Sequence record: MH359124
DNA from: Escherichia phage SF
DNA: 64,000 nucleotides
Direction: 5' to 3' (one strand)
Shown: positions 1-64,000 of the stretch, one piece after another
Numbering within the stretch: the first letter of the stretch is position 1
How the letters are laid out: each line of letters opens with the position of its first letter
Notes under the pieces: model-generated
The model's input: only the letters and a program-made list of their open reading frames with translations
Database searches by the model: none
Told to the model about the DNA's origin: nothing
Translations under genes and position numbers: made by a program

Positions 1-36
1 TTTGACTATGAAAATTAACAGCAACGAACAAATTCT

Positions 37-62
37 TAAAAAGGCCCTTATGGGCCTTTTTG
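37..62 (+). terminator. Rho-independent terminator
   Basis: AAGGCCC-TTAT-GGGCCTT hairpin then TTTT; follows the upstream gene whose stop is at 16..18. Confidence 0.6.
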
Positions 63-194
63 AAACTAAAGCGGCTAAAGTGATTAAAGAGCCTGTTCAA
101 TTGTAATACTACGCTGATGCATTTCTTCATAGCGTTCTTGGAAGTATCGATGCTGAAGCTTTACGTTATATCAACATCGCTAAGAAATTCAAAT

Positions 195-219
195 AAGCTT
201 TATGAATTGAGTATATAAT
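195..219 (+). promoter_or_regulatory. Middle (MotA-dependent) promoter for gene 42
   Basis: MotA-box-like AAGCTTTA, 11-nt spacer, -10 TATAAT at about 214..219. Confidence 0.5.
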
Positions 220-237
220 AACTGTATTGAGGTAAAC

Positions 238-954
238 ATGGGAAAACATAACACAATGAAATATATTAAAGCCGCAGATTTTCAATCCGCATTTAAAGCT
301 GTCAATCGTGAAATTTTAGAAAATCCACAGTTCGTTACTGATTCTCGTATTGGACGTTGTAATGAAATTGGGTCTATGACAGTAGTTGTTGATACCCCTT
401 CATCATTCAAAATGACCGACCCACGTATTAATCGCATCTCTTATGAATATGCTGAAGATTTCTGGAAATTTATGATTTCTGGTGGTACTGATGCAGAAGA
501 AGCATTTAAGGCATATCCTAATGTCGCTAAATTTATTTCTAAACCAAAATCAGATGCTTTGCCTACGAACTTCAACACTTTCTATGGTCCTCGCATTGCG
601 GCCCAGTTACCAGCTCTTCTCAAAGAACTTAAAGAGAAACCTAATTCACGAAGAGTTGTGTTCCAAATTCTAGAAAGTTCAGATCAGGCTTTGCTTGATT
701 CAGACGAAACACTTGAATATCCATGTACTGACTCAGTGACTTATTATATTCGTGATGGTAAGCTTTATACCCACTGTCATATGCGTTCTCAGAACTGTGC
801 TGTTGTTATGCAGTTGGATTTTTATCTCCAAGGAAAATTACTTCATTATATCGCTAACGAATGTGGTGTAGAAGTTGGTGATTATACTCATACCATGGTA
901 AGTGCCCATGTGTTTGAACGTGATTTTGATTATGTTAAAGGATTCCTTGACTAA
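238..954 (+). CDS. 42: Thymidylate-synthase-family pyrimidine hydroxymethylase, probable dCMP hydroxymethylase (gene 42 position)
   Basis: 238-aa ORF; TS-fold core motifs (PCT..YYIRD..MRSQN) resemble dCMP hydroxymethylase, but N-terminal half looks diverged from T4 gp42 as remembered; synteny 42-[beta-gt locus]-uvsX; middle promoter upstream. Confidence 0.75.
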   Translation: MGKHNTMKYIKAADFQSAFKAVNREILENPQFVTDSRIGRCNEIGSMTVVVDTPSSFKMTDPRINRISYEYAEDFWKFMISGGTDAEEAFKAYPNVAKFISKPKSDALPTNFNTFYGPRIAAQLPALLKELKEKPNSRRVVFQILESSDQALLDSDETLEYPCTDSVTYYIRDGKLYTHCHMRSQNCAVVMQLDFYLQGKLLHYIANECGVEVGDYTHTMVSAHVFERDFDYVKGFLD

Positions 955-1853
955 TGGCTATTTTCCGCGTACCTATCTTGAGTATGCGGTCTTATGAAAC
1001 TGGACAGTATGCTATCCTTAAGGATGGCAACTTCCAACTTCATTTGCACCGTGCTAATCCAGGTGATGTGATTACATATCCACGTAATGCATCTGATATT
1101 AAAGAATGTGAACGTCTTTTCCCGGAATTTAAGTTTGTTCCATTATGGTATAAAGATAACGCATATAACACTCGTAAATATTTCTGGTCTGAAAATGAAT
1201 TTGTGGTTGATTCATTAATTGATTATTATGATTGTGATTTTCTAATCACAGATATCACTGGATATGACGGCACTTTTGACGTAGAATTCAATTTCAATAT
1301 CACTGCGGACCCTAATAAACCACGTTTTTATATTGACGAATTCTTAAAAACCGACATGTTGTCTGTTAATCGTTCACTTCAAACTACTGTGTTGAATGAA
1401 CGTCAAAAAGAAGTGCTGGTTAACGCAGGTGCAGATGGTAATAAGATTATCGTAACCCGGAAAGTTATACGTCCTTCCATCATGCAGCGTCTTGTAGGTG
1501 ATTTGGCTCCTATTCATCTAGATGGTATTTTTCATCCATTTCGAATTAGTGACCCGTGTTATCGTTTTGAACAAGTGGTTGAATGTGCAATTCAATTAGG
1601 TCAACCGCTTTATATAACCGATCCAAATAATAGCTTCGACAGAAATAAGTATCCTGAAGAAGCGCTGATTCGAATTTTTAATCCAACTAAAACTGAGTAC
1701 TATCAAATTCTTAAAGGACGGCCGAAGATTCAATATTTCGAAAATCCTGAAGAAGTATTCCATCCAGGTCTTGGCGAGTTCATCTACTTTAACGCTTTAA
1801 TTTCTTCACCGTATAATATACCTAAATATGAAGATGTCGTAATCGAGGAATAA
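954..1853 (+). CDS. Hypothetical protein at the beta-glucosyltransferase locus; candidate DNA-modification transferase
   Basis: 299-aa ORF starting at the stop of gene 42 (overlap ATGG); no similarity to T4 beta-gt that I can recognise; function inferred only from position. Confidence 0.5.
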   Translation: MAIFRVPILSMRSYETGQYAILKDGNFQLHLHRANPGDVITYPRNASDIKECERLFPEFKFVPLWYKDNAYNTRKYFWSENEFVVDSLIDYYDCDFLITDITGYDGTFDVEFNFNITADPNKPRFYIDEFLKTDMLSVNRSLQTTVLNERQKEVLVNAGADGNKIIVTRKVIRPSIMQRLVGDLAPIHLDGIFHPFRISDPCYRFEQVVECAIQLGQPLYITDPNNSFDRNKYPEEALIRIFNPTKTEYYQILKGRPKIQYFENPEEVFHPGLGEFIYFNALISSPYNIPKYEDVVIEE

Positions 1854-1854
1854 A

Positions 1855-2403
1855 ATGGCTAAAATTATTTTAGTAGATGGCCCGGATAATGCTGGTAAAA
1901 CAACTTTCATTAATGACATAATGGAAATTAGTGAAAGATATGTAAAGATTGATTTCCCTAAACGAACAGTTGATGGACGTTTCGACGTTAAGTCTCGAAA
2001 TGAAGTTGGCTGTTTCGAAACGATGTTGAATTATTTAGACCCTACTAAGATTTATCTGTTAGACCGTGGATATATTAGTAACTGGGTTTATGGACGTATT
2101 CGACAAGATGCGGACTCGGTTCTTGACGTTTATGAACAGGATTATGTTCGTCTTTGCCAAAACCACGATGTGTTCACAATTATTTTAACACGTAACGAAA
2201 TGACTGAAAGTTTTGAAGACGACCTTATTACTTTGTCTTCATTCGGTTTTAATACAGTAATTTCATATTTTGAAGAGTTTGCAATCCATAACGAAATCCA
2301 AACGTATCAATTACTTAATCATGATGGTGCTAACAAAGTTATAGGATTTAATGCAAGCGAACGTAATAATTTGATTACAGAAATCATCAAATGGGCTCGT
2401 TAA
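1855..2403 (+). CDS. P-loop kinase-like protein (dNMP/thymidylate-kinase-like)
   Basis: 182-aa ORF; Walker A GPDNAGKTT near N-terminus and LLDRGY motif typical of nucleotide kinases; 1 nt after previous stop. Confidence 0.55.
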   Translation: MAKIILVDGPDNAGKTTFINDIMEISERYVKIDFPKRTVDGRFDVKSRNEVGCFETMLNYLDPTKIYLLDRGYISNWVYGRIRQDADSVLDVYEQDYVRLCQNHDVFTIILTRNEMTESFEDDLITLSSFGFNTVISYFEEFAIHNEIQTYQLLNHDGANKVIGFNASERNNLITEIIKWAR

Positions 2404-2422
2404 GAGCCTGTTTAAAGTTTTT

Positions 2423-2450
2423 AAATGCTGTATAACCATTAGTATATAAT
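2423..2450 (+). promoter_or_regulatory. Middle promoter candidate for uvsX
   Basis: AAATGCTGTA box, 12-nt spacer, -10 TATAAT at about 2445..2450. Confidence 0.4.
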
Positions 2451-2503
2451 CATCTTATCTTTTAAACATGAGTAAAATATAATGATGCCTATGGAAAAAT
2501 ACA

Positions 2504-3676
2504 ATGTCTGATTTAAAATCTCGTCTGATTAAAGCTTCTACTTCTAAAATGACCGCAGACTTGACTAAGTCTAAGTTGTTTAATAATCGCGATGAAGTCC
2601 CTACTCGTATTCCGATGTTGAATATTGCATTAGGTGGTGCACTGAATGCTGGGTTGCAATCAGGCTTAACTATTTTTGCTGCTCCTTCTAAACACTTTAA
2701 AACGTTGTTTGGACTGACCATGGTTGCAGCATATATGAAGAAATATAAAGATGCAATTTGTTTGTTCTATGATTCTGAATTTGGTGCTTCAGAATCTTAT
2801 TTTCGTTCAATGGGTGTTGATTTAGACCGTGTAGTTCATACTCCGATTCAATCTGTCGAACAACTTAAAGTTGATATGACTAATCAGCTTGATGCTATCG
2901 AACGCGGTGATAAAGTTATTATCTTTATCGATTCAATCGGTAATACTGCATCTAAGAAAGAAACTGAAGATGCATTGAACGAGAAAGTCGTAGGTGATAT
3001 GTCTCGTGCTAAGGCACTTAAATCTCTTTTCCGTATTGTGACTCCTTATCTGACTATTAAAGATATTCCGTGTGTTGCAATCAACCATACAGCAATGGAA
3101 ATTGGCGGATTGTATCCTAAAGAGATTATGGGTGGTGGTACAGGTATTCTTTATTCTGCCAACACGGTATTTTTTATCTCTAAACGTCAGGTTAAAGAAG
3201 GTACAGAATTGACCGGTTATGACTTCACGTTGAAAGCAGAAAAATCTCGTACGGTTAAAGAAAAATCTACTTTCCCAATCACGGTTAATTTCGATGGTGG
3301 TATTGACCCATTCAGTGGCTTGTTAGAAATGGCAACTGAAATTGGTTTTGTAGTTAAGCCTAAAGCTGGTTGGTATGCTCGTGAATTCCTTGACGAGGAA
3401 ACAGGCGAAATGATTCGTGAAGAGAAATCATGGCGTGCTAAAGCTACTGATTGTGTAGAATTCTGGGGACCGTTGTTTAAACACAAACCTTTCCGAGATG
3501 CAATTGAAACTAAATATAAGCTAGGTGCTATCTCTTCTATTAAAGAAGTTGATGACGCTGTTAACGACCTTATTAATTGCAAAGCAACAACTAAAGTTCC
3601 GGTTAAAACTTCTGATGCTCCGTCTGCAGCAGATATAGAAAACGACCTTGACGAAATGGAAGATTTCGATGAATAA
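2504..3676 (+). CDS. uvsX: UvsX RecA-like recombinase
   Basis: 390-aa ORF; N-terminus and RecA-fold motifs match T4 UvsX from memory; correct synteny. Confidence 0.95.
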   Translation: MSDLKSRLIKASTSKMTADLTKSKLFNNRDEVPTRIPMLNIALGGALNAGLQSGLTIFAAPSKHFKTLFGLTMVAAYMKKYKDAICLFYDSEFGASESYFRSMGVDLDRVVHTPIQSVEQLKVDMTNQLDAIERGDKVIIFIDSIGNTASKKETEDALNEKVVGDMSRAKALKSLFRIVTPYLTIKDIPCVAINHTAMEIGGLYPKEIMGGGTGILYSANTVFFISKRQVKEGTELTGYDFTLKAEKSRTVKEKSTFPITVNFDGGIDPFSGLLEMATEIGFVVKPKAGWYAREFLDEETGEMIREEKSWRAKATDCVEFWGPLFKHKPFRDAIETKYKLGAISSIKEVDDAVNDLINCKATTKVPVKTSDAPSAADIENDLDEMEDFDE

Positions 3677-4010
3677 TCTCGATGATTTAAATCTAGAAAT
3701 CGTTGATGAATCCCCTTCTTCGGAAGGGGAAGACATTCGCAAAGAACGAGTGTTTAATGAATCTCTTAAAATTATCCGTTCAGCAATGGAAAATGTCATT
3801 CAAGAGATTCTGATTACGCTTGAAGATGGTTCTCATCATATAGTCTATATTACAAAACTAGACTGGGTTGATGGTAAAATCGTAATGGACTTTGCAGTTC
3901 TTGACCAGGACAGAAAAGCAGAACTTGCACCACATGTTGAAAAATGTGTTACAATGCAAGTACAACAAGCTTTTAATGAACGGACCAAGAAAAAATTTAA
4001 ATTCTTTTAA
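3669..4010 (+). CDS. 40: gp40 head vertex assembly chaperone-like
   Basis: ORF track 3648..4010; likely start at ATG 3669 overlapping the uvsX stop; position between uvsX and 41. Confidence 0.6.
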   Translation: MNNLDDLNLEIVDESPSSEGEDIRKERVFNESLKIIRSAMENVIQEILITLEDGSHHIVYITKLDWVDGKIVMDFAVLDQDRKAELAPHVEKCVTMQVQQAFNERTKKKFKFF

Positions 4011-4019
4011 GGAGTTATC

Positions 4020-5462
4020 GTGGTAGAAATTATTTTGTCTCATCTAGTATATGACCAGGCTTATTTTTCTAAGGTCTGGCCTTATATGGATTCTGAGTAT
4101 TTTGAGCGTGGACCGGCAAAAAACGTCTTTAAAATTATAAAGAGCCACGTTAACGAATATAATGCAATGCCATCTATCAATGCGTTAAAGGTGGCTTTAG
4201 ATAACAGTTCTTTAACTGAAGCCGAATACAAAGGAACTTCAGACCTAATTGAAAAATTGGCTGATACTCCTGAAGACCACGAATGGTTGGTTAAAGAAAC
4301 TGAGAAATATGTCCAGCAAAAAGCGATGTATAATGCTACATCAAAAATCATTGAGATTCAGTCTAATGCTGAACTACCTCCAGAACAACGTAACAAGAAA
4401 ATGCCTGACGTAGGAGCTATTCCTGATATTATGCGTCAAGCACTTTCAATTTCGTTTGATAGTTATGTTGGGCATGACTGGATGGAAGACTACGAAGCAC
4501 GCTGGCTTTCTTATCTGAACAAAGCACGTAAGGTCCCGTTCAAATTAAACATTCTGAATAAAATCACTAAAGGTGGTGCTGAAACTGGTACACTGAATGT
4601 TTTAATGGCTGGTGTTAATGTTGGTAAATCTTTAGGCCTTTGTTCACTTGCTGCAGATTATCTTCAAACAGGTCATAATGTTCTTTATATTTCCATGGAA
4701 ATGGCTGAAGAAGTTTGTGCTAAGCGTATAGATGCAAACATGCTTGACGTATCACTTGATGATATTGATGATGGTAACGTATCTTATGCCGAATATAAAG
4801 CCAAGATGGAAAAATGGCGTTCAAAAACAACATTAGGACGTTTAGTAGTTAAACAGTATCCTACTGGTGGAGCTAATGCTAATACATTCCGTGCATTGCT
4901 TAATGAGTTAAAACTTAAGAAGAACTTTGTGCCATCTGTAATCATGGTTGATTACTTAGGTATTTGCGGGTCTTGTCGTATCAGAGTTTACACTGAAAAT
5001 AGTTACACATTAGTTAAAGCTATCGCAGAAGAACTTCGTGCATTAGCAGTAGAATCTGAAACAGTTCTATGGACTGCAGCTCAAGTAGGACGTGCAGCAT
5101 GGGATGCTTCGGATATGAACATGAGCGATATTGCAGAATCGGCAGGTTTACCAGCAACGGCAGATTTCATGTTGGCCGTAATTGAAACCGAAGAACTTGC
5201 ACAAGCTGAACAACAACTTATCAAACAAATCAAATCACGATATGGTGATAAGAATAAGTGGAATAAATTCCTGATGGGTGTACGTAAAGGCAACCAGAAA
5301 TGGATTGAGATTGAGCAAGAAGGCATGAACACACCTAACACAGTAAATGAAAACGCAGGTGCTCAGATGCGTCAGGCAGAGGTGAATCGTACGGAACGCG
5401 TAGGTAAAGCCAAAGCAACACGTGCTGACCTAGATAGCTTAGCCAACGAGTTAAAATTTTAA
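4020..5462 (+). CDS. 41: gp41 replicative DNA helicase (DnaB-like)
   Basis: 480-aa ORF, GTG start after AAGGAG; N-terminus MVEIILSHL and Walker A GVNVGKS match T4 gp41. Confidence 0.95.
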   Translation: MVEIILSHLVYDQAYFSKVWPYMDSEYFERGPAKNVFKIIKSHVNEYNAMPSINALKVALDNSSLTEAEYKGTSDLIEKLADTPEDHEWLVKETEKYVQQKAMYNATSKIIEIQSNAELPPEQRNKKMPDVGAIPDIMRQALSISFDSYVGHDWMEDYEARWLSYLNKARKVPFKLNILNKITKGGAETGTLNVLMAGVNVGKSLGLCSLAADYLQTGHNVLYISMEMAEEVCAKRIDANMLDVSLDDIDDGNVSYAEYKAKMEKWRSKTTLGRLVVKQYPTGGANANTFRALLNELKLKKNFVPSVIMVDYLGICGSCRIRVYTENSYTLVKAIAEELRALAVESETVLWTAAQVGRAAWDASDMNMSDIAESAGLPATADFMLAVIETEELAQAEQQLIKQIKSRYGDKNKWNKFLMGVRKGNQKWIEIEQEGMNTPNTVNENAGAQMRQAEVNRTERVGKAKATRADLDSLANELKF

Positions 5463-5466
5463 TAAA

Positions 5467-5490
5467 AAGGAGACTTCGGTCTCCTTTCGG
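5467..5490 (+). terminator. Rho-independent terminator after gene 41
   Basis: AAGGAGAC-TTCG-GTCTCCTT (UUCG tetraloop) then TTTCGG. Confidence 0.6.
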
Positions 5491-5491
5491 G

Positions 5492-5521
5492 GTTTACATC
5501 TTCCTCTAGGCATGATATGAT
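5492..5521 (+). promoter_or_regulatory. Early sigma70-type promoter
   Basis: GTTTAC, 18-nt spacer, TATGAT; drives ORF 5551. Confidence 0.55.
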
Positions 5522-5550
5522 GTACTTACACAAACCAAGAGGAAAACATT

Positions 5551-5925
5551 ATGAATATGTCTCAAGCAATTTTTACTGCAATCACCGAAAACACAACTGT
5601 TGAAGTAGTTTCTCCGCTGGCAACCTACGTTATTCTTGCTCCTAAAACTATTGTATCTCGTATGGAAAACATGGGCAAACGTATCGTACAAATTGTTGGA
5701 GCTGGAAATCAAAAACTTGATTATCTGCGAACCATCAAAGCTTATGAACATTTCCAACTCGAAAAAGGTTCTCCTATCCAGGTAGAACTCGTAAATGGTG
5801 ATATCGTTCGAGCAATGTTCCATCATTTCTATGCATTGAATGACCCATCTAAAGCTGTTCGTTTAATTGCATACGACGCAAACCAAACCGAAATCAACGC
5901 AGATATATCTAAATTACATTTTTAA
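5551..5925 (+). CDS. Hypothetical protein
   Basis: 124-aa ORF with own early promoter and SD; no T4 counterpart recognised between 41 and dmd. Confidence 0.6.
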   Translation: MNMSQAIFTAITENTTVEVVSPLATYVILAPKTIVSRMENMGKRIVQIVGAGNQKLDYLRTIKAYEHFQLEKGSPIQVELVNGDIVRAMFHHFYALNDPSKAVRLIAYDANQTEINADISKLHF

Positions 5926-5954
5926 GTTTACTTCTCCAGTAGTTGTGTTATGAT
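5926..5954 (+). promoter_or_regulatory. Early promoter with stem-loop (PeSL-like)
   Basis: GTTTAC, 17 nt, TATGAT; -10 enclosed by IR CCAGTAGTTG/CAACTACTGG (5936..5972); drives ORF 5981. Confidence 0.65.
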
Positions 5955-5980
5955 AGACCTATCAACTACTGGAGAACAAA

Positions 5981-6298
5981 ATGAAAACCATCGACTGTAA
6001 AGCAGAATTTAAGATTTTTTATCACGGATCAAGTAGTTCAGCTAACATAGAAAATATGCTTTGTCCTCCTGAGGAAACAGGAGTTCTGTCTGAAACTGGA
6101 CGTAAGAAAAACTTGGATCGTGTATTCTTTACTGAAGATATCGGTTTAGCAAAGATTTATGCAGGACGAGCAGCACGCTCTTGTGGAGGTGAACCACGTC
6201 TCTATCGAGTAATTTCTCCGGTAGACGTAGTTCAAATGAATAATACTAAAGGTGCTACAGTTTATCACGCTGAATGGGCATTTTGCGAGGAAATATGA
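5981..6298 (+). CDS. Hypothetical protein, possible minimal ADP-ribosyltransferase (Arr-like) fold
   Basis: 105-aa ORF; N-terminal FYHGS motif and later hydrophobic Y-x-V-x-SP segment reminiscent of Arr-family; weak, unverified. Confidence 0.55.
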   Translation: MKTIDCKAEFKIFYHGSSSSANIENMLCPPEETGVLSETGRKKNLDRVFFTEDIGLAKIYAGRAARSCGGEPRLYRVISPVDVVQMNNTKGATVYHAEWAFCEEI

Positions 6299-6483
6299 GC
6301 AAATTAACTAAAGTTACTTTTATCGGTTGGTTTAAAAGCGGCGAGATGTTCACTAAAGATATCATGTTATCAGGTGATCGCGAAGAAATCGAGTGGGTTG
6401 CGGTACAACTTGCCGAAGTGAACAACGCATTAGTTAAAGCATTTGTTAATGACGAGAAAGTTTTCGAAGCAGATTTTCGATAA
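6295..6483 (+). CDS. dmd: Dmd, discriminator of mRNA degradation (antitoxin against RnlA/LsoA)
   Basis: ORF track 6274..6483; start at ATG 6295 gives 62 aa; VTFIGWFKSGEMFTKDIM...ALVKAF closely resembles T4 Dmd. Confidence 0.75.
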   Translation: MSKLTKVTFIGWFKSGEMFTKDIMLSGDREEIEWVAVQLAEVNNALVKAFVNDEKVFEADFR

Positions 6484-6496
6484 TTTTAAAATAACC

Positions 6497-6526
6497 GTTT
6501 ACAAGCACCACATACTGTGTTACTAT
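6497..6526 (+). promoter_or_regulatory. Early promoter
   Basis: GTTTAC, 18 nt, TACTAT; drives lipoprotein ORF 6555. Confidence 0.55.
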
Positions 6527-6554
6527 CTTTCTATCAACTACAGAGGAAATTGAA

Positions 6555-6923
6555 ATGAAAAAATTAATCGCTTTAGCAATGGTATTTGGATTAACCGGAT
6601 GTGGTGCCCATGGCTTTATCCCTAATAACGTTGGCCAACTGATTTACAATCCGAATGTTAAACAGTATGAACAACCTAAAGTTGAAGTGGAAGACCCGGT
6701 TACTGTAGGTAATCGAATGATTCAAGCTGATGCTCATGCTCAACGTTATCGTGATTCTGATACTGTGGCTGTGTCAAAAGAACAACGCGTTAAAGAACAT
6801 TGCTTACAGGCTACTGAAATCGCATTCATTCGCTATGTTGAAACAACTGGTAAAGAGCCTACCCAGAAACAAATCGCAAATAACTACGTCCAGTGTATTG
6901 AACGTTTAAACAAATTTAATTAA
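6555..6923 (+). CDS. Putative lipoprotein
   Basis: 122-aa ORF; signal peptide with lipobox LTGC; own early promoter. Confidence 0.65.
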   Translation: MKKLIALAMVFGLTGCGAHGFIPNNVGQLIYNPNVKQYEQPKVEVEDPVTVGNRMIQADAHAQRYRDSDTVAVSKEQRVKEHCLQATEIAFIRYVETTGKEPTQKQIANNYVQCIERLNKFN

Positions 6924-6926
6924 TTG

Positions 6927-6956
6927 GTTTACGCCAAAGTTAAAACAAGATATTAT
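6927..6956 (+). promoter_or_regulatory. Early promoter
   Basis: GTTTAC, 18 nt, TATTAT; drives ORF 6985. Confidence 0.55.
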
Positions 6957-6984
6957 AAACATAACAAATCAAGAGGAAATTAAC

Positions 6985-7233
6985 ATGGAATTATTCGTAG
7001 CTAGTTCAGTAGCGGTTTTAATCGCAGGTATTGGTTCAATCATCATTTACATGTTGCCTTGGGTAATCGCACTTATTCGTGGCACAAAAAGCACAACAGC
7101 AATCTTCTTTGTATCTTTACTCTTTAACTGGACGATGATTGGTTGGATTGGAACTTTAATTTGGTCTATCGTTGCCGAAAAGAAATCTGCCCAGCAGCCT
7201 CAACAAGTAATTATTATTCGCGAAAAAGAATAA
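6985..7233 (+). CDS. Small two-TM membrane protein
   Basis: 82-aa ORF, two hydrophobic helices; own promoter. Confidence 0.6.
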   Translation: MELFVASSVAVLIAGIGSIIIYMLPWVIALIRGTKSTTAIFFVSLLFNWTMIGWIGTLIWSIVAEKKSAQQPQQVIIIREKE

Positions 7234-7237
7234 ACTT

Positions 7238-7267
7238 GTTTACATTATAGATGGACTATAGTATAGT
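7238..7267 (+). promoter_or_regulatory. Early promoter (PeSL-like)
   Basis: GTTTAC, 18 nt, TATAGT inside IR GGACTA..TAGTCC; drives sp. Confidence 0.65.
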
Positions 7268-7296
7268 AGTCCTATCAAATTAACTAAGGAGTTAAA

Positions 7297-7590
7297 ATGA
7301 AAAAGTTATCATTGGCAGCAATCTTACTTGCAGTATCATGTGCACCAGCTCCAGTTACGGCAGGTTATGATAAAGACCTCTGTGAGTGGTCAATGACTGC
7401 AAATCAAGAAGATGTTGAACAACAAATCTTCTCTGATATCATGAACATCACTAAACGAGACCGTCCTAATATGGTTAATAAAGTTGTTGAACAACTTAAG
7501 TCTGGCGGTATCATGCAGTACAATTATGTTTTGTATTGTGACCCTAATTTCGATAACAAAGATATCGTAACCGAAATCACAGGTGAATAA
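7297..7590 (+). CDS. sp: Spackle periplasmic protein (superinfection exclusion / lysozyme inhibitor)
   Basis: 97-aa ORF; signal peptide; GYDKDLCEWSMTA...SGG.MQYNYVLYCD matches T4 Sp. Confidence 0.8.
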   Translation: MKKLSLAAILLAVSCAPAPVTAGYDKDLCEWSMTANQEDVEQQIFSDIMNITKRDRPNMVNKVVEQLKSGGIMQYNYVLYCDPNFDNKDIVTEITGE

Positions 7591-7591
7591 T

Positions 7592-8242
7592 ATGATTTAT
7601 TATATGCACAAAAATGCGCCGTTTAAATATGGTAAATTTCCTAATGCACAATGTTATAATATAACGCCTAATGAAAATAATAACGGATATCATATTGGTG
7701 TAATTTTTGTAATTGTTAAAGATAACGAAATCGTTGCCTGGGCAGATTTTAAAGGTACAACGTATGATGTTAATCCTGTGCCTTTCACATATTACAATAT
7801 AATGGATTTGGCATATGATTATAATTGGTTTAATCATGACGCGTTGGCTCATATTGAAGGTGTAGGATTTGACATCTCTTATTCTAGATATTCATTATGT
7901 CCTATGAGCCGAGCTCACGGTAAAGATGCATCATATCTTTCATTTCGGAAACGTGTAAACTTCAAACGTAGTACAGAGTATGTCGGTGGACTCTTTGTTA
8001 AAGATAATAAAATAACCCGTATTAGTTATCCTTTAAGTGTAGGTCAAAAAGATGTTGATGTTGATTTAGACTTAACTGAAAATAACATTAATCGTATTGC
8101 TTCTGTATATTTTGATATCGATGAAAAAATTGTAGTGTGTGGATACGAATTACCACCTGAAGAAAAGGCTGAAGCAATTGAAGTTGAATTAGAAATTTCT
8201 GTTGATGACCAAATATTTAATGCATTTATGAATCGAGGTTAA
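7592..8242 (+). CDS. Hypothetical protein (61.2-like position)
   Basis: ORF track 7583..8242 (GTG); ATG at 7592 preceded by AGGTGA. Confidence 0.6.
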   Translation: MIYYMHKNAPFKYGKFPNAQCYNITPNENNNGYHIGVIFVIVKDNEIVAWADFKGTTYDVNPVPFTYYNIMDLAYDYNWFNHDALAHIEGVGFDISYSRYSLCPMSRAHGKDASYLSFRKRVNFKRSTEYVGGLFVKDNKITRISYPLSVGQKDVDVDLDLTENNINRIASVYFDIDEKIVVCGYELPPEEKAEAIEVELEISVDDQIFNAFMNRG

Positions 8243-8243
8243 A

Positions 8244-8441
8244 ATGACTACTGCAATTTGCACTGGTTCCAAAATTAGTGTTTTTACAAGTTTTGAAGAT
8301 TATGAAGTTGTTTCAAAACACCAATACCATATTAGCGTAAAAGCTAATGACGGTGTAATTTGGAATATTCCACAGTATGAAGGCACTACATATGAAGTCA
8401 AAGATATAAATGGTGACAAAGCAATCTTTGTAATTGATTAA
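8244..8441 (+). CDS. Hypothetical protein
   Basis: 65-aa ORF tightly packed between neighbours. Confidence 0.5.
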   Translation: MTTAICTGSKISVFTSFEDYEVVSKHQYHISVKANDGVIWNIPQYEGTTYEVKDINGDKAIFVID

Positions 8442-8460
8442 ATATACTCAGGAGGTACCT

Positions 8461-8928
8461 ATGGGTATTATTAACACTGCAATAGATTCTGTTTATGCAT
8501 ATAAGTTTATTCGACTAATGCAAAAACCTTTTACCGAATGGAAAGCATACGAAGCCAAAATCATCGATGAACGTGGAAGTGTTCTTAAACGTCCTTCTAC
8601 TCCAGAAGAGAAAGCGGCTTATACACCTTTTCATGCTTCAGTTCGTTCAATGAAGCGAATGATGAGCACTGTTCCAGGTCTTAATGGAATGGCCTCAATG
8701 ATGTCTGCCTGGAGTGCTGTAGCTTCACGCTATAACATTACGGAAGAACAACAGAAAGAAATATTTAAAGAACTCCCTTTATTTGAGGATATGGTTGCTG
8801 GTGATTCAGGTGGCAGCCCTCAAGCTATTGCATCAGGAACAACTACAGGTGCAGTCGTAAATAAAGGCCCAGAACAAATTCCTTCCAAGAAAAGAAAGCG
8901 AATTAAAGTAAATATTAATAAGTTGTGA
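8461..8928 (+). CDS. Hypothetical protein (61.1-like position)
   Basis: ORF track 8434..8928; ATG 8461 preceded by GGAGG. Confidence 0.6.
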   Translation: MGIINTAIDSVYAYKFIRLMQKPFTEWKAYEAKIIDERGSVLKRPSTPEEKAAYTPFHASVRSMKRMMSTVPGLNGMASMMSAWSAVASRYNITEEQQKEIFKELPLFEDMVAGDSGGSPQAIASGTTTGAVVNKGPEQIPSKKRKRIKVNINKL

Positions 8929-8967
8929 TATGATGGCCTTATTAATTTAAGGCCTCTGGAGAATACT

Positions 8968-9990
8968 ATGGCTGAATGGATAGATAATGAATTTGCTTAT
9001 CGTGCGTTTTCTCACCTACCTCGTTTTAGACAAATCAATAATTCAAGCACATTTAAATTAACATTTCGTTGTCCAGTTTGTGGCGACTCCCAGACCGATG
9101 CAATGAAAGCTCGCGGATGGTATTATGGCGGTACTCCTGGTAATGTACATTGTTATAATTGTCAATACCACAATACAATTTCCGGATACTTAAAAGAGTA
9201 TGATGAAGAGCTTTATCGCGAATACCTAATGGAAGTTCGTAAAGAAAAAGCTAGAATGGAACCAAAGATTGAAAAGGTTCCTGAACATAAACCAGAACCG
9301 GAGAAAAAGACTATAAATTCTTTGCCGTCTTGTTCTCGTCTGGACAAGCTGCCTGAAGAGCATCCTATTGTGAAATATGTTAAGTCTCGATGCATTCCTA
9401 AAGAATCATGGAACAGATTATGGTTCACATTAGAATGGCCTAAATTGGTCAACAAGATTCAACCTGGTACGTATAAGAAAGAGATTCCCGAACCACGTTT
9501 AGTGATTCCTATTTTTAATAAAGACGGGAAGGCTGAGTCATTCCAAGGACGTGCACTTCGTAAAGATGCTCCTCAGAAATATATCACTATTAAAGCGTTC
9601 GAGTCTGCAACAAAAATTTATGGTGTTGAACGTGTTAAGGAAGGAGACGTCTGGGTAATGGAAGGCCCTATTGATAGTTTATTCATACCCAATGCAATCG
9701 CTATTACAGGCGGCTCAATAGATTTAGATGTGGTACCATTTAAAGAACGTCGGGTATGGGTAATGGATAATGAACCTAGGCATCCAGATACTATAGCTCG
9801 CATGAAGCGATTAGTTGATGCAGGCGAACGTGTTATGTTCTGGGACCGAGCTCCATGGAGATCAAAGGATGTGAACGATATGGTAATGAAAGAAAATGCA
9901 ACACCACAAGAAATTTTAGAATATATGAAACAGAATATTTCAAGTGGGTTGCATGCTAAAATGAGATTATCTCGTTATTCTAAGATTTAA
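8968..9990 (+). CDS. 61: gp61 DNA primase
   Basis: 340-aa ORF; zinc-ribbon CPVCGDS..CYNC and Toprim region match T4 gp61. Confidence 0.95.
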   Translation: MAEWIDNEFAYRAFSHLPRFRQINNSSTFKLTFRCPVCGDSQTDAMKARGWYYGGTPGNVHCYNCQYHNTISGYLKEYDEELYREYLMEVRKEKARMEPKIEKVPEHKPEPEKKTINSLPSCSRLDKLPEEHPIVKYVKSRCIPKESWNRLWFTLEWPKLVNKIQPGTYKKEIPEPRLVIPIFNKDGKAESFQGRALRKDAPQKYITIKAFESATKIYGVERVKEGDVWVMEGPIDSLFIPNAIAITGGSIDLDVVPFKERRVWVMDNEPRHPDTIARMKRLVDAGERVMFWDRAPWRSKDVNDMVMKENATPQEILEYMKQNISSGLHAKMRLSRYSKI

Positions 9991-10184
9991 ACAAGCCCTA
10001 TAATAGCAAATGCCAAATCAACTACGGTATCCAATGGAACAGAAGGAACCATAACACCATGGGCAACTAACAATGGCGCAATCCCGAAGTTCCATGAAAT
10101 AATGCCACCTACAACTATTGCAGCGATAGCAGTTTTCTTTTTATTGCCTTTAATAGCGTTGATTAACGATGGAAGTTTAAACAT
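9987..10184 (-). CDS. Small hydrophobic membrane protein encoded antisense to the early gene block
   Basis: 65-aa ORF on - strand filling the 61-56 intergenic gap; strong SD (TAAGGAG) 7 nt upstream of ATG; near-consensus AATAAATA late-promoter-like box upstream. Confidence 0.45.
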   Translation of the reverse strand: MFKLPSLINAIKGNKKKTAIAAIVVGGIISWNFGIAPLLVAHGVMVPSVPLDTVVDLAFAIIGLV

Positions 10185-10212
10185 AATATCTCCTTAGTTA
10201 CCTATTATTTAT

Positions 10213-10239
10213 TACGCTTTATAAAATTAATGTTAGAAT
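10213..10239 (+). promoter_or_regulatory. Middle promoter candidate for gene 56
   Basis: TACGCTTTA box, 12-nt spacer, -10 TAGAAT. Confidence 0.4.
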
Positions 10240-10273
10240 TAACTTCTCTTATACTGAATTGAAAGGAAAAATA

Positions 10274-10795
10274 ATGGCGCACTTTAACGAATGTTCACAA
10301 CTTATTTCTGGTGTTGATAAAGCAGAAGAAGCTTATTTTAATGCTCTGATTCATGAAGATAAAGACCCATTGCAGGTAATGCTTGATATGCAGAAATCTT
10401 TACAGGTTCGTCTGGCAAATGACAAGCCTGAACATAACAAACATCCTGATGAATTGGCCACTGCTGGCGATGTTGTTGATTGGCTGCGTAATCAGAAAGA
10501 TTATATCGATGATGAATTCCGTGAACTGCTGACTTCACTTGGTGGTATGAGCAATGGTGAAAAAGCCGCTAGCTCTGTATGGAAGCCGTGGAAAGCACAA
10601 CATGCTGAATATCGAAATCGACGTATCGATGAACTGTCTCCTGAAGACCAGCTTGAAATTAAATTCGAGATGATTGATATCCTCCACTTTGTTCTGAATA
10701 TGTTCCAAGGCCTAGGTCTTTCCGCTGAAGAAATCTTTAAACTTTACTACTTGAAAAACCAACACAACTTTGAACGCCAGGATAATGGTTACTGA
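10274..10795 (+). CDS. 56: gp56 dCTPase/dUTPase (MazG-like)
   Basis: ORF track 10259..10795 (TTG); ATG 10274 gives MAHFNEC... matching the T4 gp56 N-terminus. Confidence 0.9.
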   Translation: MAHFNECSQLISGVDKAEEAYFNALIHEDKDPLQVMLDMQKSLQVRLANDKPEHNKHPDELATAGDVVDWLRNQKDYIDDEFRELLTSLGGMSNGEKAASSVWKPWKAQHAEYRNRRIDELSPEDQLEIKFEMIDILHFVLNMFQGLGLSAEEIFKLYYLKNQHNFERQDNGY

Positions 10796-10802
10796 TTAGG
10801 GT

Positions 10803-10810
10803 TATAAATA
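10803..10810 (+). promoter_or_regulatory. Late promoter (TATAAATA) for soc
   Basis: Exact TATAAATA 31 nt upstream of the soc ATG. Confidence 0.7.
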
Positions 10811-10841
10811 CACCTGTAATTAAACAACAAAGGAGTTAATT

Positions 10842-11078
10842 ATGGGTGGTTATGTAAACATCAAAACCTTTACACGTCCGGCTGGTGAAGGCAAAGAAGT
10901 TAAAGGTATGGAAGTTTCTGTACCGTTTGAGATTTATTCAAACGAACATCGGATTGCAGATTCTCATTACCAAATCTTTCCATCAGAAAAGGCAGCATAT
11001 TCTACTGTAGTTTCTGATGCAGCTGATTGGAAAACTAAGAATGCTGCAATGTTTACCCCTACACCAGTAAGCGGTTAA
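10842..11078 (+). CDS. soc: Soc small outer capsid protein
   Basis: 78-aa ORF; GYVNIKTF...HYQ.FPSEKAAYSTV matches T4 Soc; TATAAATA late promoter 31 nt upstream; terminator downstream. Confidence 0.85.
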   Translation: MGGYVNIKTFTRPAGEGKEVKGMEVSVPFEIYSNEHRIADSHYQIFPSEKAAYSTVVSDAADWKTKNAAMFTPTPVSG

Positions 11079-11086
11079 ATAATTTA

Positions 11087-11114
11087 AGGAATCCTTCGGG
11101 ATTCCTTTTTTTTG
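11087..11114 (+). terminator. Rho-independent terminator after soc
   Basis: AGGAATCC-TTCG-GGATTCCT then T8. Confidence 0.8.
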
Positions 11115-11122
11115 TTTCTAGA

Positions 11123-11152
11123 GTTTACAACCACTAAAAACTGTGTTAAGAT
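11123..11152 (+). promoter_or_regulatory. Early promoter
   Basis: GTTTAC, 18 nt, TAAGAT; drives ORF 11181. Confidence 0.5.
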
Positions 11153-11180
11153 ATTCTTACTTACTCAAGAGGAGAACAAT

Positions 11181-11408
11181 ATGTTAAATCGTTGGATTAA
11201 ACCTAATAACACATTAGGTGCTTTGATTGCTCAAGAAGTTTCGTTGAAATACGGTCTTGGATATTATGATGATGTAGTCGTACACTCGTTCATGATGGAT
11301 GGCGAAGACGTCAAATTTAATGCCGAAATCCGTTGGGACGATGGTGGTGTTCGTTTTGTTCGAGGAACAATTAATGCTTACGATGCTGAAGAAGTTGTTT
11401 GCTGTTAA
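11181..11408 (+). CDS. Hypothetical protein
   Basis: ATG 11181 after AGAGGAG; in-frame part of ORF 11112..11408. Confidence 0.55.
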   Translation: MLNRWIKPNNTLGALIAQEVSLKYGLGYYDDVVVHSFMMDGEDVKFNAEIRWDDGGVRFVRGTINAYDAEEVVCC

Positions 11409-11421
11409 ACCAGGCGAAGGT

Positions 11422-11622
11422 ATGATGCCTATTCCTGATACACACGAAAAAAGTTGGGAATATATCGGTGACGGAATGATGGAAGAAGTTGTTCGTCCAA
11501 AAACAAAACAGGTTAATGCTTCAAGCTCTTCAAGTTATAATCATTCATACGTATCATCTTGGCCTGGTGATTCCGGGTCAAGTTATTCTGATTGTGGTTC
11601 AAGCTCAGGGAGCTGTGAATGA
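11422..11622 (+). CDS. Hypothetical Ser-rich small protein
   Basis: In-frame ATG of ORF 11299..11622 just after the previous stop. Confidence 0.45.
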   Translation: MMPIPDTHEKSWEYIGDGMMEEVVRPKTKQVNASSSSSYNHSYVSSWPGDSGSSYSDCGSSSGSCE

Positions 11623-11798
11623 ACAGAATAGTAAAATGGTTTAAAAGCTGGAATGATGGAGTCGGACCAGAAGATTGGTTAGATGTTTTTGAAGAGAAAA
11701 TGGTCAAAGAACTCCAGAAACATGAAGAGAAGCTCGTCGAAGATGAAGGCGAACGTATTGTAAAACTTTATATGGGTGAACCATCGAGGAAATTATAA
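11619..11798 (+). CDS. Hypothetical small acidic protein (59 aa)
   Basis: Below the ORF-track cutoff; ATGA/TAATG overlaps with both neighbours typical of T4 early operons. Confidence 0.4.
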   Translation: MNRIVKWFKSWNDGVGPEDWLDVFEEKMVKELQKHEEKLVEDEGERIVKLYMGEPSRKL

Positions 11799-12262
11799 TG
11801 GATGCTATGCTATTTAAAATGTATTTGCTTGAAGCCAAGTCGTTTAAACATATACCAGTAGAAGATAAGACTCCACTAGAAATAGCTATTCTCATTAACA
11901 AATGTCTAAATAATCCGCAATATATCGTAGAAGAATTCTGCAAATTGCAGATTCCTAAAGGTTACAAAATTCGTGTAGAGCGAGTTGGAGCTATTACTCG
12001 TTCTAAAAATTCTCCGTTTAGTCTTGAAGAAGGCATAAAGGACTTAGGTTATGAATCTACGGAAAATGCCGTTTATGTGAATCCAGAAAAGCGTTTAGAT
12101 TTGTTTGAAAAGCGAGACCATAAGTATTTTGCCAAAAAATACTTTATTACGTCATTAGCAGATTTAATCCATTTGCAACGAGCTATTTGGAAATTTTTTA
12201 AGACAAAAGGTGTAGCGCTAGAAACATTCTCCGAACCTGCTAGTTTTTATCTCGGTGAATAA
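11798..12262 (+). CDS. Hypothetical protein
   Basis: 154-aa ORF, translationally coupled. Confidence 0.6.
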   Translation: MDAMLFKMYLLEAKSFKHIPVEDKTPLEIAILINKCLNNPQYIVEEFCKLQIPKGYKIRVERVGAITRSKNSPFSLEEGIKDLGYESTENAVYVNPEKRLDLFEKRDHKYFAKKYFITSLADLIHLQRAIWKFFKTKGVALETFSEPASFYLGE

Positions 12263-12443
12263 TATGGACTTGATGAGTATGTTTGATGAGCCTGAAGTTG
12301 AGGCTCCTAAAGTGCATCGTAGTGAACTTGTTGATGAACTAGATAGTATTATACAACGTCACGGCTTTAGTTTACCTGTTGAAGCCCTGAAAGACCTTGC
12401 CTCTTATTATGACGACCCTCCACCATGGAGTCCTTGGAAATGA
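12255..12443 (+). CDS. Hypothetical protein
   Basis: 62-aa ORF. Confidence 0.45.
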   Translation: MNNMDLMSMFDEPEVEAPKVHRSELVDELDSIIQRHGFSLPVEALKDLASYYDDPPPWSPWK

Positions 12444-12603
12444 AAGAGAAATTTAAAGAGAAATTCTTACTAGAAATCAAGGAAAAAGACTTTGAGACAT
12501 GGTATCGAATGGTGAAAGGGTTGACATTGCTTTTTAAAGCATCCTTATTCATGTTAGAACAACCTGGTCCTGATGGACCTTTAGTAGGAAAGCTTAAAAA
12601 GTA

Positions 12604-12632
12604 GTTTACATTCCCTCCTCTCGTGTTATGAT
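12604..12632 (+). promoter_or_regulatory. Early promoter
   Basis: GTTTAC, 17 nt, TATGAT; drives the modB-like gene. Confidence 0.6.
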
Positions 12633-12659
12633 AGGCTTATCTTTAAATGGAGGTCTATC

Positions 12660-13241
12660 ATGACATGTCAATCTGAACTTCAAGAACGCGAATACCTAAC
12701 AAATCTGATTGATAGCAAATTCACCCGCCAAGAACAAAACATTCTCTGGGCTTGCACAGATTCTAAGGAAGACCCGGATTTCCACTATGAATTAGACCAT
12801 CTTGTTCGTAAGCATATGACTTCTACAGTACCAGTAGAACTCTACCGCGGTGTAACTCCAGAAGAAGTAGAACGTCTTTCCCTTCTTTCTGTTGGATGTC
12901 ATTGGTCTCCTGGACGAGTAACATCATTCACAACTGATTTCAGTACAGCTCGTCAATTCTCCGGGAGTTGGGAGTATCAGACGTACACTATTCTTAGTCT
13001 CAGGAATGCTCCATTCATTTTTGATTACTACCAAAACATGGTTAACATTGTACTTGCCGGAAAGAACCCTAAGCATGTTATGGAAGAAACACGTGTTGAC
13101 GTCCTAGATATGATTGAATCTGAACAAGAGTACATGGTCTCAGGTATCTCTAGATTTGAGATTGTGGAAATTGAAGACTTAGAATATGACCCTTTATCTC
13201 AGTTATACAAAATCATTCATTTAAAAATGTTGAATTTTTAG
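12660..13241 (+). CDS. modB: ModB-like ADP-ribosyltransferase (R-S-ExE type)
   Basis: 193-aa ORF; YRG, FTTDFSTA and EQEYMV motifs in R-S-ExE order; tandem paralog of next gene; synteny soc..modB-modA-srd. Confidence 0.55.
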   Translation: MTCQSELQEREYLTNLIDSKFTRQEQNILWACTDSKEDPDFHYELDHLVRKHMTSTVPVELYRGVTPEEVERLSLLSVGCHWSPGRVTSFTTDFSTARQFSGSWEYQTYTILSLRNAPFIFDYYQNMVNIVLAGKNPKHVMEETRVDVLDMIESEQEYMVSGISRFEIVEIEDLEYDPLSQLYKIIHLKMLNF

Positions 13242-13270
13242 TGTACAAACTCTTCCGACGATGATACTAT
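13241..13270 (+). promoter_or_regulatory. Early promoter
   Basis: GTGTAC, 18 nt, TACTAT; drives the modA-like gene. Confidence 0.5.
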
Positions 13271-13298
13271 ACTTTTATCAACCACAGGAGAAACCTAA

Positions 13299-13907
13299 AT
13301 GTTTATGCCGTATAATGAATGTGAAATTGAGGAAATGGTTCGACGTGCTCAATGCCTGGATTATCAAGATATGCTTCAGTACAAAATCGATGAGCAATTC
13401 AGTGACATTGAACAAAGTGTACTATGGCAGTGTATGGAAAACAAGCCTGATAGCATCCAACAAGATTTAAGTGCAATCGTTCGTAGAAATTGGTCTTCTT
13501 CAGTTCCTGAGACAATGTATCGTGGAATCTCTAAGAAAACTATGGCCACACTCGATGATAAAGGCATTGGTAGTATTATTAAATTTGACAGAGTAATGAG
13601 CTTCAGCCCAGTGTTCGGTGTAGCACGTAACTTTGCTTCATATAATTTTTACGGAACATTTAATATGTTCTGCATCAAAGATGCACCATTTGCTTTCAAC
13701 TTCCGTGAACATATGCTTAATATGATTCTGGCTGCACCATCTTGCGAGTTCAATGGAGCTTTCCCTGAAGCGACAAGACGGTCTAATGCTAGACTTATAT
13801 CTGACGAATGTGAATTTATGCTCCCTATAGGGACTACACTGCGTGTAGATTCTATTATTCAAGATGGACGTTATACAATCTGGAATCTGTCTATTGTCGG
13901 TTACTGA
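13299..13907 (+). CDS. modA: ModA-like ADP-ribosyltransferase (R-S-ExE type)
   Basis: 202-aa ORF; YRG, FSPVFGVA and ECEFML motifs; paralog of 12660..13241. Confidence 0.55.
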   Translation: MFMPYNECEIEEMVRRAQCLDYQDMLQYKIDEQFSDIEQSVLWQCMENKPDSIQQDLSAIVRRNWSSSVPETMYRGISKKTMATLDDKGIGSIIKFDRVMSFSPVFGVARNFASYNFYGTFNMFCIKDAPFAFNFREHMLNMILAAPSCEFNGAFPEATRRSNARLISDECEFMLPIGTTLRVDSIIQDGRYTIWNLSIVGY

Positions 13908-13981
13908 CTGGATTGGAATAACCGGATGGAACTCAGAACCATTATAACACATAAAAAATTAAAGCATTTTACGAAAAAAGT

Positions 13982-14010
13982 GTGTACACTACCTGAGGGC
14001 ATGATATTAT
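13982..14010 (+). promoter_or_regulatory. Early promoter (PeSL-like)
   Basis: GTGTAC, 17 nt, TATTAT followed by AGACCTATC; drives srd. Confidence 0.55.
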
Positions 14011-14059
14011 AGACCTATCAGCTAAATGACCTAACGTCCGTAAGACAGAGGAAAATATT

Positions 14060-14806
14060 ATGTTATCAAATAATAAAATTAACAAAATCAATCGTCGTCT
14101 TGACCACACCAGAGCTTCTGCGAAGAGACGCTCTAAGGATTTTAACTTAGATTTTAATTACCTTAAAAACATCCTTGATCAAAAGGTCTGCGCTTACTCA
14201 GGTGAATCTTTCAATAACTCTGTTGAAGGTGAGAAATTATCCTTAGAACGTTTTAATAACGATATCGGCTACATTAAAGGTAATGTTATCCCGGTTAAGA
14301 AAAAATATAACACGGCTCGTTCTGATTTAACATTAGAAGAACTTATTGATAAACGTGATGCCATTGCAAGACGTATCGCTAATCCTTCTGCCCGTAAAGT
14401 AGAGAAACTTAATCTCGACGAGAAGAAATGGGCCCAAATTAAAAAGGTTTATGGTACTATTTTAAAAATCCGAGCAAAACGTGAAAATCGTGTTAAGCAT
14501 ATGGCGAACATGATGAAAAATCAACCTTTATCTAACGAATCTAAACTTAGAATTGTTGCTTTGAAAGCACGCATTAATGGCTCACATCAAGCAGAAGGCC
14601 ATGAACTTACTAAACTCAACGTTCTTCTTAAAGGCTCTGACTGGAAAACTAAAACTAAATTAACTGACGCTGAATCGCTTTTCGATACATATGATAAAGT
14701 TATCCAAGGTCTGCAACGTTTTGAAAAGATCGGTTTCATTGGTAAATTAAAATTGAAACGTGGCTTACCACTTAGCGCATCATTATTCCAACTGATTAAA
14801 GGTTAA
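14060..14806 (+). CDS. srd: Srd-like protein
   Basis: 248-aa basic ORF at the T4 srd position (T4 Srd about 251 aa); assignment by synteny and size. Confidence 0.5.
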   Translation: MLSNNKINKINRRLDHTRASAKRRSKDFNLDFNYLKNILDQKVCAYSGESFNNSVEGEKLSLERFNNDIGYIKGNVIPVKKKYNTARSDLTLEELIDKRDAIARRIANPSARKVEKLNLDEKKWAQIKKVYGTILKIRAKRENRVKHMANMMKNQPLSNESKLRIVALKARINGSHQAEGHELTKLNVLLKGSDWKTKTKLTDAESLFDTYDKVIQGLQRFEKIGFIGKLKLKRGLPLSASLFQLIKG

Positions 14807-14808
14807 TT

Positions 14809-15120
14809 ATGGTTTATGTATATGCAATAGTTTATCGAGATATGGAAGGATTTACTGTCCCGGTTCCACTTGATGAGCATCGTCCTGCAGTATTTTTTAG
14901 AAAGGATATTGCAGATAAAGTTTTCGATACTTTGAAAACACAGTATAAAACAGATTTAAAAATGGGAGTTCTAAGAATGGTCGAAACTCCGCGTAAGTTC
15001 TGGTTTAATAAGCTTGAAATGAAACACGTTAAACTAGATGCGGAGACGCAAAGATTGTATCAACGAATCCTGGATACAGGCCGTATTGTTAGTATTCCAA
15101 TTGCAGGGACTTTACGATGA
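14809..15120 (+). CDS. Dda.1-like hypothetical protein
   Basis: 103-aa ORF directly upstream of and overlapping dda. Confidence 0.5.
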   Translation: MVYVYAIVYRDMEGFTVPVPLDEHRPAVFFRKDIADKVFDTLKTQYKTDLKMGVLRMVETPRKFWFNKLEMKHVKLDAETQRLYQRILDTGRIVSIPIAGTLR

Positions 15121-16430
15121 CATTTGATGATTTGACTGAAGGTCAGAAAAACGCCTTCAACGTTGTTATGAACGCCATTAAAGAAAAGAAACATCACGTA
15201 ACTATTAATGGGCCTGCTGGCACAGGTAAAACAACCCTTACTAGATTCATCGTTGAAGCCCTTATTTCTTCTGGAGAATCAGGTATTATTTTAGCAGCCC
15301 CTACACATGCTGCTAAAAAGGTTCTAAGCAAACTTGCGGGTCAAGAAGCATCGACTATTCATAGCATTCTTAAAATCAACCCAACTACATACGAAGAAAA
15401 CGTATTGTTTGAACAGAAAAAGGTCCCCGACTTAGCCTTGTGCCGTGTACTGTTATTTGATGAAGCGTCAATGTGCGACCGTTCTCTGTTTAAAATAATG
15501 TTAGCTAGTATCCCTAAATGGTGTACAGTAATTGGAATCGGCGACCGATGCCAGATTCGTCCGGTAGACCCAGGCGAATCAACTGCGTATCTAAGTCCTT
15601 TCTTCACTCACAAAGACTTCGTGCAATGCAACCTTACAGAAGTTAAACGTAGCAATGCACCAATTATTGATGTTGCGACTGATATTCGTAATGGTAAATG
15701 GATTTACGATAAAGTAGTTGATGGACACGGTGTTCATGGATATACAGACCTTAAATCGTATATGATGAACTATTTTAACGTCGTTAAAACTCCTGAAGAC
15801 CTTTTCGAAAATCGAATGATGGCATTCACAAATAAGTCGGTGGACAAGTTAAATTCAATTATTCGCCGAAAACTTCTTGAAACAGAAAAACCGTTTATTA
15901 AAGACGAGGTCATTGTTCTACAAGAGCCATTTACTAAGACATATAAGCTAGATGGTAAAAATATGACCGAAATGCTTTTCAATAACGGCCAATTCGTTCG
16001 TATTCGAGATGCTGTAGAAACGTCTACATTCGTTAAAGCACGTGGTGTTTCAGGCGAATATATGATACGATACTGGAATCTTACAGTAGAAACATATGGG
16101 GATGATGAAGAATACATCCGCGAAGATATAAAGGTTATTTCTTCTGAAGAAGAGCTTTATAAATTCAATTTGTTTTTAGCTAAGACCGCAGAAACATACA
16201 AATTTTGGAATAAAGGTGGTAAAGCTCCATGGAGCGAATTCTGGGATGCTAAACGTATGTTCACTAAGGTGAAGGCACTACCAGTATCAACCTTCCATAA
16301 AGCCCAGGGTATGTCTGTTGACACAGCCTTTGTTTATACACCGTGTATCCATTATGCCGATTCAGAATTAGCTAAACAGTTATTGTATGTCGGCACAACT
16401 CGTGGTCGTTTTGACGTCCATTTTATTTGA
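15117..16430 (+). CDS. dda: Dda DNA helicase (SF1B)
   Basis: 437-aa ORF; Walker A GPAGTGKTT and helicase motifs; matches T4 Dda size and N-terminus. Confidence 0.9.
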   Translation: MTFDDLTEGQKNAFNVVMNAIKEKKHHVTINGPAGTGKTTLTRFIVEALISSGESGIILAAPTHAAKKVLSKLAGQEASTIHSILKINPTTYEENVLFEQKKVPDLALCRVLLFDEASMCDRSLFKIMLASIPKWCTVIGIGDRCQIRPVDPGESTAYLSPFFTHKDFVQCNLTEVKRSNAPIIDVATDIRNGKWIYDKVVDGHGVHGYTDLKSYMMNYFNVVKTPEDLFENRMMAFTNKSVDKLNSIIRRKLLETEKPFIKDEVIVLQEPFTKTYKLDGKNMTEMLFNNGQFVRIRDAVETSTFVKARGVSGEYMIRYWNLTVETYGDDEEYIREDIKVISSEEELYKFNLFLAKTAETYKFWNKGGKAPWSEFWDAKRMFTKVKALPVSTFHKAQGMSVDTAFVYTPCIHYADSELAKQLLYVGTTRGRFDVHFI

Positions 16431-16439
16431 GAGAAAATT

Positions 16440-17117
16440 ATGAGCACTGATGTTATTATAGATTTTGAAACATTCGGCAATACATCAAAAGCGGCTGTTA
16501 TTGACCTTGCGGTTATTGCATATAATTCCGACCCTGAAGTTGTTGAATCATTTGAAGAACTTGTTCAACGAGGTAAGCGAATTAAATTTAATCTAGCTTC
16601 TCAGAAAGGGAAGCGAGTTTTCGCTAAATCTACTATGAAATGGTGGAAAGAACAATCGGCTGAAGCACGTAAAAACTTGGCTCCGTCTGAAGACGATGTC
16701 ACTACGCTTGAAGGCATTAAAATCTTTTTAGATTATTGCCGAGCTAATAAAGTTGACCAATGGAAATCACAGATGTGGTGCCGTGGTATGAGCTTTGACT
16801 TCCCGATCTTGGTCGATTTGATTCGTGACCTCTATCGTGATGAAGGTGTTCCTGAACCAGAGATTGATACTGATAAATTAGAACCGGTTAAATTCTGGGC
16901 TCAACGCGATATTCGTACGGCAATCGAAGCTTACTCGTTGACACGAGGATTAAGTATGTGTCCATTACCGATAGGTACGCTAAAAGGATTCGTTGCCCAT
17001 GATAGTATTCATGATTGTGCTAAAGATATTTTGATGTTAAAATATGCTCAGCGTTATGCGCTTGGTCTTGAAGATGTCCCTGAGAATCCAGACCCGTTAA
17101 GTGTAAAACAGCGATAA
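16440..17117 (+). CDS. dexA: DexA exonuclease A (DEDD family)
   Basis: 225-aa ORF; IIDFETFG exonuclease motif; T4 DexA is about 227 aa; synteny. Confidence 0.85.
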   Translation: MSTDVIIDFETFGNTSKAAVIDLAVIAYNSDPEVVESFEELVQRGKRIKFNLASQKGKRVFAKSTMKWWKEQSAEARKNLAPSEDDVTTLEGIKIFLDYCRANKVDQWKSQMWCRGMSFDFPILVDLIRDLYRDEGVPEPEIDTDKLEPVKFWAQRDIRTAIEAYSLTRGLSMCPLPIGTLKGFVAHDSIHDCAKDILMLKYAQRYALGLEDVPENPDPLSVKQR

Positions 17118-17122
17118 AATCA

Positions 17123-17152
17123 GTTTACAACCAAGGACGGTTGGAGTATAAT
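17123..17152 (+). promoter_or_regulatory. Early promoter
   Basis: GTTTAC, 18 nt, TATAAT; drives ORF 17184. Confidence 0.65.
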
Positions 17153-17183
17153 CTTTCTATCTTAACCAAACAGGAAAAACATT

Positions 17184-17678
17184 ATGAATATCAATACTAC
17201 GGCTACTTACATCCTGAAAGACGAAAAACAAATCAACTGGTACGGTGCTTCAGTGCGAGCTTATGAAAAGTTTTGTGAAATTTTAGGTGCCACTCAAGGT
17301 AATAGTTTCACTATTGTTAACTTCATTAAACAAGCTGAAGGCCCTTGGTTATTCTTAGAAATTAAAAATTCATATGGTACAATTTCTACTACTGCCATTC
17401 CAAGCACCGACTTTGAACTCTTGATTGAAGAAGTAGAACCCGTTAAAGACATCTGTATTGATATGGATATCGCTTGTATGTACGGTACTCTGATTAAGCA
17501 TATTGAGCCTACTGATTTATTGTGTAAATATGTTTCAATTCGACGCCCATTCGCTGGTCCAGTAAATGGATGGGTAACTGACCAATGGATTGAAGACGGT
17601 GTTGAACTTCTGAACGTTGTTCACGCAAGTGATTTTAGTGTAGTTCCACGTAGTGCTGTGGTTAATATCCTTAATTAA
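17184..17678 (+). CDS. Hypothetical protein, paralog family member A
   Basis: 164-aa ORF; C-terminal GWVTDQWIEDGVELLNVVHASDFSVVP shared with the two following ORFs. Confidence 0.6.
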   Translation: MNINTTATYILKDEKQINWYGASVRAYEKFCEILGATQGNSFTIVNFIKQAEGPWLFLEIKNSYGTISTTAIPSTDFELLIEEVEPVKDICIDMDIACMYGTLIKHIEPTDLLCKYVSIRRPFAGPVNGWVTDQWIEDGVELLNVVHASDFSVVPRSAVVNILN

Positions 17679-17680
17679 TG

Positions 17681-17710
17681 TTGTACATCCAAGGACGGAT
17701 GGAGTATAAT
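17681..17710 (+). promoter_or_regulatory. Early promoter
   Basis: TTGTAC, 18 nt, TATAAT; near-duplicate of the 17123 promoter (CCAAGGACGG.TGGAGTATAAT); drives ORF 17742. Confidence 0.6.
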
Positions 17711-17741
17711 GAATTCAATTTAACAAAGAGAGAGAGAAATT

Positions 17742-18197
17742 ATGATTACTATTGGTGAAATTAAGCGTGTATCAATTGCATCCCGGTCTAAAGCCGCAGG
17801 TCGTCTGGTTGAAGTTATCGGACTTCGCACAAATGGCATGGGACGTATTAAAGAAGTTAAAGTTCGAATCATTCCTAGTTTTGGACGTCAGGATACTCAG
17901 TACGCTTACGTAAGTCCTAAATTCTTGGAAACTCCTGTGAGCGCTCATTTTGCTTCCACTGAACCTAATGTACAGTTCAAATGGGCCCTTTGCAAAGGCG
18001 TTGAATTCCAGACTGATAAAGAATTTGACTTCATCGATGAATACGGTTATCCAAGCAAAACTGATACTATGTGTGGCTTCATTAGTGACCAATGGGTTGA
18101 AGATGGTGAAAAGTTATACAATATCGTATTCTTAGGTGACTTCCGAGTTGTTAAAGAATCTGAAATCACTCGCTATGTGTCTCCTCGTAAAGCTTAA
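17742..18197 (+). CDS. Hypothetical protein, paralog family member B
   Basis: 151-aa ORF; shares the N-terminal SIASRSKAAGRLVEV motif and C-terminal GFISDQWVEDG..LYNIVF motif with 18207..18626. Confidence 0.6.
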   Translation: MITIGEIKRVSIASRSKAAGRLVEVIGLRTNGMGRIKEVKVRIIPSFGRQDTQYAYVSPKFLETPVSAHFASTEPNVQFKWALCKGVEFQTDKEFDFIDEYGYPSKTDTMCGFISDQWVEDGEKLYNIVFLGDFRVVKESEITRYVSPRKA

Positions 18198-18206
18198 GGA
18201 ATTATT

Positions 18207-18626
18207 ATGAATATTGTAAATCTCTCTACAAGTGATTACGTATATGTATCTGTTGCTTCTCGCTCTAAAGTTGCTGGGAAGTTGGTTGAAGTTCTTTCTG
18301 TAAGTTGTGGACTCTTTAGTCCACATCAAGTTAAAGTTCGTGATGCTGATGGCAACATTGGCTACGTCTCAAGCCAATTCATTGAACCAGAAGAAAAAGC
18401 GTTCAAATGGGGACTATGCAGATCGGTTTCTGTTGAAAAAGACCATGAATTCACTATTGCTGCGGCAACTGATGGAACGCCGTGGAAAACTAAGCAAATC
18501 GCCGGATTTATTAGTGACCGTTGGGTAGAAGATGGTGTTAAGCTTTATAACATCGTTTTCGCTGGACAGTTCATGGTAGTTCCTGAATTCCAAATTAAAA
18601 AATATAGCCCAGCTGCTTTCGCATAA
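18207..18626 (+). CDS. Hypothetical protein, paralog family member C
   Basis: 139-aa ORF, clear paralog of 17742..18197. Confidence 0.6.
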   Translation: MNIVNLSTSDYVYVSVASRSKVAGKLVEVLSVSCGLFSPHQVKVRDADGNIGYVSSQFIEPEEKAFKWGLCRSVSVEKDHEFTIAAATDGTPWKTKQIAGFISDRWVEDGVKLYNIVFAGQFMVVPEFQIKKYSPAAFA

Positions 18627-18630
18627 AGTT

Positions 18631-18659
18631 GTTTACTTCTCCTCTGGTTTTGATATTAT
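18631..18659 (+). promoter_or_regulatory. Early promoter (PeSL-like)
   Basis: GTTTAC, 17 nt, TATTAT flanked by IR CCTCTGGTT/AACCAGAGG; drives ORF 18686. Confidence 0.65.
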
Positions 18660-18685
18660 AACCATATCAACCAGAGGAGAATAAT

Positions 18686-19210
18686 ATGTTAGTTTACCGC
18701 GTAGAACGTAGTTTTTGTACTCAACGTGAATCATTACCAGGAATTGCTATCGAAGACGGTAAAGCCGTCAGAATTTGGGAAACCTCTTGGAATAAAGAAC
18801 CTCGTTCGCCATACGGTTGGTCGGGCACCGACAACTCTGAAGAAACATGGGAGTTCCTTGATAAGCATGGAATACTCTCAGGTAACTTCTACCATCATGG
18901 CGACAACTACAATGTCTCTAATCGTCCTACAGTAAATGAAGACAAACTCCTTGAACAAAATATCTTAAGATACTATAGAATTGAGCACACATTTGAATTG
19001 AGTGAAGATTGGGCTCAAGGGTTCTATTTTGGATTTGAAAGTGTTGACGCGGTTTATGCATGGTTTGATGACCAGGTGGATGTTGAACTCTTGAAAGCTA
19101 AAGGATACTACATAGCGGTCTATGAAGCACCTGATTTCATCCTCGGAAGTTGTCAATTAATGTTTAGACGTTCATTGGCAGAACAAGTTGATTTTATTTT
19201 GCTAAAATGA
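18686..19210 (+). CDS. Hypothetical protein
   Basis: 174-aa ORF with own promoter and AGAGGAG SD. Confidence 0.6.
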   Translation: MLVYRVERSFCTQRESLPGIAIEDGKAVRIWETSWNKEPRSPYGWSGTDNSEETWEFLDKHGILSGNFYHHGDNYNVSNRPTVNEDKLLEQNILRYYRIEHTFELSEDWAQGFYFGFESVDAVYAWFDDQVDVELLKAKGYYIAVYEAPDFILGSCQLMFRRSLAEQVDFILLK

Positions 19211-19240
19211 TGTACAACAACTATGGTCTATGATACTATA
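19210..19240 (+). promoter_or_regulatory. Early promoter candidate (PeSL-like)
   Basis: ATGTAC and TGATACTATAGACC inside IR GGTCTAT..ATAGACC; spacing non-ideal; drives ORF 19268. Confidence 0.4.
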
Positions 19241-19267
19241 GACCTATCAAAACAAGAGGAGAATATT

Positions 19268-19495
19268 ATGAAACGTCAAATCATTAAAAACGTAACTACT
19301 GATTCAAACATCGATGAGTTTGAAGATGTTCTGTTTAATCCTGATTTAGTTGTTGTACAGAAAAACTGGACCGAATTTTTATGCTACACTGAAGTGGTTT
19401 ACGTTTACGAAAAACTCGGCGATGAAATGCCTATCTATGGTATCTTCCGTGAAATCACTGAAAATGGTACAACTTATTGGAAGGAAACTTACTAA
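19268..19495 (+). CDS. Hypothetical protein
   Basis: In-frame ATG of ORF 19223..19495 after AGAGGAG. Confidence 0.5.
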
Positions 19496-19905
19496 TGGCT
19501 AATAAATTCCGCGTTAACTCATGGTACCAATTTATAGATAAACGTGCCCAAGAAGAGTTTATTAAAGACCACACTGATAATGGGATTTATGCACGACGTC
19601 TTGGCATGGAACCATTTAAAGTATTAGATGTTGACCATCTTGGACGTCCTACTAAAATTGTGACATCTACTGGCACGGTTGGATACGCAACAGGCGGTGA
19701 TATCCTTGATGAAAACTTTATCTGGCTCTCCACGAATGAATCAGAGTTCTTTGACGAAGTTGAAAATCCATATCAAGCGTCCGAAGAGCAAGATTCTGGT
19801 AAACTTGACGAATTGTCTGAATTTCCAGTGATGACGATTACTATCGAAAATAACGACCAGGCATGGTCTTTGTATCAAATGTTGAAAGCACATTTTAAGG
19901 AATAA
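19495..19905 (+). CDS. Hypothetical acidic protein
   Basis: In-frame ATG (TAATG overlap) of ORF 19477..19905. Confidence 0.5.
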
Positions 19906-19907
19906 TA

Positions 19908-20087
19908 ATGCCATTATACGACTATAAATGTCAATCTGAAGATTGTGGCCATGAATATGAAAAAATTAAAAGAATTTCTGAACGAGAAAACGATGTTTGC
20001 CCTGAATGTCATCGTTTGTCTACTCGTCGGGTTTCTGCTCCTAAACATGTGAACGGTGGTTTTTACGACTTACTTAAGAAGGGATAA
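19908..20087 (+). CDS. Small zinc-ribbon protein (CxxC...CxxC)
   Basis: 59-aa ORF below the track cutoff; two CxxC pairs (CQSEDC, CPEC). Confidence 0.5.
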   Translation: MPLYDYKCQSEDCGHEYEKIKRISERENDVCPECHRLSTRRVSAPKHVNGGFYDLLKKG

Positions 20088-20089
20088 TT

Positions 20090-20515
20090 ATGGCTTTTAA
20101 AGGTTTTGAAGTTGGTAAGAAATATCGTATTATCAAAGGACAGGAAGATAATTTCTTGAGAATTCTTAATACGACTGGTAAACGTCTTAATACTAATCTG
20201 CATACTACTTTATTGTCCAAAGATTTTATTGTGGAAGAGATGATTGGTTACGGCGTTTCGGTTATTGCCGTAGAAGCCGTAGGCGATTATGGCCGAACTA
20301 TTCATAGTATGCAAGGTGATATTCTGCTTTATGGTGCAGAATTTAAATTCTTTGAAGAAGTTCCGGAACCAGATACATCTGTCGATTTCAAAAAAGGCTC
20401 TGTAGAATTTGTTGACGGTTCGGTGATCGTATCAGGTGATGTGGTCATTACAGTTAAAAGTGAACAAGGGCGTTTGGCTGCAATTGATGCACTTCAGAAA
20501 ATTAAATTTAAATAA
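20090..20515 (+). CDS. Hypothetical protein
   Basis: 141-aa ORF followed by a terminator. Confidence 0.6.
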   Translation: MAFKGFEVGKKYRIIKGQEDNFLRILNTTGKRLNTNLHTTLLSKDFIVEEMIGYGVSVIAVEAVGDYGRTIHSMQGDILLYGAEFKFFEEVPEPDTSVDFKKGSVEFVDGSVIVSGDVVITVKSEQGRLAAIDALQKIKFK

Positions 20516-20532
20516 GGGCTTCGGCCCTTTTT
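20514..20532 (+). terminator. Rho-independent terminator upstream of gene 39
   Basis: AAGGGC-TTCG-GCCCTT then TTT. Confidence 0.6.
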
Positions 20533-20556
20533 GCTTTAGATTTCGGATGATAGAAT
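20532..20556 (+). promoter_or_regulatory. Middle promoter for gene 39
   Basis: TTGCTTTA MotA box, 12-nt spacer, -10 TAGAAT. Confidence 0.55.
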
Positions 20557-20578
20557 ACCTTCATAACGAGGAGACGAC

Positions 20579-22396
20579 ATGATTAAAAATGAAATTAAGG
20601 TATTGTCAGACGTAGAACATATTAAGAAACGTAGTGGCATGTATATTGGTTCTTCGGCCAAAGAAGCCCATGAGCGTTTTTTGTTTGGTAAATATCAACA
20701 AGTTGAATATGTTCCTGGTCTGGTTAAATTAATCGATGAGATTATTGACAACTCGGTTGATGAAGCTATTCGTACATCATTTAAGTTTGCAAATAAAATT
20801 GATGTGCAAATTAAAAATAATCAAGTTTCGGTGGAAGATAACGGACGTGGTATTCCTCAAGGTTTAGTTACTGACCAAACAGGTGAACAAATTCCTGGGC
20901 CTGTAGCAGCCTGGACTATTCCAAAGGCTGGCGGTAACTTTGGTGATGACTCTGAACGTAAGACCGGTGGTATGAACGGCGTCGGGAGTAGTTTAACTAA
21001 TATCTTCTCTACGTTGTTTACAGGCATCACGTCAGATGGCGAAAATGAAATCACTGTTAACTGTTCAAACGGAATGGAAAACAAATCATGGTCTTCTAAG
21101 AAATCTAAAGGTAAAGGCACTAAAGTAATCTTCACTCCTGATTTCTCTTCATTTGAAGAGCATAATTTATCTCAAATTTATTTAGATATTACTTTAGACC
21201 GACTTCAAACATTGGCAGTCGTTTATCCTGATATCAAGTTCACATTTAATGGTAAAAAGGTTGATGGTAATTTTAAACGATTTGCTAAACAATTTGGCGA
21301 AGATAACATCATTCAAGAAAATGATAAAGTCTCTATAGCATTCACAACATCACCAGATGGCTTCCGTCATTTAACTTATGTGAATAACATCCATACTAAA
21401 AATGGCGGTCATCACGTTGAATGTGTAATGGATGATATCTGCGAACATCTTTTGCCTGGTATTAAAAAGAAATATAAGGGTATTGAAGTCACTAAAGCTC
21501 GTGTTAAAGAATGTCTCACAATGTTGATGTTTATTAGAGACATGAGCAACATGCGTTTTGATTCTCAGACTAAAGAACGTTTAACGTCAACGTATGGCGA
21601 TATTCGTAATCATATCCAATTAGATACTAAGAAAATTGCTCAGGCACTTCTTAAAAACGAAGCCTTGATTATGCCTATTGTTGAAGCAGCATTAGCTCGT
21701 AAATTGGCAGCAGAAAAAGCTGCAGAAACTAAAGCAGCTAAAAAGGCAACTAAAGCTAAGGTTCATAAGCATATTAAAGCTAACCAATGTGGTAAAGATG
21801 CAGATACGACATTGTTTTTAACAGAAGGTGATTCTGCAATTGGTTATCTCATTGATGTTCGTGACCGTGAACTACACGGCGGATTTCCATTACGTGGTAA
21901 GGTGATGAATAGCTGGGGTATGTCATATGCTGATATGATGAAGAACAAAGAGCTCTTTGATATCTGTGCTATCACAGGTCTTATTCTTGGTGAAAAGGCA
22001 GAGAATACGAACTATCGTAATATTGCAATTATGACCGATGCCGATCATGACGGTCTTGGAAGTATTTATCCGGCTTTGCTTGCTTTCTTTAGTAATTGGC
22101 CTGAATTGTTTGAACAAGGACGTATTCGCTTTGTTAAAACGCCTGTAATTATTGCACAAATTGGCAAAACTCAAAAATGGTTTTATACTGTAACTGAGTA
22201 TGAAGAAGCTAAAGATACACTGCCTAAGCATAGTATTCGATACATCAAAGGATTGGGCTCCCTTGAAAAGTCAGAATATCGTGAAATGATTCAGAACCCT
22301 GTGTACGACGTAGTTAAACTTCCTGAAAATTGGAAAGAACTCTTTGAAATGTTGTTGGGTGATGATTCAGAACTTCGTAAAGAATGGATGTCCTAA
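20579..22396 (+). CDS. 39: DNA topoisomerase II large subunit, fused gp39+gp60 equivalent (GyrB-like)
   Basis: 605-aa ORF; GHKL ATPase N-terminus and Toprim C-terminus in one reading frame (T4 splits this into 39 and 60). Confidence 0.9.
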   Translation: MIKNEIKVLSDVEHIKKRSGMYIGSSAKEAHERFLFGKYQQVEYVPGLVKLIDEIIDNSVDEAIRTSFKFANKIDVQIKNNQVSVEDNGRGIPQGLVTDQTGEQIPGPVAAWTIPKAGGNFGDDSERKTGGMNGVGSSLTNIFSTLFTGITSDGENEITVNCSNGMENKSWSSKKSKGKGTKVIFTPDFSSFEEHNLSQIYLDITLDRLQTLAVVYPDIKFTFNGKKVDGNFKRFAKQFGEDNIIQENDKVSIAFTTSPDGFRHLTYVNNIHTKNGGHHVECVMDDICEHLLPGIKKKYKGIEVTKARVKECLTMLMFIRDMSNMRFDSQTKERLTSTYGDIRNHIQLDTKKIAQALLKNEALIMPIVEAALARKLAAEKAAETKAAKKATKAKVHKHIKANQCGKDADTTLFLTEGDSAIGYLIDVRDRELHGGFPLRGKVMNSWGMSYADMMKNKELFDICAITGLILGEKAENTNYRNIAIMTDADHDGLGSIYPALLAFFSNWPELFEQGRIRFVKTPVIIAQIGKTQKWFYTVTEYEEAKDTLPKHSIRYIKGLGSLEKSEYREMIQNPVYDVVKLPENWKELFEMLLGDDSELRKEWMS

Positions 22397-22418
22397 GCTC
22401 CTTCGGGAGCTTCATTTT
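22395..22418 (+). terminator. Rho-independent terminator after gene 39
   Basis: AAGCTCC-TTCG-GGAGCTT then CATTTT. Confidence 0.6.
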
Positions 22419-22438
22419 AATTTTAATAAGGCTTAATT

Positions 22439-23539
22439 ATGAAAGTTATGTTTATCCCATCTCGTGCAGTCCCATTTAATCCTGACCGTGTACAAGGTGG
22501 TCTTGAAGCAGTACATTTAAATGTGCTGAAATATTTAGTTTCTATTGGTGCCGATATTGATTATATCGGTTTTGATAATGACACGTTTGGTGACTGGAAA
22601 GTTACACACCACCCTGTTGGACATCTGACTAAATTCAGTCTAGGTATGAGTTATACTATGGCTCGTAAGATTGTTGAACTAGCCGGCATCCATGAATACG
22701 ATTTTGTTGTTACTATGGAACCGACTAAACTAACCGTTCAGGCAATTAAAGACGCAGGTCTCTCTAAAGTTCATAAGAATTTTATGGCAACACCATTTGA
22801 ACCTGTATCTCGTGGCATTGTTCAAATTTGGGACCAGACTATTCAAATTCATAAGAATGGTGGTAAGAGTTATGCTCCTACTAAAGCCTTCCGTGAATTT
22901 GAACGCAAATATTGTTATATGACTTCAGGTCTGACTGACAAAATTGATTATGATTATTGGCGAGCAAATCCGTTGTTTGAAGCCGAAGATTATCCGGTTA
23001 TTTGTTTGAATGAGAAACCTGAAGTTCTTCCTGCGACTGATCTGATTATTAGTGCACAACGTTATGACACTAAAATGCGTCGTACTGATGTTGCTCTTGA
23101 AGCGATTAAAGCACTAGGCGAAAATGGTGTAGGATACTGTCCAAGCAAATGGGCACCACCAGCTAAATATCCTGTTATTATTGATGCTCCACACAGTGAA
23201 ATCATGGAACGTCTTAAAACAGCTAAAGCACTTATTAATACGTGTCCTGACACAGGTACGGTAGAGAATAGTTCTATTGAAGCCATCTCTAAAGGTGTCC
23301 CTGTAATCCAGTTAGTTTTTAAGGATTATCCTCATGCGACATTCGAATACGACCCAGATACTGTGCGTGTAGAAATTGATTCCTCTACTCCTAAGAAAGA
23401 AGTAGTTGCGCTTTACACAAAAGCTGTATTAGAATTCACTGACACATACGAAGCTCGAGTTAAACGTGCTGAAGCAGTATGGAAGAAGTATAACCGAGAT
23501 GCAGTTGTTGCGATGTGGGATAAAATCTTCACAGCGTAA
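22439..23539 (+). CDS. GT-B-fold glycosyltransferase-like protein, candidate DNA sugar transferase
   Basis: 366-aa ORF; C-terminal ENSSIEAISKGVPVIQ resembles the GT4/GT-B donor-binding motif; sits where T4 has 60/mobA/rIIA.1. Confidence 0.55.
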   Translation: MKVMFIPSRAVPFNPDRVQGGLEAVHLNVLKYLVSIGADIDYIGFDNDTFGDWKVTHHPVGHLTKFSLGMSYTMARKIVELAGIHEYDFVVTMEPTKLTVQAIKDAGLSKVHKNFMATPFEPVSRGIVQIWDQTIQIHKNGGKSYAPTKAFREFERKYCYMTSGLTDKIDYDYWRANPLFEAEDYPVICLNEKPEVLPATDLIISAQRYDTKMRRTDVALEAIKALGENGVGYCPSKWAPPAKYPVIIDAPHSEIMERLKTAKALINTCPDTGTVENSSIEAISKGVPVIQLVFKDYPHATFEYDPDTVRVEIDSSTPKKEVVALYTKAVLEFTDTYEARVKRAEAVWKKYNRDAVVAMWDKIFTA

Positions 23540-23555
23540 ATCCTGAATAGCCTGA

Positions 23556-23606
23556 GGCACTATTACACATAAGATGATAGATTATATGGTCTTTAGTAAT
23601 AGTGCC
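23556..23606 (+). other. Perfect 11-bp inverted repeat with 29-nt loop
   Basis: GGCACTATTAC (23556..23566) and GTAATAGTGCC (23596..23606); loop contains GATAGATTATAT. Confidence 0.6.
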
Positions 23607-23631
23607 CTAGGAATCTACTGAAGAGAATATT

Positions 23632-23832
23632 ATGAGAACATATAACGTGGACTTGGAACTTTTTGATAAAGCTGTGCTCCGGGAATTCCGGCTTATCCAA
23701 AGGTTTTTTGATATCGAGTCAGCTGAAGCCTTTAAAGAACGCTTTAAGGAAATTCGATATAAAATACAAACCGATACAGCTACTAAAGAAGAACTTCTTG
23801 AAGTAGCAGAAATTTTTAAACGTAACTTGTGA
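23632..23832 (+). CDS. rIIA.1-like small protein
   Basis: 66-aa ORF immediately upstream of rIIA. Confidence 0.5.
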   Translation: MRTYNVDLELFDKAVLREFRLIQRFFDIESAEAFKERFKEIRYKIQTDTATKEELLEVAEIFKRNL

Positions 23833-23844
23833 TGAGAGAAAAAT

Positions 23845-26058
23845 ATGATTATTGAAACGGCTAAAGAAACGATTATCGGTTCAGGCGGTAAGAGCACAGC
23901 ATTTACTATTCAAGGCAATAGCAAAGTTTATAAGATTTTGTCTAATGACCTTTATACAAACAAAGAATTGGCTTGTGTACGTGAATTAATCACAAACTGT
24001 ATTGATGGACAAATTCTTAATGGTTGCACTGATAAGTTTATTGTTCAGGCTCCAGGTCGTTTAGACCCACGTTTTGTAGTTCGAGACTTTGGTCCTGGTA
24101 TGAGTGATTTCACCATTCGAGGTAATGACGAAGAGCCAGGAATCTATAACTCATATTTTGCTTCAACTAAAACATCGAGTAACGATTTCATTGGTGGATT
24201 CGGACTCGGTTCTAAAGCTCCACTAGCATATACTGATACGTTTAACATTACTTCTTATCATAATGGTGAAGTTCGTGGTTACGTAATCTACCAAGATGAC
24301 ACGGGTCCACAAATTAAGCCAACATTTGTAGATAAGATGGGTCCTGATGACAGGACCGGCGTTGAAGTAGTTGTGCCTGTTAACCCAGAAGATTTTGAAA
24401 AGTTCGCATCCGAAATTGCTTATGTTATGCGTCCTCTCGGCGATATTGCAGAAGTTCGTGGTGTTAAAGATATCAAATACTTCCCAGAATTTGATGATGT
24501 TTATTTAGCCAAGGAAGCTCCATGGGGTGAACGTGGTAATATCATGGCTGTTTATGGTGGTATTGTATATCCAATCGGAAGTGTTATTAAAGAACAAACA
24601 TGGATGATGACGCGATGCACTACAGCTTATATTAAATTCCCTATGGGTGAACTAGATGTAGCCCCGTCTCGTGAAGCATTGTCATTTGATAAACGTACAG
24701 TAGCAAATATCCATAAACGCGTTGCAGAAATCGATGCAAAATTATTTGCTGAAGATTCTAAGAAATGGATTGATTGTGAATATCCACGTCATGTATTCCG
24801 TGAAATCGATTCTCTTGGTTACTCTGCTCGTAAATACATGGAAAAAGCTGGTTCTAATATTGAATCACTGAAATATTCTAAAGAACAGCTAACTTATTCT
24901 GAGTTGTACAAACGTTTTAAAATGGGACCTGAATGGTGCAACCTTGGCGTTGTATATGATATCGTTTCAGACCCACGGCTTCGTCGTATTCGTGAAAGCG
25001 GAAGCTCGTCTTCAACTATTTCAATTAATAGCCTGCTAGGTATTAGTCGTAAGCATATTGATATTGTTATTGACGATGTGAAAGGCCGCGTACCAATGAT
25101 GCGTGCTCTGAACGATGCTTTGACTTCCACCGATGCATCAACACTCGTTGATAAGGTTCCTTCCGGATGGGGTAGTAGCGTATTATTCATTAACCCAGAA
25201 GACGAAGTTGCAATGAAACTTCTGGAACGATTAAAGGTTATTTTCGCTGGTGATAGCCTTAAATTTTATAAGACCTCCGAAATTCTTGCATTGGTTAAAC
25301 CGTGGATTGAAGTTAAAGAACGTTCATCACAGCCTCGTCCTAAATCACCGAGTGCTCATCGGTTCTTTAAGAATGAAAACGATGTTTGGGTATCAGAAGA
25401 TCTCTTTATTCCGGCCGGTAAAGCTGATGAGATTCAAGGTTATGTTGTAATTCGTAATCGTTCTAACGCTGAATGTCTTGACGCAGATAAAGGTTGGTTG
25501 AACTATGATTCTAGTTTCTTGACTCGTATTGCCGATTTGTCAGGTATTAAAGAGTTCACTGTAGTTCGCCCACAGATTGCTAAGAAAGTTCGTAAACTTG
25601 GTGAAGTAGAATGCTTGTTCGAAAAATCAATTAATGACTATATTATGCTAATCGATAAAGTAGATTATGATGAGTATGTATCACCAAGTCGTAGAGCACA
25701 GCCTTATTTGAATCATATTACTCGTAATGAAGAGCTTAACTTCCTCAGTAAGTATTTTAGCTCTAAGAACAAAGAAATCAGTAAAGATTTTGCAAAACTT
25801 TCAACAGTAAATAATCGTTGGGGATGGAATCGATTCGCAGGTGCTGATAACAGAGACCTGAACAGGAAGTTAGAATTGTGTGCTAAAATTTTCGATAAGC
25901 TTAAAGATAATGCTTACGATAATGATGATAAAATGGTTATTGAATTTGAAACCAATTATCATATTGTGTCAGAATACATGGGACGACGTGGTACTCTTTC
26001 TAAAGAACAGGTCGCTCAAATCGTTAAATTCATGAAGGCCGTGGAAGCGGCCAAATAA
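23845..26058 (+). CDS. rIIA: rIIA lysis inhibition / membrane integrity protein
   Basis: 737-aa ORF; size and ATPase-like N-terminus consistent with T4 rIIA; synteny with rIIB. Confidence 0.9.
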   Translation: MIIETAKETIIGSGGKSTAFTIQGNSKVYKILSNDLYTNKELACVRELITNCIDGQILNGCTDKFIVQAPGRLDPRFVVRDFGPGMSDFTIRGNDEEPGIYNSYFASTKTSSNDFIGGFGLGSKAPLAYTDTFNITSYHNGEVRGYVIYQDDTGPQIKPTFVDKMGPDDRTGVEVVVPVNPEDFEKFASEIAYVMRPLGDIAEVRGVKDIKYFPEFDDVYLAKEAPWGERGNIMAVYGGIVYPIGSVIKEQTWMMTRCTTAYIKFPMGELDVAPSREALSFDKRTVANIHKRVAEIDAKLFAEDSKKWIDCEYPRHVFREIDSLGYSARKYMEKAGSNIESLKYSKEQLTYSELYKRFKMGPEWCNLGVVYDIVSDPRLRRIRESGSSSSTISINSLLGISRKHIDIVIDDVKGRVPMMRALNDALTSTDASTLVDKVPSGWGSSVLFINPEDEVAMKLLERLKVIFAGDSLKFYKTSEILALVKPWIEVKERSSQPRPKSPSAHRFFKNENDVWVSEDLFIPAGKADEIQGYVVIRNRSNAECLDADKGWLNYDSSFLTRIADLSGIKEFTVVRPQIAKKVRKLGEVECLFEKSINDYIMLIDKVDYDEYVSPSRRAQPYLNHITRNEELNFLSKYFSSKNKEISKDFAKLSTVNNRWGWNRFAGADNRDLNRKLELCAKIFDKLKDNAYDNDDKMVIEFETNYHIVSEYMGRRGTLSKEQVAQIVKFMKAVEAAK

Positions 26059-26067
26059 GGAAACATT

Positions 26068-27003
26068 ATGTACAATATCAAATGCTTGTCCCAAGAAGAA
26101 CAGTTAGAAGCTTACAACCTGGTCAAATCAGGCAAATGGACCCGTAAAGAAATTGCCGATTACTTCGACATTTCAACAGATACTCTTCGTAAGATTGTTA
26201 AGAATTTTAAAGCTGAAGAGAAAGCAGCTAAATTTGAAGACGAAGAACAGGTCCCAGAAAATAATGAACCTATTATTACAGGTCATCGTCCAGAAATCGT
26301 ATGGAACGCGTCATCTAAATTTATTTCAATCATTGAAGGACGCGTAGCATACAATGCGACCCCATCAAGTCATGCAAATTTTGAAGAAATTAAAGCTAAT
26401 TTGGTCGCAGGAAACCTTAGTAAAGCTGTCGAACTTATTAACATCAAGAAAGCTATTACTAAGTTTGTTGACGGTAATGTTACTATTGAAGGTGGTAGTT
26501 TATTTTATCAAGGTATAGAGATTCGTTCAGGACTGGTTAATCGTATTATTGATTCCATGGAAAAAGGCGAAGACTTTAAATTCTATCTGCCGTTCCTTGA
26601 AAACCTGTTAGAAAACCCAAGCGAAAAAGCTGTACAACGTTTATTCGACTTCTTGGTTGCAAACGATATTGAAATCACTGAAGATGGGCATTTCTATGCG
26701 TGGAAAGTAGTTCGTAAAGACTATTTAGATTGCTATAGCGGTACATTTGATAACTCGCCTGGTAAAGTTGTTTCAATGCCTCGTACTCGTGTTAACGATG
26801 ATGATACTCAAACCTGCTCCCGTGGTCTACATGTTTGTGCTAAATCATATATTCGTTACTTTGGTTCTAGCTCAGATAAAGTTGTTAAGGTTAAAGTTCA
26901 TCCACGTGATGTTGTATCTATCCCAGTTGACTATGGCGATGCTAAGATGCGTACTTGTCGTTATGAAGTAATTTCAGACGTTACTGAATTATTTGCAGAA
27001 TAA
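26068..27003 (+). CDS. rIIB: rIIB protein
   Basis: 311-aa ORF (T4 rIIB 312 aa); synteny; terminator downstream. Confidence 0.9.
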   Translation: MYNIKCLSQEEQLEAYNLVKSGKWTRKEIADYFDISTDTLRKIVKNFKAEEKAAKFEDEEQVPENNEPIITGHRPEIVWNASSKFISIIEGRVAYNATPSSHANFEEIKANLVAGNLSKAVELINIKKAITKFVDGNVTIEGGSLFYQGIEIRSGLVNRIIDSMEKGEDFKFYLPFLENLLENPSEKAVQRLFDFLVANDIEITEDGHFYAWKVVRKDYLDCYSGTFDNSPGKVVSMPRTRVNDDDTQTCSRGLHVCAKSYIRYFGSSSDKVVKVKVHPRDVVSIPVDYGDAKMRTCRYEVISDVTELFAE

Positions 27004-27008
27004 TAATT

Positions 27009-27030
27009 GGGGACTTCGGTCCCCTTTTTT
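27009..27030 (+). terminator. Rho-independent terminator after rIIB
   Basis: GGGGAC-TTCG-GTCCCC then T6. Confidence 0.8.
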
Positions 27031-27044
27031 CTTTAGGGGTAATT

Positions 27045-27332
27045 ATGATTCATCCATTTGACGTATCAGAATCCAAAATTGCTAATCTTCGTGGTCATCA
27101 TAAGTGTAAATCAGTTTATTGCGCTAAATTGGTAAAACATCCTGGCGATGCACACTACGGCTGGTTAGAATGCGACGAAGTTGTTATTGAAATTCCGCCT
27201 GTAGATGCAGAATATCTTGAAGAAGGTGATCGCATTTATTTTGGCGAACTACACATCAGAGGTATCTATGGTAAAGACGAACTTGGGGCTGTTGAGACTG
27301 AAGAATCTTCCGACATTTATCCTGTCGAATGA
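27045..27332 (+). CDS. Hypothetical Cys/His-containing protein
   Basis: 95-aa ORF; HHKCKSVYC...H...C pattern; 3' end overlaps the denB candidate in another frame. Confidence 0.45.
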   Translation: MIHPFDVSESKIANLRGHHKCKSVYCAKLVKHPGDAHYGWLECDEVVIEIPPVDAEYLEEGDRIYFGELHIRGIYGKDELGAVETEESSDIYPVE

Positions 27333-27825
27333 GTTTTTGACTAGTGAAATGAAGGTGAAGATTGCTGACACTGCTCGGTATTCCCTGAGCCAAAATCCTG
27401 GCCAAAACAAAGAAGATGTAGTTCGACGTTGTAAGGTTGCGGTCTTTGCAGAGTATGTAGTAGCAAATTGGCTAGACGGATATGTTAATAAAGGTATTGA
27501 AGACGTAGAAGACCCATACACGTATGCATGGGACGTGTTAGCCCATCCCAAGTATTGCGGAATTCGTGTAGAAGTCAAGACACACCAGATAGATTCTAAA
27601 TGGATTTCGGTTACCACAGGATACAGTGGTGATTATCCGGGTGGTAATGGAATCAATATAGGGCCCTTCTTGAACCATCGAGTCGCAGACTGCATTATTA
27701 TATTAGATGTCAAAGAAACCTCACCTGACGTCTTCTCTTATTCTATAAAGTTCGTGGGAGACCATGAAGACCTAAAGAAAATCGTCCGCAAGAGCAACTA
27801 CAACGGGTGGTATCTTCATCTTTAA
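27268..27825 (+). CDS. denB: DenB endonuclease IV-like (start ambiguous: 27205, 27268 or 27350)
   Basis: ORF track 27205..27825; ATG 27268 preceded by AGAGG gives 185 aa, the T4 DenB length; position between rIIB and ndd. Confidence 0.5.
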   Translation: MVKTNLGLLRLKNLPTFILSNEFLTSEMKVKIADTARYSLSQNPGQNKEDVVRRCKVAVFAEYVVANWLDGYVNKGIEDVEDPYTYAWDVLAHPKYCGIRVEVKTHQIDSKWISVTTGYSGDYPGGNGINIGPFLNHRVADCIIILDVKETSPDVFSYSIKFVGDHEDLKKIVRKSNYNGWYLHL

Positions 27826-27837
27826 TTTCATAAAAGT

Positions 27838-27868
27838 GTTTACAACTAAGTAGGACTATGATACAGTA
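27838..27868 (+). promoter_or_regulatory. Early promoter (PeSL-like)
   Basis: GTTTAC then TAGGACTATGATACAGTAGTCCTATC palindrome; -10 degenerate; drives ORF 27894. Confidence 0.45.
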
Positions 27869-27893
27869 GTCCTATCTAAAAGAGGATAGCATC

Positions 27894-28157
27894 ATGAAAT
27901 TTAAATTTTTCTACGCAAAACATAAAGTAACAGGCGAATTTGTTTCAATGTACAACACCGCAGATGATGAAGGGATGATTTATACCCATTTAGGCCTATC
28001 TCATTGGGACTCAGACGTGCCTTATATGTCATCTGAAGCCGAAATAACTCGTCTGGTTAATGGACATATGAACGACCATTTTAGTGTTATTCTTTCTAAA
28101 GACCTTAAAGAGGTTATCAACAAAGGATATATGGAACTCGCGGAAGTTGAGATATGA
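27894..28157 (+). CDS. Hypothetical protein
   Basis: 87-aa ORF with own promoter. Confidence 0.55.
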   Translation: MKFKFFYAKHKVTGEFVSMYNTADDEGMIYTHLGLSHWDSDVPYMSSEAEITRLVNGHMNDHFSVILSKDLKEVINKGYMELAEVEI

Positions 28158-28346
28158 GCTCTAAAATGTGGATAGGAATATGGTTTCTTAGTATCCCTAT
28201 GATTTGTATAATATTTTCAATTGCATTGAGGTACTTATGAAAAATGCACTTATTGTACTAAGAACAATTTGCGATACAGGTTTTTACATCGCATGTTCGT
28301 TCACTGGAACATGGTTGGCTTTAACATATTTTAATGTAATTTAATT

Positions 28347-28376
28347 GTTTACAACACAGTAGGATTATGGTATAGT
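28347..28376 (+). promoter_or_regulatory. Early promoter (PeSL-like)
   Basis: GTTTAC, 18 nt, TATAGT inside TAGGATTATGGTATAGTAGTCCTATC; drives ORF 28405. Confidence 0.65.
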
Positions 28377-28404
28377 AGTCCTATCAAAACACGAGGAAAA
28401 CAAA

Positions 28405-28605
28405 ATGGCTAAGCTTTTTAAAGATGTTGAAATTGGTGAAAAATTTGTCCTGAATAATGGTCAGCAGCTTATTCGTGTAGCTTCTATAGCCGGACAAACT
28501 CATAACTGCATAGCCCCAACGTGTTGGACCCGATTCTTTATTGAGGATGACACCGAATGTTTAACTGTTGAAGAGCTTTTTGAACGTTCTGATATAACCG
28601 AATAA
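28405..28605 (+). CDS. Hypothetical protein
   Basis: 66-aa ORF with own promoter. Confidence 0.55.
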   Translation: MAKLFKDVEIGEKFVLNNGQQLIRVASIAGQTHNCIAPTCWTRFFIEDDTECLTVEELFERSDITE

Positions 28606-28607
28606 AA

Positions 28608-28637
28608 TTGTACAAACTCTTGAGAGCAGAGTATAAT
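28608..28637 (+). promoter_or_regulatory. Early promoter (PeSL-like)
   Basis: TTGTAC, 18 nt, TATAAT inside IR GAGAGCA..TGCTCTC; drives ndd. Confidence 0.6.
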
Positions 28638-28681
28638 GCTCTCATGGATTACAAAAACATTAATCAATTGAGGAAATTAGC

Positions 28682-29128
28682 ATGTCCAAATATTTAACTC
28701 GTAAAGACCTTCTGGCAGTTGGCGGTGAAGTTGTTGCAGTAGTTCGTAATGGCGAATACGGTTCTGAAGTTTCTAAAGAGTTTCGTTCTCGTGAAGGTTT
28801 TTACTTCTTTGTTAAAGGTTCATCTGATTGGCGTCAAGTAGCAGCACGATTCTTTGTAGGACGTCAACGTTCTAAACAAGGGTTGGATGCAATTCTTTCT
28901 CACATTCGTCAAGGCCGTTCGCAACTAGCCCGTACTATGGGCACTAACAATATTGAATATGATGTAATCTTTGTTGCAGCTAAGAACATGAAACCACTGA
29001 CCACTGGTTATGGTAAAGGACAATTGGCTCTGGCATTCACTCGCAATCATACATCAGAATATCAAACACTCACTGAAATGAACCGTCTTCTGGCAGATAA
29101 TTTCAAATTCATTCTGCAGAGTTATTAA
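28682..29128 (+). CDS. ndd: Ndd nucleoid disruption protein
   Basis: 148-aa ORF; ...GNQRSKQG..LSHIRQ.RSQLART...[38 protein letters not shown] matches T4 Ndd. Confidence 0.85.
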
Positions 29129-29135
29129 TTTATAT

Positions 29136-29168
29136 AGGCCTATTAAGTTAGGCCTTTAATTTATTTTT
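29136..29168 (+). terminator. Rho-independent terminator after ndd
   Basis: AGGCCT-ATTAAGTT-AGGCCT hairpin then T-rich run. Confidence 0.55.
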
Positions 29169-29180
29169 GAGGTAATTAAA

Positions 29181-29330
29181 ATGGTAACATGGATTATTGC
29201 ATTGTTGTGTTGGTCGTTTTTATTCATTAACACTTTAGTTACAGGCGAAACAACAGTATTTCAACAGGCTGTATCACAAGGTACCTTAGCGGTCTTAGCT
29301 CTTTTTAACGTATTAAAAGGCGAGCAATGA
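29181..29330 (+). CDS. Small hydrophobic membrane protein (ac-locus position)
   Basis: 49-aa ORF below the track cutoff; single TM. Confidence 0.4.
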   Translation: MVTWIIALLCWSFLFINTLVTGETTVFQQAVSQGTLAVLALFNVLKGEQ

Positions 29331-29467
29331 TTAAGAAAATCTTAGCAGGAGCCTTCGGGCTCTTGTTGTTGCTTACGGTCCTGTACTACGGTGTGATGTT
29401 TGGGCTAATCCAAGTAGTGCTTTTCATTTCAGATGTTATAATGGCTATTCGTTCATTAATATGGTGA
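29327..29467 (+). CDS. Small hydrophobic membrane protein
   Basis: 46-aa ORF, ATGA overlap with previous; ends 4 nt before gene 52. Confidence 0.4.
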   Translation: MIKKILAGAFGLLLLLTVLYYGVMFGLIQVVLFISDVIMAIRSLIW

Positions 29468-29471
29468 AAAT

Positions 29472-30797
29472 ATGCAATTGAATTCTCGTAATCTAAAAAG
29501 TATTATTGATAACGAAGCCTTAGCATATGCGATGTACACCGTTGAAAACCGTGCAATCCCAAACATGATTGATGGATTTAAGCCGGTTCAACGTTTTGTG
29601 GTTCATCGTGCGTTAGATTTGGCTCGTGGTAATAAAGAAAAATTTCATAAACTTGCGTCAATTGCAGGCGGTGTTGCAGATTTAGGTTATCACCATGGTG
29701 AATCTTCTGCACAAGATGCAGGTGCATTGATGGCTAACACATGGAACAACAACTATCCACTGTTAGATGGCCAAGGCAACTTTGGTTCTCGAACAGTCCA
29801 AAAAGCTGCAGCATCTCGTTATATTTTTGCTCGTGTAAGTAAAAATTTCTATAACGTATATAAAGATACTGAATATGCTCCAGCTCATGAAGATAAAGAA
29901 CACATTCCACCAAAATTCTATCTTCCTATTATTCCAACAGTTCTTTTGAATGGCGTCTCTGGTATTGCAACCGGTTACGCAACAAATATTCTGCCTCATA
30001 GTTTTAAATCAGTCAAAAAGGCTGTATTACAAGCTCTTCAAGGTAAAAATGTCACTAAGCCAAAAGTTGAATTCCCGGAATTCCGTGGTGAAGTACATGA
30101 AGTTGATGGGCGTTATGAGATTCACGGAACATATAAGTTCACATCCCGAACTCAAATGCAGATAACTGAAATCCCATATAAATTCGACCGTGAAACGTAT
30201 GTGAGTAAGGTTCTTGACCCATTGGAAGACAAAGGTCTAATCTCATGGGAAGATGATTGTGGTGAACACGGCTTTGGGTTTAAGGTGAAGTTCCGTAAAG
30301 AGTACTCGCTTCCTGATGATGAAGAGCTACGTCATGAAAAAATCATGAAAGATTTTAGTCTCATCGAACGTCGTTCGCAAAACATCACAGTGATTAATGA
30401 AAAGGGTAAATTAGCGGTCTATGATAACGTAGTGGACTTAATCAAAGATTTTGTTGAAGTCCGTAAGACTTATGTTCAGAAACGTATTGACAACAAAATC
30501 CTTGAATCTGAAAAAGCATTTAAACTGGCTTTTGCTAAGGCACACTTCATCAAAAAAGTTATTACAGGTGAAATTGTGATTCAGGGCAAGACTCGTAAAG
30601 CTTTGACTGAAGAGCTAGCACAAATCGAAATGTATAAAGAACATGTCGATAAACTGGTAGGCCTTAACATCTTCCATATCACTTCCGACGAAGCACGTAA
30701 ACTAGCAGAAGAAGCTAAGGCTAAGAAAGAAGAAAATGAGTATTGGAAGTCTACTGATGTTGTGACAGAGTACACTAAAGACTTGGAGGCACTTTGA
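29472..30797 (+). CDS. 52: DNA topoisomerase II medium subunit (GyrA-like)
   Basis: 441-aa ORF; GyrA N-terminal motifs; matches T4 gp52 size and N-terminus. Confidence 0.95.
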   Translation: MQLNSRNLKSIIDNEALAYAMYTVENRAIPNMIDGFKPVQRFVVHRALDLARGNKEKFHKLASIAGGVADLGYHHGESSAQDAGALMANTWNNNYPLLDGQGNFGSRTVQKAAASRYIFARVSKNFYNVYKDTEYAPAHEDKEHIPPKFYLPIIPTVLLNGVSGIATGYATNILPHSFKSVKKAVLQALQGKNVTKPKVEFPEFRGEVHEVDGRYEIHGTYKFTSRTQMQITEIPYKFDRETYVSKVLDPLEDKGLISWEDDCGEHGFGFKVKFRKEYSLPDDEELRHEKIMKDFSLIERRSQNITVINEKGKLAVYDNVVDLIKDFVEVRKTYVQKRIDNKILESEKAFKLAFAKAHFIKKVITGEIVIQGKTRKALTEELAQIEMYKEHVDKLVGLNIFHITSDEARKLAEEAKAKKEENEYWKSTDVVTEYTKDLEAL

Positions 30798-30872
30798 GTG
30801 CCCTAGCCTTAGGATTTCTCGGTGCAATAGCTGCACTAGTGATTTGGCTGTATTGGTTGGACAAACATGATT

Positions 30873-30896
30873 AGGGAGCTTCGGCTCCCTTTTGTG
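30873..30896 (+). terminator. Rho-independent terminator after gene 52
   Basis: GGGAGC-TTCG-GCTCCC then TTTTGTG. Confidence 0.7.
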
Positions 30897-30916
30897 CATT
30901 TTTTTCTCACAAAACA

Positions 30917-30945
30917 GTTTACTTTTGCTTCAAACATGATATTAT
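30917..30945 (+). promoter_or_regulatory. Early/middle promoter cassette
   Basis: GTTTAC, 17 nt, TATTAT, with embedded TTGCTTCA MotA-box-like element; drives the motA.1-like gene. Confidence 0.65.
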
Positions 30946-30984
30946 AGACCTATCAAAACAAAACAACCAAATTGGAGAAATAAA

Positions 30985-31200
30985 ATGTCTAAAATGAAAT
31001 TAACCCAAAACACAACTACTCGTTTCGGTAAAGTTAAACCTGGTATGAATGCTCCCCGTAAAGCACTTGTTGAAGAATTAAATTTCTTAGAAGTTGAAAT
31101 CAATTCTTTAGTGGTTCGCGGTTCAAATGGACATCATTTAGAAAAGCTTCGTTCTAAAAAGGCAAAACTTATTGGCCTTATTAAAGAAATGAGTTTGTAA
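30985..31200 (+). CDS. MotA.1-like small basic protein
   Basis: 71-aa ORF between 52 and motA. Confidence 0.55.
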   Translation: MSKMKLTQNTTTRFGKVKPGMNAPRKALVEELNFLEVEINSLVVRGSNGHHLEKLRSKKAKLIGLIKEMSL

Positions 31201-31238
31201 ATTTTACCAGGGCTTTTGGAAAAAGAGCCCAAAATAAA

Positions 31239-31267
31239 GTTTACTTTTGCTTCAAACGTGATATTAT
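31239..31267 (+). promoter_or_regulatory. Early/middle promoter cassette
   Basis: Near-identical copy of the 30917 cassette; drives motA. Confidence 0.65.
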
Positions 31268-31304
31268 AGACCTATCAAAACAAATACTAATTTGGAGAAA
31301 TAAA

Positions 31305-31937
31305 ATGTCTAAAGTTACTTACATCATCAAAGCTTCTGAAAACGCTCTGAATGAAAAAACTGCTGCAATAATGGTTTATGTCATTAAGAACAACTTCACC
31401 ACGGCTGCCAATGTCCGTGAAGCTCTGGAAGCGGAATACAATGCATCGGTTGTTAACTCTAACATTGGTGTATTGATTAAGAAAGGTTTAGTCGAAAAAT
31501 CCGGTGATGGACTTGTAGCAACAGGCGAAGCAATGGATATTATCCAAAAAGCTGCAGACCTCTTTGCCCAAGAAAATGCTCCAGAACTTCTTCAGAAACG
31601 TAACACTAGAAAAGCACGTGGAGTTACTCCTGAAATGCACGAATTAGCGAACTTTGTTTTTGAAAATATTAAAGATAAAGTTGAAGTTAAAGAAATTGGT
31701 GAAAACCGTAGTAACTTGGAAGTTCGATTTGCAAAACGAGTTCTAGGTATTCGTCAGATCGAAATTCGTCGAAATGGTTCTCTTAGAATCTTTGCATACA
31801 ACATGTCAGAAACTGAATCAAAGCTGTTTACTTCTCTTGAAAATGATGTTAAGATTAAGATCGGTGGTAAATATACATACATTGACTTCCCTAATGTGTC
31901 CAAAGAAATCATTACCCTTGTAACTAACGTACTGTGA
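31305..31937 (+). CDS. motA: MotA middle-transcription activator
   Basis: 210-aa ORF; MSKVTYIIKAS...VVNSNIGVLIKKGLVEKSGDGL matches T4 MotA. Confidence 0.9.
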   Translation: MSKVTYIIKASENALNEKTAAIMVYVIKNNFTTAANVREALEAEYNASVVNSNIGVLIKKGLVEKSGDGLVATGEAMDIIQKAADLFAQENAPELLQKRNTRKARGVTPEMHELANFVFENIKDKVEVKEIGENRSNLEVRFAKRVLGIRQIEIRRNGSLRIFAYNMSETESKLFTSLENDVKIKIGGKYTYIDFPNVSKEIITLVTNVL

Positions 31938-31947
31938 GGAATACATA

Positions 31948-32277
31948 ATGAATAAGCTGAATATTATTAACGAACTTCGTAAATGTGCAGAACCTACTCA
32001 GGAAGGATGGGATATTTGGTACCACGGGGCTTATTTAGGGACAATTGTAAAGATTAAAGCAGGCCAATATATGATTATTCGTGAAAATAATGACGCACCA
32101 TTTGGCCTTCGTAAAAACTACATGGCAGCGATCAGTTCATTTGTTGATGCAGCTTACGAAATCTATAAAGAAGATTATAAAGAATATCAGCAGTCACAAC
32201 CGGTTATTCGTTCGATTGGTGTAAATAAACAAGCACAAAAATCTATTTGGCAACGTATTAAGGAATGGTTTAAATGA
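31948..32277 (+). CDS. Hypothetical protein
   Basis: 109-aa ORF. Confidence 0.5.
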
Positions 32278-32735
32278 AATCATTTAAAGAACGTTTAGAG
32301 CTATTAGATTTGGCCTTGTCTCGTGAGACTCCTGAAAGTCTAGCAGAAAAATTCCAGTCCTACGGTTATAATTATTCTGCTGATGATATAATGAATGAAG
32401 TTCCTGAAATCTGTTGGCAAACGTGCTATTGGAATAATGACCAAAAAGTTCAACGTGTTATAGTATGTGCAGCTAATAGGTTTAAATTGAAGAGTGGTGG
32501 AACTCTGGTTATTCCTGGAGTTCGTCATTACTCTAAAGATATGGCTGAAGTACTTGATATAGTTGGTCCTCAATTAGTCTCGCAACAAGTTTGTGGCGAC
32601 GACCAAGGCTTTATCGACCAATACTCTAACTACTGGACTCGTGAAGAAGCAATGATTATTGCAACGTATGCTGGACAGGTACGTATTGAACGTGGCGGAA
32701 GTGAGAAAGAACTTTATTCAGAGGACCTGTATTAA
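32274..32735 (+). CDS. Hypothetical protein
   Basis: 153-aa ORF. Confidence 0.55.
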
Positions 32736-33016
32736 TGAATATTAAACAACTCCAGAAAGATGCTATTGAATCACGTATCCAAGATATCAAACGTCTTAAT
32801 CATATGATGGAAGAAAACTATGGTATGTATGCTAATCAGCCCGGTTGGGACGCTTTAGACCATCCTTATTTGGTTAATTTATGTAAAGGTGATACGTTAG
32901 CAATTATTCGTGATGGGTTAAAACCTTTCTTGCGTGACATGTATATTAAAATGAACGAAGAAATTATTAGCTCGTTGCAATATCAATTAAGGAAATTAGA
33001 TGATGAGAATAATTGA
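32735..33016 (+). CDS. Hypothetical protein
   Basis: 93-aa ORF. Confidence 0.5.
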   Translation: MNIKQLQKDAIESRIQDIKRLNHMMEENYGMYANQPGWDALDHPYLVNLCKGDTLAIIRDGLKPFLRDMYIKMNEEIISSLQYQLRKLDDENN

Positions 33017-33227
33017 TTCTAAAATAGATTATTTTAATTCTGTTAATGATAAGAATAAAGCTTTAATTCGCCACTTTATTACTGAGATGGGATATACCGA
33101 CTCTAAAGATTTGAAAGAGCACATTATCGAATGTTCTGTGGCTAAAAAGTTTTCTTTTACCGATAAATGTTTAAATGAGGTTATAAATCATTATGAACAA
33201 TCTTGTAGCAAAACACGATTTCAATAA
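33000..33227 (+). CDS. Hypothetical protein
   Basis: 75-aa ORF. Confidence 0.45.
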   Translation: MMRIIDSKIDYFNSVNDKNKALIRHFITEMGYTDSKDLKEHIIECSVAKKFSFTDKCLNEVINHYEQSCSKTRFQ

Positions 33228-33301
33228 GGCTTCTGTTCATAAGGACAAGAAGAAATCAGAACTTCAATCTAAACGCAAACAAAAACATAAGGGTAAAGAC
33301 T

Positions 33302-33601
33302 ATGTTTACTAAAATCAAAGAAAATCCTGCCACTGAACTTGTTATTCGATGCGAAGAACTTGCAGAGCTTTATCAGGTTAACCGAGAAGTATATCGTAGC
33401 GTTGTTGCAGATATGGCAGACGAAGTATGTTCTCGTATTCCTTTTAGTGTTGATTTCAATCACATGAAGCCTGGTGAAATCACTATTGTATTTGGTTCTG
33501 ACTATACCGAAGAACGGGCTCTTAATGCCTTAGAATATGAAATGTCATTCTTCGACATACAGGACTATATTGATAGTTATAAGGAACGATATGAGCCATA
33601 A
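33302..33601 (+). CDS. Acidic protein, possibly Arn-like (anti-restriction)
   Basis: 99-aa acidic ORF at the arn-equivalent position next to asiA; identity not verified. Confidence 0.4.
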   Translation: MFTKIKENPATELVIRCEELAELYQVNREVYRSVVADMADEVCSRIPFSVDFNHMKPGEITIVFGSDYTEERALNALEYEMSFFDIQDYIDSYKERYEP

Positions 33602-33755
33602 TCTTCAGAACGTAGTAGAGGCAGAACGTGAGCGTGAGGCTTTAGTCTATAATGAACTATTAGCCACGTTCTTGGCCTTACACTCATACGAACAGGAAGA
33701 CTACACTGATTACGTTAAAAGTGTAGAAAAAGCTGTTTACAATCATCATTGTTAA
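33591..33755 (+). CDS. Hypothetical small acidic protein
   Basis: In-frame ATG of ORF 33537..33755 just before the previous stop. Confidence 0.35.
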   Translation: MSHNLQNVVEAEREREALVYNELLATFLALHSYEQEDYTDYVKSVEKAVYNHHC

Positions 33756-33798
33756 TGGTACTATACTCGTATCAACCAAATGGAATGAATAAAACGGT

Positions 33799-34071
33799 AT
33801 GAATAAAGATATTGAAATTGTACGTGAAATTATTACTGTTGCTTCTATTTTGATTAAATTCTCGAGGGAAGATATTGTTGAAGACCGAGCAAATTTCATC
33901 GGATTCTTGAATGAGATTGGAATTAAAAAAGATGGTCGGCAGCTAAATCAGAATTCGTTCAGAAAACTAATTACAAATTTAACTGCCGAAGAAAAGAAAA
34001 CACTGATTAGTGAATTCAATGAAGGTTTTGAAAATATTTATCGCCATTTGACGATGTATTCTAACAACTAA
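33799..34071 (+). CDS. asiA: AsiA anti-sigma70 factor
   Basis: 90-aa ORF; VREIITVASILIKFSREDIVE.RANFI.FLNEIG matches T4 AsiA. Confidence 0.9.
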   Translation: MNKDIEIVREIITVASILIKFSREDIVEDRANFIGFLNEIGIKKDGRQLNQNSFRKLITNLTAEEKKTLISEFNEGFENIYRHLTMYSNN

Positions 34072-34731
34072 TTATTTAGCCCGCCCTAATATCCTTGCTG
34101 CTTGGTTGCATATTGCAGCCAAGCGTTCTTCATTTAACACATCCGACCCCTTATACCAATACATAGAAACAGTTCCCGCATATATGTTATCCAAATTGAA
34201 GTAAGGACAACTATACATATACGCCAGTTCTGGAGTTTTTGATTTGGTGGGTAAGAAAGCAAAATCTGTTTTAGAAGTAAAGTGAAGTCCACTTAAATGG
34301 ACCGAATATTCTGCTGTCGTTTTATCAACAGGAAATCCTCCCATAGATTTTTCAGTTACTGTGCTAGGTAACTTACCTTCATACGCAATAAGGTCGACGA
34401 AATAATTTAGATTTTTAGGTCTGAAAGAATACACCGAACTAAAATCCGCCCTTGATGTGACGTGGACTATTTGTAGTTGTTCTAAAGCCGCAGATTCAAA
34501 TCGTGTATTTCTTTCTTTTTGAATTACTTCTGTGTAAGTATCATATTTCGACCTCACGTAATAATCCATAAAAATATTCCCTTTGTACCATATTAGTGCC
34601 ATTAGGAACAAAAGAACTACAACAGCAACTCTGGAAATAAGAATATTTCCAGAGGCGTTATCTTTGAAAATGCGGTCTAGCAACCCAAATAAAATATCAC
34701 TAGGCGAAAATGATACTTTTGGTGCTGCCAT
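34072..34731 (-). CDS. t: Holin T
   Basis: 219-aa ORF; MAAPKVSFSPSDILFG..SRVAVV..L near-identical to the T4 holin; convergent with asiA. Confidence 0.9.
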   Translation of the reverse strand: MAAPKVSFSPSDILFGLLDRIFKDNASGNILISRVAVVVLLFLMALIWYKGNIFMDYYVRSKYDTYTEVIQKERNTRFESAALEQLQIVHVTSRADFSSVYSFRPKNLNYFVDLIAYEGKLPSTVTEKSMGGFPVDKTTAEYSVHLSGLHFTSKTDFAFLPTKSKTPELAYMYSCPYFNLDNIYAGTVSMYWYKGSDVLNEERLAAICNQAARILGRAK

Positions 34732-34761
34732 AGACCCTCCTTTTAAGGATATTTATTCAAA

Positions 34762-38881
<4,120 letters not shown>

Positions 38882-38889
38882 AAGTCCTC

Positions 38890-39546
38890 TTAATAATAGC
38901 CGAAATCTTGAACAGAATCCTTAATAACAATTTGGTCAAATCGTGGAACATGCGAGGGTTGAGATGCAGGATTCTGTGAGAAAAAGTTTGGGGCGGTTAG
39001 CGCCCCGGTCATCGTATCTCCTGAACGGAGTACACGACTGTTTGCATTAGCATTAACTGTATTTATTTGACTATCAACATAATCTTTGCGAGTAAGGTCG
39101 TAATTATTTAAAGGTGCTAACGTTGTGGCTCTGAATTGAGATGCTTCAATAACGCCTTTAGAACTTATATTACCGGTGCGAGTATCAATTACAACAGTTC
39201 TTTCACCTGTACCTTGAGATGATTTAAACCCAATACCATACCACGAAACAATATCCATGTTTGTTTGGTCGAATGTCGCGGCGTCACCGCCACCAGAAAA
39301 AATACCATTTGTTTGGTCATCTGATGTTTTGACTGCAACACCTTCGTTAAAGATTACCTTTTTGAGATATGTCCCACCATTTGCTTTAGATACGAAATCG
39401 TTATCAGCCGCTTTTGGCTTGTTATATTCGGTGTATAATTTAAATGTTTTATATAGGATGTCATCGCCAGCTGGCATTAAAGGAAAATTGCCTTGATGCC
39501 ATATGACGGAACCACCAACTGTACTTCCGGCTTTTAAATCGGCCAT
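38890..39546 (-). CDS. 36: gp36 long tail fibre hinge/distal connector
   Basis: 218-aa ORF; size and position as T4 gp36; late promoter upstream. Confidence 0.8.
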   Translation of the reverse strand: MADLKAGSTVGGSVIWHQGNFPLMPAGDDILYKTFKLYTEYNKPKAADNDFVSKANGGTYLKKVIFNEGVAVKTSDDQTNGIFSGGGDAATFDQTNMDIVSWYGIGFKSSQGTGERTVVIDTRTGNISSKGVIEASQFRATTLAPLNNYDLTRKDYVDSQINTVNANANSRVLRSGDTMTGALTAPNFFSQNPASQPSHVPRFDQIVIKDSVQDFGYY

Positions 39547-39572
39547 TTCGTGTCTCCTTATTAATATTAAAG

Positions 39573-39580
39573 TATTTATA
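39573..39580 (-). promoter_or_regulatory. Late promoter (TATAAATA) for gene 36
   Basis: Exact TATAAATA on the - strand between the gene 35 terminator and the gp36 SD. Confidence 0.7.
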
Positions 39581-39586
39581 CGCGAA

Positions 39587-39606
39587 AAGGAGACCGAAGT
39601 CTCCTT
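39587..39606 (-). terminator. Rho-independent terminator after gene 35 (- strand)
   Basis: On the - strand AAGGAGAC-TTCG-GTCTCCTT then TTCG; same 20-mer as the gene 41 terminator. Confidence 0.6.
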
Positions 39607-40730
39607 TATTCTGTGTACTCTTTAAATTCCTGCCCAAATACCTTACCTGTGTCGTTAGATAACTGAGTAGGCAAGTCCATTATATCATTACCGGTTAATG
39701 ATTCATCAATGTAATTAACACGAATACCGTTTATACCAAACTCGGCTGGTTTTGCTATACTTCCGTTACATGATACTTCAGTGAAAATAACATTTCTTAG
39801 TCCACCTTGACCGACTGAGGCCGTACGGTAACAATATACTGTAAAGCCATCAGCTTCAGCTGGTATTTCAACATATTCTTCATATAGCTTCCACTCCCCG
39901 GCAGTTCCATCAAAGTTTATATCTTTAGATGATATAGGAGAGCTAGATGGAGACTTAAAGAAACGAATTGAAAGTCTTGTGGTTCCTTCCTCTAATAATT
40001 CTTCATCAGCCATTAATTGAAATTTCAAATAAAGAAAATCTGTAGGCTTTAATCCATAGTTTGCGATAGGAGTAACAAGGGATGATGTAGGCATCCTTTT
40101 TATTTCATTGTTAGTTCCTCCAACAGGAGATAAAAACGTTTCTAGAGCTTCATATGTACGTCTAGGATAGCCGGTAGCACCTATATCAGCAATAGAGTCA
40201 TATACAATATCTAATGGAGTTGCGTAATCAGAAATTGTTTTCTTATTACTGTATTTTATGTGTTCTAATGCAATAGTATTTTTACCTGAAACATAAAACG
40301 CTGAATATGAAATATCAACAAGACTAGCAACTTCAATTGACGGTATAACTGAACTCCCAGCAGCTTTAAACCATTCAATTATTTCTGGTGGCAAATTAAA
40401 TTTGTTATTAGAAATAAATGCGAAAATGAAATTATCTGCGTATGTATTAACAAACGAAATAAATGCAGCTGAAGTTGCATTATTTGTAGGCGCAAAATTG
40501 TATAATTTACTATCAACTATAGTTCCATTTTCAGGATTTATCACCCTAACATTTAGTCCAATACCAAAAGACTGCAACCCTAAAGGCTCGTTTTGGAACA
40601 AAATGTACGGATTAGTTGTTGAAAGCGGGCATGAACCCGCTATACTTAGCTTAAATCTAACTGAATTGCTTTCCGATAAAAACGGCGTTTGGACGTATCC
40701 CTGTCCAAACCTTGCCATAAATTTTTCCAT
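39606..40730 (-). CDS. 35: gp35 long tail fibre hinge
   Basis: 374-aa ORF (T4 gp35 372 aa); synteny. Confidence 0.8.
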   Translation of the reverse strand: MEKFMARFGQGYVQTPFLSESNSVRFKLSIAGSCPLSTTNPYILFQNEPLGLQSFGIGLNVRVINPENGTIVDSKLYNFAPTNNATSAAFISFVNTYADNFIFAFISNNKFNLPPEIIEWFKAAGSSVIPSIEVASLVDISYSAFYVSGKNTIALEHIKYSNKKTISDYATPLDIVYDSIADIGATGYPRRTYEALETFLSPVGGTNNEIKRMPTSSLVTPIANYGLKPTDFLYLKFQLMADEELLEEGTTRLSIRFFKSPSSSPISSKDINFDGTAGEWKLYEEYVEIPAEADGFTVYCYRTASVGQGGLRNVIFTEVSCNGSIAKPAEFGINGIRVNYIDESLTGNDIMDLPTQLSNDTGKVFGQEFKEYTE

Positions 40731-40738
40731 ATAACCTC

Positions 40739-43700
40739 TTATTCAACCCATATAAATTTAACTGTTTTGTTAACCGGGTCTGGAACAATTCTCACATTTC
40801 CTAATTGTAAGAAGTCTCGAATAGTAAGGTTTCCAATAACAGCATTATCAGATGGGATAGCACCGACATCGCTAGGTGAAGGTGGGTTGCCACTATCAAA
40901 TACCATTGCAAATGAAGTCCAAGCATCTTTATTTTTCTGCCAGGTACGAGTATATCGAATGCTACCACCATTTGCACCTGTAGGATAACAAATCCAATCC
41001 TGATAAAGCGAATCTAAGCTATTGCCGAATTGAGTCAAAGTACCAGGATATTTAATTTCTTGGTCACGGTTACCTTTGTTATCACGCGTCCAGTATCCAG
41101 GGAATTGGCTATATACAGCAGAATCGTTAATGTCAATAGACCAAAAACCTACAGTAGAAGCTGTTGGTTTATCGGTATAAACAGTGGCAGTTTTAACGCC
41201 GTTAGAAATAATTCTGCTATTTACAGTTAGCCCACCGGTAGTTATTGTTGCACCACATGTGATTTGAACACCGTTGTCAAGACGAACTAATCCTGTGGCA
41301 TTGTTAATCGTGATCGGGCGTAAGTTATTAAACGTCCCGGTCTGGTCACCTGAGTTAGTTAATGCAATATAAGAACTGTTACCAGCATTATAAAGCATAA
41401 CACCATAGTTACCGTTAATAGCTCTGAATGCAATAGGAGAACTAGAAACAATTTCGCCTGTAGCACTAATAGGCCCAGTAAAGGTAGAAACACCTGTAAC
41501 ATTTAACCCATTCGTAGAAACAATACCTGTTGAATAAAGTGTTCCATTAATATTAAATGATACTCTATTATCAGCAGCGCGCTGAGAATAGAAATGGTAT
41601 CCGGTTTCGTCACCCGCTTCAAATACTGTATCACGGGCACCATCTGTAGCGCTATTACCCCATGCTCTAACAACGAAATTCTCTTTATTACTAAGAGATT
41701 GGGTTCCTTTAGTGAAAATTATTTCGGAACCGCTAGAGTCATTAAGAGTTAATCTACGAGTAACAGATGCTTCGGAACCAAAAGAAGCAGTGCTTGTAGA
41801 TACTAAAGGAGCACTCAGGTTGGTCTGTTTAGTAAGGCTTAAAGAACCATTAACCGTCTGGTCGATGTCTCTACGGATGAACTGAAGAGAATCTAGACCA
41901 TCTAACAAATTACTATCAGCTGCTTTAGCTTTCAACGGTAAGTAGTTAGCAAGTACACGGTTTAATTCATATGGAGAAATAGCATAACTATTTTTCTCGT
42001 ATAGCTCTAAGTTCTGTGTAGAACCGACTGTATCATTACCAACGAATGTAATTGAACCGGATGAAGTTTTAACAAAACCTCTTATCGCCGTAGTAGCAGC
42101 CCATGTTGGTTCACTCTGCACAATCCATTTTAAATTCTTAGGTGATACAGCAGTATTAGCAGAAGTTCCTGTTACAGTTTCAGCCTGCGTAGCGACCTTA
42201 ATCACGCCTTCAGACGTTTCAGTGGACTTAGTCCCTAAAAGCTTTTTAGGAGTAATAAGAACATCATCTAAAGTTCCTGCATTAGATTCTGCCTGGGTCG
42301 CTACGCGAAGTGTACCACGTTGTGTTTCATTTGCTTTAGAAATATCAAGAGTATAATGGTTCCACAAGGTTCCTTCTTCAATAAGTCCGGAATCAGAATT
42401 AACACTGGTACGGTCAGAAGAATCAAAATGAGTTTTAATTTTCAGTGGAGTCGAGATACGAGTATCATCAGTTCCAGTATCAAATTCAACTTGCGTAGCA
42501 ATTTCGGCTATGCCAGATAATCCTTCCGTAGCTTTCCTATCATTTAACGTCTTAGGCGTTACTGCTCTAGTATAATCAGTTCCAGTGTTAGTTTCTGCTT
42601 GCGTAGCAATTTCAATTAAACCAATACGTCCATCAGTAGAAGTTTTCTTATGCAGAGTTTCAGGGGTAACTACAGCATTAGCCCAACCGGCTTGTGATTC
42701 GCCAGCGATAACTTCACTTTCAATAGCAAGAATTACTGCACCCTGCTGAGTAGGGGTAGCTTTATACTGGTCAAGAGCCTTTGGAGAAATAGTTAAATTA
42801 TCTACGGCTTTGTTATAAACGTTAGTCCCAGCATTACCACGAATAGTAGCAGCTGTAGTACCAGTCGTAGATGTGTATTTTACAATACCAGATAAAACTT
42901 CAGAACCTTGACGGCCATCCAATTTCTTAGGAGTAATAATAGTGGTGTCATCTGTTCCGGCATTAGTTTCAGCCTGAGTTGCAACTTCAGCAACACCTCT
43001 ACGGGTTTCAGTTGCTGTACGTTCGTTCAATTTCTTAGGAGAAATAATCAAGTCGTCTTGGAATGCAAAATCGGTATTCTGGTTAACTTGTGCAGTTGTT
43101 GCAATACGAGCAATACCACGACGAGTTTCAGTTGCTGTACGATTTGCTAATGTTTCCGGAGTAATAGCCAGTTCTTTACCAGGAGCATTTTCTAAATCGA
43201 CATTTGCTTGCGCTTGAGAAGCAAGAGCAATAACACCTAAACGAGCTCGAGTGGTATTGCTCGATGCATCGACTCGTTCGACGGTTACGGTGTTTTGTTG
43301 AACTACCCAATATTTTGTTTCAGATGAATAATCTTCTATATAAGCTAACTCAAGTACAGGTACATACGAAGTATCACCATTAAATTCTAGCTCACTAACA
43401 GAAACCCATTGTGCATCAGGTGGATACTCCGAACGTTTTGGGAACTGTAATAAAGAAATACTGCTAGCAATTGTATCGCCTTCAGCAGCTTTAATTTTTA
43501 CAGTTTGCCCTTTACGCATATAATTCAACGATATTTTAACAGTATCGCCAGACAAAATATCTGTAGGCAAAGTAAGATTTACCGTCGAGATTGTATCATT
43601 ATTAGTTCCAAAAACAAGAACTTCTTCATTAGGGCGTAAATCAGTATCATTACGAACTATACGTAAACGAGATTTCTGGTCACCTTCCCAAACACGCCAT

Positions 43701-44572
43701 AAACTATTGGCAGAATCATAAACAAAGAATGCTTCCGCAGTATTACGTCCTTCTGCTACATGAACACCAGCTTCTCGTATAGAAGTTGTATCATCGTAAG
43801 TTTTGACAATTGTGTGATATAATGGGTTTAATTTGTCTAAAACCACTAAATTAATAATATCGCCATTATTAGCATTACGAGGCAATGTAATATTAATAGG
43901 AGCGGCTGATGTAAAACGTCGAATGATAAAATCATTAGGTTGCGCTTGATATGGCGTAGCAGGAGTTACTGTGACTGCATTACGTTCGTAATCAGAAACA
44001 TACATTTGCCATAGGCGGTTGCTAAAAATGAAGACCATTTTAGATTTTGGGTGCGTCATTAAAACTGAACGAACCTGTTGTCCTCTAAAGTTTACAATAC
44101 TTTGAGCCGCTGCAGTAATTTGAACTTTTACATAGCCTACTCTACCGCCAATATCAGATAAAATAACTGTATCGCCATCTAAAGGATTTTGAGGCAAAGT
44201 GAAATTAATATCAGTGCCAGCTGAAGTATCAACCGCAATAGAGTTACCTACTGATAATTGGAAATCTCCGCCTTGAACTGTAATCCATTCTGCATCTGTA
44301 CGAGTTGCCTTCCATTTAGCCAAAGAGAAAGGGCCTGCCGGAGCTGGAATATCGCTTAAAGCTTGATAAAAACGATTATCATAAAGAACAATAAAATCTT
44401 TTGTATACGCGCGCGTCTCGTCATAATTCTGTACGGTGTTTTCTTGCACCAAAAAGTCAACGTTCACGCCATCGGTGCCAACTGTGCGGTCAGCAAGCGC
44501 AACGTTAACTATCTTATCACCGCCTGCGTCAAGACCATCTTCGGCCCTGAACTTACGTTTGATGTCAACCAT
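40739..44572 (-). CDS. 34: gp34 long tail fibre proximal subunit
   Basis: 1277-aa ORF; repeated ...ATQAE(T/S)N.GTD... segments; late promoter upstream. Confidence 0.9.
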   Translation of the reverse strand: MVDIKRKFRAEDGLDAGGDKIVNVALADRTVGTDGVNVDFLVQENTVQNYDETRAYTKDFIVLYDNRFYQALSDIPAPAGPFSLAKWKATRTDAEWITVQGGDFQLSVGNSIAVDTSAGTDINFTLPQNPLDGDTVILSDIGGRVGYVKVQITAAAQSIVNFRGQQVRSVLMTHPKSKMVFIFSNRLWQMYVSDYERNAVTVTPATPYQAQPNDFIIRRFTSAAPINITLPRNANNGDIINLVVLDKLNPLYHTIVKTYDDTTSIREAGVHVAEGRNTAEAFFVYDSANSLWRVWEGDQKSRLRIVRNDTDLRPNEEVLVFGTNNDTISTVNLTLPTDILSGDTVKISLNYMRKGQTVKIKAAEGDTIASSISLLQFPKRSEYPPDAQWVSVSELEFNGDTSYVPVLELAYIEDYSSETKYWVVQQNTVTVERVDASSNTTRARLGVIALASQAQANVDLENAPGKELAITPETLANRTATETRRGIARIATTAQVNQNTDFAFQDDLIISPKKLNERTATETRRGVAEVATQAETNAGTDDTTIITPKKLDGRQGSEVLSGIVKYTSTTGTTAATIRGNAGTNVYNKAVDNLTISPKALDQYKATPTQQGAVILAIESEVIAGESQAGWANAVVTPETLHKKTSTDGRIGLIEIATQAETNTGTDYTRAVTPKTLNDRKATEGLSGIAEIATQVEFDTGTDDTRISTPLKIKTHFDSSDRTSVNSDSGLIEEGTLWNHYTLDISKANETQRGTLRVATQAESNAGTLDDVLITPKKLLGTKSTETSEGVIKVATQAETVTGTSANTAVSPKNLKWIVQSEPTWAATTAIRGFVKTSSGSITFVGNDTVGSTQNLELYEKNSYAISPYELNRVLANYLPLKAKAADSNLLDGLDSLQFIRRDIDQTVNGSLSLTKQTNLSAPLVSTSTASFGSEASVTRRLTLNDSSGSEIIFTKGTQSLSNKENFVVRAWGNSATDGARDTVFEAGDETGYHFYSQRAADNRVSFNINGTLYSTGIVSTNGLNVTGVSTFTGPISATGEIVSSSPIAFRAINGNYGVMLYNAGNSSYIALTNSGDQTGTFNNLRPITINNATGLVRLDNGVQITCGATITTGGLTVNSRIISNGVKTATVYTDKPTASTVGFWSIDINDSAVYSQFPGYWTRDNKGNRDQEIKYPGTLTQFGNSLDSLYQDWICYPTGANGGSIRYTRTWQKNKDAWTSFAMVFDSGNPPSPSDVGAIPSDNAVIGNLTIRDFLQLGNVRIVPDPVNKTVKFIWVE

Positions 44573-44606
44573 GGTAGTCCTCTTATCATTATGTGTTCTA
44601 TTTTAC

Positions 44607-44614
44607 TATTTATA
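44607..44614 (-). promoter_or_regulatory. Late promoter (TATAAATA) for gene 34
   Basis: Exact TATAAATA on the - strand about 35 nt upstream of the gp34 ATG. Confidence 0.7.
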
Positions 44615-44629
44615 AATGAGTAAAAGACT

Positions 44630-44659
44630 ATTTACGCTTTCGAACTAGTATGTTACTAT
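44630..44659 (+). promoter_or_regulatory. Early-type promoter candidate for rnh
   Basis: ATTTAC, 18 nt, TACTAT; overlaps a CGCTTT MotA-like element. Confidence 0.4.
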
Positions 44660-44692
44660 GATCTAAGTTGACTAACTGAACAAGAGGTTCAT

Positions 44693-45610
44693 ATGGATTT
44701 AGAAATGATGTTGGATGAAGATTACAAAGAAGGTATTGCACTTGCTGATTTTAGTAACATTGCATTAGCAGCCGCATTAAACAACTTTGAAGACGGCGAT
44801 AAAATTACTGTTCCGATGGTTCGACATGTAATCTTGAATTCAATTCGTAAAAACGTAGTTATGTTCCGTAAGCAAGGCTATACAAAATTTGTATTGTGTA
44901 TGGATAATGCTACTTCAGGTTATTGGCGACGCGACTTTGCTTACTATTACAAGAAAAATCGTAAAACTGATCGTGAAGCTTCAAAGTGGGATTGGGAAGG
45001 ATATTTTACTGCACTTCATCAAGTCGTTGATGAGATTAAGAAATACATGCCATACGTTGTAATGGATATCGACAAGTATGAAGCGGATGACCATATCGGT
45101 GTATTAACTAAATATTTGTCATTAGCTGGACATAAGGTATGTATTGTTGCATCAGATGGTGACTTTACACAATTACACAAATATCCTAACGTTAAACAGT
45201 GGTCGCCGCCACAGAAAAAATGGGTTAAAATTAAGAACGGTTCTGCTGAAATTGATTGCATGACTAAAATTCTTAAAGGTGACCGTAAAGACGGCGTTGC
45301 ATCTGTTCGAGTTCGCGGCGACTTCTGGTTTACCAGAGTTGATGGTGAACGAACTCCGAGCATGAAAACAACGATTATTGAAGCGATTGCTAATGACCGT
45401 TCTCAAGCCGAAGTATTATTAAGTGCAGAAGAATATAAACGGTATCAAGAAAATTTGGTTCTCATTGATTTTGATTATATCCCTGATAATATTGCTTCAA
45501 CCATTATAGAGTATTATAACTCATATAAACAACAACCTAAAGGCAAGATTTATTCATACTTTGTAAAATCTGGTCTTTCTAAATTAACAAGTGTAATTAA
45601 CGAATTCTGA
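44693..45610 (+). CDS. rnh: RNase H (5'-3' exonuclease, FEN family)
   Basis: 305-aa ORF, same length as T4 RNase H; synteny. Confidence 0.9.
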   Translation: MDLEMMLDEDYKEGIALADFSNIALAAALNNFEDGDKITVPMVRHVILNSIRKNVVMFRKQGYTKFVLCMDNATSGYWRRDFAYYYKKNRKTDREASKWDWEGYFTALHQVVDEIKKYMPYVVMDIDKYEADDHIGVLTKYLSLAGHKVCIVASDGDFTQLHKYPNVKQWSPPQKKWVKIKNGSAEIDCMTKILKGDRKDGVASVRVRGDFWFTRVDGERTPSMKTTIIEAIANDRSQAEVLLSAEEYKRYQENLVLIDFDYIPDNIASTIIEYYNSYKQQPKGKIYSYFVKSGLSKLTSVINEF

Positions 45611-45617
45611 GGTAAAC

Positions 45618-45887
45618 ATGGCTAAGAAAGAAGCAGTTGAATTTAATCAAGATGTGCATGGTGAAGAACTGGCTAAACTAGTCAAGGAAGCTTCCGATAA
45701 CAAACTTAAAATTTCTGGTTATAATGAACTGATTAAAGACATTCGTACTCGTGCTAAAGAAGAGCTTGGCGTCGATGGAAAAATGTTTAATCGTTTGTTA
45801 GCTCTTTATCATAAAGACGCTCGTGACCAATTTGAAGCTGAAAACGAAGAGGTAGTCGAGCTTTATGACACAGTTTTCACTAAGTGA
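45618..45887 (+). CDS. dsbA: DsbA dsDNA-binding late transcription protein
   Basis: 89-aa ORF, same length as T4 DsbA; synteny rnh-dsbA-33. Confidence 0.7.
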   Translation: MAKKEAVEFNQDVHGEELAKLVKEASDNKLKISGYNELIKDIRTRAKEELGVDGKMFNRLLALYHKDARDQFEAENEEVVELYDTVFTK

Positions 45888-46203
45888 TATTAAACCGGTT
45901 GATGAGGCCGGTTTATCTGAACAAGAATTAGCGGTAAAACACGATAAAGATGATATCGCTAAATTGCTTGACCGACAAGAAAACGGATTCATTATCGAAT
46001 CCATGGTTGAACAATTTGGTATGTCTTATTTAGAAGCAACAACTGCTTTCTTGGAAGAAAATTCTATTCCAGAAACACAATTTGCTAAATTTATTCCTAC
46101 AGGAATTGTTGAAAAAATTACAAGCGAAGCAATTGACGAAAACATGCTTCGCCCATCAGTTGCTCGTGGTGAAAAAACTAATACGTTAGATTTCTTATTA
46201 TGA
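45865..46203 (+). CDS. 33: gp33 late transcription co-activator
   Basis: 112-aa ORF; MTQFSL.DI.PVDE.GLSE... matches T4 gp33. Confidence 0.85.
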   Translation: MTQFSLSDIKPVDEAGLSEQELAVKHDKDDIAKLLDRQENGFIIESMVEQFGMSYLEATTAFLEENSIPETQFAKFIPTGIVEKITSEAIDENMLRPSVARGEKTNTLDFLL

Positions 46204-46853
46204 TTAAAATACGCATGCCTCCTGATGGAGAACGTTATATTAACGGAAAATCGGTATACAAACTATACTTGATGTGCAAACAACATTTTAATGGTCGGTA
46301 TGACGTAATCAAATATAACTGGTGCATGCGTGTTTCGGATAATGCGTATCAAAAACGCCGAGATAAATATTTCTTTGAAAAACTAGCAGAGAAATATAAA
46401 TTGAAGGAACTCACCTTGATATTCATAAGCAACTTAGTTGCTAACCAAGACGCATGGATTGGTGAGATATCAGACGCTGATGCATTAGTTTTCTATAGGG
46501 AATATATTGGACGTCTCAAACAAGCCAAGGAGACGTTTGCTGAAGATGTACGTAACATCTACTATTTCAGTAAGAAAGTTGAAGTTAGTGCGCTTCAAGA
46601 GATATTTGATTATAATAACAACGTTCAGTCGAGCTACATATTCAAATTGCTACAAAGCAATATAATTTCATTTGAGACTTTCTTATTGTTGGACTCGTTT
46701 TTGAATATTATAGATAAGCACGACGAACTCACCGATAACTTAGTCTGGCAAAATTATTCTACCAAATTAAAGGCATATCGAAAACTACTTCAAATCGATG
46801 GAAATGCTGCTAAGAAATTGTTCATAGAAACAATCAAATCATGTAAGTATTAA
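46200..46853 (+). CDS. 59: gp59 helicase loader
   Basis: 217-aa ORF; MIKIRMP..GERYI.GKSVYKLYLM.KQH matches T4 gp59. Confidence 0.9.
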   Translation: MIKIRMPPDGERYINGKSVYKLYLMCKQHFNGRYDVIKYNWCMRVSDNAYQKRRDKYFFEKLAEKYKLKELTLIFISNLVANQDAWIGEISDADALVFYREYIGRLKQAKETFAEDVRNIYYFSKKVEVSALQEIFDYNNNVQSSYIFKLLQSNIISFETFLLLDSFLNIIDKHDELTDNLVWQNYSTKLKAYRKLLQIDGNAAKKLFIETIKSCKY

Positions 46854-46882
46854 GCTTTATTTCTTGTGTGTTAAAATTACTT

Positions 46883-46890
46883 TATAAATA
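46883..46890 (+). promoter_or_regulatory. Late promoter (TATAAATA) upstream of gene 32
   Basis: Exact TATAAATA in the gene 32 leader. Confidence 0.55.
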
Positions 46891-46898
46891 AATCATAC

Positions 46899-46970
46899 CA
46901 GCTACGAGGTATAAGTGTCGTAGCAACCAACTGTAAAATTTAATTAATAATCTAAATAAAGGCAAATAAA
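46899..46970 (+). promoter_or_regulatory. Gene 32 translational operator-like leader
   Basis: Hairpin GCTACGA(N10)TCGTAGC at 46901..46924 followed by about 45 nt of unstructured A/U-rich RNA up to the ATG, as in the T4 gp32 autoregulatory site. Confidence 0.5.
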
Positions 46971-47870
46971 ATGTTTAAACGTAAAAGTACCGCAGACCTC
47001 GCAGCTCAGATGGCTAAACTGAATGGTAACAAAGGTTTCTCTTCAGAAGATAAAGGTGAATGGAAGCTGAAACTCGATGCATCCGGTAATGGTCAAGCGG
47101 TAATTCGTTTCCTGCCGGCAAAAACAGATGACGCACTTCCGTTTGCAATTCTTGTTAACCACGGGTTCAAGAAAAACGGCAAATGGTATATTGAAACCTG
47201 TTCATCTACACACGGCGATTATGACTCTTGTCCGGTATGTCAGTACATTAGTAAAAATGATCTGTACAATACAAACAAAACAGAATATTCTCAACTGAAA
47301 CGTAAAACTTCTTATTGGGCTAATATCCTGGTTGTTAAAGACCCACAAGCTCCAGATAATGAAGGTAAAGTATTCAAATACCGTTTTGGTAAAAAGATTT
47401 GGGACAAAATCAATGCAATGATTGCAGTCGATACTGAAATGGGTGAAACTCCTGTTGATGTAACTTGCCCATGGGAAGGTGCTAACTTTGTGCTGAAAGT
47501 TAAACAGGTTTCTGGTTTTAGTAACTACGACGAATCTAAATTCCTGAATCAATCTGCGATTCCAAACATTGATGATGAATCTTTCCAGAAAGAATTGTTC
47601 GAGCAAATGGTTGACCTTTCTGAAATGACTTCTAAAGATAAGTTCAAATCGTTTGAAGAATTGAATACTAAATTTAATCAAGTTCTTGGTACTGCCGCTC
47701 TTGGTGGTGCTGCAGCCGCAGCAGCTTCTGTTGCAGATAAAGTTGCTTCTGACCTTGACGATTTTGATAAAGACATGGAAGCCTTTAGTTCTGCAAAAAC
47801 TGAAGATGACTTCATGAGTTCCTCGTCTTCTGACGATGGCGACCTCGATGACCTGTTAGCTGGTCTATAA
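46971..47870 (+). CDS. 32: gp32 single-stranded DNA-binding protein
   Basis: 299-aa ORF; roughly 85% identical by eye to remembered T4 gp32; acidic C-terminal tail. Confidence 0.95.
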
Positions 47871-47876
47871 TAAATT

Positions 47877-47898
47877 GGGAGACTTCGGTCTCCCTTTT
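47877..47898 (+). terminator. Rho-independent terminator after gene 32
   Basis: GGGAGAC-TTCG-GTCTCCC then TTTT. Confidence 0.8.
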
Positions 47899-47925
47899 GA
47901 GTATCTGTAAATTGCCAAAAAAGTT

Positions 47926-47954
47926 GTTTACTTCTTCCCTAGATGTGATATTAT
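47926..47954 (+). promoter_or_regulatory. Early promoter (PeSL-like)
   Basis: GTTTAC, 17 nt, TATTAT; drives ORF 47984. Confidence 0.65.
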
Positions 47955-47983
47955 AGTTCTATCAACAACATGAGGAAATCAAA

Positions 47984-48376
47984 ATGGAAATCGGAAAATC
48001 TTATATCATTAACCCTTTGTTTAAAGACGACTTTGTTCAAGAAGCGCCACACAATAACGCTAAGATGTTAAAATTGATTGAACTCCATGGGCCTAGTTTT
48101 GTTGTAAACGGAATGGAACCTGATTATGATAGCGATACGCCAAACGTAGTAAGTGTAACTATGGAAGACGGTACTGTATGTTCTGCCGCTGGTGAAATTG
48201 AAACTTATTTTGAGATTTATTATGATGAGTTCAAATACTTTACTGAGGTAGATTTAGTAAAGTCTCAACCTACTAACAAAGGTATAGCTTTAGGTGTAAC
48301 AAAAATACATTGTATCGTAGATGAAACCAACGTCGACGAAATCATCAAACTTTTGCAAAAAACTTTTAAAAAGTAG
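47984..48376 (+). CDS. Hypothetical protein (frd.x region)
   Basis: 130-aa ORF with own promoter. Confidence 0.6.
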   Translation: MEIGKSYIINPLFKDDFVQEAPHNNAKMLKLIELHGPSFVVNGMEPDYDSDTPNVVSVTMEDGTVCSAAGEIETYFEIYYDEFKYFTEVDLVKSQPTNKGIALGVTKIHCIVDETNVDEIIKLLQKTFKK

Positions 48377-48405
48377 TTTATAACAAGATAGGGCTATGTT
48401 ATAGT
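48376..48405 (+). promoter_or_regulatory. Early promoter (PeSL-like)
   Basis: GTTTAT, 18 nt, TATAGT inside IR TAGGGCTAT..ATAGTAGCCCTA; drives ORF 48440. Confidence 0.6.
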
Positions 48406-48439
48406 AGCCCTATCAAATAAAAGTAAAGAGGAGAATAAA

Positions 48440-49622
<1,183 letters not shown>

Positions 49623-49637
49623 TTATATAGGTGTTAA

Positions 49638-50498
49638 ATGAAACAATATCAAGATTTGATTAAAGATATCTTAGAAAATGGCTATGAAACAGACGACCGT
49701 ACAGGTACCGGCACTATTGCTCTATTCGGAACTAAATTGCGATGGGACCTTACTAAAGGATTTCCTGCAGTAACAACCAAGAAGCTTGCATGGAAAGCTT
49801 GTATTGCCGAGCTATTATGGTTCATGTCTGGTTCTACCAATGTTAATGATTTGCGTATTCGTACTCATGGTAGTCTTATTCAAGGTAAAACTATTTGGGA
49901 CGACAACTATGAAAATCAGGCAAAAGACCTTGGATATCATAGCGGCGAACTTGGTCCTATTTATGGTAAGCAATGGCGTGATTTTGGTGGTGTAGACCAA
50001 TTGGTCAAAACTATTGACCGTATTAAAGCTCTTCCTAATGATCGTCGTCAAATAGTTTCTGCATGGAACCCGGCCGAAATTGACCAAATGGCTCTTCCTC
50101 CTTGTCATATGTTCTATCAATTTAACGTGCGTAATGGGCATCTTGATTTACAATGGTATCAACGCAGTGTAGATGTTTTCTTGGGTCTGCCATTCAACAT
50201 TGCCTCGTACGCTGCCTTGACACATATTGTAGCGAAGATGTGTAACCTTATCCCAGGTGATTTAGTGTTCTCAGGCGGCAACACGCATATCTACAGCAAT
50301 CATGTAGAACAATGCAAAGAAGTTCTTCGTCGTGAACCTAAAGAGTTGTGTTCTCTTGAAATTAATTGGCCTAGTAATTTTGAGAATTGGCCTACAAAAA
50401 TCCAAATGGACTGGGTTACTGGAACGATGACACATTCTGATTTCGTTCTTAAAAATTACGAATCTCATCCAACTATCAAAGCTAAAATGGCGGTATAA
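49638..50498 (+). CDS. td: Thymidylate synthase (intronless)
   Basis: 286-aa uninterrupted ORF near-identical to spliced T4 Td; PPCH active site. Confidence 0.95.
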   Translation: MKQYQDLIKDILENGYETDDRTGTGTIALFGTKLRWDLTKGFPAVTTKKLAWKACIAELLWFMSGSTNVNDLRIRTHGSLIQGKTIWDDNYENQAKDLGYHSGELGPIYGKQWRDFGGVDQLVKTIDRIKALPNDRRQIVSAWNPAEIDQMALPPCHMFYQFNVRNGHLDLQWYQRSVDVFLGLPFNIASYAALTHIVAKMCNLIPGDLVFSGGNTHIYSNHVEQCKEVLRREPKELCSLEINWPSNFENWPTKIQMDWVTGTMTHSDFVLKNYESHPTIKAKMAV

Positions 50499-50753
50499 AT
50501 GATTTTACGTTTTATTAATTCATATGGCACCACAATTTTTGAAATGAAAAATCCTACCGAACTGGATATCCCTTCACCGAATAGTGAAATCACAGTTAAA
50601 GGTGAACGATTCATTTGCTATTCACACGAACGAATTTATGAATATCGTGAATTTTGTGGTGGTTATGGTATGGAAAAAGAACCATTGGTTTATTTCGATA
50701 TCACGGTCTTGACACCTAAAGAATACGAAAAAATTATTGCTGATGATAATTAA
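50499..50753 (+). CDS. Hypothetical protein
   Basis: 84-aa ORF. Confidence 0.5.
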   Translation: MILRFINSYGTTIFEMKNPTELDIPSPNSEITVKGERFICYSHERIYEYREFCGGYGMEKEPLVYFDITVLTPKEYEKIIADDN

Positions 50754-50777
50754 CGCTTCAGTTTAAAAGTGTATAAT
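50752..50777 (+). promoter_or_regulatory. Middle promoter candidate for nrdA
   Basis: AACGCTTCA box, 11-nt spacer, -10 TATAAT; followed by hairpin ACGGGATA..TATCCCGT. Confidence 0.45.
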
Positions 50778-50840
50778 AAATTAACGGGATAAATACTATC
50801 CCGTTTGGAGTAATGTCTATCAACCTATACTGAGGAATAT

Positions 50841-53096
50841 ATGCAAGTAACTAAGAGCAGTGGGGTATCCCAAAATTTTGATGCACAGAAAATTATTCAA
50901 GTTTTAACTTGGCAATGTGAAGGAACACAAATTGACCCATATGAATTGTATGAAGAAATTAAGACACATCTTGTCGATGGGATGAGCACCAAAGATATTC
51001 AGAAGATTTGTATTAAAGTTGCAGCTAACTTGATTTCTGTCGAAGAACCTGATTATCAGTATGTCGCTGCCAAAGGGCTAATGTTTGCACTTCGTAAAGA
51101 TGTATATGGGCAGTTTGAACCGCCTGCTTTTATAGACCATATTTCTTATTGTGTTAATGAAGGCAAATACGACCCTGAGCTGTTGTCTCAATATTCGGCA
51201 GAAGAAATCATTTATCTCGATTCACAGATTAAACATGAACGAGACTTTGACCTGACTTATGCTGGTGCTATGCAGCTTAAAGAAAAATATCTAGTTAAAG
51301 ATAAAACAACTGGGAAGATTTATGAAACTCCACAGTTTGCTATCATGGCTATTGGCATGGCCTTACACCAAGACGAAACTCATGACCGTTTGAAACATAT
51401 TATTCGTTTTTATGATGCCGTTTCTACTCATCAAGTTTCATTGCCAACCCCAATTATGGCAGGTGCTCGTACTCCAACTCGCCAGTTCTCTAGTTGTGTA
51501 GTTATTGAAGCCGGTGATTCGTTAAAATCTATTAACAAAACTTCAGCATCAATTATTGAATATATTTCTAAACGAGCTGGTATCGGTATCAACGTTGGTA
51601 TGCTTCGTGCAGAAGGTTCTAAGATCGGTACGGGTGAAGTTCGACATACAGGTGTTATTCCATTCTGGAAACATTTCCAAACTGCAGTAAAATCTTGTTC
51701 TCAAGGCGGTATTCGTGGTGGTGCTGCTACAGCGTATTATCCGATGTGGCACTTAGAAGTAGAGAACCTATTAGTTCTGAAAAATAACAAAGGTGTGGAT
51801 GAAAACCGTATTCGACATATGGACTACGGAATTCAGATTAATGACCTTATGATGGAACGCCTTGGTAAAAATGATTATATTACTTTATTTAGCCCTCACG
51901 AAATGTCAGGCGAACTATACTACTCGTTCTTTGAAGATCAAGATAAATTCCGTGAGCTTTATGAGAAAGCTGAAAAAGACCCAACAATCAGAAAGAAAAG
52001 AATCAAAGCACTAGAACTCTTTGAATTGTTCATGACTGAACGTTCTGGTACTGCTCGAATTTATCCACAGTTTGTTGATAACACGAATAACTACACTCCA
52101 TTTATTCGTGAAAAAGCTCCAATTCGTCAGAGTAACTTATGTTGTGAAATCGCTATTCCGACTAATGATGTGAATGGTCCTGATGCTGAAATTGGTTTAT
52201 GCACGTTATCTGCTTTTGTATTAGATAAATTTGATTGGCAAGACCAAGATAAAATTAATGAACTTGCTGAAGTACAAGTACGTGCACTTGATAACCTGTT
52301 AGACTATCAAGATTATCCGGTTCCAGAAGCTTTAAAAGCTAAAAAGCGTCGAAACCTCGGTGTTGGTGTGACGAACTATGCCGCATGGTTAGCTTCTAAC
52401 TTTGCTTCATATGAAGACGCTAATGATTTGACTCATGAATTGTTTGAGAGATTGCAATATGGCCTTATCAAAGCTTCAATCAAACTCGCCAAAGAAAAAG
52501 GATGTTGCGAGTATTATTCAGACACTAAATGGTCTAGAGGCGAATTACCTATCGACTGGTACAATAAAAAGATTGACCAAATCGCAGCCCCGAACTACGT
52601 CTGTGACTGGGAAGAACTTCGAGCTGAACTCAAAGAACACGGAATTCGTAACAGTACACTCAGTGCTCTCATGCCATGCGAATCAAGCAGCCAGGTCTCA
52701 AATAGCACAAATGGTATTGAACCACCTCGTGGTCCAGTAAGTATTAAAGAATCTAAAGAAGGTAATTTCCGTCAAGTAGTTCCTAATATTGAACACAACA
52801 TGGGTCTTTATGACTATGCGTGGAAACTTGCTAAGAAAGGTAATAAACCTTATTTGACCCAAGTTGCTATCATGTTGAAATGGGTGTGCCAATCTGCTTC
52901 TGCTAATACTTACTATGACCCTGCAGTATTTGAGAAAGGTAAAGTGCCAATGTCAGTAATGCTTGACGATCTGCTTTACTTCTGGTACTTTGGCGGAAAA
53001 AATCTCTACTATCATAACACTCGCGACGGGTCAGGTACAGATGACTATGAATTAGAAACACCTAAAGCTGAAGATTGTTCTGCTTGTAAGCTTTAA
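50841..53096 (+). CDS. nrdA: Ribonucleotide reductase large subunit NrdA
   Basis: 751-aa ORF; ATP-cone and class Ia RNR catalytic motifs. Confidence 0.95.
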   Translation: MQVTKSSGVSQNFDAQKIIQVLTWQCEGTQIDPYELYEEIKTHLVDGMSTKDIQKICIKVAANLISVEEPDYQYVAAKGLMFALRKDVYGQFEPPAFIDHISYCVNEGKYDPELLSQYSAEEIIYLDSQIKHERDFDLTYAGAMQLKEKYLVKDKTTGKIYETPQFAIMAIGMALHQDETHDRLKHIIRFYDAVSTHQVSLPTPIMAGARTPTRQFSSCVVIEAGDSLKSINKTSASIIEYISKRAGIGINVGMLRAEGSKIGTGEVRHTGVIPFWKHFQTAVKSCSQGGIRGGAATAYYPMWHLEVENLLVLKNNKGVDENRIRHMDYGIQINDLMMERLGKNDYITLFSPHEMSGELYYSFFEDQDKFRELYEKAEKDPTIRKKRIKALELFELFMTERSGTARIYPQFVDNTNNYTPFIREKAPIRQSNLCCEIAIPTNDVNGPDAEIGLCTLSAFVLDKFDWQDQDKINELAEVQVRALDNLLDYQDYPVPEALKAKKRRNLGVGVTNYAAWLASNFASYEDANDLTHELFERLQYGLIKASIKLAKEKGCCEYYSDTKWSRGELPIDWYNKKIDQIAAPNYVCDWEELRAELKEHGIRNSTLSALMPCESSSQVSNSTNGIEPPRGPVSIKESKEGNFRQVVPNIEHNMGLYDYAWKLAKKGNKPYLTQVAIMLKWVCQSASANTYYDPAVFEKGKVPMSVMLDDLLYFWYFGGKNLYYHNTRDGSGTDDYELETPKAEDCSACKL

Positions 53097-53112
53097 GACT
53101 TTTTATTATAAT
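53087..53112 (+). promoter_or_regulatory. Middle promoter candidate for nrdB
   Basis: TAAGCTTTA box, 11-nt spacer, -10 TATAAT. Confidence 0.45.
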
Positions 53113-53149
53113 TTACTCATGGATGAGTTAAACTAAGTGAGAAAATATA

Positions 53150-54328
53150 ATGAGTACAGTTTTTAACACACAACAAGTCGATGTTTTGAATGAACCGATG
53201 TTCTTTGGTTCTGGTCTTGGTCTCGCACGTTACGATATTCAGCGTCATAAAGTTTTTGAAGAACTTATAGAAAAATCCTTGTCATTTTTCTGGCGCCCTG
53301 AAGAGGTAAACTTGATGTTGGACTCTGCGCAGTTCAATAAGCTTCCTCAGTTCCAACAGGACATCTTTACAAACAATCTTAAGTATCAATCATTATTGGA
53401 TTCTATCCAAGGCAGGGCCCCATCTGCGGTACTTATGGCACTGATTTCTGACCCTTCATTAGATACATGGGTTGCAACATGGACATTCAGTGAAACTATT
53501 CACTCTCGTTCGTATACTCATATTATGCGAAATCTTTATACAGACCCATCTAAGGTATTTGATGAAATTGTATTAGACGAAGCAATCATGAAACGAGCTG
53601 AATCAATAGGTAAATATTACGATGATGTTCTAGTCAAGACTCGTCATTGGGAAAACCAGAAAGAATTCACGGAACTAGCCAAAGCGTCAATTGGTGCAGA
53701 CCTTCAATTAAAACGTGCTATTAAGCAAGAAGCCGCTGCTAAGCGTGATTTAATGAAGTCTCTTTATCTCTGTTTGCATGTTATCAACGCCTTAGAAGCT
53801 ATTCGTTTTTACGTATCATTTGCATGTACTTTCAACTTCCATAAAAATATGGAAATTATGGAAGGTAATGCAAAGATTATGAAGTTCATTGCTCGTGACG
53901 AACAACTCCACCTCAAGGGTACTCAGTACATTATCCGTCAACTTCAATCTGGTACTGATGGTGATGAGTGGGTTCAAATTGCTAAAGAATGTGAACAAGA
54001 AGCAGTTGACATTTTTATGGAAGTAAATAGTCAAGAGAAGGAATGGGCTGCACACCTCTTTAAAGATGGTACATGTCCAGGTATCAATACGCAGAGTATG
54101 TGTGCTTTTGTTGATTACTTGACTGTGTCTCGTATGAAACAGTGTGGTTTGCCATGCCCAATCACTGATGCTCCGACCAAGCATCCGTATCCTTGGATTC
54201 GTGAATATCTGAACTCTGATTTAGTTCAAGCAGCTCCTCAGGAAGTTGAAATCAGTTCTTATCTTGTCGCACAAATTGATAATGATGTAGACCAAAATGT
54301 AATCAATTCATACAAAAAATATTTCTAA
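53150..54328 (+). CDS. nrdB: Ribonucleotide reductase small subunit NrdB (intronless)
   Basis: 392-aa uninterrupted ORF with di-iron ligand pattern. Confidence 0.95.
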   Translation: MSTVFNTQQVDVLNEPMFFGSGLGLARYDIQRHKVFEELIEKSLSFFWRPEEVNLMLDSAQFNKLPQFQQDIFTNNLKYQSLLDSIQGRAPSAVLMALISDPSLDTWVATWTFSETIHSRSYTHIMRNLYTDPSKVFDEIVLDEAIMKRAESIGKYYDDVLVKTRHWENQKEFTELAKASIGADLQLKRAIKQEAAAKRDLMKSLYLCLHVINALEAIRFYVSFACTFNFHKNMEIMEGNAKIMKFIARDEQLHLKGTQYIIRQLQSGTDGDEWVQIAKECEQEAVDIFMEVNSQEKEWAAHLFKDGTCPGINTQSMCAFVDYLTVSRMKQCGLPCPITDAPTKHPYPWIREYLNSDLVQAAPQEVEISSYLVAQIDNDVDQNVINSYKKYF

Positions 54329-54332
54329 GGAC

Positions 54333-54353
54333 GGGACTTCGGTCCCACTTTAT
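54333..54353 (+). terminator. Hairpin, possible weak terminator or RNA element between nrdB and denA
   Basis: GGGAC-TTCG-GTCCC then ACTTTATT; poor U-tract; overlaps the denA SD region. Confidence 0.35.
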
Positions 54354-54354
54354 T

Positions 54355-54765
54355 ATGAAAGATATTGCCGCCGAATATTCCTTTATTAAATATACAGAAT
54401 TGGAGCTATTAGAAGATGCAACAATTAAAACAGTTGATGTCCCTAATAAGAAAAATGTCATATACGCTATTGCTATAGATGACGAGCTTGTGTATATTGG
54501 TAAAACCAAGAATTTAAAGAAACGCATTAACTATTATCGAACAGCCATAAATCGAAAAGACCAGACTTCAGATTCAAGAAAATCACTTATGATTTTGGAT
54601 GCCTTAATGCAAGGCAAAAAGGTTGAATTCTGGGCCCGCCAATGTTTTGACCTTTCAGTCACCAACGAACTTGGTTCAATGACTATCGCAACAATGGACC
54701 TTGAAGAACCGCTTTTTATCAAAAAGTTCAACCCGCCTTGGAATATCCAACATAAGAAAAAGTAG
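54355..54765 (+). CDS. denA: DenA endonuclease II (GIY-YIG-like)
   Basis: 136-aa ORF (T4 DenA 136 aa); VYIGKTKNLKKR motif; synteny after nrdB. Confidence 0.75.
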   Translation: MKDIAAEYSFIKYTELELLEDATIKTVDVPNKKNVIYAIAIDDELVYIGKTKNLKKRINYYRTAINRKDQTSDSRKSLMILDALMQGKKVEFWARQCFDLSVTNELGSMTIATMDLEEPLFIKKFNPPWNIQHKKK

Positions 54766-54794
54766 TTTACACGCCACAAGGATTGTGGTACAAT
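54764..54794 (+). promoter_or_regulatory. Early promoter
   Basis: GTTTAC then IR CCACAAGGATTGTGG and TGGTACAAT extended -10; drives rnlA. Confidence 0.5.
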
Positions 54795-54811
54795 TTAAAA
54801 AAACTAACTGA

Positions 54812-55945
<1,134 letters not shown>

Positions 55946-56007
55946 TGGTTTACAAACACCAAGGAAGGTGTTACTATGGTTTTTATCAACATCACGAGGA
56001 GAAAATT

Positions 56008-56508
56008 ATGAATATGCAATTGATTACTAACGATATGGTTGTGGCAGCATTTGGTGATTCTACAGATGGAATCCGGGTCTTTAAGAAAGGCCGTGCAGTT
56101 GGTTATCTTACTGACCTCCGTGTTACACTGGCCAAAAATCTTAAAAAGAAAGTAAAACAAAAAGAGTATTCCACCAGATACGCTGAAGAGAAACGCGAAG
56201 CGATGCCAGAAGCAGTTAATGCTATGGTAGAATTTCTTCAAAACAATTTGACTAAATATGACGCTAATGTGTTCATTAATATTAGTCAACCAAACGTACA
56301 TATCGCAGGTATAAAATTCTACATTATTTGCGACCCTCTTACCGACAAATTCAACCGCCTCGGAATTTCAAGTCCGTATCATACAGCAGAAGAGTTGTGT
56401 GTATTGTTTGAATCGTACAAAATCCAGTGTGATGGTCCGAAAACCGTTCTTATCAATGGATTATCCCGAGATGAAATCATTGAGATTATTAAAACATGCT
56501 TAAAGTAA
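56008..56508 (+). CDS. alc: Alc, inhibitor of transcription from cytosine-containing DNA
   Basis: ORF track 55945..56508; ATG 56008 after AGGAG gives 166 aa (T4 Alc 167 aa); synteny after 63. Confidence 0.7.
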   Translation: MNMQLITNDMVVAAFGDSTDGIRVFKKGRAVGYLTDLRVTLAKNLKKKVKQKEYSTRYAEEKREAMPEAVNAMVEFLQNNLTKYDANVFINISQPNVHIAGIKFYIICDPLTDKFNRLGISSPYHTAEELCVLFESYKIQCDGPKTVLINGLSRDEIIEIIKTCLK

Positions 56509-56852
56509 ATCCGATTTATGCTATAGTAGCAGCTTTTGCTCTAGTTTCTACTGTAACAATAATGGTCTTAAACAACAAAGTTGATTCGTTGAATACCGAA
56601 TTAGCTTCTGTCAAAGAGACAGCTAAAAACAATGCTAAAGTATTAGACGACTTCAAGGTTCAATATCAGTCAATCGAAGAAATGACTTATAAGAACCGTG
56701 TTTTAGTTGACCAACTTAAGGCCGAAAATGAAAAGCTCCGTAAGGATTCGAAGAAGAAGAACGTGGTGGCAAGTAAGCCAGGATTGGTCGAAAAACAAAT
56801 CAACAGGTCCTTCGATTCCTTTGCAGAAGACCTCAGGAAGCTCTCAGAATGA
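56496..56852 (+). CDS. i-spanin (Rz-like, PseT.3 position)
   Basis: 118-aa ORF; N-terminal TM then coiled-coil periplasmic domain. Confidence 0.65.
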   Translation: MLKVNPIYAIVAAFALVSTVTIMVLNNKVDSLNTELASVKETAKNNAKVLDDFKVQYQSIEEMTYKNRVLVDQLKAENEKLRKDSKKKNVVASKPGLVEKQINRSFDSFAEDLRKLSE

Positions 56853-57139
56853 TTAAATTAACCGCAGTTGTATTATCTATTGGCATTTTAGCCGGATGTG
56901 CCCAGGATGTGCCCTTAAGCCCTAAAGAAACTTTACATCCGCCATGGCCTGAATCTATTGGTGAATATAACCAGAAATGGCAAGTAAAGGTTATTGATGG
57001 TAATCCGTGGGTTGGAATGCCGTTTGAAGACTCTCAAGAATTTCGTATCTGGTTAAACGACGTAAAAAGATATGTACATGACCAGAAGACTATGATATGT
57101 TATTATCGTAGTGGTTTAAAAGAGGAAAAATGTCAATGA
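56849..57139 (+). CDS. o-spanin lipoprotein (Rz1-like, PseT.2 position)
   Basis: 96-aa ORF; signal peptide with lipobox LAGC; overlaps the i-spanin stop. Confidence 0.65.
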   Translation: MIKLTAVVLSIGILAGCAQDVPLSPKETLHPPWPESIGEYNQKWQVKVIDGNPWVGMPFEDSQEFRIWLNDVKRYVHDQKTMICYYRSGLKEEKCQ

Positions 57140-57354
57140 CTAAAGAACAGCATGAATACCTTAAAGGACTTATCTATGACTCTGAAATGGCGGCCATGAT
57201 TTACGGGCGACAGATTCAACGATTAGAATCTTTGCCTCCGACTAATGACCGCTTGTTAGTTCAGTCTCGTGCTAATCTGAAAAATGAATATCAGAATAAG
57301 TGGGCGGTAGCGACTAAAGCTCTTCATGAGTATATTGAATCTTTAGTAAAATAG
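57130..57354 (+). CDS. Hypothetical protein
   Basis: 74-aa ORF. Confidence 0.5.
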   Translation: MSMTKEQHEYLKGLIYDSEMAAMIYGRQIQRLESLPPTNDRLLVQSRANLKNEYQNKWAVATKALHEYIESLVK

Positions 57355-57383
57355 TTTACAAACTCTCGGGAGCAGAGTATAAT
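57354..57383 (+). promoter_or_regulatory. Early promoter (PeSL-like)
   Basis: GTTTAC, 18 nt, TATAAT inside IR GGAGCA..TGCTCC; near-duplicate of the 28608 cassette; drives ORF 57412. Confidence 0.65.
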
Positions 57384-57411
57384 GCTCCTATGGATAATTG
57401 AGGAAATCTAA

Positions 57412-57710
57412 ATGAAAACATTACTAGAGAATTACATCAAACGGTCTGATGAGTATATTGATATCTGTCGTGGAATGTCACTTGCCAATTATGACAAAGA
57501 TGCAGCAAAGGCACTAGATGAAGCAGGTAAAGCTCTTCGTAAAGCGGCTAAAGAAAAAGGGTTGGATTTACAACAACTCAAAAGTCATATGATTAAATTT
57601 ATTTCTTCAAACGTTAGAAGTAAGTCAATTAATAAAAACGTTGCTGAAATTAATAAAGACCGTCGCGAGCATAACATTCGTATTCTTGAAACTTTCTTAG
57701 GAATAAAATA

Positions 57711-57711
<1 letters not shown>
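57412..57711 (+). CDS. Hypothetical protein
   Basis: 99-aa ORF with own promoter. Confidence 0.55.
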
Positions 57712-58797
<1,086 letters not shown>

Positions 58798-58798
<1 letters not shown>

Positions 58799-58989
58799 TG
58801 AAACGATTATATGAAGTGATTGAGGCTATCGAACAGCATAAAGAATATTTGTTTGTAGCCTGGCCTTTAGTAAACGGACAGTTCGGTATTGATGTGCTGG
58901 ACTATGAGCATGAAGAACGTTTGGACGGCGGTATATTTGATAACGTTGACCGGGCAATTGAATGGTTAAATGAAAACTATGTACGATAA
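58798..58989 (+). CDS. Hypothetical protein
   Basis: 63-aa ORF. Confidence 0.45.
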
Positions 58990-59194
58990 ACATCATGAAA
59001 TCGAAGATGAAGCATACAAAATGCTTCGTAAACTAGTGGGACTTAATATGAGTTCTACATTAATCAACAAGCTTACTGAAATTCGTAACGACTTGAATAC
59101 TCGTTACAAAGGCGAATATCATATAGAGTTTGTTCCTGTAGGTGAACCGACCGAGCAATTTGTTGTTCGAGTTAAAGTAAATACTGTACACTGA
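58970..59194 (+). CDS. Hypothetical protein
   Basis: 74-aa ORF. Confidence 0.45.
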   Translation: MKTMYDKHHEIEDEAYKMLRKLVGLNMSSTLINKLTEIRNDLNTRYKGEYHIEFVPVGEPTEQFVVRVKVNTVH

Positions 59195-59201
59195 GGTAAT
59201 T

Positions 59202-59477
59202 ATGTTCCCTAAATATTCTGAAATTGTAAAGGTCGTTTTTAGCCAGATTATCGCAAATCATTTCTTTGATAAGCCGGATACGGCCACCGAGCTTAAGATC
59301 CACTCTGAACTACTCTACGTTTTGAATACGCTGGTGCCCGACCAAGTGGATTCTGTGTCTGTTACACTGTTGCCAAGCTCGGCTCATGTGATTGTTGTGT
59401 TTGGACTTGACGCTGATCTAGTAATTCAATGTGAAGTTGATTTCGATTCACAAGAAATTAAATGTTTTGCAATTTAA
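59202..59477 (+). CDS. Hypothetical protein
   Basis: 91-aa ORF. Confidence 0.5.
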   Translation: MFPKYSEIVKVVFSQIIANHFFDKPDTATELKIHSELLYVLNTLVPDQVDSVSVTLLPSSAHVIVVFGLDADLVIQCEVDFDSQEIKCFAI

Positions 59478-59507
59478 GTTTACAACACCGTAGAGTTGTG
59501 ATACTAT
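59478..59507 (+). promoter_or_regulatory. Early promoter (PeSL-like)
   Basis: GTTTAC, 18 nt, TACTAT inside IR GTAGAGTT..AACTCTAC; drives ORF 59536. Confidence 0.65.
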
Positions 59508-59535
59508 AACTCTACCAACAAATGAGGAAATAGAA

Positions 59536-59772
59536 ATGCTAAGTGAAAACCCAATTACAGTACACGAATTTCAGATTAAAGTAAAAGAATTTGCTCAAGC
59601 ACTCATCAATAAAGTGTCTGAACGTTTCCAAGATGCAACATTACGAGTTATTCAAGAATCTCCACGTTCTTTTCTCATAATCGTTAATCCTAAAGATGGT
59701 GACCAAATTACTAATCTTAAATTAGGCAGTGATGGTCTTGTTGAAGCAACTCGAGTATATGGAACACTATAA
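59536..59772 (+). CDS. Hypothetical protein
   Basis: 78-aa ORF with own promoter. Confidence 0.5.
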   Translation: MLSENPITVHEFQIKVKEFAQALINKVSERFQDATLRVIQESPRSFLIIVNPKDGDQITNLKLGSDGLVEATRVYGTL

Positions 59773-59892
59773 TGAGAGCTATCTCATTACTATCGAGAAT
59801 GGTCATAAATCTGAGCACTACCAACTTAGCCTGTCTAATCCGGTTAAAGGTATTGTTGAATCAGAATCTGTTTATATCTCCTAAGGATTGTT

Positions 59893-60885
59893 ATGTTACC
59901 TGTCGTCAGAAAACTTATTTCTCCAAAAGAACTGGCTGAGATTATTCCTTTGTCGGAAGCTTACGCATCACAAGTGGCTTCTCATCGCGAACAAGTTAAT
60001 TCGATTATGAACGGTGAAGACCCACGCAAACTTATTGTTGTAGGTCCTTGTTCAATTCATGACCCTATTGCTGCTGTTGAATACGGCAAACGTCTGGCTG
60101 AACTTCAAACTCGTCTTCCTAATGTTCTGTTAGTGATGCGCGTTTATTTTGAAAAGCCTCGAACTACCGTAGGTTGGAAAGGTCTTGTAAATGATCCATA
60201 TCTTGACGGAAGTTTTGATATGAACCACGGTCTTATAGTTGCACGAACATTGTGTCGTAAACTTCTACGTATGGGACTTCCATTAGCAACTGAAGTATTA
60301 GACCCATTCACGATTAAGTATCTTTCTGGTATTTTCTCATGGGTTGCTATTGGCGCCCGTACGACTGAAAGTCAGACACATCGTGAAATTGCTTCAGGTC
60401 TACCGATGTGCGTAGGCTTCAAGAACGCAACCAATGGTTCTATTAAAGTAGCTACAGACGCGATGTATAGTGCCGCCTGGCCTCATCGGTATATGGGTAT
60501 GGACGTCGATGGTACTGTAGGCATTGTTGAAGCTGAAGGTAATCAGAATACGCATATCGTATTGCGTGGCGGGACTAACGGCCCGAACTATCATTCTTCT
60601 GATATTCAAGAAGCTTCTAACAAAGCAAGTGCATTAGGTCTGAATCATTATGTAATGGTTGACTGTAGCCATGCAAACGCTGATGGGTATTATAGCAATC
60701 AAATTGGTATTGGTAAAAATTTAGCAGCTAATGATTTGGTCAAAGGAATTATGATAGAATCATTCCTACATGAAGGAAATCAAAAAATTTCTGATAATAT
60801 GTCCTATGGCGTTTCCATTACCGATGCGTGCATCAGTTGGGAACAAACTAAAGAGCTGTTAACTTATATTAATAAGGTTCAATAA
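59893..60885 (+). CDS. 3-deoxy-D-arabino-heptulosonate-7-phosphate (DAHP) synthase, class I (AroG/AroF-like)
   Basis: 330-aa ORF; long collinear matches to E. coli AroG from memory (VVGPCSIHDP..A..EY, VMRVYFEKPRTTVGWKGL.NDP, GARTTESQ.HRE.ASGL, HI.LRGG, SITDACI.WE); SD AAGGA. Confidence 0.85.
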   Translation: MLPVVRKLISPKELAEIIPLSEAYASQVASHREQVNSIMNGEDPRKLIVVGPCSIHDPIAAVEYGKRLAELQTRLPNVLLVMRVYFEKPRTTVGWKGLVNDPYLDGSFDMNHGLIVARTLCRKLLRMGLPLATEVLDPFTIKYLSGIFSWVAIGARTTESQTHREIASGLPMCVGFKNATNGSIKVATDAMYSAAWPHRYMGMDVDGTVGIVEAEGNQNTHIVLRGGTNGPNYHSSDIQEASNKASALGLNHYVMVDCSHANADGYYSNQIGIGKNLAANDLVKGIMIESFLHEGNQKISDNMSYGVSITDACISWEQTKELLTYINKVQ

Positions 60886-61466
60886 TGAAAGCTAGCACAT
60901 ATCTTCAAATTGCTTATTTGATTTCTCAAGAATCAAAATGTTGTTCATGGAAAGTTGGTGCCGTCATTGAAAAAGATGGACGCATTATCTCTACTGGATA
61001 TAATGGTTCACCGGCCGGTGGCGTTAACTGTTGTGAACATGCATCTGAAAATGGTTGGTTGAAGAATAAACCAAGCCCGGTCATCGTTGCTGGCCATAAA
61101 GAAGGCACTACAGCATTTGGACGGGTAGATAATTTTGTTTTAGCTAAAGAACATCGGGCCGCTCATAGTGCATGGTCTGCTAATAATGAAATCCATGCAG
61201 AATTGAATGCAATTTTGTTTGCAGCTCGTAAAGGTAATTCTATTGAAGGTGCTACGTTATATACGACGCTTTCTCCGTGTCCTGATTGCACTAAAGCTAT
61301 TACGCAGTCAGGTATTAAAAAGGTTGTATACGCAGAATTATATGATCGATCTCCTGAAAATTGGGCAGACATTCTAAAACAAGCCGGTATTGAAGTAATT
61401 CAGTACTCTCGTAATAATCTTCGTTCTCTGAATTGGGAACAAATCCGAAACTTTTGTGGTGAATAA
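60885..61466 (+). CDS. cd: dCMP deaminase
   Basis: 193-aa ORF; HAE...PCxxC zinc motif; same length as T4 Cd. Confidence 0.9.
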   Translation: MKASTYLQIAYLISQESKCCSWKVGAVIEKDGRIISTGYNGSPAGGVNCCEHASENGWLKNKPSPVIVAGHKEGTTAFGRVDNFVLAKEHRAAHSAWSANNEIHAELNAILFAARKGNSIEGATLYTTLSPCPDCTKAITQSGIKKVVYAELYDRSPENWADILKQAGIEVIQYSRNNLRSLNWEQIRNFCGE

Positions 61467-61764
61467 TATGATTTTAACTGAACAAGAAACTATGGTTCTT
61501 CGTGAACGTATTAAAACTATTCTGTCTGTAGGCGTTCATTGTGTTGTATTTGAAAAGGCTAACGGCGAGGTACGCACTATGTTTGCTTCTCGCGATGAAC
61601 TTGAAGTCAAATATGAAAATAACAATCCAGCAACAGAAGTTCGTTATGAACCTCGTGAATCAGTTCGAGCATTCGACACCAAGTTAGGTCAGTGGCGTTC
61701 TTTCCGCCTTGATAAAGTAATTTCGGTTGATGGTACTCCGGTAGAACGTTTGCTTCTTATGTAA
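61456..61764 (+). CDS. Hypothetical protein
   Basis: 102-aa ORF. Confidence 0.5.
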   Translation: MVNNMILTEQETMVLRERIKTILSVGVHCVVFEKANGEVRTMFASRDELEVKYENNNPATEVRYEPRESVRAFDTKLGQWRSFRLDKVISVDGTPVERLLLM

Positions 61765-61765
61765 T

Positions 61766-61791
61766 ATGCTTTACGAATAGTATGGTATTAT
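61766..61791 (+). promoter_or_regulatory. Middle promoter for gene 31
   Basis: Perfect ATGCTTTA MotA box, 12-nt spacer, -10 TATTAT. Confidence 0.55.
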
Positions 61792-61821
61792 TAATCTATC
61801 GTCAAACAACAAGGAAATAAG

Positions 61822-62154
61822 ATGTCTGAAGTACAACTCCCAATTCGTGCTGTTGGTGAATATGTCATTCTGGTTTCTGAACCCGCTCAAGCAGGTGATG
61901 AAGAAGTTACCGAATCAGGACTTGTGATTGGTAAACGTGTTCAAGGTGAAGTTCCTGAACTATGTGTAGTTCATTCTGTAGGTCCTGATGTTCCTGAAGG
62001 TTTTGTTGAAGTCGGTGATTTGACTCCACTACCAGTTGGACAAATTCGAAATGTTCCGCATCCATTTGTGGCTTTAGGTCTTAAACAACCTAAAGAAATT
62101 AAACAGAAATTCGTAACATGCCACTATAAAGCTATTCCGTGCCTTTATAAGTGA
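61822..62154 (+). CDS. 31: gp31 co-chaperonin (GroES-like)
   Basis: 110-aa ORF; near-identical to T4 gp31 from memory. Confidence 0.9.
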
Positions 62155-62162
62155 TATAAATA
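62155..62162 (+). promoter_or_regulatory. Late promoter (TATAAATA) between 31 and rIII
   Basis: Exact TATAAATA directly after the gene 31 stop. Confidence 0.5.
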
Positions 62163-62278
62163 ACTATATGAAGAGAACACTCTTCTAAGCGGTAGCCTAC
62201 AACTGAGAGACTTGTCGAAAGAAGGTGAAATTCAGACGAACGTGGCTACTAAATATTATCTCGAATTGAGACTTTAAA

Positions 62279-62527
62279 ATGATTAAACAATTACAACACG
62301 CTCTTGAACTGCAACGCAACGCATGGAATAACGGTCATGAAAACTATGGTGCATCCATTGATGTTGAAGCCGAAGCTCTTGAAATCCTGCGTTATTTCAA
62401 ACATCTGAATCCTGCTCAGGCTTCTTTGGCCGCTGAACTGGAAGCTAAAGATGAATTGAAATATGCTAAGCCTCTGGCTTCTGCCGCACGTAAAGCAGTT
62501 CGTCATTTTGTTATTACCCTTAAGTAA
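62279..62527 (+). CDS. rIII: rIII lysis inhibition accessory protein
   Basis: 82-aa ORF, T4 rIII length; synteny after 31. Confidence 0.85.
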   Translation: MIKQLQHALELQRNAWNNGHENYGASIDVEAEALEILRYFKHLNPAQASLAAELEAKDELKYAKPLASAARKAVRHFVITLK

Positions 62528-62605
62528 GTTAAATCGAGGAGCCGTCGAATTGTCTGATTAATGATTTGCGAATCATTATAGTTTTAAGACCCCAACAATT
62601 TTACG

Positions 62606-62634
62606 GTGTACCTCTTGAATGTATTTTGTACTAT
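62606..62634 (+). promoter_or_regulatory. Early promoter candidate with long downstream leader
   Basis: GTGTAC, 17 nt, TACTAT; nearest downstream ATG with SD is 62792. Confidence 0.45.
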
Positions 62635-62791
62635 CACGCGTCAGAAAAAGGTTATCTGTCTAAGTCGTGGTTGGTATGATGACGAGGTTTATGGTTATCC
62701 TGTCGTTAAATATCCAAAACCTATGTTCCCCTTGAGGGCTTGCGCAGGCAATGTCAATAAGTCCTGCATTTTCATTTAAAGAGAATTTATA

Positions 62792-62971
62792 ATGGCAAAA
62801 CAAGCTAAAGCAAAGAAAGCAGTTGAAAAGAAAGTTGATGGTACCTCTAAACGCGCTGGATACAAGCGTGGGTCGAACTCTCGTATTAATCAAACAGTTG
62901 AGAAGATCATGCGCAGAGCACGTGCAGTTCTTCGAGATGATGCTTCTCGTTTTGGAAAGGTTGTTGCATAA
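62792..62971 (+). CDS. Small basic Lys/Arg-rich protein (59 aa)
   Basis: Below the track cutoff; ATG 62792; immediately followed by a strong terminator. Confidence 0.4.
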   Translation: MAKQAKAKKAVEKKVDGTSKRAGYKRGSNSRINQTVEKIMRRARAVLRDDASRFGKVVA

Positions 62972-62976
62972 TTTTA

Positions 62977-62998
62977 GGGAGACTTCGGTCTCCCTTTT
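62977..62998 (+). terminator. Rho-independent terminator
   Basis: GGGAGAC-TTCG-GTCTCCC then TTTT; identical hairpin to 47877. Confidence 0.8.
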
Positions 62999-63030
62999 GT
63001 GTGTTTAGGGCAGAAAAAGTTTAAAAAGAT

Positions 63031-63059
63031 GTTTACTCTCCTATAGGATGTGTTACTAT
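63031..63059 (+). promoter_or_regulatory. Early promoter (PeSL-like)
   Basis: GTTTAC, 17 nt, TACTAT; drives ORF 63101. Confidence 0.65.
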
Positions 63060-63100
63060 AGACTTGTACCACCTAATCAATAAAACAACCGGAGAATAAA

Positions 63101-63472
63101 ATGAACACTATCAATTTAAATGCTACAGTTAAATGCCATGACCATGATGGATATAAATCTCAAGTTGTTAACGAGTTACAGTGGATGGTTCGTTCAGTTC
63201 AAGGTGATGTAGTTTATTGTACAACTCCTGATGGCCCTTCAGACGATTTTTGTTATCATATCGAAATCGAAAACTTTTTCACTGGTGAAATTTACCGTCT
63301 GAATTCTACAGTTTATGGTTGTATTCGTTCTAAAACTTACGAAGACGAAGAGACTGGTTACTCTGAAGATGTTGTATGGTACGAAAATGCCAGAAATCGC
63401 GCAGAGGCATTAATCGAGAAGATTAAAGCAAAAGGTGTTATTGATTCAGCTAAGTGGACAAAAATCAAATAA
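63101..63472 (+). CDS. Hypothetical protein
   Basis: 123-aa ORF with own early promoter and GGAG SD. Confidence 0.6.
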   Translation: MNTINLNATVKCHDHDGYKSQVVNELQWMVRSVQGDVVYCTTPDGPSDDFCYHIEIENFFTGEIYRLNSTVYGCIRSKTYEDEETGYSEDVVWYENARNRAEALIEKIKAKGVIDSAKWTKIK

Positions 63473-63476
63473 AAAT

Positions 63477-63505
63477 GTTTACTTTGGTACAGGTTTTGTT
63501 ATTAT
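63477..63505 (+). promoter_or_regulatory. Early promoter (PeSL-like)
   Basis: GTTTAC, 17 nt, TATTAT inside IR GTACAGG..CCTGTAC; drives ORF 63547. Confidence 0.65.
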
Positions 63506-63546
63506 AGACCTGTACCAACAAACAACTTAAACATCTGGAGAATAAA

Positions 63547-63912
63547 ATGAACTACATCAACTTTGAACGCAAATATGTTTCTAACGGTATCGCCGGTTCT
63601 ATTGATACGATTTGCTTATGGAAACATAAAAATGGTTCAGTATGTGAAATTGAGCAGTATATGACTCCTAATTACGTTTATATGCGATTTGAAAATGGCA
63701 TCACGGTTTCAATCACAATGGACGGTTCCAACTTCAAAATTGCATTAGATGACGATTTCCGTCAACGTGATTTAGGTACTCATCCTTGCTGGAATGGTGA
63801 TAATCGTAAACTTCTGGTTAAAACTTGGATTCGTCATATCCTGAGTAACCGAGCTAAACCTGAACATCTCGAAGCAATCTTTGATGTAGTTCTTAACGAA
63901 TTCGATATCTAA
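63547..63912 (+). CDS. Hypothetical protein
   Basis: 121-aa ORF with own early promoter; terminator downstream. Confidence 0.6.
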   Translation: MNYINFERKYVSNGIAGSIDTICLWKHKNGSVCEIEQYMTPNYVYMRFENGITVSITMDGSNFKIALDDDFRQRDLGTHPCWNGDNRKLLVKTWIRHILSNRAKPEHLEAIFDVVLNEFDI

Positions 63913-63922
63913 TCTTAAAAAT

Positions 63923-63941
63923 GGAGGCTTCGGCCTCCTTT
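63923..63941 (+). terminator. Rho-independent terminator
   Basis: GGAGGC-TTCG-GCCTCC then TTTG. Confidence 0.6.
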
Positions 63942-63953
63942 GAGGAAAATATT

Positions 63954-64000
63954 ATGTTTATGACCACTTATTTTGATACTCGTAAAAATTTCTGTGAAGT
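63954..64000 (+). CDS. 5' end of a further ORF (truncated by window edge)
   Basis: ATG 63954 after GAGGA; runs off the window. Confidence 0.3.
   Translation, partial: MFMTTYFDTRKNFCE

Follow-up and report, generated by a model that had tools for sequence, protein, structure and literature searches.

A conserved minus-strand gene between genes 61 and 56 of T4-like phages is predicted to encode a small, probably late-expressed inner-membrane protein

The locus between the primase and dCTPase genes

The DNA analysed here, referred to below as the window, is a stretch of 64,000 nucleotides from Escherichia phage SF (sequence record MH359124). The segment from positions 9000 to 11000 showed 97–98% identity to Mosigvirus genomes such as NHEP36, HX01 and AV112, and the window is RB69/HX01-like Mosigvirus DNA. 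Its plus strand carries a T4-type early/middle block made up of dmd, imm, sp, three ORFs, gene 61, gene 56, soc, mrh and modA/B onward. Genes 61 and 56, which encode the primase and the dCTPase, respectively, are separated by a gap of 283 nt, and an ORF of 65 codons is found there on the opposite strand, with the coordinates and orientation proposed in an earlier note on this DNA (Table 1). The same note described the ORF as filling the gap exactly, which was only partly the case: the ORF lies in the gap and overlaps the stop codon of gene 61, but it occupies 194 nt of the spacer, leaving 89 nt in which the promoter sequences are located. At the overlap, the stop codons of the two genes share four nucleotides, and a TTTAAA stop/stop junction is present likewise in T4, RB14, CkP1, Melville and the metagenome locus L009. 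The description of the ORF as the only convincing one on the minus strand agreed with the independent annotation of NHEP36 (98% identical), in which its counterpart is the sole minus-strand CDS among approximately 63 in the early block.

Table 1. Positions in the window of the ORF, its predicted elements and the genes and signals discussed in the text
Feature	Position	Strand	Remarks
CDS, 65 aa, PHROG 2024 subfamily A	9987..10184	-	ATG start, TAA stop
TTAA, stop codons of gene 61 (+) and of the ORF (-)	9987..9990		4 nt shared
Short hydrophobic C-terminal helix, codons 51-62	9999..10034	-	AlphaFold2; preceded by Pro-rich turn (G43, P47, D/E52 conserved)
Predicted transmembrane helix, codons 15-41	10062..10142	-	AlphaFold2; conserved W31-N32-F33, P37, A41
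Basic cluster KGNKKK, codons 12-17	10134..10151	-	K12 and K16 invariant in alignment A1
Shine–Dalgarno sequence AAGGAG	10190..10195	-	5 nt upstream of ATG
Late-promoter-like box AATAAATA	10206-10213	-	7/8 matches to TATAAATA; 29 to 22 nt before ATG
Putative MotA-dependent middle promoter: TTACGCTTTA, 12 nt, TAGAAT	10212..10239	+	From sequence only
Gene 61 (primase)	8968..9990	+	
Gene 56 (dCTPase)	10274..10795	+	
imm and sp, separate genes	about 6985-7590	early strand	
Holin gene t (T-type)	34072..34731		

Coding status, family and distribution of the gene

The length of the ORF is weak evidence for a gene, since an ATG-to-stop ORF of at least 65 aa was obtained in 1.4–2.6% of random 287-nt sequences of matched composition, and it is conservation that decides. 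Comparison with ESCO47 (74% nucleotide identity) by the Nei–Gojobori method gave a dN/dS of 0.12 with a dS of 1.3, and the substitutions at codon positions 1, 2 and 3 numbered 16, 3 and 32, respectively. Across the Mosigvirus comparisons dN/dS ranged from 0.10 to 0.27, with dS reaching saturation, while among the six reading frames that of the ORF had the lowest pN/pS and contained no stops. Homologs were detected by tblastn in 691 phage records, and in 684 of them at least 80% of the protein was covered. Conservation in related phages, which had been suggested as a check on the ORF, was thus borne out both by purifying selection and by near-full-length homologs, and the minus-strand ORF is a genuine conserved protein-coding gene. 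The alternative, that there is no gene here and that the ORF is either a chance product of an AT-rich spacer or the shadow of a plus-strand frame continuing from gene 61 as the true coding frame, has in effect already been refuted by the conservation and frame analyses: random sequences of this size do yield such ORFs at the frequency given above, but this one is kept across genera despite saturated synonymous sites, and the gene 61 frame, although it reads on for 69 codons beyond its stop in both the window and ESCO47 (pN/pS 0.34), is interrupted by a stop in T4 and P8 and has neither a start codon nor a Shine–Dalgarno sequence, its low pN/pS being explained by the wobble position that it shares with the ORF.

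The encoded protein matched the phrog_2024 profile from residue 1 to 65, on 65 of 65 profile positions (E 2.6e-27), and all 13 diverse members of the family that were tested matched it as well, including those of a second subfamily described below. The gene is therefore not new but already catalogued, as a hypothetical protein in hundreds of records and as PHROG 2024, a group without an assigned function. Its annotated relatives RB69ORF029w, RB32ORF030w (RB14ORF31), VR7ORF033w and HX01 D299_gp163 are all listed as hypothetical proteins, RB32ORF030w with the remark 'similar to RB69ORF029w', and most Mosigvirus records list the gene in the same way. In size, position between genes 61 and 56, strand, late box and Shine–Dalgarno sequence these relatives are as described here, with no difference found, and on sequence comparison the window ORF is the ortholog of RB69ORF029w (PHROG 2024, subfamily A). 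When 1.84 billion representative proteins were searched with a profile, nine matches were returned, all of them to the same small family. Literature searches by ORF name and on antisense or late T4 transcription around gene 61, Ribo-seq of small proteins, omics data and essentiality screens yielded nothing on the ORF, and no transcript, ribosome-profiling or proteomic data for it came to light in any phage.

At least one copy, located between genes 61 and 56 and on the opposite strand, was present in at least eight T4-like genera (Mosigvirus, Tequatrovirus, Gaprivervirus, Karamvirus, Jiaodavirus, Gelderlandvirus, Dhakavirus and Marfavirus) and in one metagenomic contig; distant members were found at the same site in Gaprivervirus, Karamvirus (CkP1), Jiaodavirus (KPV15), Gelderlandvirus (Melville) and the metagenomic T4-like contig. 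The family is missing from the T4 RefSeq and JS98 annotations. The earlier note had taken the homologous gap of T4 to be a noncoding origin region, and this was not the case: an intact ortholog, 55% identical, is present at NC_000866 17738..17938, in a 309-nt space between dam and gene 61 that the RefSeq annotation leaves empty, while the annotated position of oriA, 16763, falls within the beginning of gene 56, approximately 1 kb from the ortholog. Since the RefSeq annotation lacks the gene, omics and knock-down screens built on it cannot have tested it. Shortened or decayed natural copies were observed in a48 and, for the second subfamily, in P8 and EAWsc9, suggesting that the gene is probably not essential in the laboratory. 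Apparently truncated variants covering residues 1–56 in Gaprivervirus were an artefact of BLAST trimming, the ORF being intact there at 65 aa.

The second subfamily (B), with the pattern MGTxFYQIWKL...WNL...LPQV..H..SII, aligned to subfamily A in hhalign with a probability of 94% (E 1e-7) and was present in 112 phage records. B is the only subfamily present in Marfavirus PhiKpNIH-6 and in Dhakavirus JS98, whose annotation omits it, whereas both subfamilies occur in tandem in ESCO47, with B upstream of A, and in VR7, with B downstream of A. From this distribution, each genus examined retains at least one late-strand copy between genes 61 and 56. In the B–A operon of ESCO47 the late-promoter-like box and the Shine–Dalgarno sequence precede B only and the start codon of A overlaps the stop codon of B, an arrangement by which the second gene of the pair is, as read from the sequence, translationally coupled to the first.

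Transcription and translation signals on the two strands

The Shine–Dalgarno sequence and the late-promoter box had been described as strong and near-consensus, respectively, and both descriptions were accurate (Table 1). Every clade carried a box of the form NATAAATA or ATTAAATA at 20–31 nt before the first ATG, and an AGGAG(G) Shine–Dalgarno sequence was present at the equivalent place in all clades examined. The box read AATAAATA in Mosigvirus, RB14 and JS98, GATAAATA in T4, CATAAATA in P8, CJ20, VR7, KPV15, L009 and ESCO47, and ATTAAATA in CkP1 and Melville, while PhiKpNIH-6 carried a perfect TATAAATA. The ESCO47 box, which precedes only the first of two genes, behaves as expected of a promoter.

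Perfect TATAAATA boxes were seen five times in the window against 7.7 expected, and the form VATAAATA was depleted (8 seen against 21.4 expected). All five perfect boxes had an ORF start downstream on their own strand, at a distance of 32–42 nt in three cases (including soc and two tail-fibre genes) and of approximately 90–125 nt in the other two, and the same variant as at our ORF, AATAAATA, was found 26 nt before the holin gene t. An A at position −13 is the commonest variant among T4 late promoters, being present in 9 of the 50 listed (PMC2988020), and T(−13) is poorly conserved among RB69-type phages (PMC1524935). By its sequence, AATAAATA is the A(−13) variant of TATAAATA and an accepted form of late promoter, although the promoter may be weak, since the box hardly ever begins with the consensus T. 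Counting from the −13 to −6 convention, transcription would start near position 10200 and the leader would be approximately 16 nt long. A scan for sigma-70-type promoters found none on the ORF strand upstream of the ORF; its one promoter-like match lay on the plus strand at 10159–10187, inside the ORF. The conserved box and Shine–Dalgarno sequence, together with the absence of a sigma-70-type promoter on this strand in the scan, make late transcription well supported at the sequence level, and we consider that transcription of the ORF is probably late and dependent on gp55.

A putative MotA-dependent middle promoter was located on the plus strand, back to back with the late box (Table 1). It fits the rule for such promoters, in which (a/t)(a/t)(a/t)TGCTTtA is separated by 12±1 bp from the −10 element (PMC2988021), and RB14 carries a perfect TATTGCTTTA-N11-TATAAT at the same place. 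This element is probably the promoter of gene 56 and the counterpart of the T4 oriA transcript. The terminator scan found no terminator-like site on the plus strand between genes 61 and 56, nor any on the minus strand for approximately 3 kb downstream of the ORF. Early or middle RNA reading through on the plus strand would be antisense to the ORF mRNA and, with no terminator-like site found in these stretches of either strand, mutual antisense transcription is possible. A hairpin between the ORF and the primase gene in KPV15 was considered as a terminator and rejected, as it is not a canonical one, and an Rfam search of positions 9700–10500 gave a single meaningless match (E 0.48).

These signals bear on a different reading of the locus, in which the late promoter serves to make an RNA antisense to the primase gene and to the early messages upstream of it, the ORF being incidental. 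A late transcript would indeed run into gene 61, given the approximately 3 kb free of minus-strand terminators, transcription of both strands at different times has been described for some T4 sites (PMC2988020), and the stop/stop overlap with gene 61 is shared widely among these phages. However, the strong purifying selection acts at the protein level and is specific to the sense frame, the start codon, Shine–Dalgarno sequence and length are conserved, and the paralogs have been duplicated and retained. In addition, a homing-endonuclease gene splits the ORF from gene 61 in Yersinia phage P8 and an 18-nt hairpin spacer separates the two in KPV15, indicating that what has been conserved is not the pairing of an antisense RNA with gene 61. 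An RNA-level function in place of the protein is thus highly improbable, while an antisense side effect alongside the protein may occur.

The predicted membrane protein and its possible function

AlphaFold2, run with a 20-sequence alignment, modelled the protein with a mean pLDDT of 85 as three helices (residues 3–11, 15–41 and 51–62), with a loop at residues 42–50. The second helix is the clear transmembrane segment, and the best 19-residue Kyte–Doolittle window had a mean of 1.93. The N-terminal flank contained five Lys/Arg residues against none in the C-terminal one, a bias which by the positive-inside rule places the N-terminus inside and the C-terminus outside. Model, hydropathy and charge bias agree with the earlier description of the product as a membrane protein, but of the two transmembrane helices then predicted only one was retained: the helix at 51–62 is hydrophobic, but with only 12 residues and with D52 and D56 in it, it is not a canonical transmembrane segment. 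Taken together, these predictions indicate a small bitopic inner-membrane protein with a cytoplasmic N-terminus.

Across both subfamilies the proteins share the motif W-N-[FYL]-x3-P-x-A-x2-[HYKQ]-[GA]-x3-P-x-[VI]-x-[LIM]-[DEQ]. The conserved residues are K12 and K16, W31-N32-F/Y/L33, P37, A41, G43, P47 and D/E52, and all of them save the two lysines are located at the periplasmic end of the transmembrane helix and in the turn that follows, suggesting a specific protein–protein contact at that place. In a protein of 65 residues there is no room for an enzymatic domain.

The mode of action that we propose is as follows. The gene, convergent to the primase gene and set within an otherwise early/middle transcription block, would be transcribed in the gp55-dependent late mode from the AATAAATA box on the minus strand and translated from its strong Shine–Dalgarno sequence on the short leader. 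The product would be a 65-residue inner-membrane microprotein, with a short amphipathic N-terminus and the basic cluster in the cytoplasm, followed by a single transmembrane helix (residues 15–41, approximately), a Pro-rich juxtamembrane turn and a short hydrophobic helix on the periplasmic side. Late in infection it would act by binding either itself or another membrane protein at the periplasmic face, which, judging from where the conserved residues lie, is the most likely mechanism. As a whole, this explanation (a conserved gene, probably late, for a bitopic inner-membrane microprotein that binds at the periplasmic face) is the best one for the locus and we consider it likely to be correct. 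The process served is a guess, since the protein has no homology or fold match to any characterised protein; our best one, offered with low confidence, is that it takes part in an envelope event late in infection, for example lysis timing or lysis inhibition.

Searches for relatives outside the family were negative. The window protein had no match in Pfam and NCBIfam at E values up to 10, and the 13 members searched against the same collections gave only chance-level matches to Syndecan, Ldr and GTA_holin_3TM (E of at least 0.08). Among type I toxin (Ldr/Hok-like) profiles only Ldr_toxin was matched, by 1 of the 13 members at a non-significant E of 0.1, and the PADLOC defence search returned none. 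The PDB profile search gave only chance matches to transmembrane segments (E of at least 0.8), Foldseek found nothing in the PDB, and in BFVD it recovered only members of the family, one of them named 'Holin'. Lysis timing and superinfection exclusion, the roles put forward in the earlier note, accordingly found no direct support: no holin, Imm or Sp family was matched and the window already contains t, imm and sp.

In T4, the holin T, the antiholins RI and RIII and the spanins PseT.3/PseT.2 are membrane-associated and act at the envelope to control lysis. The window protein resembles this group in that the AATAAATA variant box also precedes gene t in the window, but differs in having no sequence or fold similarity to any of them; T has 219 aa with a large periplasmic domain, whereas the window protein extends for only approximately 22 residues past the membrane and lacks a charged tail. 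Small bitopic proteins that bind a larger membrane protein are also known in bacteria, among them MgrB and SafA, which act on PhoQ, and AcrZ. They share with the window protein a length of approximately 50–65 aa, a single transmembrane helix, an N-terminus inside and conserved residues in a short periplasmic or interfacial segment, but there is no homology, and the window protein is phage-encoded and probably expressed late.

A function as a holin or pinholin, that is, a small late membrane protein which permeabilises the inner membrane to time lysis, would suit a product that is small, probably late and membrane-embedded, with at least one transmembrane helix in the model and a hydropathy maximum to match. 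Homologs are labelled 'holin' or 'holin family protein' in OE5505 (UniRef), EAWsc9 and KP1079, and the tandem paralogs are reminiscent of holin/antiholin pairs. Against this, the database labels are apparently automatic, no significant holin match was obtained in Pfam, NCBIfam or PHROGs (the best being phrog_11161, at E 0.012, with 1 of 13 members), and the phage already has a T-type holin gene. Moreover, the protein does not have the charged hydrophilic C-terminal tail typical of holins; it ends in ...DLAFAIIGLV, with no Lys or Arg after the transmembrane helix and its charge at the N-terminus. We therefore regard a holin function as unlikely.

Residues 1–43 could alternatively be read as a long cleavable signal sequence, from which a hydrophobic peptide of 22 residues would be released at the periplasmic face. 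A41-x-G43 could be a signal-peptidase site, with P37 upstream of it; A41 and G43 are invariant or nearly so, G or A occupies position −1 in both subfamilies, and the n-region is basic. T4 RI, which was long regarded as a signal anchor and was later reported to be cleaved, offers an analogy. In contrast, the hydrophobic core spans approximately 23–27 residues and was modelled as one continuous helix, which is typical of an uncleaved anchor and not of a signal peptide, whose h-region would measure approximately 7–15 residues and be followed by small residues at −3 and −1; one family member, P0076, carries F at −3. Given so long and continuous a hydrophobic helix, cleavage by signal peptidase appears improbable.

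An early superinfection-exclusion protein of the Imm or Sp type would likewise be a small envelope protein, and imm and sp lie only a few kb away in the same genome neighbourhood. However, the ORF runs opposite to every early and middle gene, lacks a promoter of the sigma-70 or MotA type and carries a late box instead, and its product is unrelated in sequence to Imm and Sp, with no PHROG cross-match, both of these being encoded separately on the early strand. Such a role is very unlikely.

Returning to the bitopic microprotein that we favour, PHROG 2024 might represent an unrecognised late envelope component of T-even phages, for example a membrane partner that tunes the triggering of holin T and antiholin RI, or a counter to a membrane-acting host defence, a proposal that we make tentatively and hold to be rather doubtful. 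If it were true, its absence from the T4 reference annotation would explain why the component had been overlooked for decades, and the presence of at least one paralog in every enterobacterial T4-like genus examined would point to a required two-state or oligomeric membrane function.

The gene is one of very few late-strand genes within the early block, and it has been kept in at least eight genera. Annotation of 17738..17938 in T4 would bring a conserved and probably late membrane protein within reach of experiments in the most thoroughly studied phage. If lysis timing, lysis inhibition or resistance to a membrane-acting defence were affected, a gap in a classic system would be filled; otherwise, the gene would be one further small accessory gene of these phages.

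The T4 orthologue and a second subfamily of PHROG 2024

An intact 66-aa orthologue of the ORF at 9987..10184 (−) was found in T4, where the RefSeq record carries no annotation for it; a GATAAATA box is located 29 nt upstream of this gene, followed by a AAAGGAGG Shine–Dalgarno sequence. PHROG 2024 also includes a second, paralogous subfamily (B), with the pattern MGTxFYQIWKL...LPQV..H..SII, in addition to subfamily A, to which the ORF belongs. Subfamily B is the sole PHROG 2024 copy in Dhakavirus (JS98) and Marfavirus (PhiKpNIH-6), while other genomes carry it in tandem with subfamily A or as a decayed remnant. In Yersinia phage P8, the remnant carries the erroneous annotation 'DNA packaging ATPase' and is adjoined by a homing-endonuclease gene.

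Coordinates of the features identified (L numbers, locus handles; 'window', phage SF)
Feature	Location	Strand	Remarks
Intact 66-aa orthologue	T4 NC_000866 17738..17938 = L003 4239-4439	+	dam-61 gap
Subfamily B copy	ESCO47 (L007) 2305-2508		Tandem with A, order B-A, translationally coupled
Subfamily B copy	VR7 (L014) 1299 onward		Tandem with A, order A-B; unannotated
Subfamily B copy	JS98 (L015) 1301-1501		Unannotated
Subfamily B copy	PhiKpNIH-6 (L016) 1301-1501
Decayed B remnant	P8 (L005) 2715-2816		Downstream of intact A gene
Decayed B remnant	EAWsc9 (L017) about 900-1016		Downstream of intact A gene
imm directly beside sp	Window 6985-7590	+	HX01 and NHEP36 annotations
Hairpin GGGGC-TTTG-GCCCC	KPV15 (L011) about 1693-1710		Occupies 18-nt spacer
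MotA-type element TTACGCTTTA-N12-TAGAAT	Window 10212-10239	+	TTACGCTTTA matches MotA box 9/10
Late box AATAAATA	Window 34750-34757	−	26 nt before ATG of holin gene t (34072..34731, −)
25-aa ORF D299_gp164 (HX01 RefSeq)	Window 10205-10282	−	Overlaps promoter region and gene 56 start

Competing reading frames and neighbouring genes

The gene 61 frame remains open for 69 codons beyond its TAA (window 9991-10197, +), with a pN/pS of 0.34, and looks mildly constrained because its wobble position is common to the minus-strand ORF. This extension has neither a start codon nor a Shine–Dalgarno sequence, and it is broken in T4 and P8. The minus-strand ORF D299_gp164 is absent from the NHEP36 annotation and is probably spurious. 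In KPV15, the ORF homologue and the primase gene converge, and their stop codons are separated by a spacer that consists of a hairpin; this hairpin lacks a T-run, so the scan called no terminator. Upstream of gene 61 in the window lie imm (superinfection immunity) and sp (spackle); in T4, imm is located elsewhere, between genes 42 and 43.

Putative late and middle promoter elements

The window avoids late-promoter-like octamers: VATAAATA occurred 8 times against 21.4 expected, with at least 8 occurrences in all 100 shuffles, and TATAAATA 5 times against 7.7 expected. The holin gene t and the ORF under study share an identical late-box variant at a comparable distance from the ATG. Variant GATAAATA boxes at 22063-22070 (−) and 34035-34042 (−) are directed antisense into early genes.

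The minus-strand late box of the ORF and the plus-strand MotA-type element are arranged back to back and share 2 nt. In RB14 the corresponding element is a perfect TATTGCTTTA-N11-TATAAT, whose spacer contains the late box. The plus-strand element in the window resembles a gene 56 middle promoter, which would correspond to that of the T4 oriA primer transcript.

Follow-up and report, generated by a model that had tools for sequence, protein, structure and literature searches.

The 64-kb window analyzed here, i.e., the whole stretch of 64,000 nucleotides of Escherichia phage SF (sequence record MH359124), contains a run of three small early-type genes between dexA and motB.2. The genes, their C-terminal domains, and the regulatory elements that accompany them were located as follows:

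15117-16430, + strand: dda, the upstream neighbour
16440-17117, + strand: dexA, with matches to the Pfam Rv2179c-like exonuclease family and phrog_255 and 99% identity with RB69 DexA
17124-17152, + strand: P1, putative early sigma-70-type promoter for ORF1/motB.1 (TTTACA, 17 nt, TATAAT, 11/12; spacer CCAAGGACGGTTGGAG)
17184-17678, + strand: ORF1, MotB.1 homologue of 164 aa, directly after dexA
17499-17675, + strand: C-terminal domain of ORF1, PTDLLC...GWVTDQWIEDGVELLNVVH subtype
17682-17710, + strand: P2, putative early promoter for ORF2-ORF3 (TGTACA, 17 nt, TATAAT, 10/12; spacer CCAAGGACGGATGGAG)
17742-18197, + strand: ORF2, MotB orthologue of 151 aa
17976-18194, + strand: C-terminal domain of ORF2, FKW...GFISDQWVEDGEKLYNIVF subtype
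18207-18626, + strand: ORF3, short second MotB paralogue of 139 aa (RB69p010 / RB51ORF010 type)
18402-18623, + strand: C-terminal domain of ORF3
18632-18681, + strand: promoter-plus-hairpin composite before motB.2 (promoter-like TTTACT, 16 nt, TATTAT), the downstream boundary of the cluster
18686-19210, + strand: ORF4 (motB.2), 3' of ORF3 and outside the paralogue family

Homologues of cef and goF are located beyond ORF4 on the + strand. ORF4 itself is 34% identical to T4 MotB.2 (BLASTP) and bears no relation to ORF1, ORF2, or ORF3. No credible gene was found antisense to the three ORFs, where the sole long frame (17772-18092, 106 aa) lies entirely within ORF2, and scans of the whole window for Rfam families and tRNAs returned no matches.

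The first-pass annotation had described a C-terminal motif common to the three ORFs and an N-terminal segment common to the last two, and both observations stand. The pattern G[FWY][IV][ST]D[QR]W[IV]E[DEN]G..L.N[IVA]V was matched once in each of ORF1, ORF2, and ORF3 and by no other of the 1235 six-frame stop-to-stop pieces of the window. Pairwise BLASTP comparisons yielded E=2e-32 for ORF2 versus ORF3 (45% identity over 137 aa), E=2e-9 for ORF1 versus ORF2, and E=1e-9 for ORF1 versus ORF3, with the likeness of ORF1 to the other two confined to its final 30-36 residues. The N-terminal segment is present in ORF2 as SIASRSKAAGRLVEV and in ORF3 as SVASRSKVAGKLVEV; the two differ at position 2 (I in ORF2, V in ORF3), and the string given previously corresponds to the ORF3 version. 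By these alignments the three genes are true paralogues, although since only the C-terminal domain is common to all of them and the N-terminal domain of ORF1 is different, ORF1 is related to the other two by a shared domain and is not a duplicate. That the motifs are spurious, a product of chance or compositional similarity among unrelated small ORFs, is practically inconceivable in view of the pairwise E-values (2e-32 to 1e-9), the independent Pfam and PHROG matches reported below, the absence of the motif from the rest of the window, and its retention across hundreds of phage genomes.

Profile searches placed the triplet in the MotB family. All three ORFs exceeded the curated gathering cut-off of PF17613 'motB' (25 bits), with 126 bits for ORF2 (E=1.6e-36), 75.2 bits for ORF3 (E=6.9e-21), and 34.1 bits for ORF1 (E=3.1e-8). 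ORF2 and ORF3 are full-length members of this family, whereas ORF1 is covered through its C-terminal half only (aa 84-159, against profile positions 78-153). Likewise, phrog_1671 (MotB-like regulator) was matched by ORF2 (E=8.7e-64) and ORF3 (E=3.6e-49), and phrog_2333 by ORF1 over its full length (aa 1-164, E=2.5e-81). The complete MotB layout, with a KOW-like N-terminal domain carrying the SRSKAAG motif and a conserved C-terminal domain, was found in ORF2 and ORF3 but not in ORF1, of which the N-terminal domain is of the MotB.1 type. The alignment that shows this layout for ORF2 and ORF3 has the invariant residues S14 R15 S16 G20 ... D116 W118 E120 G122. Identity with T4 MotB reached 46% for ORF2 and 37% for ORF3 (BLASTP), and ORF2 is 92% identical to RB69 MotB. 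ORF1 shares 37% identity with T4 MotB.1 (BLASTP, E=8e-26), its model matches that of T4 MotB.1 (P39415) with a Foldseek E-value of 3.9e-10, and Escherichia phage SF has a protein of 100% identical sequence. Copies of ORF3 at least 80% identical occur in 205 phage records, including the Tequatrovirus members RB51 and RB27.

By megablast the region belongs to Mosigvirus (RB69/PhAPEC2-like), with 146 records covering at least 80% of the query and phage PHB12 as the best match (97.9%). Mosigvirus genomes whose annotation names these genes MotB.1, MotB, and MotB-like match the window at 96-98% identity. Thus, ORF1-ORF2-ORF3 are the motB.1, motB, and second motB of an RB69-like T-even phage (Mosigvirus). 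Patterson-West et al. 2021 (PMC7827196) aligned 102 phage homologues, noted that MotB and MotB.1 have a conserved C-terminal domain in common while their N-terminal regions differ, suggested that one of motB/motB.1 derives from duplication of the other, and listed for RB69 a 29-aa peptide besides two motB copies and one motB.1. The N-domain of MotB.1 was placed in the LSm-like fold family with GoF and Frd.2 by Kim et al. 2025 (PMC12152347). Published papers and GenBank annotation already cover the cluster, its paralogy, and the RB69-type copy number, so that this is a rediscovery of a known family and, as a discovery, matters little. The details that are new here are the ancient duplication, purifying selection, and cassette exchange described below, together with the distribution, fold, and charge of the C-domain.

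In the AlphaFold2 models of ORF2 (pLDDT 83.8) and ORF1 (pLDDT 79.9), two all- or mostly-beta domains are predicted on either side of a disordered linker. ORF1 would consist of an LSm-like N-terminal domain (~aa 1-85), a linker at aa 86-105, and a MotB-type C-terminal barrel (~aa 106-164). Its modelled N-domain has strands at 8-11, 42-49, 55-61, 67-73, and 80-82 and a helix at 26-37. ORF2 is predicted to combine a basic KOW/SH3-like N-domain with a linker at aa 66-75 and a C-terminal barrel at aa 79-151, and ORF3 the same two domains minus the hairpin extension of the N-terminal domain and most of the linker. A sequence search of the PDB with ORF2 gave no match even at E<=10. Many of the top Foldseek matches of the ORF1 and ORF2 models coincide, although the two proteins have only the C-domain in common, and for this reason we infer that the shared C-domain is an SH3-like (Tudor/KOW-type) barrel. 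The published HHpred analysis, on the other hand, assigned it to the OB-fold and not to SH3-like barrels (PMC7827196). The C-domains of ORF1 and ORF2 are acidic (pI 5.0 and 4.7, respectively), and the N-domain of ORF2 is strongly basic (pI 10.4), as in T4 MotB. Going by this distribution of charge, DNA binding would reside in the KOW-like N-domain, and the shared C-domain may act as a protein-interaction or oligomerisation module. An acidic SH3-like C-domain restricted to T4-like phages would bear on which of the MotB domains binds DNA.

The other feature highlighted in the first-pass annotation, a pair of near-duplicate promoters, was also recovered. The sequence CCAAGGACGGNTGGAGTATAAT, which comprises the spacer and the -10 element, has exactly two copies in the window (17131-17152 and 17689-17710, with 0 expected by chance), one in front of ORF1 and the other in front of ORF2, and allowing 3 mismatches added no further matches in the window. 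P1 and P2 are conserved in PhAPEC2, RB69, JS09, and mar005P1, they resemble each other only from the -35 to the -10 element, and we infer their promoter function from the match to the consensus. No promoter of its own was found for ORF3, which is presumably co-transcribed with ORF2 from P2 since it starts only 9 nt past the ORF2 stop. The near-duplication of P1 and P2 does not speak for duplication of the genes, because the early promoters at 28609 and 57355 have equally similar spacers (AACTCT.G.GAGCAGAGTATAAT) and precede unrelated genes. The same spacer class is also found upstream of T4 motB, and repeated promoters in T4-like genomes have been described in the literature on promoter-stem-loop (PeSL) cassettes (PMC4122927). 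Repeated promoter classes are thus a general property of these genomes and not evidence of duplication of the genes downstream.

PeSL cassettes are known in T4-like phages (PMC2839356, PMC4122927) and likewise consist of near-identical early promoters, repeated and flanking small genes in hyperplastic regions. P1 and P2 agree with the 'repeated promoter' half of this definition only and were ruled out as PeSLs, as they fold no better than shuffled sequences (z 0.07 and -1.0). The motB.2 element (18632-18681) does resemble such cassettes, with a promoter-like sequence embedded in a strong hairpin (-24.6 kcal/mol, z=-4.85). In T4 and RB51, too, motB.2 is preceded by a hairpin, equivalent in structure but different in sequence.

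Reportedly, to go by the title of Son et al. [quoted passage not shown] T4 MotB is toxic to E. coli and copurifies with H-NS and StpA, and its effect on burst size is 2-fold (PMC6070864). The protein binds DNA tightly and without sequence specificity, unmodified and glucosyl-hmC DNA alike (PMC6070864, PMC7827196), causes a dominant change of the H-NS footprint at proV, and up-regulates 75 host genes, about one-third of which belong to the H-NS regulon (PMC7827196). These properties agree with the earlier proposal that the triplet represents a family of host-interaction proteins. Taken together, we consider it very probable that the triplet encodes small early proteins, each with two beta-barrel domains and a flexible linker, with takeover of the host nucleoid and H-NS as the likely function. 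What was computed for this reading is the homology, the sharing of domains, the conserved gene order, the purifying selection, and the promoter motifs, whereas every biochemical activity is carried over from T4 MotB.

Specifically, host sigma-70 would transcribe P1 (ORF1) and P2 (ORF2 and ORF3) immediately after infection. The products would have in common the C-terminal barrel core G-x-[IV]-[ST]-D-[QR]-W-[IV]-E-D-G-x-x-L-x-N-[IV]-V and would vary in the N-domain, which is predicted to be basic and KOW/SH3-like in ORF2, neutral and shortened in ORF3, and acidic and LSm-like in ORF1. By analogy with T4 MotB, ORF2 most likely coats DNA non-specifically, remodelling or compacting the nucleoid, and would displace or alter H-NS/StpA filaments. 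The altered filaments would in turn relieve H-NS silencing and modestly raise the burst size. ORF3, co-expressed with ORF2, is probably a partner that has diverged in function. In ORF1/MotB.1 the LSm-like domain probably engages a different ligand (RNA or protein), in combination with the same C-terminal module.

A function like that of T4 MotB is much less certain for ORF3 and ORF1 than for ORF2. The basic N-terminal domain of ORF2 is compatible with DNA binding, but ORF1 (overall pI 4.6, net charge -9) and ORF3 (net charge 0) are not basic, and since the basic character of T4 MotB (pI 9.2) is missing from them, DNA coating may not apply to these two proteins. For ORF1 the uncertainty stems from its different charge and also from the behaviour of its T4 counterpart: deletion of T4 motB.1 left burst size and latent period unchanged (PMC12152347), and a reporter RNA was unaffected by MotB.1 (see below).

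A variant of the same reading, which we regard as rather unlikely, assigns the central role to the shared C-terminal barrel. This domain may be an acidic SH3/Tudor-like docking module and not a DNA-binding OB-fold, through which the paralogues would bind one common partner, be it a host nucleoid protein such as H-NS or StpA or, in hetero-oligomers, one another. Different nucleic-acid or protein specificities would then come from the exchangeable N-domains (basic KOW, neutral KOW, or acidic LSm-like), and the triplet would form a combinatorial adaptor set that phages reshuffle among themselves by exchanging domains and cassettes.

Unlikely as well is the view that these are RNA or transcription-elongation factors, acting through KOW (NusG/Spt5-like) and LSm-like domains, and not nucleoid proteins. 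The original name, 'modifier of transcription', agrees with such a role, as do the predicted LSm-like fold that the MotB.1 N-domain shares with GoF and Frd.2 (PMC12152347), the presence of the GoF structure of phage VR7 among the Foldseek matches of the whole ORF1 model (at E=0.02 only), and the RNA-linked genes goF and cef that adjoin the cluster. However, knock-down of T4 motB left early and middle transcripts unchanged and a few late ones mildly lower at 5 min (PMC6070864), and the stability of an mCherry reporter RNA was unaltered by MotB.1 (PMC12152347). A role in RNA or transcription elongation is possible, especially for ORF1, and the nucleoid/H-NS reading is preferred for the triplet as a whole.

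The evolutionary history of the triplet was evaluated through the distribution of its C-domain and the divergence of its genes. When 1.84 billion cluster representatives were searched with a profile built from the three C-domains, 28 proteins were retrieved. Two large repeat proteins among them (P0240 and P0244) were inspected and rejected as spurious repeat matches. The remaining ~26 clusters consist of small T4-like phage proteins, and no bacterial or defence-island protein with the C-domain was found among the 1.84 billion representatives. In some of the homologues a KOW N-domain of the MotB type is joined to a MotB.1-type C-domain, and in others one or two LSm-like N-domains are present. 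The C-domain family is therefore narrow, phage-specific, and modular. ORF2 and ORF3 share 54% nucleotide identity, with saturated dS (>2) and a longest common exact stretch of 13 nt. Recent gene conversion among the paralogues was ruled out, as the longest exact stretches that they share are 10-13 nt. From the saturated dS, the low nucleotide identity, and the lack of conversion tracts, we conclude that the ORF2/ORF3 duplication is ancient. Across five Mosigvirus genomes the dN/dS ratios were 0.15 for ORF1, 0.17 for ORF2, and 0.19 for ORF3, and the three genes are under purifying selection.

In the comparison of the window with RB51, dS was 0.45-0.63 for the triplet and saturated (2.2-2.6) for the flanking dexA and cef, while MotB.2 was only 35% identical. 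This contrast between the triplet and its flanks makes the triplet look like a cassette exchanged between Mosigvirus and RB51-like Tequatrovirus. Recombination between the paralogues also occurs, as indicated by two chimeric public proteins: P0035 has an ORF2-type N-domain and an ORF3-type C-domain, and P0103 a T4-type N-domain and an ORF3-type C-domain. The apparent movement of the whole triplet between phage genera as a cassette is a by-product of modest value, as are the fold and distribution of the C-domain and the frameshifted motB.1 references described below.

These data also bear on the view that the triplet arose by recent local expansion of an anti-defence family whose copies diversify in an arms race against bacterial immunity. 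The idea draws on the position of the cluster within a hyperplastic early region, on dS values among ORF2/ORF3 alleles of Mosigvirus (0.27-0.31) that exceed those of the flanks (0.07-0.14), on the chimeras P0035 and P0103, and on the nature of H-NS as a xenogeneic silencer, which in a loose sense makes counter-silencing a form of anti-defence (PMC7827196). Yet the duplication is ancient, the copy number is fixed across many genomes, and the dN/dS ratios indicate purifying and not diversifying selection. Searches of the ORFs against PADLOC profiles gave no matches at E<=1, those against NCBIfam gave no significant match, the C-domain was never seen in the bacterial or defence-island proteins searched, and no anti-defence activity is reported in the MotB/MotB.1 literature examined. 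We therefore regard this scenario as very improbable. What holds of the locally expanded family proposed in the first-pass annotation is that the genes are paralogous and of early type; the recent expansion is not supported, nor is there a defence-island context for a family restricted to small proteins of T4-like phages. The motB.1-motB pair after dexA is kept in T4 and even in a divergent metagenomic T4-like phage, and the triplet in RB69, JS09, PhAPEC2, mar005P1, and RB51.

Among the closest known systems are the orthologous loci themselves, and the triplet has been annotated ever since the RB69 and RB51 genome papers. The same three genes occur in the same order in PhAPEC2, RB69, JS09, and mar005P1. 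In RB69 the direct orthologues are RB69p013/p012 (motB.1), RB69p011 (motB), and RB69p010 (MotB-like), in the same order. Tequatrovirus RB51 holds the triplet as motB.1, motB, and RB51ORF010, i.e., its ORF012/011/010 are direct orthologues in the order of ORF1-ORF2-ORF3. Protein identity with these RB69 and RB51 orthologues is 85-97%. T4 has motB.1 and a single motB where two tandem copies are present here, and motB.2 precedes the cluster in T4 and RB51 but follows it in this phage. The dda-dexA-motB.1-motB...cef synteny is nonetheless kept in T4, RB51, and a divergent metagenomic T4-like contig, in which the first gene of the pair is motB.1-like.

Compared with T4 MotB (NP_049626), ORF2 and ORF3 have the same two-domain layout, with an N-terminal VSxxSRSKxAGxLVEV KOW-like barrel and a C-terminal FKW...G[FY]I[ST]DQWVEDGxKLYN[IV]VF barrel, the same position between dexA and cef, and the same type of early promoter. 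The basic N-domain of T4 MotB recurs in ORF2 but not in ORF3, which is moreover shortened, with a truncated hairpin in the N-terminal domain and most of the linker missing. ORF1 resembles T4 MotB.1 (P39415) in its N-domain (37% identity), in its PTDLLC...GWVTDQWIEDGVELLNVVH C-domain, and in its place just upstream of motB, and differs from T4-type MotB.1 by an additional linker insertion of ~22 aa (DMDIACMYGTLIKH). The T4 and RB69 reference sequences both have a frameshifted motB.1: one extra G cuts the T4 protein to 119 aa, and two 1-nt insertions break the RB69 gene into ORFs of 132 aa and 29 aa, whereas ORF1 is intact. Exact-pattern scans of IMG/VR for the T4 frameshift site returned no loci for either the frameshifted or the intact variant, and the question was settled with the sequences of T4T and T4 GT7. 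Because of this frameshift, the 119-aa reference 'MotB.1' lacks the greater part of the conserved C-domain found in the product of other T4 isolates. Finally, the H-NS counter-silencers T7 gp5.5 and T4 Arn have no sequence or fold relationship to the MotB family, and they make direct contact with H-NS, while the association of MotB with it is through DNA alone (PMC7827196); the outcome proposed for them and for the MotB family is nevertheless the same, an early relief of H-NS action.

The motB.1-motB-motB' triplet of the window (17184-18626) was compared with its counterpart in the Tequatrovirus RB51 (locus L003, 1536-3020). Between these two phages, the triplet genes displayed dS values of 0.45-0.63 and amino acid identities of 70-85%, whereas the flanking dexA, cef and motB.2 genes had dS values above 2.2 and identities of only 35-68%. 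As the triplet is far closer than its flanks, sequence divergence indicates that it was exchanged as a cassette between Mosigvirus and Tequatrovirus. The position of motB.2 relative to the triplet also differs, since this gene precedes it in T4 and RB51 but follows it in the window. Among public database proteins, an alignment of MotB-type sequences revealed two natural chimeras: P0035, which combines an N-domain of the motB (ORF2) type with a C-domain of the motB' (ORF3) type, and P0103, in which a T4-type N-domain is joined to an ORF3-type C-domain. The make-up of P0035 is what unequal crossing-over would be expected to produce on fusing the tandem genes.

Frameshifts affect motB.1 in two reference genomes. 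In the T4 reference (NC_000866), a single additional G (GGATTGGAAGATGG) makes the gene stop within the conserved motif, at 119 aa, while its +1 frame still gives EDGVELLNVVHAGEYSVVPRSAVVAILN. At the same site T4T and T4 GT7 read GGATTGAAGATGG and the gene is intact (143 aa), a protein also found as P0118 (256 contigs). The extra G is either a sequencing error of the reference or a strain-specific frameshift, and it bears on functional work with the "13.8 kDa" MotB.1. In RB69, two single-T insertions relative to window 17184-17678 split the gene into RB69p013 and RB69p012 (132 and 29 aa), and the 29-aa "Category 3 peptide" (Patterson-West 2021) is the frameshifted C-terminus of MotB.1.

For ORF2, numerous homologues in the databases have annotations that add 14-21 aa, giving 165 or 172 aa and a start of MEYNEF or MLYIQGWMEYNEF, and this N-terminal extension runs through the promoter itself (window 17687-17741). 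In the window, a stop at 17721-17723 closes the extension frame. The 151-aa form is therefore plausible as the product, and the longer annotated forms are probably start-site artefacts. Downstream, cef was delimited mechanically as:

19223-19495, cef ORF of 90 aa, start at 19223

In relatives it is annotated as a 75-aa protein, equivalent to a start at 19268, in agreement with the tblastn comparison.

The near-identical early promoters P1 (of ORF1) and P2 (of ORF2-ORF3) share a spacer with one variable base, GGACGG or GGATGG (window 17131-17152 and 17689-17710). P1 and P2 agree at this base in the window (C/C) and in PhAPEC2 and mar005P1 (both T/T), but not in RB69 (T/C). In a sample this small, the pattern may at most hint at occasional concerted evolution of the two promoters. 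Two further early-type promoters also have near-identical spacers (T[GT]TACAAACTCT.G.GAGCAGAGTATAAT):

28609-28637, early-type promoter
57355-57383, early-type promoter

They precede unrelated genes (148 and 99 aa), which shows repeated promoter classes to be a genome-wide feature, and their spacer class is that of the T4 motB promoter.

Upstream of motB.2, a strong hairpin was identified in the window, with counterparts in T4 and RB51:

18632-18681, window, UUCUCCUCUGGUU...AACCAGAGGAGAA, intergenic, after the ORF3 stop and before motB.2 (start at 18686); -24.6 kcal/mol, z=-4.85
L001:3655-3733, (-) strand, T4; z -5.6
L003:950-1028, RB51; z -5.95

In the window, the 3' arm includes the motB.2 Shine-Dalgarno sequence and the loop holds a promoter-like -10 (TATTAT). 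Transcripts starting at this putative promoter would not include the 5' arm, and their Shine-Dalgarno would be free, whereas read-through transcripts would sequester it in the hairpin. The T4 and RB51 hairpins are structurally equivalent to that of the window but differ in sequence, and although motB.2 occupies another place in their gene order, a hairpin lies upstream of it in all three phages.

Follow-up and report, generated by a model that had tools for sequence, protein, structure and literature searches.

A putative second DNA arabinofuranosyltransferase encoded between gene 39 and rIIA.1 of Escherichia phage SF

A phage DNA hypermodification characterised only recently, arabinosylated 5-hydroxycytosine blocks many restriction enzymes and, according to a paper citing Mahler et al. 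2025, type I CRISPR-Cas as well. How many sugars are attached appears to change the set of host defences that the phage escapes or sets off, which matters when Mosigvirus phages are selected or engineered for therapy and when their DNA is to be sequenced or cut. RB69 DNA carries beta-D-Araf-(1->3)-alpha-D-Araf-O5-5-hydroxy-dC (NAR 2026). The acceptor base is made by an RB69 gp48-type ThyA-like protein, a 5-hydroxy-dCMP synthase (PMC13326640). Transferase 1 is proposed to be RB69 gp46:47, encoded at the former beta-gt locus; for gp3 the proposed role, marked there as not confirmed, is that of 'beta-arabinosyltransferase 2' (NAR 2026). RB69 gp3, also named ORF003c, was predicted to be a transferase in 2018 (Thomas et al. 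2018).

The extent of arabinosylation differs among phages. Thanatos DNA is mono-arabinosylated, di-arabinosylation is described for the DNA of RB69, NP, Bas46 and Bas47, with Mosigvirus DNA being a mixture of mono- and di-arabinosyl forms, and DLP3 DNA is tri-arabinosylated. The mono- and di-arabinosyl nucleosides have m/z 376.13 and 508.18, respectively. Supplied with UDP-Araf in vitro, DLP3 gp76 plus gp77 attach a third arabinose to RB69 DNA; this step requires both paralogues together, and DLP3 transferases used singly show no activity on 5hoC DNA. According to a citing paper, Bas46 deleted for 'the arabinosyltransferase Aat' becomes sensitive to a defence system, and the deletion phage is presumably viable, because its sensitivity could be assayed. 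Mahler et al. reportedly use the name Aat for arabinose-5ara-hC transferases that add a second or third arabinose.

The transferase gene and its surroundings

The window analysed here is a 64,000-nt stretch of Escherichia phage SF DNA (sequence record MH359124). It is a Mosigvirus sequence, and its first 25 kb are ~97% identical to RB69-type genomes. The features around the gene of interest are as follows.

20532..20556, + strand: MotA-box-type middle-promoter-like match (TGCTTTAG...TAGAAT), just 5' of gene 39
20579..22396, + strand: gene 39, fused topoisomerase II large subunit, 605 aa, the upstream neighbour
22395..22412, + strand: UUCG-tetraloop hairpin (AAGCTCC-TTCG-GGAGCTT) that overlaps the stop codon of gene 39 and has a U-rich tract after it; from folding
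22428-22431, + strand: Shine-Dalgarno sequence AAGG, 7 nt 5' of the ATG; read directly from the sequence
22439..23539, + strand: transferase coding sequence, 366 aa, ATG start; from the ORF call
22496..22504, + strand: codons of the N-terminal glycine loop G20-G21-L22, invariant in an 11-sequence alignment
23264..23308, + strand: codons of the C-terminal nucleotide-sugar-binding signature E276-NSSI-E281-AISKGVPVI290; from translation and family alignments
23551..23611, + strand: stable hairpin with a 29-nt loop between the transferase gene and rIIA.1; from inverted repeat and folding
23632..23832, + strand: rIIA.1, 66 aa, the downstream neighbour
23845..26058, + strand: rIIA, 3' of rIIA.1

The ORF at 22439..23539 is a real gene. 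Its product is identical to RB69 gp3/ORF003c (NP_861693.1) at 363 of 366 residues (99.2%), the substitutions being T56N, V231A and T327I, and it has the same sequence as its HX01 and PNJ-9 counterparts (100% identity); the HY126 and Bas46 orthologues are XAN60436.1 / bas46_0103, and near-identical genes are found in 162 phage records. Judging from dN/dS values of 0.04-0.17 among four alleles (dS in the gene 0.06-0.12), the gene is under purifying selection. It is the already-described RB69 gp3/ORF003c-type sugar transferase gene of RB69-like (Mosigvirus) phages and is not new. The novelty implied by an earlier, sequence-only reading of this DNA therefore falls away, the gene having been predicted in 2018 and a crystal structure released in 2025. 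That reading had correctly described a 366-aa ORF with a C-terminal E-x-x-S-K-G-V-P-V-I segment, which lies at residues 281-290 (E-A-I-S-K-G-V-P-V-I, nt 23279-23308). Public records call the product a hypothetical protein, 'DNA alpha-glucosyltransferase' or 'phosphatidylinositol mannosyltransferase', and the value of the present analysis for the SF window is a correct annotation, for which an apt label is putative second DNA arabinofuranosyltransferase.

The gene sits between gene 39 and rIIA.1, where the same reading had placed it by reference to the T4 gene 60/mobA/rIIA.1 region; at the equivalent junction, T4-type phages (RB59, for example) have mobA together with a split topoisomerase gene, and RB33 has no gene between 39 and rIIA.1. 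The proposal that it is an inserted cassette holds in a comparative sense. The transferase gene is an accessory gene found at different sites in different lineages, here at a plastic junction that also hosts homing endonucleases (mobA in T4-type phages; AV114 is another case). The proposal does not hold as a recent horizontal insertion, which we reject on three grounds: composition and codon usage are native (GC 0.393, window 0.377; GC3 0.259, neighbouring genes 0.25-0.30; codon-usage correlation 0.90); no flanking direct repeats, integrase or endonuclease was found in the SF window; and the gene has diverged between Mosigvirus and Acinetobacter phages (42% identity) to a degree similar to GT1, the proposed first arabinosyltransferase (45%). 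Insertion boundaries could not be mapped at nucleotide level against RB33, the spacers being too diverged.

Both spacers flanking the gene contain stable hairpins, as had been claimed from the letters (a terminator upstream and a perfect 11-bp inverted repeat downstream), and both are almost 100% conserved among Mosigvirus alleles despite the dS of the gene. The upstream hairpin (dG -11.4 kcal/mol, z -2.46) was flagged terminator-like and is a terminator-like or RNA-stabilising element; it is identical in six of seven Mosigvirus alleles, with a single tetraloop substitution at 22405 (TTCG to TTCT) in HY126. The downstream hairpin has a perfect 11-bp core, GGCACTATTAC (23556-23566) and GTAATAGTGCC (23596-23606), within 16-nt arms (23551-23566 and 23596-23611) that are 88% complementary. 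Its dG is -28.6 kcal/mol (z -4.44), and one of 200 shuffles folds as well. Assignment of this element to a known RNA family or as a terminator was rejected, as it has no Rfam match and no U-tract after the stem.

Between gene 39 and the transferase start codon, the + strand has no sigma-70-like, late (TATAAATA) or MotA-type promoter match, and a promoter of the gene's own was rejected on this basis. The middle-promoter-like match at 20532..20556 probably gives rise to a transcript that continues into the transferase gene, which would place expression of the transferase on the gene 39 transcript, probably in the early or middle period.

Fold and classification

The AlphaFold model of the transferase (pLDDT 90.8) has a GT-B fold, in agreement with the sequence-only reading, and superimposes with TM 0.95-0.97 on the HY126 glycosyltransferase (PDB 9IQZ, apo, and 9IR0, with UDP; released 2025), the chains of which are 99% identical to it. 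As in the GT-B superfamily, the model has two Rossmann-like alpha/beta domains and an inter-domain cleft. The C-terminal nucleotide-sugar-binding site with a ribose-contacting glutamate, also a mark of the superfamily, is present as judged from the conservation of E281, E276 and P288 and from the 'with UDP' label of 9IR0. UDP binding is taken from the title of that entry. In a PDB sequence search, the two entries gave four chains, with chain labels up to H. The depositors named the HY126 protein 'Glycosyltransferase subfamily 4-like N-terminal domain-containing protein', and the remaining structure matches of the model are GT4-type GT-B enzymes (top non-self matches BshA, PimA, MshA, WaaG, tll1591, BGluT and SPS), at 10-15% identity only.

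The GT4-like part of the earlier claim holds at the level of the fold only. A profile search of Pfam-A (including PF00534 Glycos_transf_1 and Glyco_trans_4) and NCBIfam gave no family at E<=10, and PHROGs gave a single family of 'unknown function', so the classification of the transferase rests on structure. Furthermore, a profile HMMER search of 1.84 billion representatives retrieved only 11 proteins, all within the narrow clade of the transferase itself. The EX7E motif is altered: the position eight before E281 is G273, and the nearest conserved glutamate is E276 (E-x4-E).

Catalytic-type residues are kept across the family, specifically G20, G21, R208, K263, E276 and E281 in the 11-sequence alignment. 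D88, E94 and H138 are invariant in the N-terminal domain and are candidate acceptor or base residues. In the C-terminal signature, E276 and P288 are invariant and E281, G286 and V289 near-invariant in the family alignments. Thomas et al. 2018 aligned G20 with Gly-15 of T4 alpha-glucosyltransferase, which contacts the beta-phosphate, and E281 with its E311, the ribose-binding glutamate conserved in GT-B enzymes.

Distribution, copy number and the proposed second-sugar step

The remaining pathway genes present in the window occupy the unusual beta-gt locus to which the sequence-only reading had pointed, at 238..2403.

238..954, + strand: ThyA-like protein, orthologue of RB69 gp48 (Pfam Thymidylat_synt, 2.3e-15; RB69 synteny)
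954..1853, + strand: GT1, intact, 299 aa, orthologue of RB69 gp46:47, proposed first (alpha) arabinosyltransferase (RB69 synteny)
1855..2403, + strand: nucleotide-kinase-like protein, 182 aa, RB69 gp45 (RB69 synteny)
2504..3676, + strand: uvsX, 3' of the kinase-like gene

In RB69, gp49-55, for UDP-arabinose synthesis (Ara5P isomerase, kinase/pyrophosphorylase and HAD phosphatase), lie directly 5' of the ThyA-like gene, and the SF window starts 3' of this position. The 5hodCMP synthase, GT1 and kinase co-occur with the transferase in the SF window, in DLP1 and in the uncultured phage contig L012. The gene order differs: in Mosigvirus the transferase gene is ~20 kb away from the ThyA-like/GT1/kinase cluster, in Acinetobacter phage DLP1 two copies lie directly 3' of these three genes inside the UDP-arabinose cluster, and in L012 a homologue lies between the ThyA-like gene and GT1, with a 4-bp overlap with GT1. 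GT1 always adjoins the 5hodCMP synthase in the arrangements compared, whereas the transferase gene moves. GT1 and the transferase are not detectably related (BLASTP E 3.7), and on this result a recent duplication producing both was rejected.

The two proteins also differ in range. For GT1, 347 phage records were found, spread over at least 14 host genera and including Thanatos. The transferase is in 210 records: Mosigvirus, which has one copy, 55 Acinetobacter phages, which have two each, and one Tegunavirus record (uninspected); JK45 has a partial duplication. At least 137 phage records, Thanatos among them, have GT1 without the transferase; Klebsiella Marfa, Yersinia TG1 and Serratia LC53 are GT1-only phages, and among the records compared the transferase is confined to phages with the 5hoC-arabinosylation core. 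Copy number goes in step with the count of extra sugars: one copy in Mosigvirus, with mono- plus di-arabinosyl DNA, and two in Acinetobacter phages, with tri-arabinosyl DNA in DLP3. Distribution and copy number support the proposal that gp3 may add the second, beta-(1->3)-linked arabinofuranose (NAR 2026), and make a second-sugar rather than a first-sugar role the most likely one for the SF protein.

We consider it likely that the transferase is a soluble, GT-B-fold, UDP-sugar-dependent enzyme that extends DNA-bound arabinose by a second arabinofuranose in beta-(1->3) linkage. In the proposed pathway, cytosine would be replaced by 5-hydroxycytosine, with 5-hydroxy-dCMP supplied by the ThyA-like enzyme (238..954); GT1 (954..1853) would put alpha-D-arabinofuranose on the 5-hydroxyl; and the transferase (22439..23539) would use UDP-arabinofuranose to attach the second sugar to the first one in DNA. 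The earlier suggestion that this may be a second transferase acting on DNA, one that attaches a further sugar or makes another linkage, fits both the published proposal and our independent distribution and copy-number analysis; the hydroxymethylcytosine acceptor that came with it does not apply, the base being 5-hydroxycytosine and the sugar arabinofuranose. The assignment to the second rather than the first transfer, the donor anomer, the catalytic mechanism and the transcription pattern are inferred.

The same distribution makes it improbable that the transferase acts at the base-proximal step, with GT1 performing the second step or something else. That role was originally proposed for ORF003c (Thomas et al. 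2018), at a time when gp46:47 escaped notice, being divided between two ORFs in the RB69 record. The records with GT1 and no transferase, including mono-arabinosylated Thanatos, speak against it, as do the fixed position of GT1 beside the 5hodCMP synthase, the mobility of the transferase gene between sites, and the agreement of its copy number with the count of extra sugars. The inactivity of DLP3 gp76 and gp77 singly and their activity jointly bear on another point, namely that autonomous action of the lone Mosigvirus enzyme is an assumption. A role as an obligate subunit or scaffold that needs GT1 or some other phage protein as a partner for activity would also accord with the overlap in L012, a sign of translational coupling and possibly of complex formation, and with the number and labels of the 9IQZ/9IR0 chains, which hint at oligomers. 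We nevertheless give this arrangement little credence, given the family-wide conservation of the six catalytic-type residues, the binding of UDP by the HY126 enzyme alone, according to the PDB entry title, and the sufficiency of one Mosigvirus copy for di-arabinosyl DNA.

It is very improbable that the acceptor is not DNA but, for instance, a protein of phage or host, a lipid or a small molecule, and that the link to DNA modification is coincidental. The nearest structures do belong to enzymes with lipid, small-molecule and polysaccharide substrates (PimA, BshA, tetrahydrobiopterin glucosyltransferase, sucrose-phosphate synthase), and the phosphatidylinositol mannosyltransferase label points the same way, but structural neighbours at 10-15% identity give no indication of the acceptor. 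The restriction of the transferase to phages with the arabinosylation core, its embedding in the arabinosylation cluster in two independent arrangements, and the modification of DNA in vitro by its paralogues all argue for DNA. A further reading concerns stereochemistry. The nearest structural neighbours are all retaining enzymes (GT4/GT5/GT20 type), which fits the proposed beta product only with a beta-configured donor or a different mechanism. It is possible, though unlikely, that a GT4-like, retaining-type scaffold forms the beta-(1->3) Araf bond on a sugar of duplex DNA in a context-dependent, hairpin-tuned manner. Such an enzyme would use a beta-configured UDP-D-Araf donor or a stereochemical switch within the GT4-like fold, the mono/di mixture would reflect incomplete, sequence-context-dependent action with a non-uniform genome pattern, and the conserved flanking hairpins might tune its dosage.

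Comparison with described DNA sugar transferases

The SF transferase, as a putative second-sugar enzyme, is practically the same protein as RB69 gp3 and the HY126 glycosyltransferase, with the same length of 366 aa, the same place between gene 39 and rIIA.1 and only three to five substitutions, and nothing points to a functional difference. DLP3 gp76/gp77, syntenic with DLP1 074/075, belong to the same narrow family, as do the Acj61 and Acj9 homologues; the transferase is 42.6% identical to DLP1 075 and 40.3% to DLP1 074 over the full length (~370 aa). Like the proposed SF enzyme, the DLP3 proteins serve an arabinosylated 5-hydroxycytosine pathway, use UDP-Araf and extend an arabinose chain on DNA. 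In contrast to the single Mosigvirus gene, DLP1 074/075 are two adjacent paralogues in a biosynthetic cluster, 57.5% identical to each other, and the DLP3 pair differs in that both proteins are required in vitro and that the tri-arabinosyl product has an extra beta-(1->5) sugar.

The beta-alpha ('gentiobiosyl') transferase of T2/T6 places a second glucose onto the sugar on modified cytosine and gives a partial, mono plus di pattern. Its logic is that of the proposed SF enzyme, but it uses glucose rather than arabinofuranose, on hmC rather than 5hoC, and no sequence relationship between the two came to light, the exhaustive HMMER search having retrieved only the 11 family members. The transferase likewise does not belong with the T4 alpha- and beta-glucosyltransferases (GT72 and GT63). 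T4 alpha-glucosyltransferase (PDB 1Y6F/1XV5, CAZy GT72), which adds glucose directly to the hydroxymethyl group on the base, is 10% identical to it and ranks structurally below ~35 bacterial GT4-type enzymes; its glucose-binding histidines are not conserved in ORF003c (Thomas et al. 2018). The bacterial GT4-type enzymes (BshA, PimA, MshA, WaaG, sucrose-phosphate synthase, tetrahydrobiopterin glucosyltransferase) have EX7E where the transferase has E276-x4-E281, and they retain the donor configuration, whereas the transferase has a proposed DNA-bound sugar acceptor and a reported beta product.

Gene, fold and relatives of the transferase

In the window, there is one 366-aa open reading frame between the topoisomerase gene 39 and rIIA.1/rIIA, at the position given by the sequence-only reading. 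The locus is composed of the following features:

20579..22396: gene 39, the upstream neighbour, a fused 605-aa topoisomerase large subunit
22395-22412: UUCG-tetraloop hairpin overlapping the stop codon of gene 39, with a U-rich tract after it (dG -11.4 kcal/mol, z -2.46)
7 nt 5′ of the transferase ATG (+): Shine-Dalgarno sequence AAGG
22439..23539 (+): transferase coding sequence, 366 aa, ATG start, an ORF read from the sequence
23551-23611: stable imperfect stem between the transferase gene and rIIA.1 (-28.6 kcal/mol, z -4.44)
23556-23566 / 23596-23606: perfect 11-bp inverted repeat within this longer stem
23632..23832: rIIA.1, the downstream neighbour
23845..26058: rIIA, after rIIA.1

The ORF is a real coding gene and is under purifying selection (dN/dS 0.04-0.17 among four alleles, with synonymous divergence of 0.06-0.12). 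Residues E281-A-I-S-K-G-V-P-V-I290 form the motif from which a GT-B enzyme had been proposed. Structure is decisive for the classification, while sequence profiles fail. Specifically, Pfam and NCBIfam searches with a cut-off as loose as E<=10 return no family, and the only PHROGs match is to a family of 'unknown function'. A sequence profile search of the PDB retrieves 9IQZ/9IR0 at E 1e-168. The AlphaFold2 model, built on 11 sequences (pLDDT 90.8, pTM 0.87), has a GT-B fold. In Foldseek, it matches two structures with TM 0.95-0.97 and 99% identity, namely 9ir0_A ('phage HY126 glycosyltransferase with UDP') and 9iqz_A (released on 2025-07-16); therefore, a protein 99% identical to that of the window is known to adopt the GT-B fold and to bind UDP. 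The next Foldseek matches are GT4-type GT-B enzymes (E ~1e-11, 11-15% identity), namely BshA, PimA, MshA, WaaG, LmbT and tetrahydrobiopterin glucosyltransferase.

A megablast search with the gene retrieves 162 phage records (90-99% identity), every one from an RB69-like E. coli/Shigella phage in the genus Mosigvirus, and over its first 25 kb the window is ~97% identical to Mosigvirus-type genomes. RB69 gp3 (RB69ORF003c) shares 363/366 residues with the window protein, the HX01 and PNJ-9 proteins are 100% identical to it, and HY126, also among the megablast matches, likewise carries the gene between the topoisomerase gene and rIIA.1. The family is narrow, with 10 clusters from a word-indexed search and only 11 proteins when 1.84 billion representatives are scanned with a HMMER profile. 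Public labels conflict, ranging from hypothetical protein in some records to 'DNA alpha-glucosyltransferase' in HX01 (NC_018855), 'GDP-mannose-dependent alpha-(1-2)-phosphatidylinositol mannosyltransferase' in 308Ecol101PP (OR062945) and 'putative hmC-arabinosyltransferase' in Bas46. The alpha-glucosyltransferase and phosphatidylinositol mannosyltransferase labels (HX01, 308Ecol101PP and several Acinetobacter phages) are probably wrong and seem to have been carried over from structural relatives that are only distant.

Two alleles are unusual. That of AV114 (301..1401) is the most divergent (92.3% DNA identity), and 15 of its 17 amino-acid changes fall within residues 101-191, the other two being T56N and V231A; this clustering suggests a mosaic or recombinant segment. 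Shigella phage JK45, whose record is classed as Tequatrovirus and whose locus is Mosigvirus-like, contains a tandem partial duplication of ~494 bp (window equivalent 23147..23640), creating an extra ORF (1494..1904) in which the first 5 codons of rIIA.1 are joined to the last 131 residues of the transferase. The duplication may be genuine or an artefact of assembly; a model of the JK45 transferase fragment exists in BFVD.

Flanking hairpins, expression and the gene 39/rIIA junction

The upstream terminator-type hairpin and the perfect downstream repeat of the sequence-only reading are both present. An Rfam search finds no family for either hairpin, and the downstream one (23551..23611) has no U-tract and no promoter match. 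Among seven alleles, the 42-nt upstream spacer carries a single substitution, in the hairpin tetraloop of HY126, and the 92-nt downstream spacer has three variable positions, despite 6-12% synonymous divergence in the transferase gene. Two of these three are the two partners of base pair 23559/23603, which is A-U in the window, G-U in HY126 and A-C in RB69.

Between gene 39 and the transferase start codon there is no promoter-like site, and a MotA-box-type middle-promoter match lies just 5′ of gene 39 (20532-20556); therefore, the transferase is probably made from a gene 39 transcript that reads through the hairpin. Expression at this stage would suit an enzyme that works on DNA during replication. 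The MotA-box-like pattern TGCTT-N12-15-TANNNT has 27 matches in the window, compared with 16.4 expected, and 27 is reached in 1/100 shuffles; these matches are consistent with T4-type middle promoters in the early-gene region of the window.

The junction is clearly plastic. Relative to Tequatrovirus phages the transferase gene is extra, RB33 having gene 39, a 54-nt spacer and rIIA.1; in T4-type genomes, for example RB59, mobA and a split topoisomerase gene occupy the junction, and Mosigvirus AV114 carries a homing endonuclease ORF (1..303) immediately 5′ of the transferase gene. The AV114 endonuclease ORF ends with the W-M-S-stop of gene 39 and its hairpin. Thus, the proposed inserted cassette holds only as an extra gene at a plastic junction. 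A recent foreign insert is rejected, as the GC, GC3 and codon usage of the gene match its neighbours, and the hairpins are rejected as insertion scars, as both are conserved across the seven alleles. Furthermore, between Mosigvirus and Acinetobacter phages the transferase (42%) and GT1, the proposed first arabinosyltransferase (45%), show similar divergence, which fits long co-inheritance.

Arabinosylation pathway and copy number

Arabinose was found in RB69 DNA, and ORF003c (366 aa) was predicted through HHpred to be a GT-B arabinosyltransferase, with G20, an Arg and E281 named as UDP-contacting equivalents (Thomas et al. 2018, PMC6024577). The chemistry has been revised: mono- and di-arabinosylated 5-hydroxycytosine takes the place of all cytosine, the di-form being beta-D-Araf-(1->3)-alpha-D-Araf-O5-5-hydroxy-dC (Lee et al., NAR 2026, PMC13326640). 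The base is accordingly 5-hydroxycytosine instead of the hmC assumed from sequence. The ThyA homologue gp48 makes it as 5-hydroxy-dCMP; gp46:47, one ORF split in the RB69 record by a sequencing error, is the proposed transferase 1, and gp3 is labelled 'beta-arabinosyltransferase 2', both assignments being explicit proposals (PMC13326640). Double arabinosylation is also reported for Bas46 and Bas47, and, according to a secondary source, deletion of 'the arabinosyltransferase Aat' sensitised Bas46 to a defence system. The transferase is already known, with a prediction from 2018, a crystal structure by 2025 and a pathway assignment from 2025-2026, and the novelty implied earlier does not stand.

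The partner locus lies at the window start:

238..954: ThyA-like gene, 5-hydroxy-dCMP synthase (Pfam Thymidylat_synt, 2.3e-15)
954..1853: GT1, intact, 299 aa
1855..2403: kinase-like gene, followed by uvsX

The intact GT1 indicates that RB69 ORF046 and ORF047 are one gene, supporting the published sequencing-error claim. Genes for UDP-arabinose synthesis would lie just past the left edge of the window. GT1 and the window transferase have no detectable relatedness.

Phage records with GT1 number 347 and span at least 14 host genera, among them Klebsiella, Enterobacter, Serratia, Yersinia, Edwardsiella, Proteus, Pseudomonas, Acinetobacter and, through phage Thanatos, Shewanella; the window transferase is present in only 210 records. 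One of the 210, named 'Tegunavirus', matches at <60% identity. Yersinia phage TG1 (Tegunavirus) has GT1 (64.9%), neither a window-type transferase nor rIIA at its gene 39 junction, and, 5′ of gene 39, an HNH/GIY-YIG-type endonuclease gene. Mosigvirus phages carry one transferase copy each and 55 Acinetobacter T4-like phages two each; given this distribution, copy number follows the number of sugars beyond the first.

Copies of the window-type transferase and DNA arabinosylation
Thanatos: 0 copies, mono
RB69, NP, Bas46/47: 1 copy, mono plus di
DLP3: 2 copies, tri

The ThyA-like gene, GT1 and the kinase are a fixed core, and the transferase is a movable add-on at varying sites. Gene order in Acinetobacter phage DLP1 runs from Ara5P isomerase through pyrophosphorylase/kinase, HAD phosphatase, ThyA-like, GT1 and kinase to the transferase copies 075 and 074. 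Two uncultured T4-like phages have other arrangements: in one (Logan SRR26937416, 376..3016), a homologue with 41% identity is flanked by the ThyA-like gene and GT1 and shares a 4-bp overlap with GT1, and in the other (JGI 3300045321), the transferase (3040..4224) lies downstream of DNA ligase and dsbA homologues. Identity is 57.5% between the two Acinetobacter copies and 40-43% between these and the window protein, which is therefore co-orthologous to both.

The window transferase is likely the chain-extending (second) DNA arabinofuranosyltransferase. The proposed second DNA sugar transferase is thus supported, both by the gp3 proposal (PMC13326640) and by copy number. Thanatos, which is mono-arabinosylated, has a single transferase (PMC13326640). 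With UDP-Araf as donor, Acinetobacter phage DLP3 gp76 and gp77 jointly attach a third arabinose to RB69 DNA in vitro, the single DLP3 transferases being inactive alone (PMC13326640); therefore, the Mosigvirus enzyme may depend on a partner protein.

Comparison with known glycosyltransferases

In BFVD, the nearest named viral structural neighbours outside the family are glycosyltransferases of Sinorhizobium phage phiM9 and Rhizobium phage RL2RES (TM 0.67-0.71, 13-18% identity), with A0A7D7JJK2 ranking just above them. These phages are probably related to RL38J1, itself a glycosylator of 5-hydroxycytosine, and their enzymes may be distant functional relatives.

The GT4-like GT-B proposal stands for the GT-B fold and the GT4-type structural neighbours, but not for GT4 membership at the sequence level in Pfam and NCBIfam. 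In particular, the EX7E motif of GT4 enzymes is altered to E276-x4-E281. Furthermore, the close structural neighbours are all retaining enzymes, whereas the linkage proposed for the second sugar is beta, in contrast to the alpha linkage of the first arabinose; this combination may reflect a UDP-D-Araf donor in the beta configuration or another mechanism.

Follow-up and report, generated by a model that had tools for sequence, protein, structure and literature searches.

The window, a stretch of 64,000 nucleotides of Escherichia phage SF (MH359124), represents an RB69-like T-even phage of the genus Mosigvirus and is 98-99% identical to PHB12, HX01 and RB69. On its plus strand the genes are arranged in the order gene 39, a gene for a protein of 366 aa, rIIA.1, rIIA and rIIB. 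Gene 39 (20579-22396), which encodes a topoisomerase subunit, is followed by a terminator-like hairpin with a UUCG loop (22395-22412). The latter was detected in the terminator scan, is annotated as a terminator in phage G2469 and corresponds to the RB69 TransTerm site 3649-3662. It marks the upstream edge of the lineage-specific cassette that carries the 366-aa gene (22439-23539). This gene is 99% identical to RB69 ORF003c, which has been proposed as a putative hmC-arabinosyltransferase (PMC6024577); the gene product had no match in Pfam. Among the records listed by a megablast search with 22300-24000 were 16 from Acinetobacter phages, with 80-90% identity at the nucleotide level; the ORF003c homologues of these phages are about 42% identical as proteins. 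The next gene, rIIA.1 (23632-23832), was recognized by the Pfam family T4_RIIA1 (E = 3.7e-30). Further downstream, the N-terminal region of rIIB (gene at 26068-27003) gave sub-threshold helix-turn-helix matches (HTH_7, and HTH_23 with 22.0 bits at a cut-off of 24.6).

The 92-nt spacer that separates the 366-aa gene from rIIA.1 accommodates a stem-loop. A first-pass annotation of the sequence had described a perfect 11-bp inverted repeat with a 29-nt loop, and this was borne out: the arms are GGCACTATTAC (23556-23566) and GTAATAGTGCC (23596-23606), and the loop spans 23567-23595. The pairing can be extended outwards to 16 nt per arm (23551-23566 and 23596-23611) by CCTGA on the left and CTAGG on the right, including one G.U and one A.C combination. 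The hairpin begins 12-17 nt 3' of the stop codon of the 366-aa ORF and ends 20 nt 5' of the rIIA.1 ATG at 23632; in RB69 coordinates it corresponds to 2448-2508. The centres of the two half-sites are 40 bp apart, which is about four helical turns. Inside the loop lies GATAGATTATAT (23576-23587), and an extended -10-like box, TGATAGATT, is present at 23575-23583. It reads TGATA-GA-TTATA, that is, the block TGATATTATA of the early promoters of this phage plus 2 nt. The SD-like sequence of rIIA.1, GAAGAGA (23620-23626), is located outside the stem and is invariant among the relatives.

As plus-strand RNA the hairpin folds with -28.6 kcal/mol (z = -4.46), a value that was reached by none of 200 shuffled sequences, and it ranks within the top 0.7% by folding energy among the 96-nt windows of the 64 kb. 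The minus-strand RNA folds nearly as well (-27.8 kcal/mol), and the fold as DNA is weak (-11.9 kcal/mol). The predicted structure consists of the 16-bp lower stem, a 4x2 internal loop and a small upper helix of 5+3 bp within the loop, which together would stack to about two helical turns. The SD of rIIA.1 is paired weakly in the minimum free energy fold (4 bp, UCCU:AGAG) and unpaired in the centroid. Five perfect inverted repeats with arms of 11 bp or more and loops no longer than 60 nt were counted in the window, against an expectation of 1.3 +/- 1.0 per 64 kb, so that the 11-mer taken alone is not significant. Three of the five reside within early promoters. Another perfect 11-bp repeat, with a 4-nt loop (CTCTGGAAATA/TATTTCCAGAG, 34629-34654), is not associated with a GTTTAC promoter. 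Its placement within the 92-nt spacer, the 16 bp to which it extends, its fold z-score, its rank by energy and its retention in the relatives nevertheless put the hairpin moderately above chance expectation. The stem-loop is real, both as a structure and in its position.

To what extent the stem-loop is conserved was read from its relatives. The junction of 161 nt was present as a single copy in all 153 records of Mosigvirus or unclassified closely related phages, at 95-100% identity. ORF003c was found at 95% identity or more in the same set of records and in Mosigvirus only; its other homologues are those in Acinetobacter phages (about 42%), which have another genomic context and no hairpin, and one in a Tegunavirus record (<60%). 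Throughout the 153 records the hairpin was accompanied by the 366-aa gene. An identical junction in phages that lack this gene, which the first-pass annotation had named as the observation that would speak against its proposal of an insertion boundary, was looked for, and the junction occurred only in carriers of the gene. A search for diverged copies yielded two junction-covering contigs in the IMG/VR DNA scan, one additional truncated contig in the protein scan and four loci in the metagenome scan, and all hairpin copies from these sources were at least 95% identical. That the hairpin travels with the ORF003c gene family was considered and rejected: in Acj61, whose homologue is 42% identical, gene 40 starts 3 nt after the gene and no hairpin follows it.

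For the alignment, 18 sequences chosen partly for their divergence were combined with the IMG/VR and metagenome copies. None of the 16 distinct related sequences that include the left arm showed a change in it. Five positions in the right arm and four in the loop varied, so that every change in the stem lies in the right arm. Stem and loop together varied about as much as the neighbouring coding sequence. Each of the 17 full-length variants still folds (-24.6 to -35.3 kcal/mol). In AV114 and AV115 a CT to TC change in the right arm turns the A.C and the G.U into A-U and G-C, which results in a perfect 16-bp stem. In ESCO47 a G-C pair of the stem is replaced by G.U, RB69 itself has an A.C within the core, the terminal pair is lost in ECO111, NHEP36 and OCHD01, and the change in MM02 breaks one pair of the inner helix in the loop. 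The orientation of G.U against A.C cannot identify the strand that folds, since it is symmetric with two cases each way. None of the base pairs had changed on both sides in the aligned relatives and shuffle controls were uninformative; at 95-100% identity the relatives are too similar for the counting of covariation to be informative. As far as these sequences go, the divergence within Mosigvirus is too small to decide for or against selection for pairing of the stem. The change in AV114 and AV115 also removes an in-frame TAG, and the depositors of these genomes have annotated the start of rIIA.1 30 nt further upstream, at a GTG within the stem; this longer version is probably an annotation artefact.

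The slot between gene 39 and rIIA.1 differs in content among T4, RB33, IME08, Mineola, myPSH1140, a Proteus phage and an Erwinia phage. In other genera it is occupied by unrelated small ORFs, in RB33 it holds a promoter alone, and in Mosigvirus it contains the terminator-like hairpin, ORF003c and the stem-loop. In both T4 and RB33, rIIA.1 is directly preceded by a complete early promoter, GTTTAC-N18-TATAAT. This arrangement fits a lineage-specific cassette whose downstream edge would be at or near the stem. The proposed recombination scar, which would mark the boundary of an inserted 366-aa gene, is thus consistent with the variable slot and with a junction that is confined to carriers of the gene, but it is unproven. 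Two rearrangements were seen near the slot. JK45 (MK962757; 1600-2351 of the extracted locus) contains a perfect tandem duplication of 503 bp, either real or an assembly artefact, which takes in the final 411 nt of ORF003c, all of the hairpin spacer and the initial 16 nt of rIIA.1, and which gives rise to two hairpin copies and a chimeric ORF of 136 aa. An origin of the second copy by hairpin-mediated exchange was rejected, as the junction lies inside codon 6 of rIIA.1 and inside ORF003c and not in the stem. In phi25-307 (MG589383; 600-1397 of the extracted locus) an extra ORF of 265 aa is inserted between gene 39 and ORF003c. It has NUMOD3 and weak HNH matches, is homing-endonuclease-like and occupies the position of T4 mobA. 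This insertion was likewise rejected as a hairpin-associated event, because the endonuclease gene is upstream of ORF003c and not at the hairpin.

The layout of the stem-loop can be compared with that of the early promoters of the phage itself. On the plus strand of the window 21 early promoters of the form GTTTAC, 17-18 nt, TGnTAnnAT are present, roughly half of which have their -10 box enclosed by an inverted repeat of 6-14 bp. In these, the left arm occupies the -35/-10 spacer directly behind GTTTAC, and the right arm lies shortly downstream of the start site. Clear examples are the repeats at 5932-5976 (14 bp), 18637-18681 (13 bp) and 63484-63518 (11 bp), which belong to the promoters at 5926-5985, 18631-18690 and 63477-63520. 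Further early promoters nested in inverted repeats were found at 7238, 27838, 57354 and 59478. Three promoters with a variant -35 box show the same layout, namely those at 8926 (cassette 8914-8946, possibly GTAAAT), 19231 (19225-19244, TGTACA) and 48397 (48387-48414, GTTTAT). At least 15 instances of this architecture were counted in the window. In the repeats at 5932-5976 and 18637-18681 the left arm is an anti-SD sequence (TTCTCC...) and the right arm contains the SD of the next gene (GGAGAA). A read-through mRNA would therefore hide the SD, whereas a promoter-proximal mRNA would not. Elsewhere in the window, the promoter GTTTACacgCCACAAGGATTGTGGTACAAT (54765-54794), which precedes an ORF of 374 aa (54821-55945), is nearly identical to the T4/RB33 promoter in front of rIIA.1, GTTTACTTTACCACAAGGATGTGGTATAAT; the two look like a regulatory cassette shared at different loci across genera.

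The arms at 23551-23611 have no paralogue elsewhere in the window. As in the family, they bracket an extended -10-like box, TGATAGATT, and an SD and an ATG follow about 50 nt downstream. The sequence TGATA(N0-2)TTATA occurs seven times on the plus strand and not at all on the minus strand of the window; five of the seven are in promoters and the hairpin site is one of the other two. A weak -35 candidate, GAGGCA (three of six positions matched), is located upstream of the box at a spacing of 18 nt. GTTTAC was absent upstream, as had been noted in the first annotation, the nearest plus-strand occurrences of GTTTAC-N16-19-TAnnnT being those at 18631 and 27838. Also absent at the hairpin was an A-rich upstream tract: the 20 nt that precede it, GTAAATCCTGAATAGCCTGA, are 60% A+T, compared with A-runs in the members of the family. 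The best weight-matrix score for an extended -10 plus -10 in 23540-23615 was 3.3, at an unrelated position; true members of the family score 5.8 or higher, and 656 positions in the window score as well as this. The -35 block and -10 block scores at the hairpin were below those of all 21 members. The -10 box has a G at position 3 and a T at position 5, neither of which is found in any member. The loop measures 29 nt and the distance from the -10 box to the ATG 54 nt, against loops of 8-30 nt and distances of 32-47 nt in the family. The site was not picked up by the sigma-70 scan and is missing from the 58 published early-promoter HMM predictions for RB69, although these HMMs accepted scores down to 4.9. 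Moreover, TGnTAnnnT occurs 173 times on the plus strand and has a chance of about 5% to appear in any 29-nt loop. The resemblance of the hairpin to a promoter is thus partly post hoc. Given that the -35 box and the A-rich tract are lacking and that the -10 block is split by 2 nt, the hairpin would be dead or very weak as a promoter.

Other classes of elements were compared with the site. It does not have the properties of an intrinsic terminator, as the loop is 29 nt long and the 3' flank, CCCTAGGAATCTACTG, is devoid of a T run; it was absent from the terminator scan of the window and from the TransTerm list of RB69, which includes the gene 39 terminator. A MotA-dependent middle promoter was defined by (a/t)(a/t)(a/t)TGCTTtA at 11-13 nt upstream of TAnnnT. 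No TGCTT is present in 23540-23631 and no published RB69 middle promoter maps to RB69 2448-2508. The T4 late promoter TATAAATA was not matched on either strand of 18000-28500, and Rfam gave no match to 23540-23631 at E values up to 10. A hairpin that sequesters the ribosome-binding site, of the type found at T4 e, soc and 49, was not recognized, the SD and AUG of rIIA.1 being outside the stem. In its predicted fold the geometry of an RNase III site (16 bp plus the 5+3-bp helix) is compatible. Two further candidates were rejected: a 15-codon upstream ORF (ATG at 23574 to TGA at 23621), which has no SD and showed seven non-synonymous changes versus one synonymous change in the relatives, and an antisense promoter AGGGCA-16-TATAAT on the minus strand, which matched nine of 12 positions but only three of six in its -35 box and failed the scan criteria. 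TATAAT occurs 40 times on the minus strand of the window.

The site agrees with the PeSLs, the composite promoter/stem-loop cassettes of T4-like phages, in that it is intergenic and directly upstream of an ORF with an SD and a start codon at its end, contains a stable stem-loop whose arms bracket a -10-like box, and lies in a variable region beside a lineage-specific gene. The early promoter of such a cassette (-35 GTTTAC/TTTACW, about 17 nt, -10 TAYWAT) and the AT-rich tract upstream of the -35 box were absent. PeSLs come in numerous similar copies within one genome, between which recombination is possible; here the architecture is present in many copies in the window, and the arm sequence itself is single-copy per genome. 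Since position, stem-loop and variable region agree and the promoter elements do not, the site was filed as a degraded and not as a functional PeSL.

The MotA-type sites nearest to the hairpin precede gene 39 (20532) and rIIB (25911) and match the published RB69 promoters Pm:5538 and Pm:156. Pe:6863 of the published RB69 set corresponds to the early promoter near 19231. Between 20532 and 25911 no promoter was found in the window and none has been published for RB69, so that any read-through mRNA must cross the hairpin. Transcript maps for RB69-like phages were not found in the literature.

The structure of the hairpin, its position, its retention throughout the genus and its resemblance to the promoter family were observed directly. 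From these we infer its promoter ancestry and its role at the RNA level. The best explanation, which we consider about as likely to be right as wrong, is that a PeSL-type cassette bordered the lineage-specific arabinosyltransferase gene on its downstream side and that the repeat is the part of it that has survived, namely the stem-loop half. Of the three readings offered by the first-pass annotation, a degenerate promoter cassette, an RNase processing site and a recombination scar, the first is the best supported, by the layout, by the split TGATATTATA and by the position of the promoter in T4 and RB33; as a promoter, however, the site fails the weight matrix and was missed by the RB69 HMMs. 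Most likely the decayed cassette now acts only as an RNA hairpin. Gene 39, ORF003c, rIIA.1 and rIIA would be transcribed together from the early promoter near 19231 and from the MotA-type promoter at 20532, and the 16-bp stem would form in the read-through mRNA across the boundary of ORF003c and rIIA.1. There it could serve as a hairpin between cistrons that separates and stabilizes the ORF003c and rII messages, by blocking 3' exonucleases or by providing a processing point. Alternatively, it might be a mild attenuator; a classical intrinsic terminator it would not be.

The same RNA-level behaviour could belong to a dedicated RNA element without promoter ancestry, such as an RNase III site like T7 R1.1, an RNase E-associated site or a 3' or 5' stabilizer, in which case the -10-like loop would be coincidental. 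A stem of 16 bp with a 4x2 internal loop and a 5+3-bp helix of together about two turns, an intercistronic site in an operon without an internal promoter, and retention of the stem in all relatives are in agreement with this. Nevertheless, covariation was not seen, the inner helix appears unprotected as MM02 breaks one of its pairs, Rfam has no match, and the promoter-hairpin family distributed over the same genome offers a simpler account of the layout. We regard a dedicated element as a possibility, though a doubtful one.

A live promoter in the loop that is independent of a -35 box would start rIIA.1-rIIA transcripts near 23590 from the extended -10 TGATAGATT. Transcripts that start in the loop would carry the right arm only and hence no hairpin, and read-through transcripts would carry the full hairpin. 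As extended -10 promoters tolerate the phage AsiA protein, such a promoter could supply rII expression at middle times. The TGn plus TAnnnT at 23575-23583 together with GAGGCA at 18 nt, and the promoter that T4 and RB33 have at the same position, point in this direction. So does the fact that no other promoter was found or published between the middle promoters of gene 39 and rIIB, which, in combination with the predicted terminator after gene 39, would leave rIIA.1 and rIIA otherwise dependent on read-through. Against it stand the weight-matrix maximum of 3.3, which is below the whole family and equalled at 656 positions, the failure of the sigma-70 scan and of the RB69 HMMs to detect the site, the abundance of TGnTAnnnT on the plus strand and the two -10 bases that are foreign to the family. 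This makes a live promoter unlikely. A more elaborate and quite improbable version would be that in RB69-like phages promoter-in-hairpin cassettes form a general two-state switch, of which 23551-23611 would be a specialized variant with an AsiA-tolerant extended -10 and no -35 that drives rIIA.1-rIIA at middle times, while its full hairpin would mark or process the read-through of the arabinosyltransferase gene. If true, read-through mRNAs would contain the full stem, with the SD hidden in several cassettes, and starts internal to the stem would give mRNAs without it.

There is little reason to favour a chance or neutrally drifting palindrome without function, the apparent conservation of which would reflect that all known carriers share 95% identity or more. 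Chance alone should produce about 1.3 perfect repeats of 11 bp or longer in 64 kb, the hairpin is as variable as the flanking coding sequence, and mismatches are tolerated in RB69, ECO111 and NHEP36. However, the location in a 92-nt spacer, the extension to 16 bp, the z-score of -4.46, the two pairs gained in AV114 and AV115 and the match to a recurrent architecture in the same genome argue against it. Very improbable is a DNA-level site, be it an operator for a dimeric protein, a cruciform or a preferred point of recombination for cassette exchange: half-sites 40 bp apart at about four helical turns, the proposed role of PeSLs as recombination sites (PMC4122927, PMC2839356) and the variability of the slot across genera would suit it, but the rearrangements in JK45 and phi25-307 bypass the hairpin, its single-copy arms leave no partner for homologous exchange, and the DNA fold is weak with a spacer of 29 nt. 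A spacer of this length disfavours cruciform extrusion.

Under the preferred reading of a decayed cassette, the hairpin marks the downstream edge of the gene that is thought to give the RB69-like phages their arabinosyl-hmC DNA. The early promoter of T4 rIIA.1 then has no working counterpart in this phage, and ORF003c, rIIA.1 and rIIA are therefore probably co-transcribed by read-through. It would add an example from the RB69 group to the promoter-stem-loop cassettes that have been proposed to drive gene shuffling in T4-like phages. The value of the hairpin is modest: an RNA hairpin of this sort is an ordinary feature of T4-like genomes and a known kind of element, which offers a concrete site for the mapping of transcript ends and opens no new question.

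Among known systems, the R1.1-type RNase III hairpins of phage T7 are processing sites in early polycistronic mRNA. The hairpin before rIIA.1 would resemble them as an intercistronic hairpin of about two helical turns with an internal loop in what is modelled as an early polycistronic mRNA; cleavage at it is hypothetical. At T4 e, soc, 49 and I-TevI a hairpin hides the ribosome-binding site in long transcripts and not in those that start inside the hairpin. A promoter inside a hairpin gives two forms of mRNA there, and the promoters at 5926 and 18631 fit this scheme; by contrast, the rIIA.1 SD and AUG are found 8-20 nt beyond the stem studied here. The promoter of rIIA.1 in T4 and RB33 has the same position directly 5' of the SD and ATG and is also associated with a hairpin. 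It differs in that the T4 promoter has full -35 and -10 boxes and a mini-hairpin of 5 bp (CCACA/TGTGG) inside the spacer, and the Mosigvirus and T4/RB33 elements have no detectable sequence homology beyond the SD region.

The closest comparison is with the PeSLs, which are concentrated in variable regions (Arbiol et al., 2010, PMC2839356; Comeau et al., 2014, PMC4122927) and the stem-loops of which lowered downstream expression (PMC2839356). RB69-like phages were not covered by these papers, and RB69 is not mentioned in PMC2839356. The hairpin of rIIA.1 differs from a PeSL by the absence of a -35 box and an A-rich tract, an off-consensus -10, an AU-rich stem, an unusually long loop of 29 nt and a single-copy arm sequence. 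It is like a PeSL in its intergenic position, in the SD and ATG at its end, in a stem-loop that overlaps the -10 region and in a variable slot beside a lineage-specific gene. 'Degraded (1/2)' PeSLs, in which the stem-loop is intact and the promoter box is lost, have been described (PMC4122927).

Follow-up and report, generated by a model that had tools for sequence, protein, structure and literature searches.

Between gene 52 and motA, the genome of Escherichia phage SF (sequence record MH359124) carries two nearly identical cassettes of promoter, leader, ribosome-binding site and first codons, one in front of a gene for a 71-residue protein, here called ORF71, and one in front of motA. Why are there two of them? 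Are they more similar than any two early promoters of such a phage, how old is the arrangement, and what follows from having the same stretch of DNA twice at one locus? We analysed one strand of a stretch of 64,000 nucleotides, referred to as the window. The region of the two cassettes is ~98-99% identical to Mosigvirus genomes (RB69-like Tevenvirinae), the best genome matches being BEU50, APCEc01, HX01 and JS09.

Anatomy of the two cassettes

On the plus strand, the gene order is gene 52, a mini-ORF, a UUCG hairpin with a T-run, copy 1, ORF71, a second hairpin, copy 2 and motA. Gene 52 (29472-30797, +), encoding the medium subunit of DNA topoisomerase II, is a 441-residue ORF that matches phrog_551 (E 4e-217) and PF00521, and it bounds the slot on its conserved left side. 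The conserved right flank is motA (31305-31937, +), the activator of middle-period transcription, whose codons 1-3 belong to the repeat. It matches phrog_1345 (E 4e-90) and both PF09114 (MotA_activ) and PF09158 (MotCF). The protein is ~69% identical to MotA of Dhakavirus and ~51% identical to T4-like MotA.

The repeat search finds two direct repeats, D1 (55 nt, 93% identity, 30908-30962 and 31230-31284, spacing 322) and D2 (37 nt, 30957-30993 and 31277-31313, spacing 320), which are offset from each other by a 2-nt indel. The span from GTTTAC to ATGTCTAAA measures 77 nt in copy 1 (30917-30993) and 75 nt in copy 2 (31239-31313). In their alignment 71 of 77 columns are identical, the rest being 4 mismatches and one 2-nt gap, and both copies are closed by the 22-nt exact block TTGGAGAAATAAAATGTCTAAA, i.e., SD-ATG-TCT-AAA. 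This confirms the coordinates in the initial annotation, which had described two direct repeats of about 75 nt with promoter, spacer, SD and first codons, 322 nt apart.

Each copy consists of a hairpin, an A-rich tract, GTTTAC, a 16-nt spacer, an extended -10 element (TG and TATTAT), ACC directly before the predicted start, an A-rich leader, GGAG and ATG. Both were delineated by repeat search, promoter scan and pairwise alignment. In copy 1 (30908-30993, +), the A-rich tract at 30908-30916 is followed by the -35 element GTTTAC (30917-30922), a MotA-box-like TTTTGCTTCA (30923-30932), TG (30937-30938), the -10 element TATTAT (30940-30945) and a predicted +1 near 30952; the leader then runs to GGAG (30974-30977) and ATG-TCT-AAA (30985-30993). 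Copy 2 (31230-31313, +) has the same order: A-rich tract, GTTTAC (31239-31244), MotA-box-like TTTTGCTTCA (31245-31254), TATTAT (31262-31267), an expected transcription start near 31274, leader, GGAG (31294-31297) and ATG-TCT-AAA (31305-31313). The upstream A-rich tracts of the two copies are CACAAAACA and CAAAATAAA, while the ribosome site with its start, TTGGAGAAATAAAATG, is found in both.

Both copies match the early-promoter consensus of T4 and RB69 (PMC1524935, PMC2988021). Folding shows that both leaders are unstructured (z +0.4 and +0.9), and a spacer-leader hairpin is absent in both cassettes, although it is present at several other early promoters of the window. The proposal that the two genes have identical expression signals can be kept in a weaker form: promoter, leader, SD and codons 1-3 are near-identical, and equal expression is what this similarity would suggest.

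Since T4-type early promoters resemble each other strongly, the background of the promoter family was measured by comparing every pair among all 13 T4-type early promoters on the plus strand of the window. These promoters share GTTTAC, TG, TAtnAT, CCTATCAA and a GGAG plus A-rich ribosome site. The other 77 pairs have a mean identity of 57% and a maximum of 74%, and their best alignment score is 31. The pair of copies 1 and 2 is 88% identical over 89 nt including the upstream flank, with a score of 66, so that after proper alignment the identity stays above this background. Both the promoter core (34 nt) and the 22-nt block are found exactly twice in the 64-kb window, where shuffling predicts 0.00 and 0.01 occurrences. 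The similarity of the two copies is well above chance and above the consensus of the promoter family. Part of it is nevertheless due to purifying selection and not to exchange, as the promoter core is conserved at 38 of 41 nt between genera while coding DNA is only about 72% identical.

The two hairpins differ in what follows them. Stem-loop 1, AGGGAGC-UUCG-GCUCCCU followed by TTTTGTGCATTTTTTT (30873-30905, +; hairpin 30873-30890; -14.8 kcal/mol, z -3.9), resembles an intrinsic terminator that would end the gene 52 transcription unit. An equivalent hairpin with a T-run is found in T4, RB69 and JS98, and a terminator is annotated at this position in the records of relatives. Stem-loop 2, GGGCUUUU-GGAAA-AAGAGCCC (31210-31230, +; -12.2 kcal/mol, z -2.5), is followed by AAAATAAAG with no U-run and is probably not an efficient terminator. 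In Dhakavirus it reads GAGCUCUU-GAAA-AAGAGCUC, and the stem is kept by one two-sided compensatory change and one change from G-U to G-C. A simple terminator scan of the plus strand called neither stem-loop.

A perfect MotA-box sequence, TTTTGCTTCA, lies inside the -35/-10 spacer of both copies. It is kept in Mosigvirus, Dhakavirus and Marfa (Marfavirus), partly in Merlin (Moonvirus) and not in T4, and the motif occurs 24 times in the window against 9.2 expected. MotA-dependent middle promoters have (a/t)(a/t)(a/t)TGCTT(t/c)A 11-13 bp upstream of a TAnnnT -10 element (PMC1524935, PMC2988021). A reading of the TGCTTCA motif as part of a middle promoter was rejected, as the box lies 7 nt from TATTAT and not 12-13 nt as at the candidate middle promoters of the window. 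The spacer box is thus out of register for activation.

The ribosome sites also partly resemble targets of the RegB nuclease, for which the strong-site consensus with S1 is GGAGRAYARAA in an unstructured intergenic ribosome site (PMC3014915). The sequence here, GGAGAAATAAA, has GGAG and agrees with the consensus at 5 of the 7 positions after it, and the motA RNA of T4 is a good RegB substrate (PMC1702504). From the common GGAG and A-rich ribosome site we infer that translation would be initiated alike on both messages and that the two would probably be equally sensitive to RegB.

ORF71 and the position of motA.1

ORF71 (30985-31200, +) belongs to phrog_6200, a family of unknown function, and has no Pfam match. 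It is present in 92 records, in Mosigvirus and Dhakavirus only and always at the gene 52-motA locus. A search of 5.8 billion proteins returned 8 clusters, all from one narrow family. The AlphaFold model (pLDDT 80) has helices at residues 23-45 and 50-70, so that a basic, disordered N-terminus followed by a generic helical hairpin is predicted, and when this model was searched against BFVD with Foldseek the sole match was its own orthologue. No similarity between ORF71 and MotA is found beyond the residues MSK.

Compared to JS98, a Dhakavirus, ORF71 is 71.8% identical at the nucleotide level, with a dN/dS of about 0.21. The corresponding nucleotide identities of the flanks are 71.6% for motA (dN/dS about 0.25) and 70.7% for the tail of gene 52. 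The conservation pattern marks ORF71 as a real gene under purifying selection, and as its divergence is indistinguishable from that of motA and the gene 52 tail, it has been resident since before Mosigvirus and Dhakavirus split.

The upstream gene had been labelled motA.1-like, a label that does not hold for ORF71: BLASTP of ORF71 against T4 MotA.1 gives no alignment. In T4, motA.1 is a 49-residue hydrophobic ORF that overlaps the stop codon of gene 52, whereas ORF71 starts 188 nt past that stop, behind a terminator and a promoter, and its product is hydrophilic and helical. Judged by position and hydrophobicity, and not by sequence, the counterpart of T4 motA.1 is instead a hydrophobic mini-ORF of 26 residues (30794-30874, +). 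Its TTG start overlaps the TGA of gene 52, with GGAGG 5 nt upstream. Between the mini-ORF product and T4 MotA.1 there is no detectable sequence similarity. ESCO47 has a homologue of the mini-ORF with an ATG start, and other hydrophobic mini-ORFs occupy the same position in JS98 and T4.

Variants of the locus in related phages

A query of 801 nt across the locus was searched against public genomes. In 74 records it matches over its full span of 798-802 nt, while in RB69, mar005P1, F2, p000v and many others it matches in two pieces spanning 479-484 nt. The piece missing from these single-cassette genomes is exactly one unit of 322 bp (801 minus 322). Comparison of copy number in related genomes, which had been proposed as a check, thus finds two cassettes in 74 records and one in about half of the Mosigvirus genomes, including RB69, which are without the 322-bp unit. 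Similarly, at an identity of at least 95%, MotA is found in 152 records and ORF71 in 74; genomes that encode a MotA number roughly 1,140 in all. A second match place is also reported for most two-cassette records, most likely because the repeat matches its other copy, and it was not counted as a third locus. An assembly artefact is ruled out by the identical arrangement in 74 independent records.

Among the sampled loci, two types of junction are seen in genomes with one cassette. In mar005P1, p000v, 348Ecol098PP and ESCO47 the leader of copy 1 (AAAACAAAACAACCrAATTGG) continues into motA at ATGTCTAAA, so the crossover maps to the 22-nt SD-ATG-TCT-AAA block. RB69 combines the upstream region and spacer of copy 1 with the leader of copy 2 (AAAACAAATACTAATTTGG), so that its crossover maps to the promoter core. 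A 75-nt junction query did not separate these classes, as megablast extended through the leader differences and covered 165 of 179 records.

The two states can be found in very close relatives. APCEc01 has ORF71 and mar005P1 does not; the two phages are assigned to one species line and are identical at 389 of 390 positions in the gene 52 tail and at 195 of 196 across the cassette. When a crossover is made in silico in the 22-nt block of the window, the product is identical to mar005P1 at 233 of 236 positions. For RB69 the two simulated crossover products give 226 and 224 identical positions of 234, which discriminates weakly between them.

Besides deletions, there are signs of exchange between copies that are both still present. 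In NHEP11 the two copies agree over 68 identical nt, a stretch that takes in the copy-1 leader, which here also stands before motA. In the window, copy 1 has the spacer allele TTTT, usually found in copy 2; in most relatives the allele is ATGT, ATAT or ACGT. A further trace is seen at the start of ORF71, which encodes MSK (ATGTCTAAA) in Mosigvirus and MNK in Dhakavirus. As MotA has a conserved start that also reads ATGTCTAAA in T4, Dhakavirus and Marfa, with the synonymous ATGTCAAAA in Merlin, the difference implies that in the Mosigvirus lineage ORF71 received a copy of the start block of motA. Homogenisation is not universal, since the two promoter cores of the Dhakavirus ABTNLsp5 differ at 3 sites.

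The cargo itself can also be exchanged. In the Dhakavirus JS10, an unrelated ORF of 75 residues lies between the corresponding cassettes and hairpin. Its product is found at 95-100% amino acid identity in 138 records; among the matches listed, Tequatrovirus-like coliphages and phages of Yersinia predominate. In the three genomes whose coordinates were checked (G4498, AV119 and VIPECOOM03) it lies ~110 nt upstream of motA. The modules of JS10 and G4498 are about 99% identical in nucleotide sequence from CTATCAA, in the +1 region, to ATGTCTAAA, and outside the module each genus has its own left promoter and its own motA codons. This pattern identifies the 75-residue ORF as a module transferred between genera, with breakpoints at CTATCAA and ATGTCTAAA. 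The blocks at these inter-genus breakpoints (7-12 nt) are shorter than classical homologous recombination is thought to need. In other phages the gene 52-motA slot is empty (T4) or holds two small ORFs (Marfa) or three (Merlin).

The age of the arrangement follows from these comparisons. Dhakavirus has the two-cassette arrangement as well, and since ORF71 has diverged as much as its flanks, the arrangement is old and the high identity of the copies in the window comes from later exchange. The equal divergence speaks for two cassettes as the old state, followed in Mosigvirus by at least two deletions. Of the two origins first considered for the repeat, a recent duplication is thus unlikely, while recombination via the cassettes fits the deletions of the unit, the two junction types, the homogenisation, the cargo swap and the transfer of the module.

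PeSL elements and the role of the cassette pair

The closest known counterparts of the locus are the PeSL (promoter-early stem-loop) elements of T4-type phages (Arbiol et al. 2010, PMC2839356; Comeau et al. 2014, PMC4122927), which occur in tandem on either side of small, uncharacterised ORFs that vary from one close relative to the next. The same parts are found here: stem-loop, AT-rich tract, sigma-70-like early promoter, SD and ATG (PMC2839356, PMC4122927). Both copies have TTTACT-N16-TATTAT with TG upstream of the -10 element, which fits the T4/PST-type consensus TTTACW...TAYWAT (PMC4122927), except that the spacer is 16 nt and not 17. The hairpin lies directly upstream of the promoter in both cassettes, the SD and start codon form the 3' end of the element in both copies, and the flanked ORF is deleted or replaced among relatives with breakpoints inside the element. 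These deletions, replacements and insertions have crossovers between -10 and ATG, as mapped for the mini-circles of RB49 and phi1.

There are also differences. The original description has an effective terminator, while stem-loop 2 is without a U-run. The mini-circle has been demonstrated for RB49/phi1, and the present comparison covers genome sequences. Further, the cassette on the right serves a core regulator, motA, and the repeat extends into codons 1-3 of that gene; motA does not occur in either of the two PeSL papers (PMC2839356, PMC4122927), which cover RB49/phi1, PST/T4 and nt-1/KVP40 and not Mosigvirus. In all sequence features tested, apart from the doubtful terminator of stem-loop 2, the locus is a PeSL pair. 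It is a new example of a known mechanism and not a new mechanism; the locus and the genus are new relative to these two papers.

Two other systems are similar in part. The early promoter of motA in T4, with its RegB-sensitive ribosome site (Uzan et al. 1990, cited in PMC3014915; PMC1702504), also lies after the terminator of gene 52/motA.1, and it has in common the upstream tract TTTTTTCACAAAAC(G/A)GTTTAC, the GGAG SD and ATGTCTAAAGT. In T4, however, there is a single cassette without a cargo gene, the leader sequence differs, and the spacer is 1 nt longer and without the TGCTT motif. The second system is the moron. In lambdoid phages, morons are ORFs with their own promoter and terminator inserted between conserved genes. 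The locus resembles them as a small autonomous expression unit between two conserved genes that is optional among relatives. It differs in being bounded by repeated regulatory cassettes of the phage and not by illegitimate junctions, and unlike a moron, ORF71 has no sign of foreign origin, as it diverges like the flanking genes. It has also been argued that the novel ORFs of T4-like phages are not moron-like (PMC1524935).

We suggest, with a probability of about 85%, that tandem PeSL-type cassettes of a Mosigvirus bracket the accessory gene ORF71 between gene 52 and motA and serve as portable homology for deletion, homogenisation and cargo swap. The anatomy of the locus, the natural variants by deletion, conversion, replacement and inter-genus transfer, and the breakpoints inside the cassettes are directly seen in the genomes compared. 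In the proposed mechanism, each cassette, with a strong sigma-70 early promoter behind an A-rich tract that resembles an UP element, would give its downstream gene immediate-early transcription. As stem-loop 2 is without a U-run, transcripts from promoter 1 would probably pass into motA as well. A crossover between the copies would either excise the 322-bp unit, i.e., ORF71, stem-loop 2 and one hybrid cassette, or convert one copy to the other. The excised unit may be a mini-circle, by analogy with the one demonstrated for RB49/phi1. During co-infection, cassettes of different phages could pair and the cargo be swapped. The individual events may have run in either direction, as deletion or insertion. 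The crossover would be carried out by the recombination machinery of T4-type phages, which is well established. For recombination in these phages, see PMC1524935.

It can be speculated that the spacer box has a role of its own. MotA, with or without AsiA, might occlude its own early promoter through this box; the slot would then be a plug-in that gives its cargo an immediate-early pulse terminated by MotA, and the motA codons 1-3 together with CTATCAA would be the docking homology between genera. We regard this extended scenario as rather improbable.

A related explanation is that the duplication is kept mainly for regulation, with recombination as a side effect: read-through would raise the dosage of motA, and MotA would shut itself off, along with the ORF71 promoter, through the spacer boxes. 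The missing U-run of stem-loop 2 is consistent with this, as is the perfect box in both spacers, conserved across genera and enriched in the window. However, about half of the Mosigviruses do with one cassette, so two are not required. The distance of the box from -10 (7 nt) is also not that of the candidate middle promoters (12-13 nt), and two further points count against it: MotA alone binds DNA weakly (PMC2988021), and a search of a T4 transcription review gave nothing usable on autoregulation by MotA. We consider this explanation quite unlikely, though less so than the following two.

Selection could have acted in another way, if the copies were alike merely as strong T4-type early promoters with optimal ribosome sites, with no exchange of DNA. 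The elements common to the 13 promoters of the window and the conservation of the core between genera (38 of 41 against ~72% in coding DNA) are in line with such selection. But the score of this pair, 66, is far from the maximum of 31 among the other 77 pairs, the identity includes non-consensus positions in the spacer, the leader and codons 2-3, the leaders of NHEP11 are identical in both copies, and in natural variants precisely one unit is missing, the junctions lying within the repeat. As a complete explanation, selection on the promoters is therefore very unlikely. Equally improbable is a simple tandem duplication that would have arisen recently from the 5' region of motA, in this genome or its immediate ancestors, with ORF71 as a by-product or new gene: the copies are close together, in direct orientation and include the first three motA codons, but Dhakavirus has two cassettes and an orthologous ORF71 (71.8% nucleotide identity, like the flanks), ORF71 is without similarity to MotA beyond MSK, and the arrangement is present in 74 independent records.

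If the cassettes are portable homology, as we suggest, the locus leaves the current understanding of the PeSL mechanism unchanged and would be a convenient, defined site for testing its mini-circle model. It may also be used for inserting test genes into Mosigvirus and T4 phages under native immediate-early control. What sets it apart is that the right-hand cassette belongs to the core regulator motA, with homology that reaches into the coding sequence. This one position preserves all the expected states, i.e., empty, occupied, homogenised, replaced and transferred between genera. With breakpoints that can be read to within 7-22 nt, it is an unusually clean natural record of the shuffling of accessory genes.

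Small ORFs and the terminator next to gene 52

Directly at the end of gene 52 lies a hydrophobic ORF of 26 amino acids, LSALALGFLGAIAALVIWLYWLDKHD (30794-30874, + strand), which is absent from the ORF listing. It begins with a TTG codon, overlaps the TGA of gene 52 and is preceded by a GGAGG 5 nt upstream of the start, while the homologue in the related phage ESCO47 begins with ATG. At this position Dhakavirus carries a different hydrophobic ORF of 34 amino acids and T4 carries motA.1, of 49 amino acids. In the records of relatives, the tiny ORF at the gene 52 stop is frequently left without annotation.

In the terminator hairpin that follows gene 52 (30873-30890, + strand), the tetraloop at 30880-30883 reads TTCG, as it does in APCEc01 and mar005P1. 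In RB69 (about 480-483 of its sampled locus) and LF82-1 the stem is identical, but the tetraloop is CGAA, the reverse complement of TTCG. The difference is a flip of the loop inside the palindrome.

Variation at the left edge and in the leader

In the Mosigvirus 348Ecol098PP (395-560 of its sampled locus), the tiny ORF and the terminator (GGAACCTTCGGGTTCC) are of Dhakavirus type, and directly 3' of this terminator follow a promoter of Mosigvirus type and motA. A mosaic junction lies at the terminator/AT-rich tract, which makes the cassette's left edge a recombination point as well.

The A-rich leader of the cassette varies in length among relatives. Its A-run is expanded in G53 (about 745-760 of the sampled locus; CAAAAAAAAAAATAC), and p000v (about 560-575) has one additional AAAAC unit, which together suggest slippage between the -10 and the Shine-Dalgarno.

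Spacers of the early promoters

Elsewhere, four early-promoter cassettes occur within 1.8 kb (5492, 5926, 6927 and 7238, + strand), each followed by a small ORF. Read in the window alone, this cluster shows the dense tandem layout tied to hyperplastic regions in the PeSL papers.

Apart from the two copies that bracket ORF71, several early promoters of the window show complementarity between the -35/-10 spacer and their own leader or Shine-Dalgarno (5926-5995, 18631-18700 and 63477-63560; more weakly at 7238 and 57354; all + strand). The RNA hairpins predicted from this have energies of -20 to -24 kcal/mol and z values from -3.4 to -5.9. Folding of this kind would mask the ribosome site in read-through transcripts from upstream alone, and transcripts begun at the local promoter would leave it accessible. 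No spacer-leader hairpin was found in either copy of the cassette bracketing ORF71.

The spacers of these two copies both contain a perfect MotA-box sequence, TTTTGCTTCA (30923-30932 and 31245-31254, + strand), 7 nt from the -10, whereas this distance is 12-13 nt in the candidate middle promoters of the window (11515, 20530 and 42330; 13968 on the - strand). The motif is absent from the corresponding T4 promoter, partial in Merlin and kept in Mosigvirus, Dhakavirus and Marfa. Its presence in the spacer may permit autoregulation by MotA.
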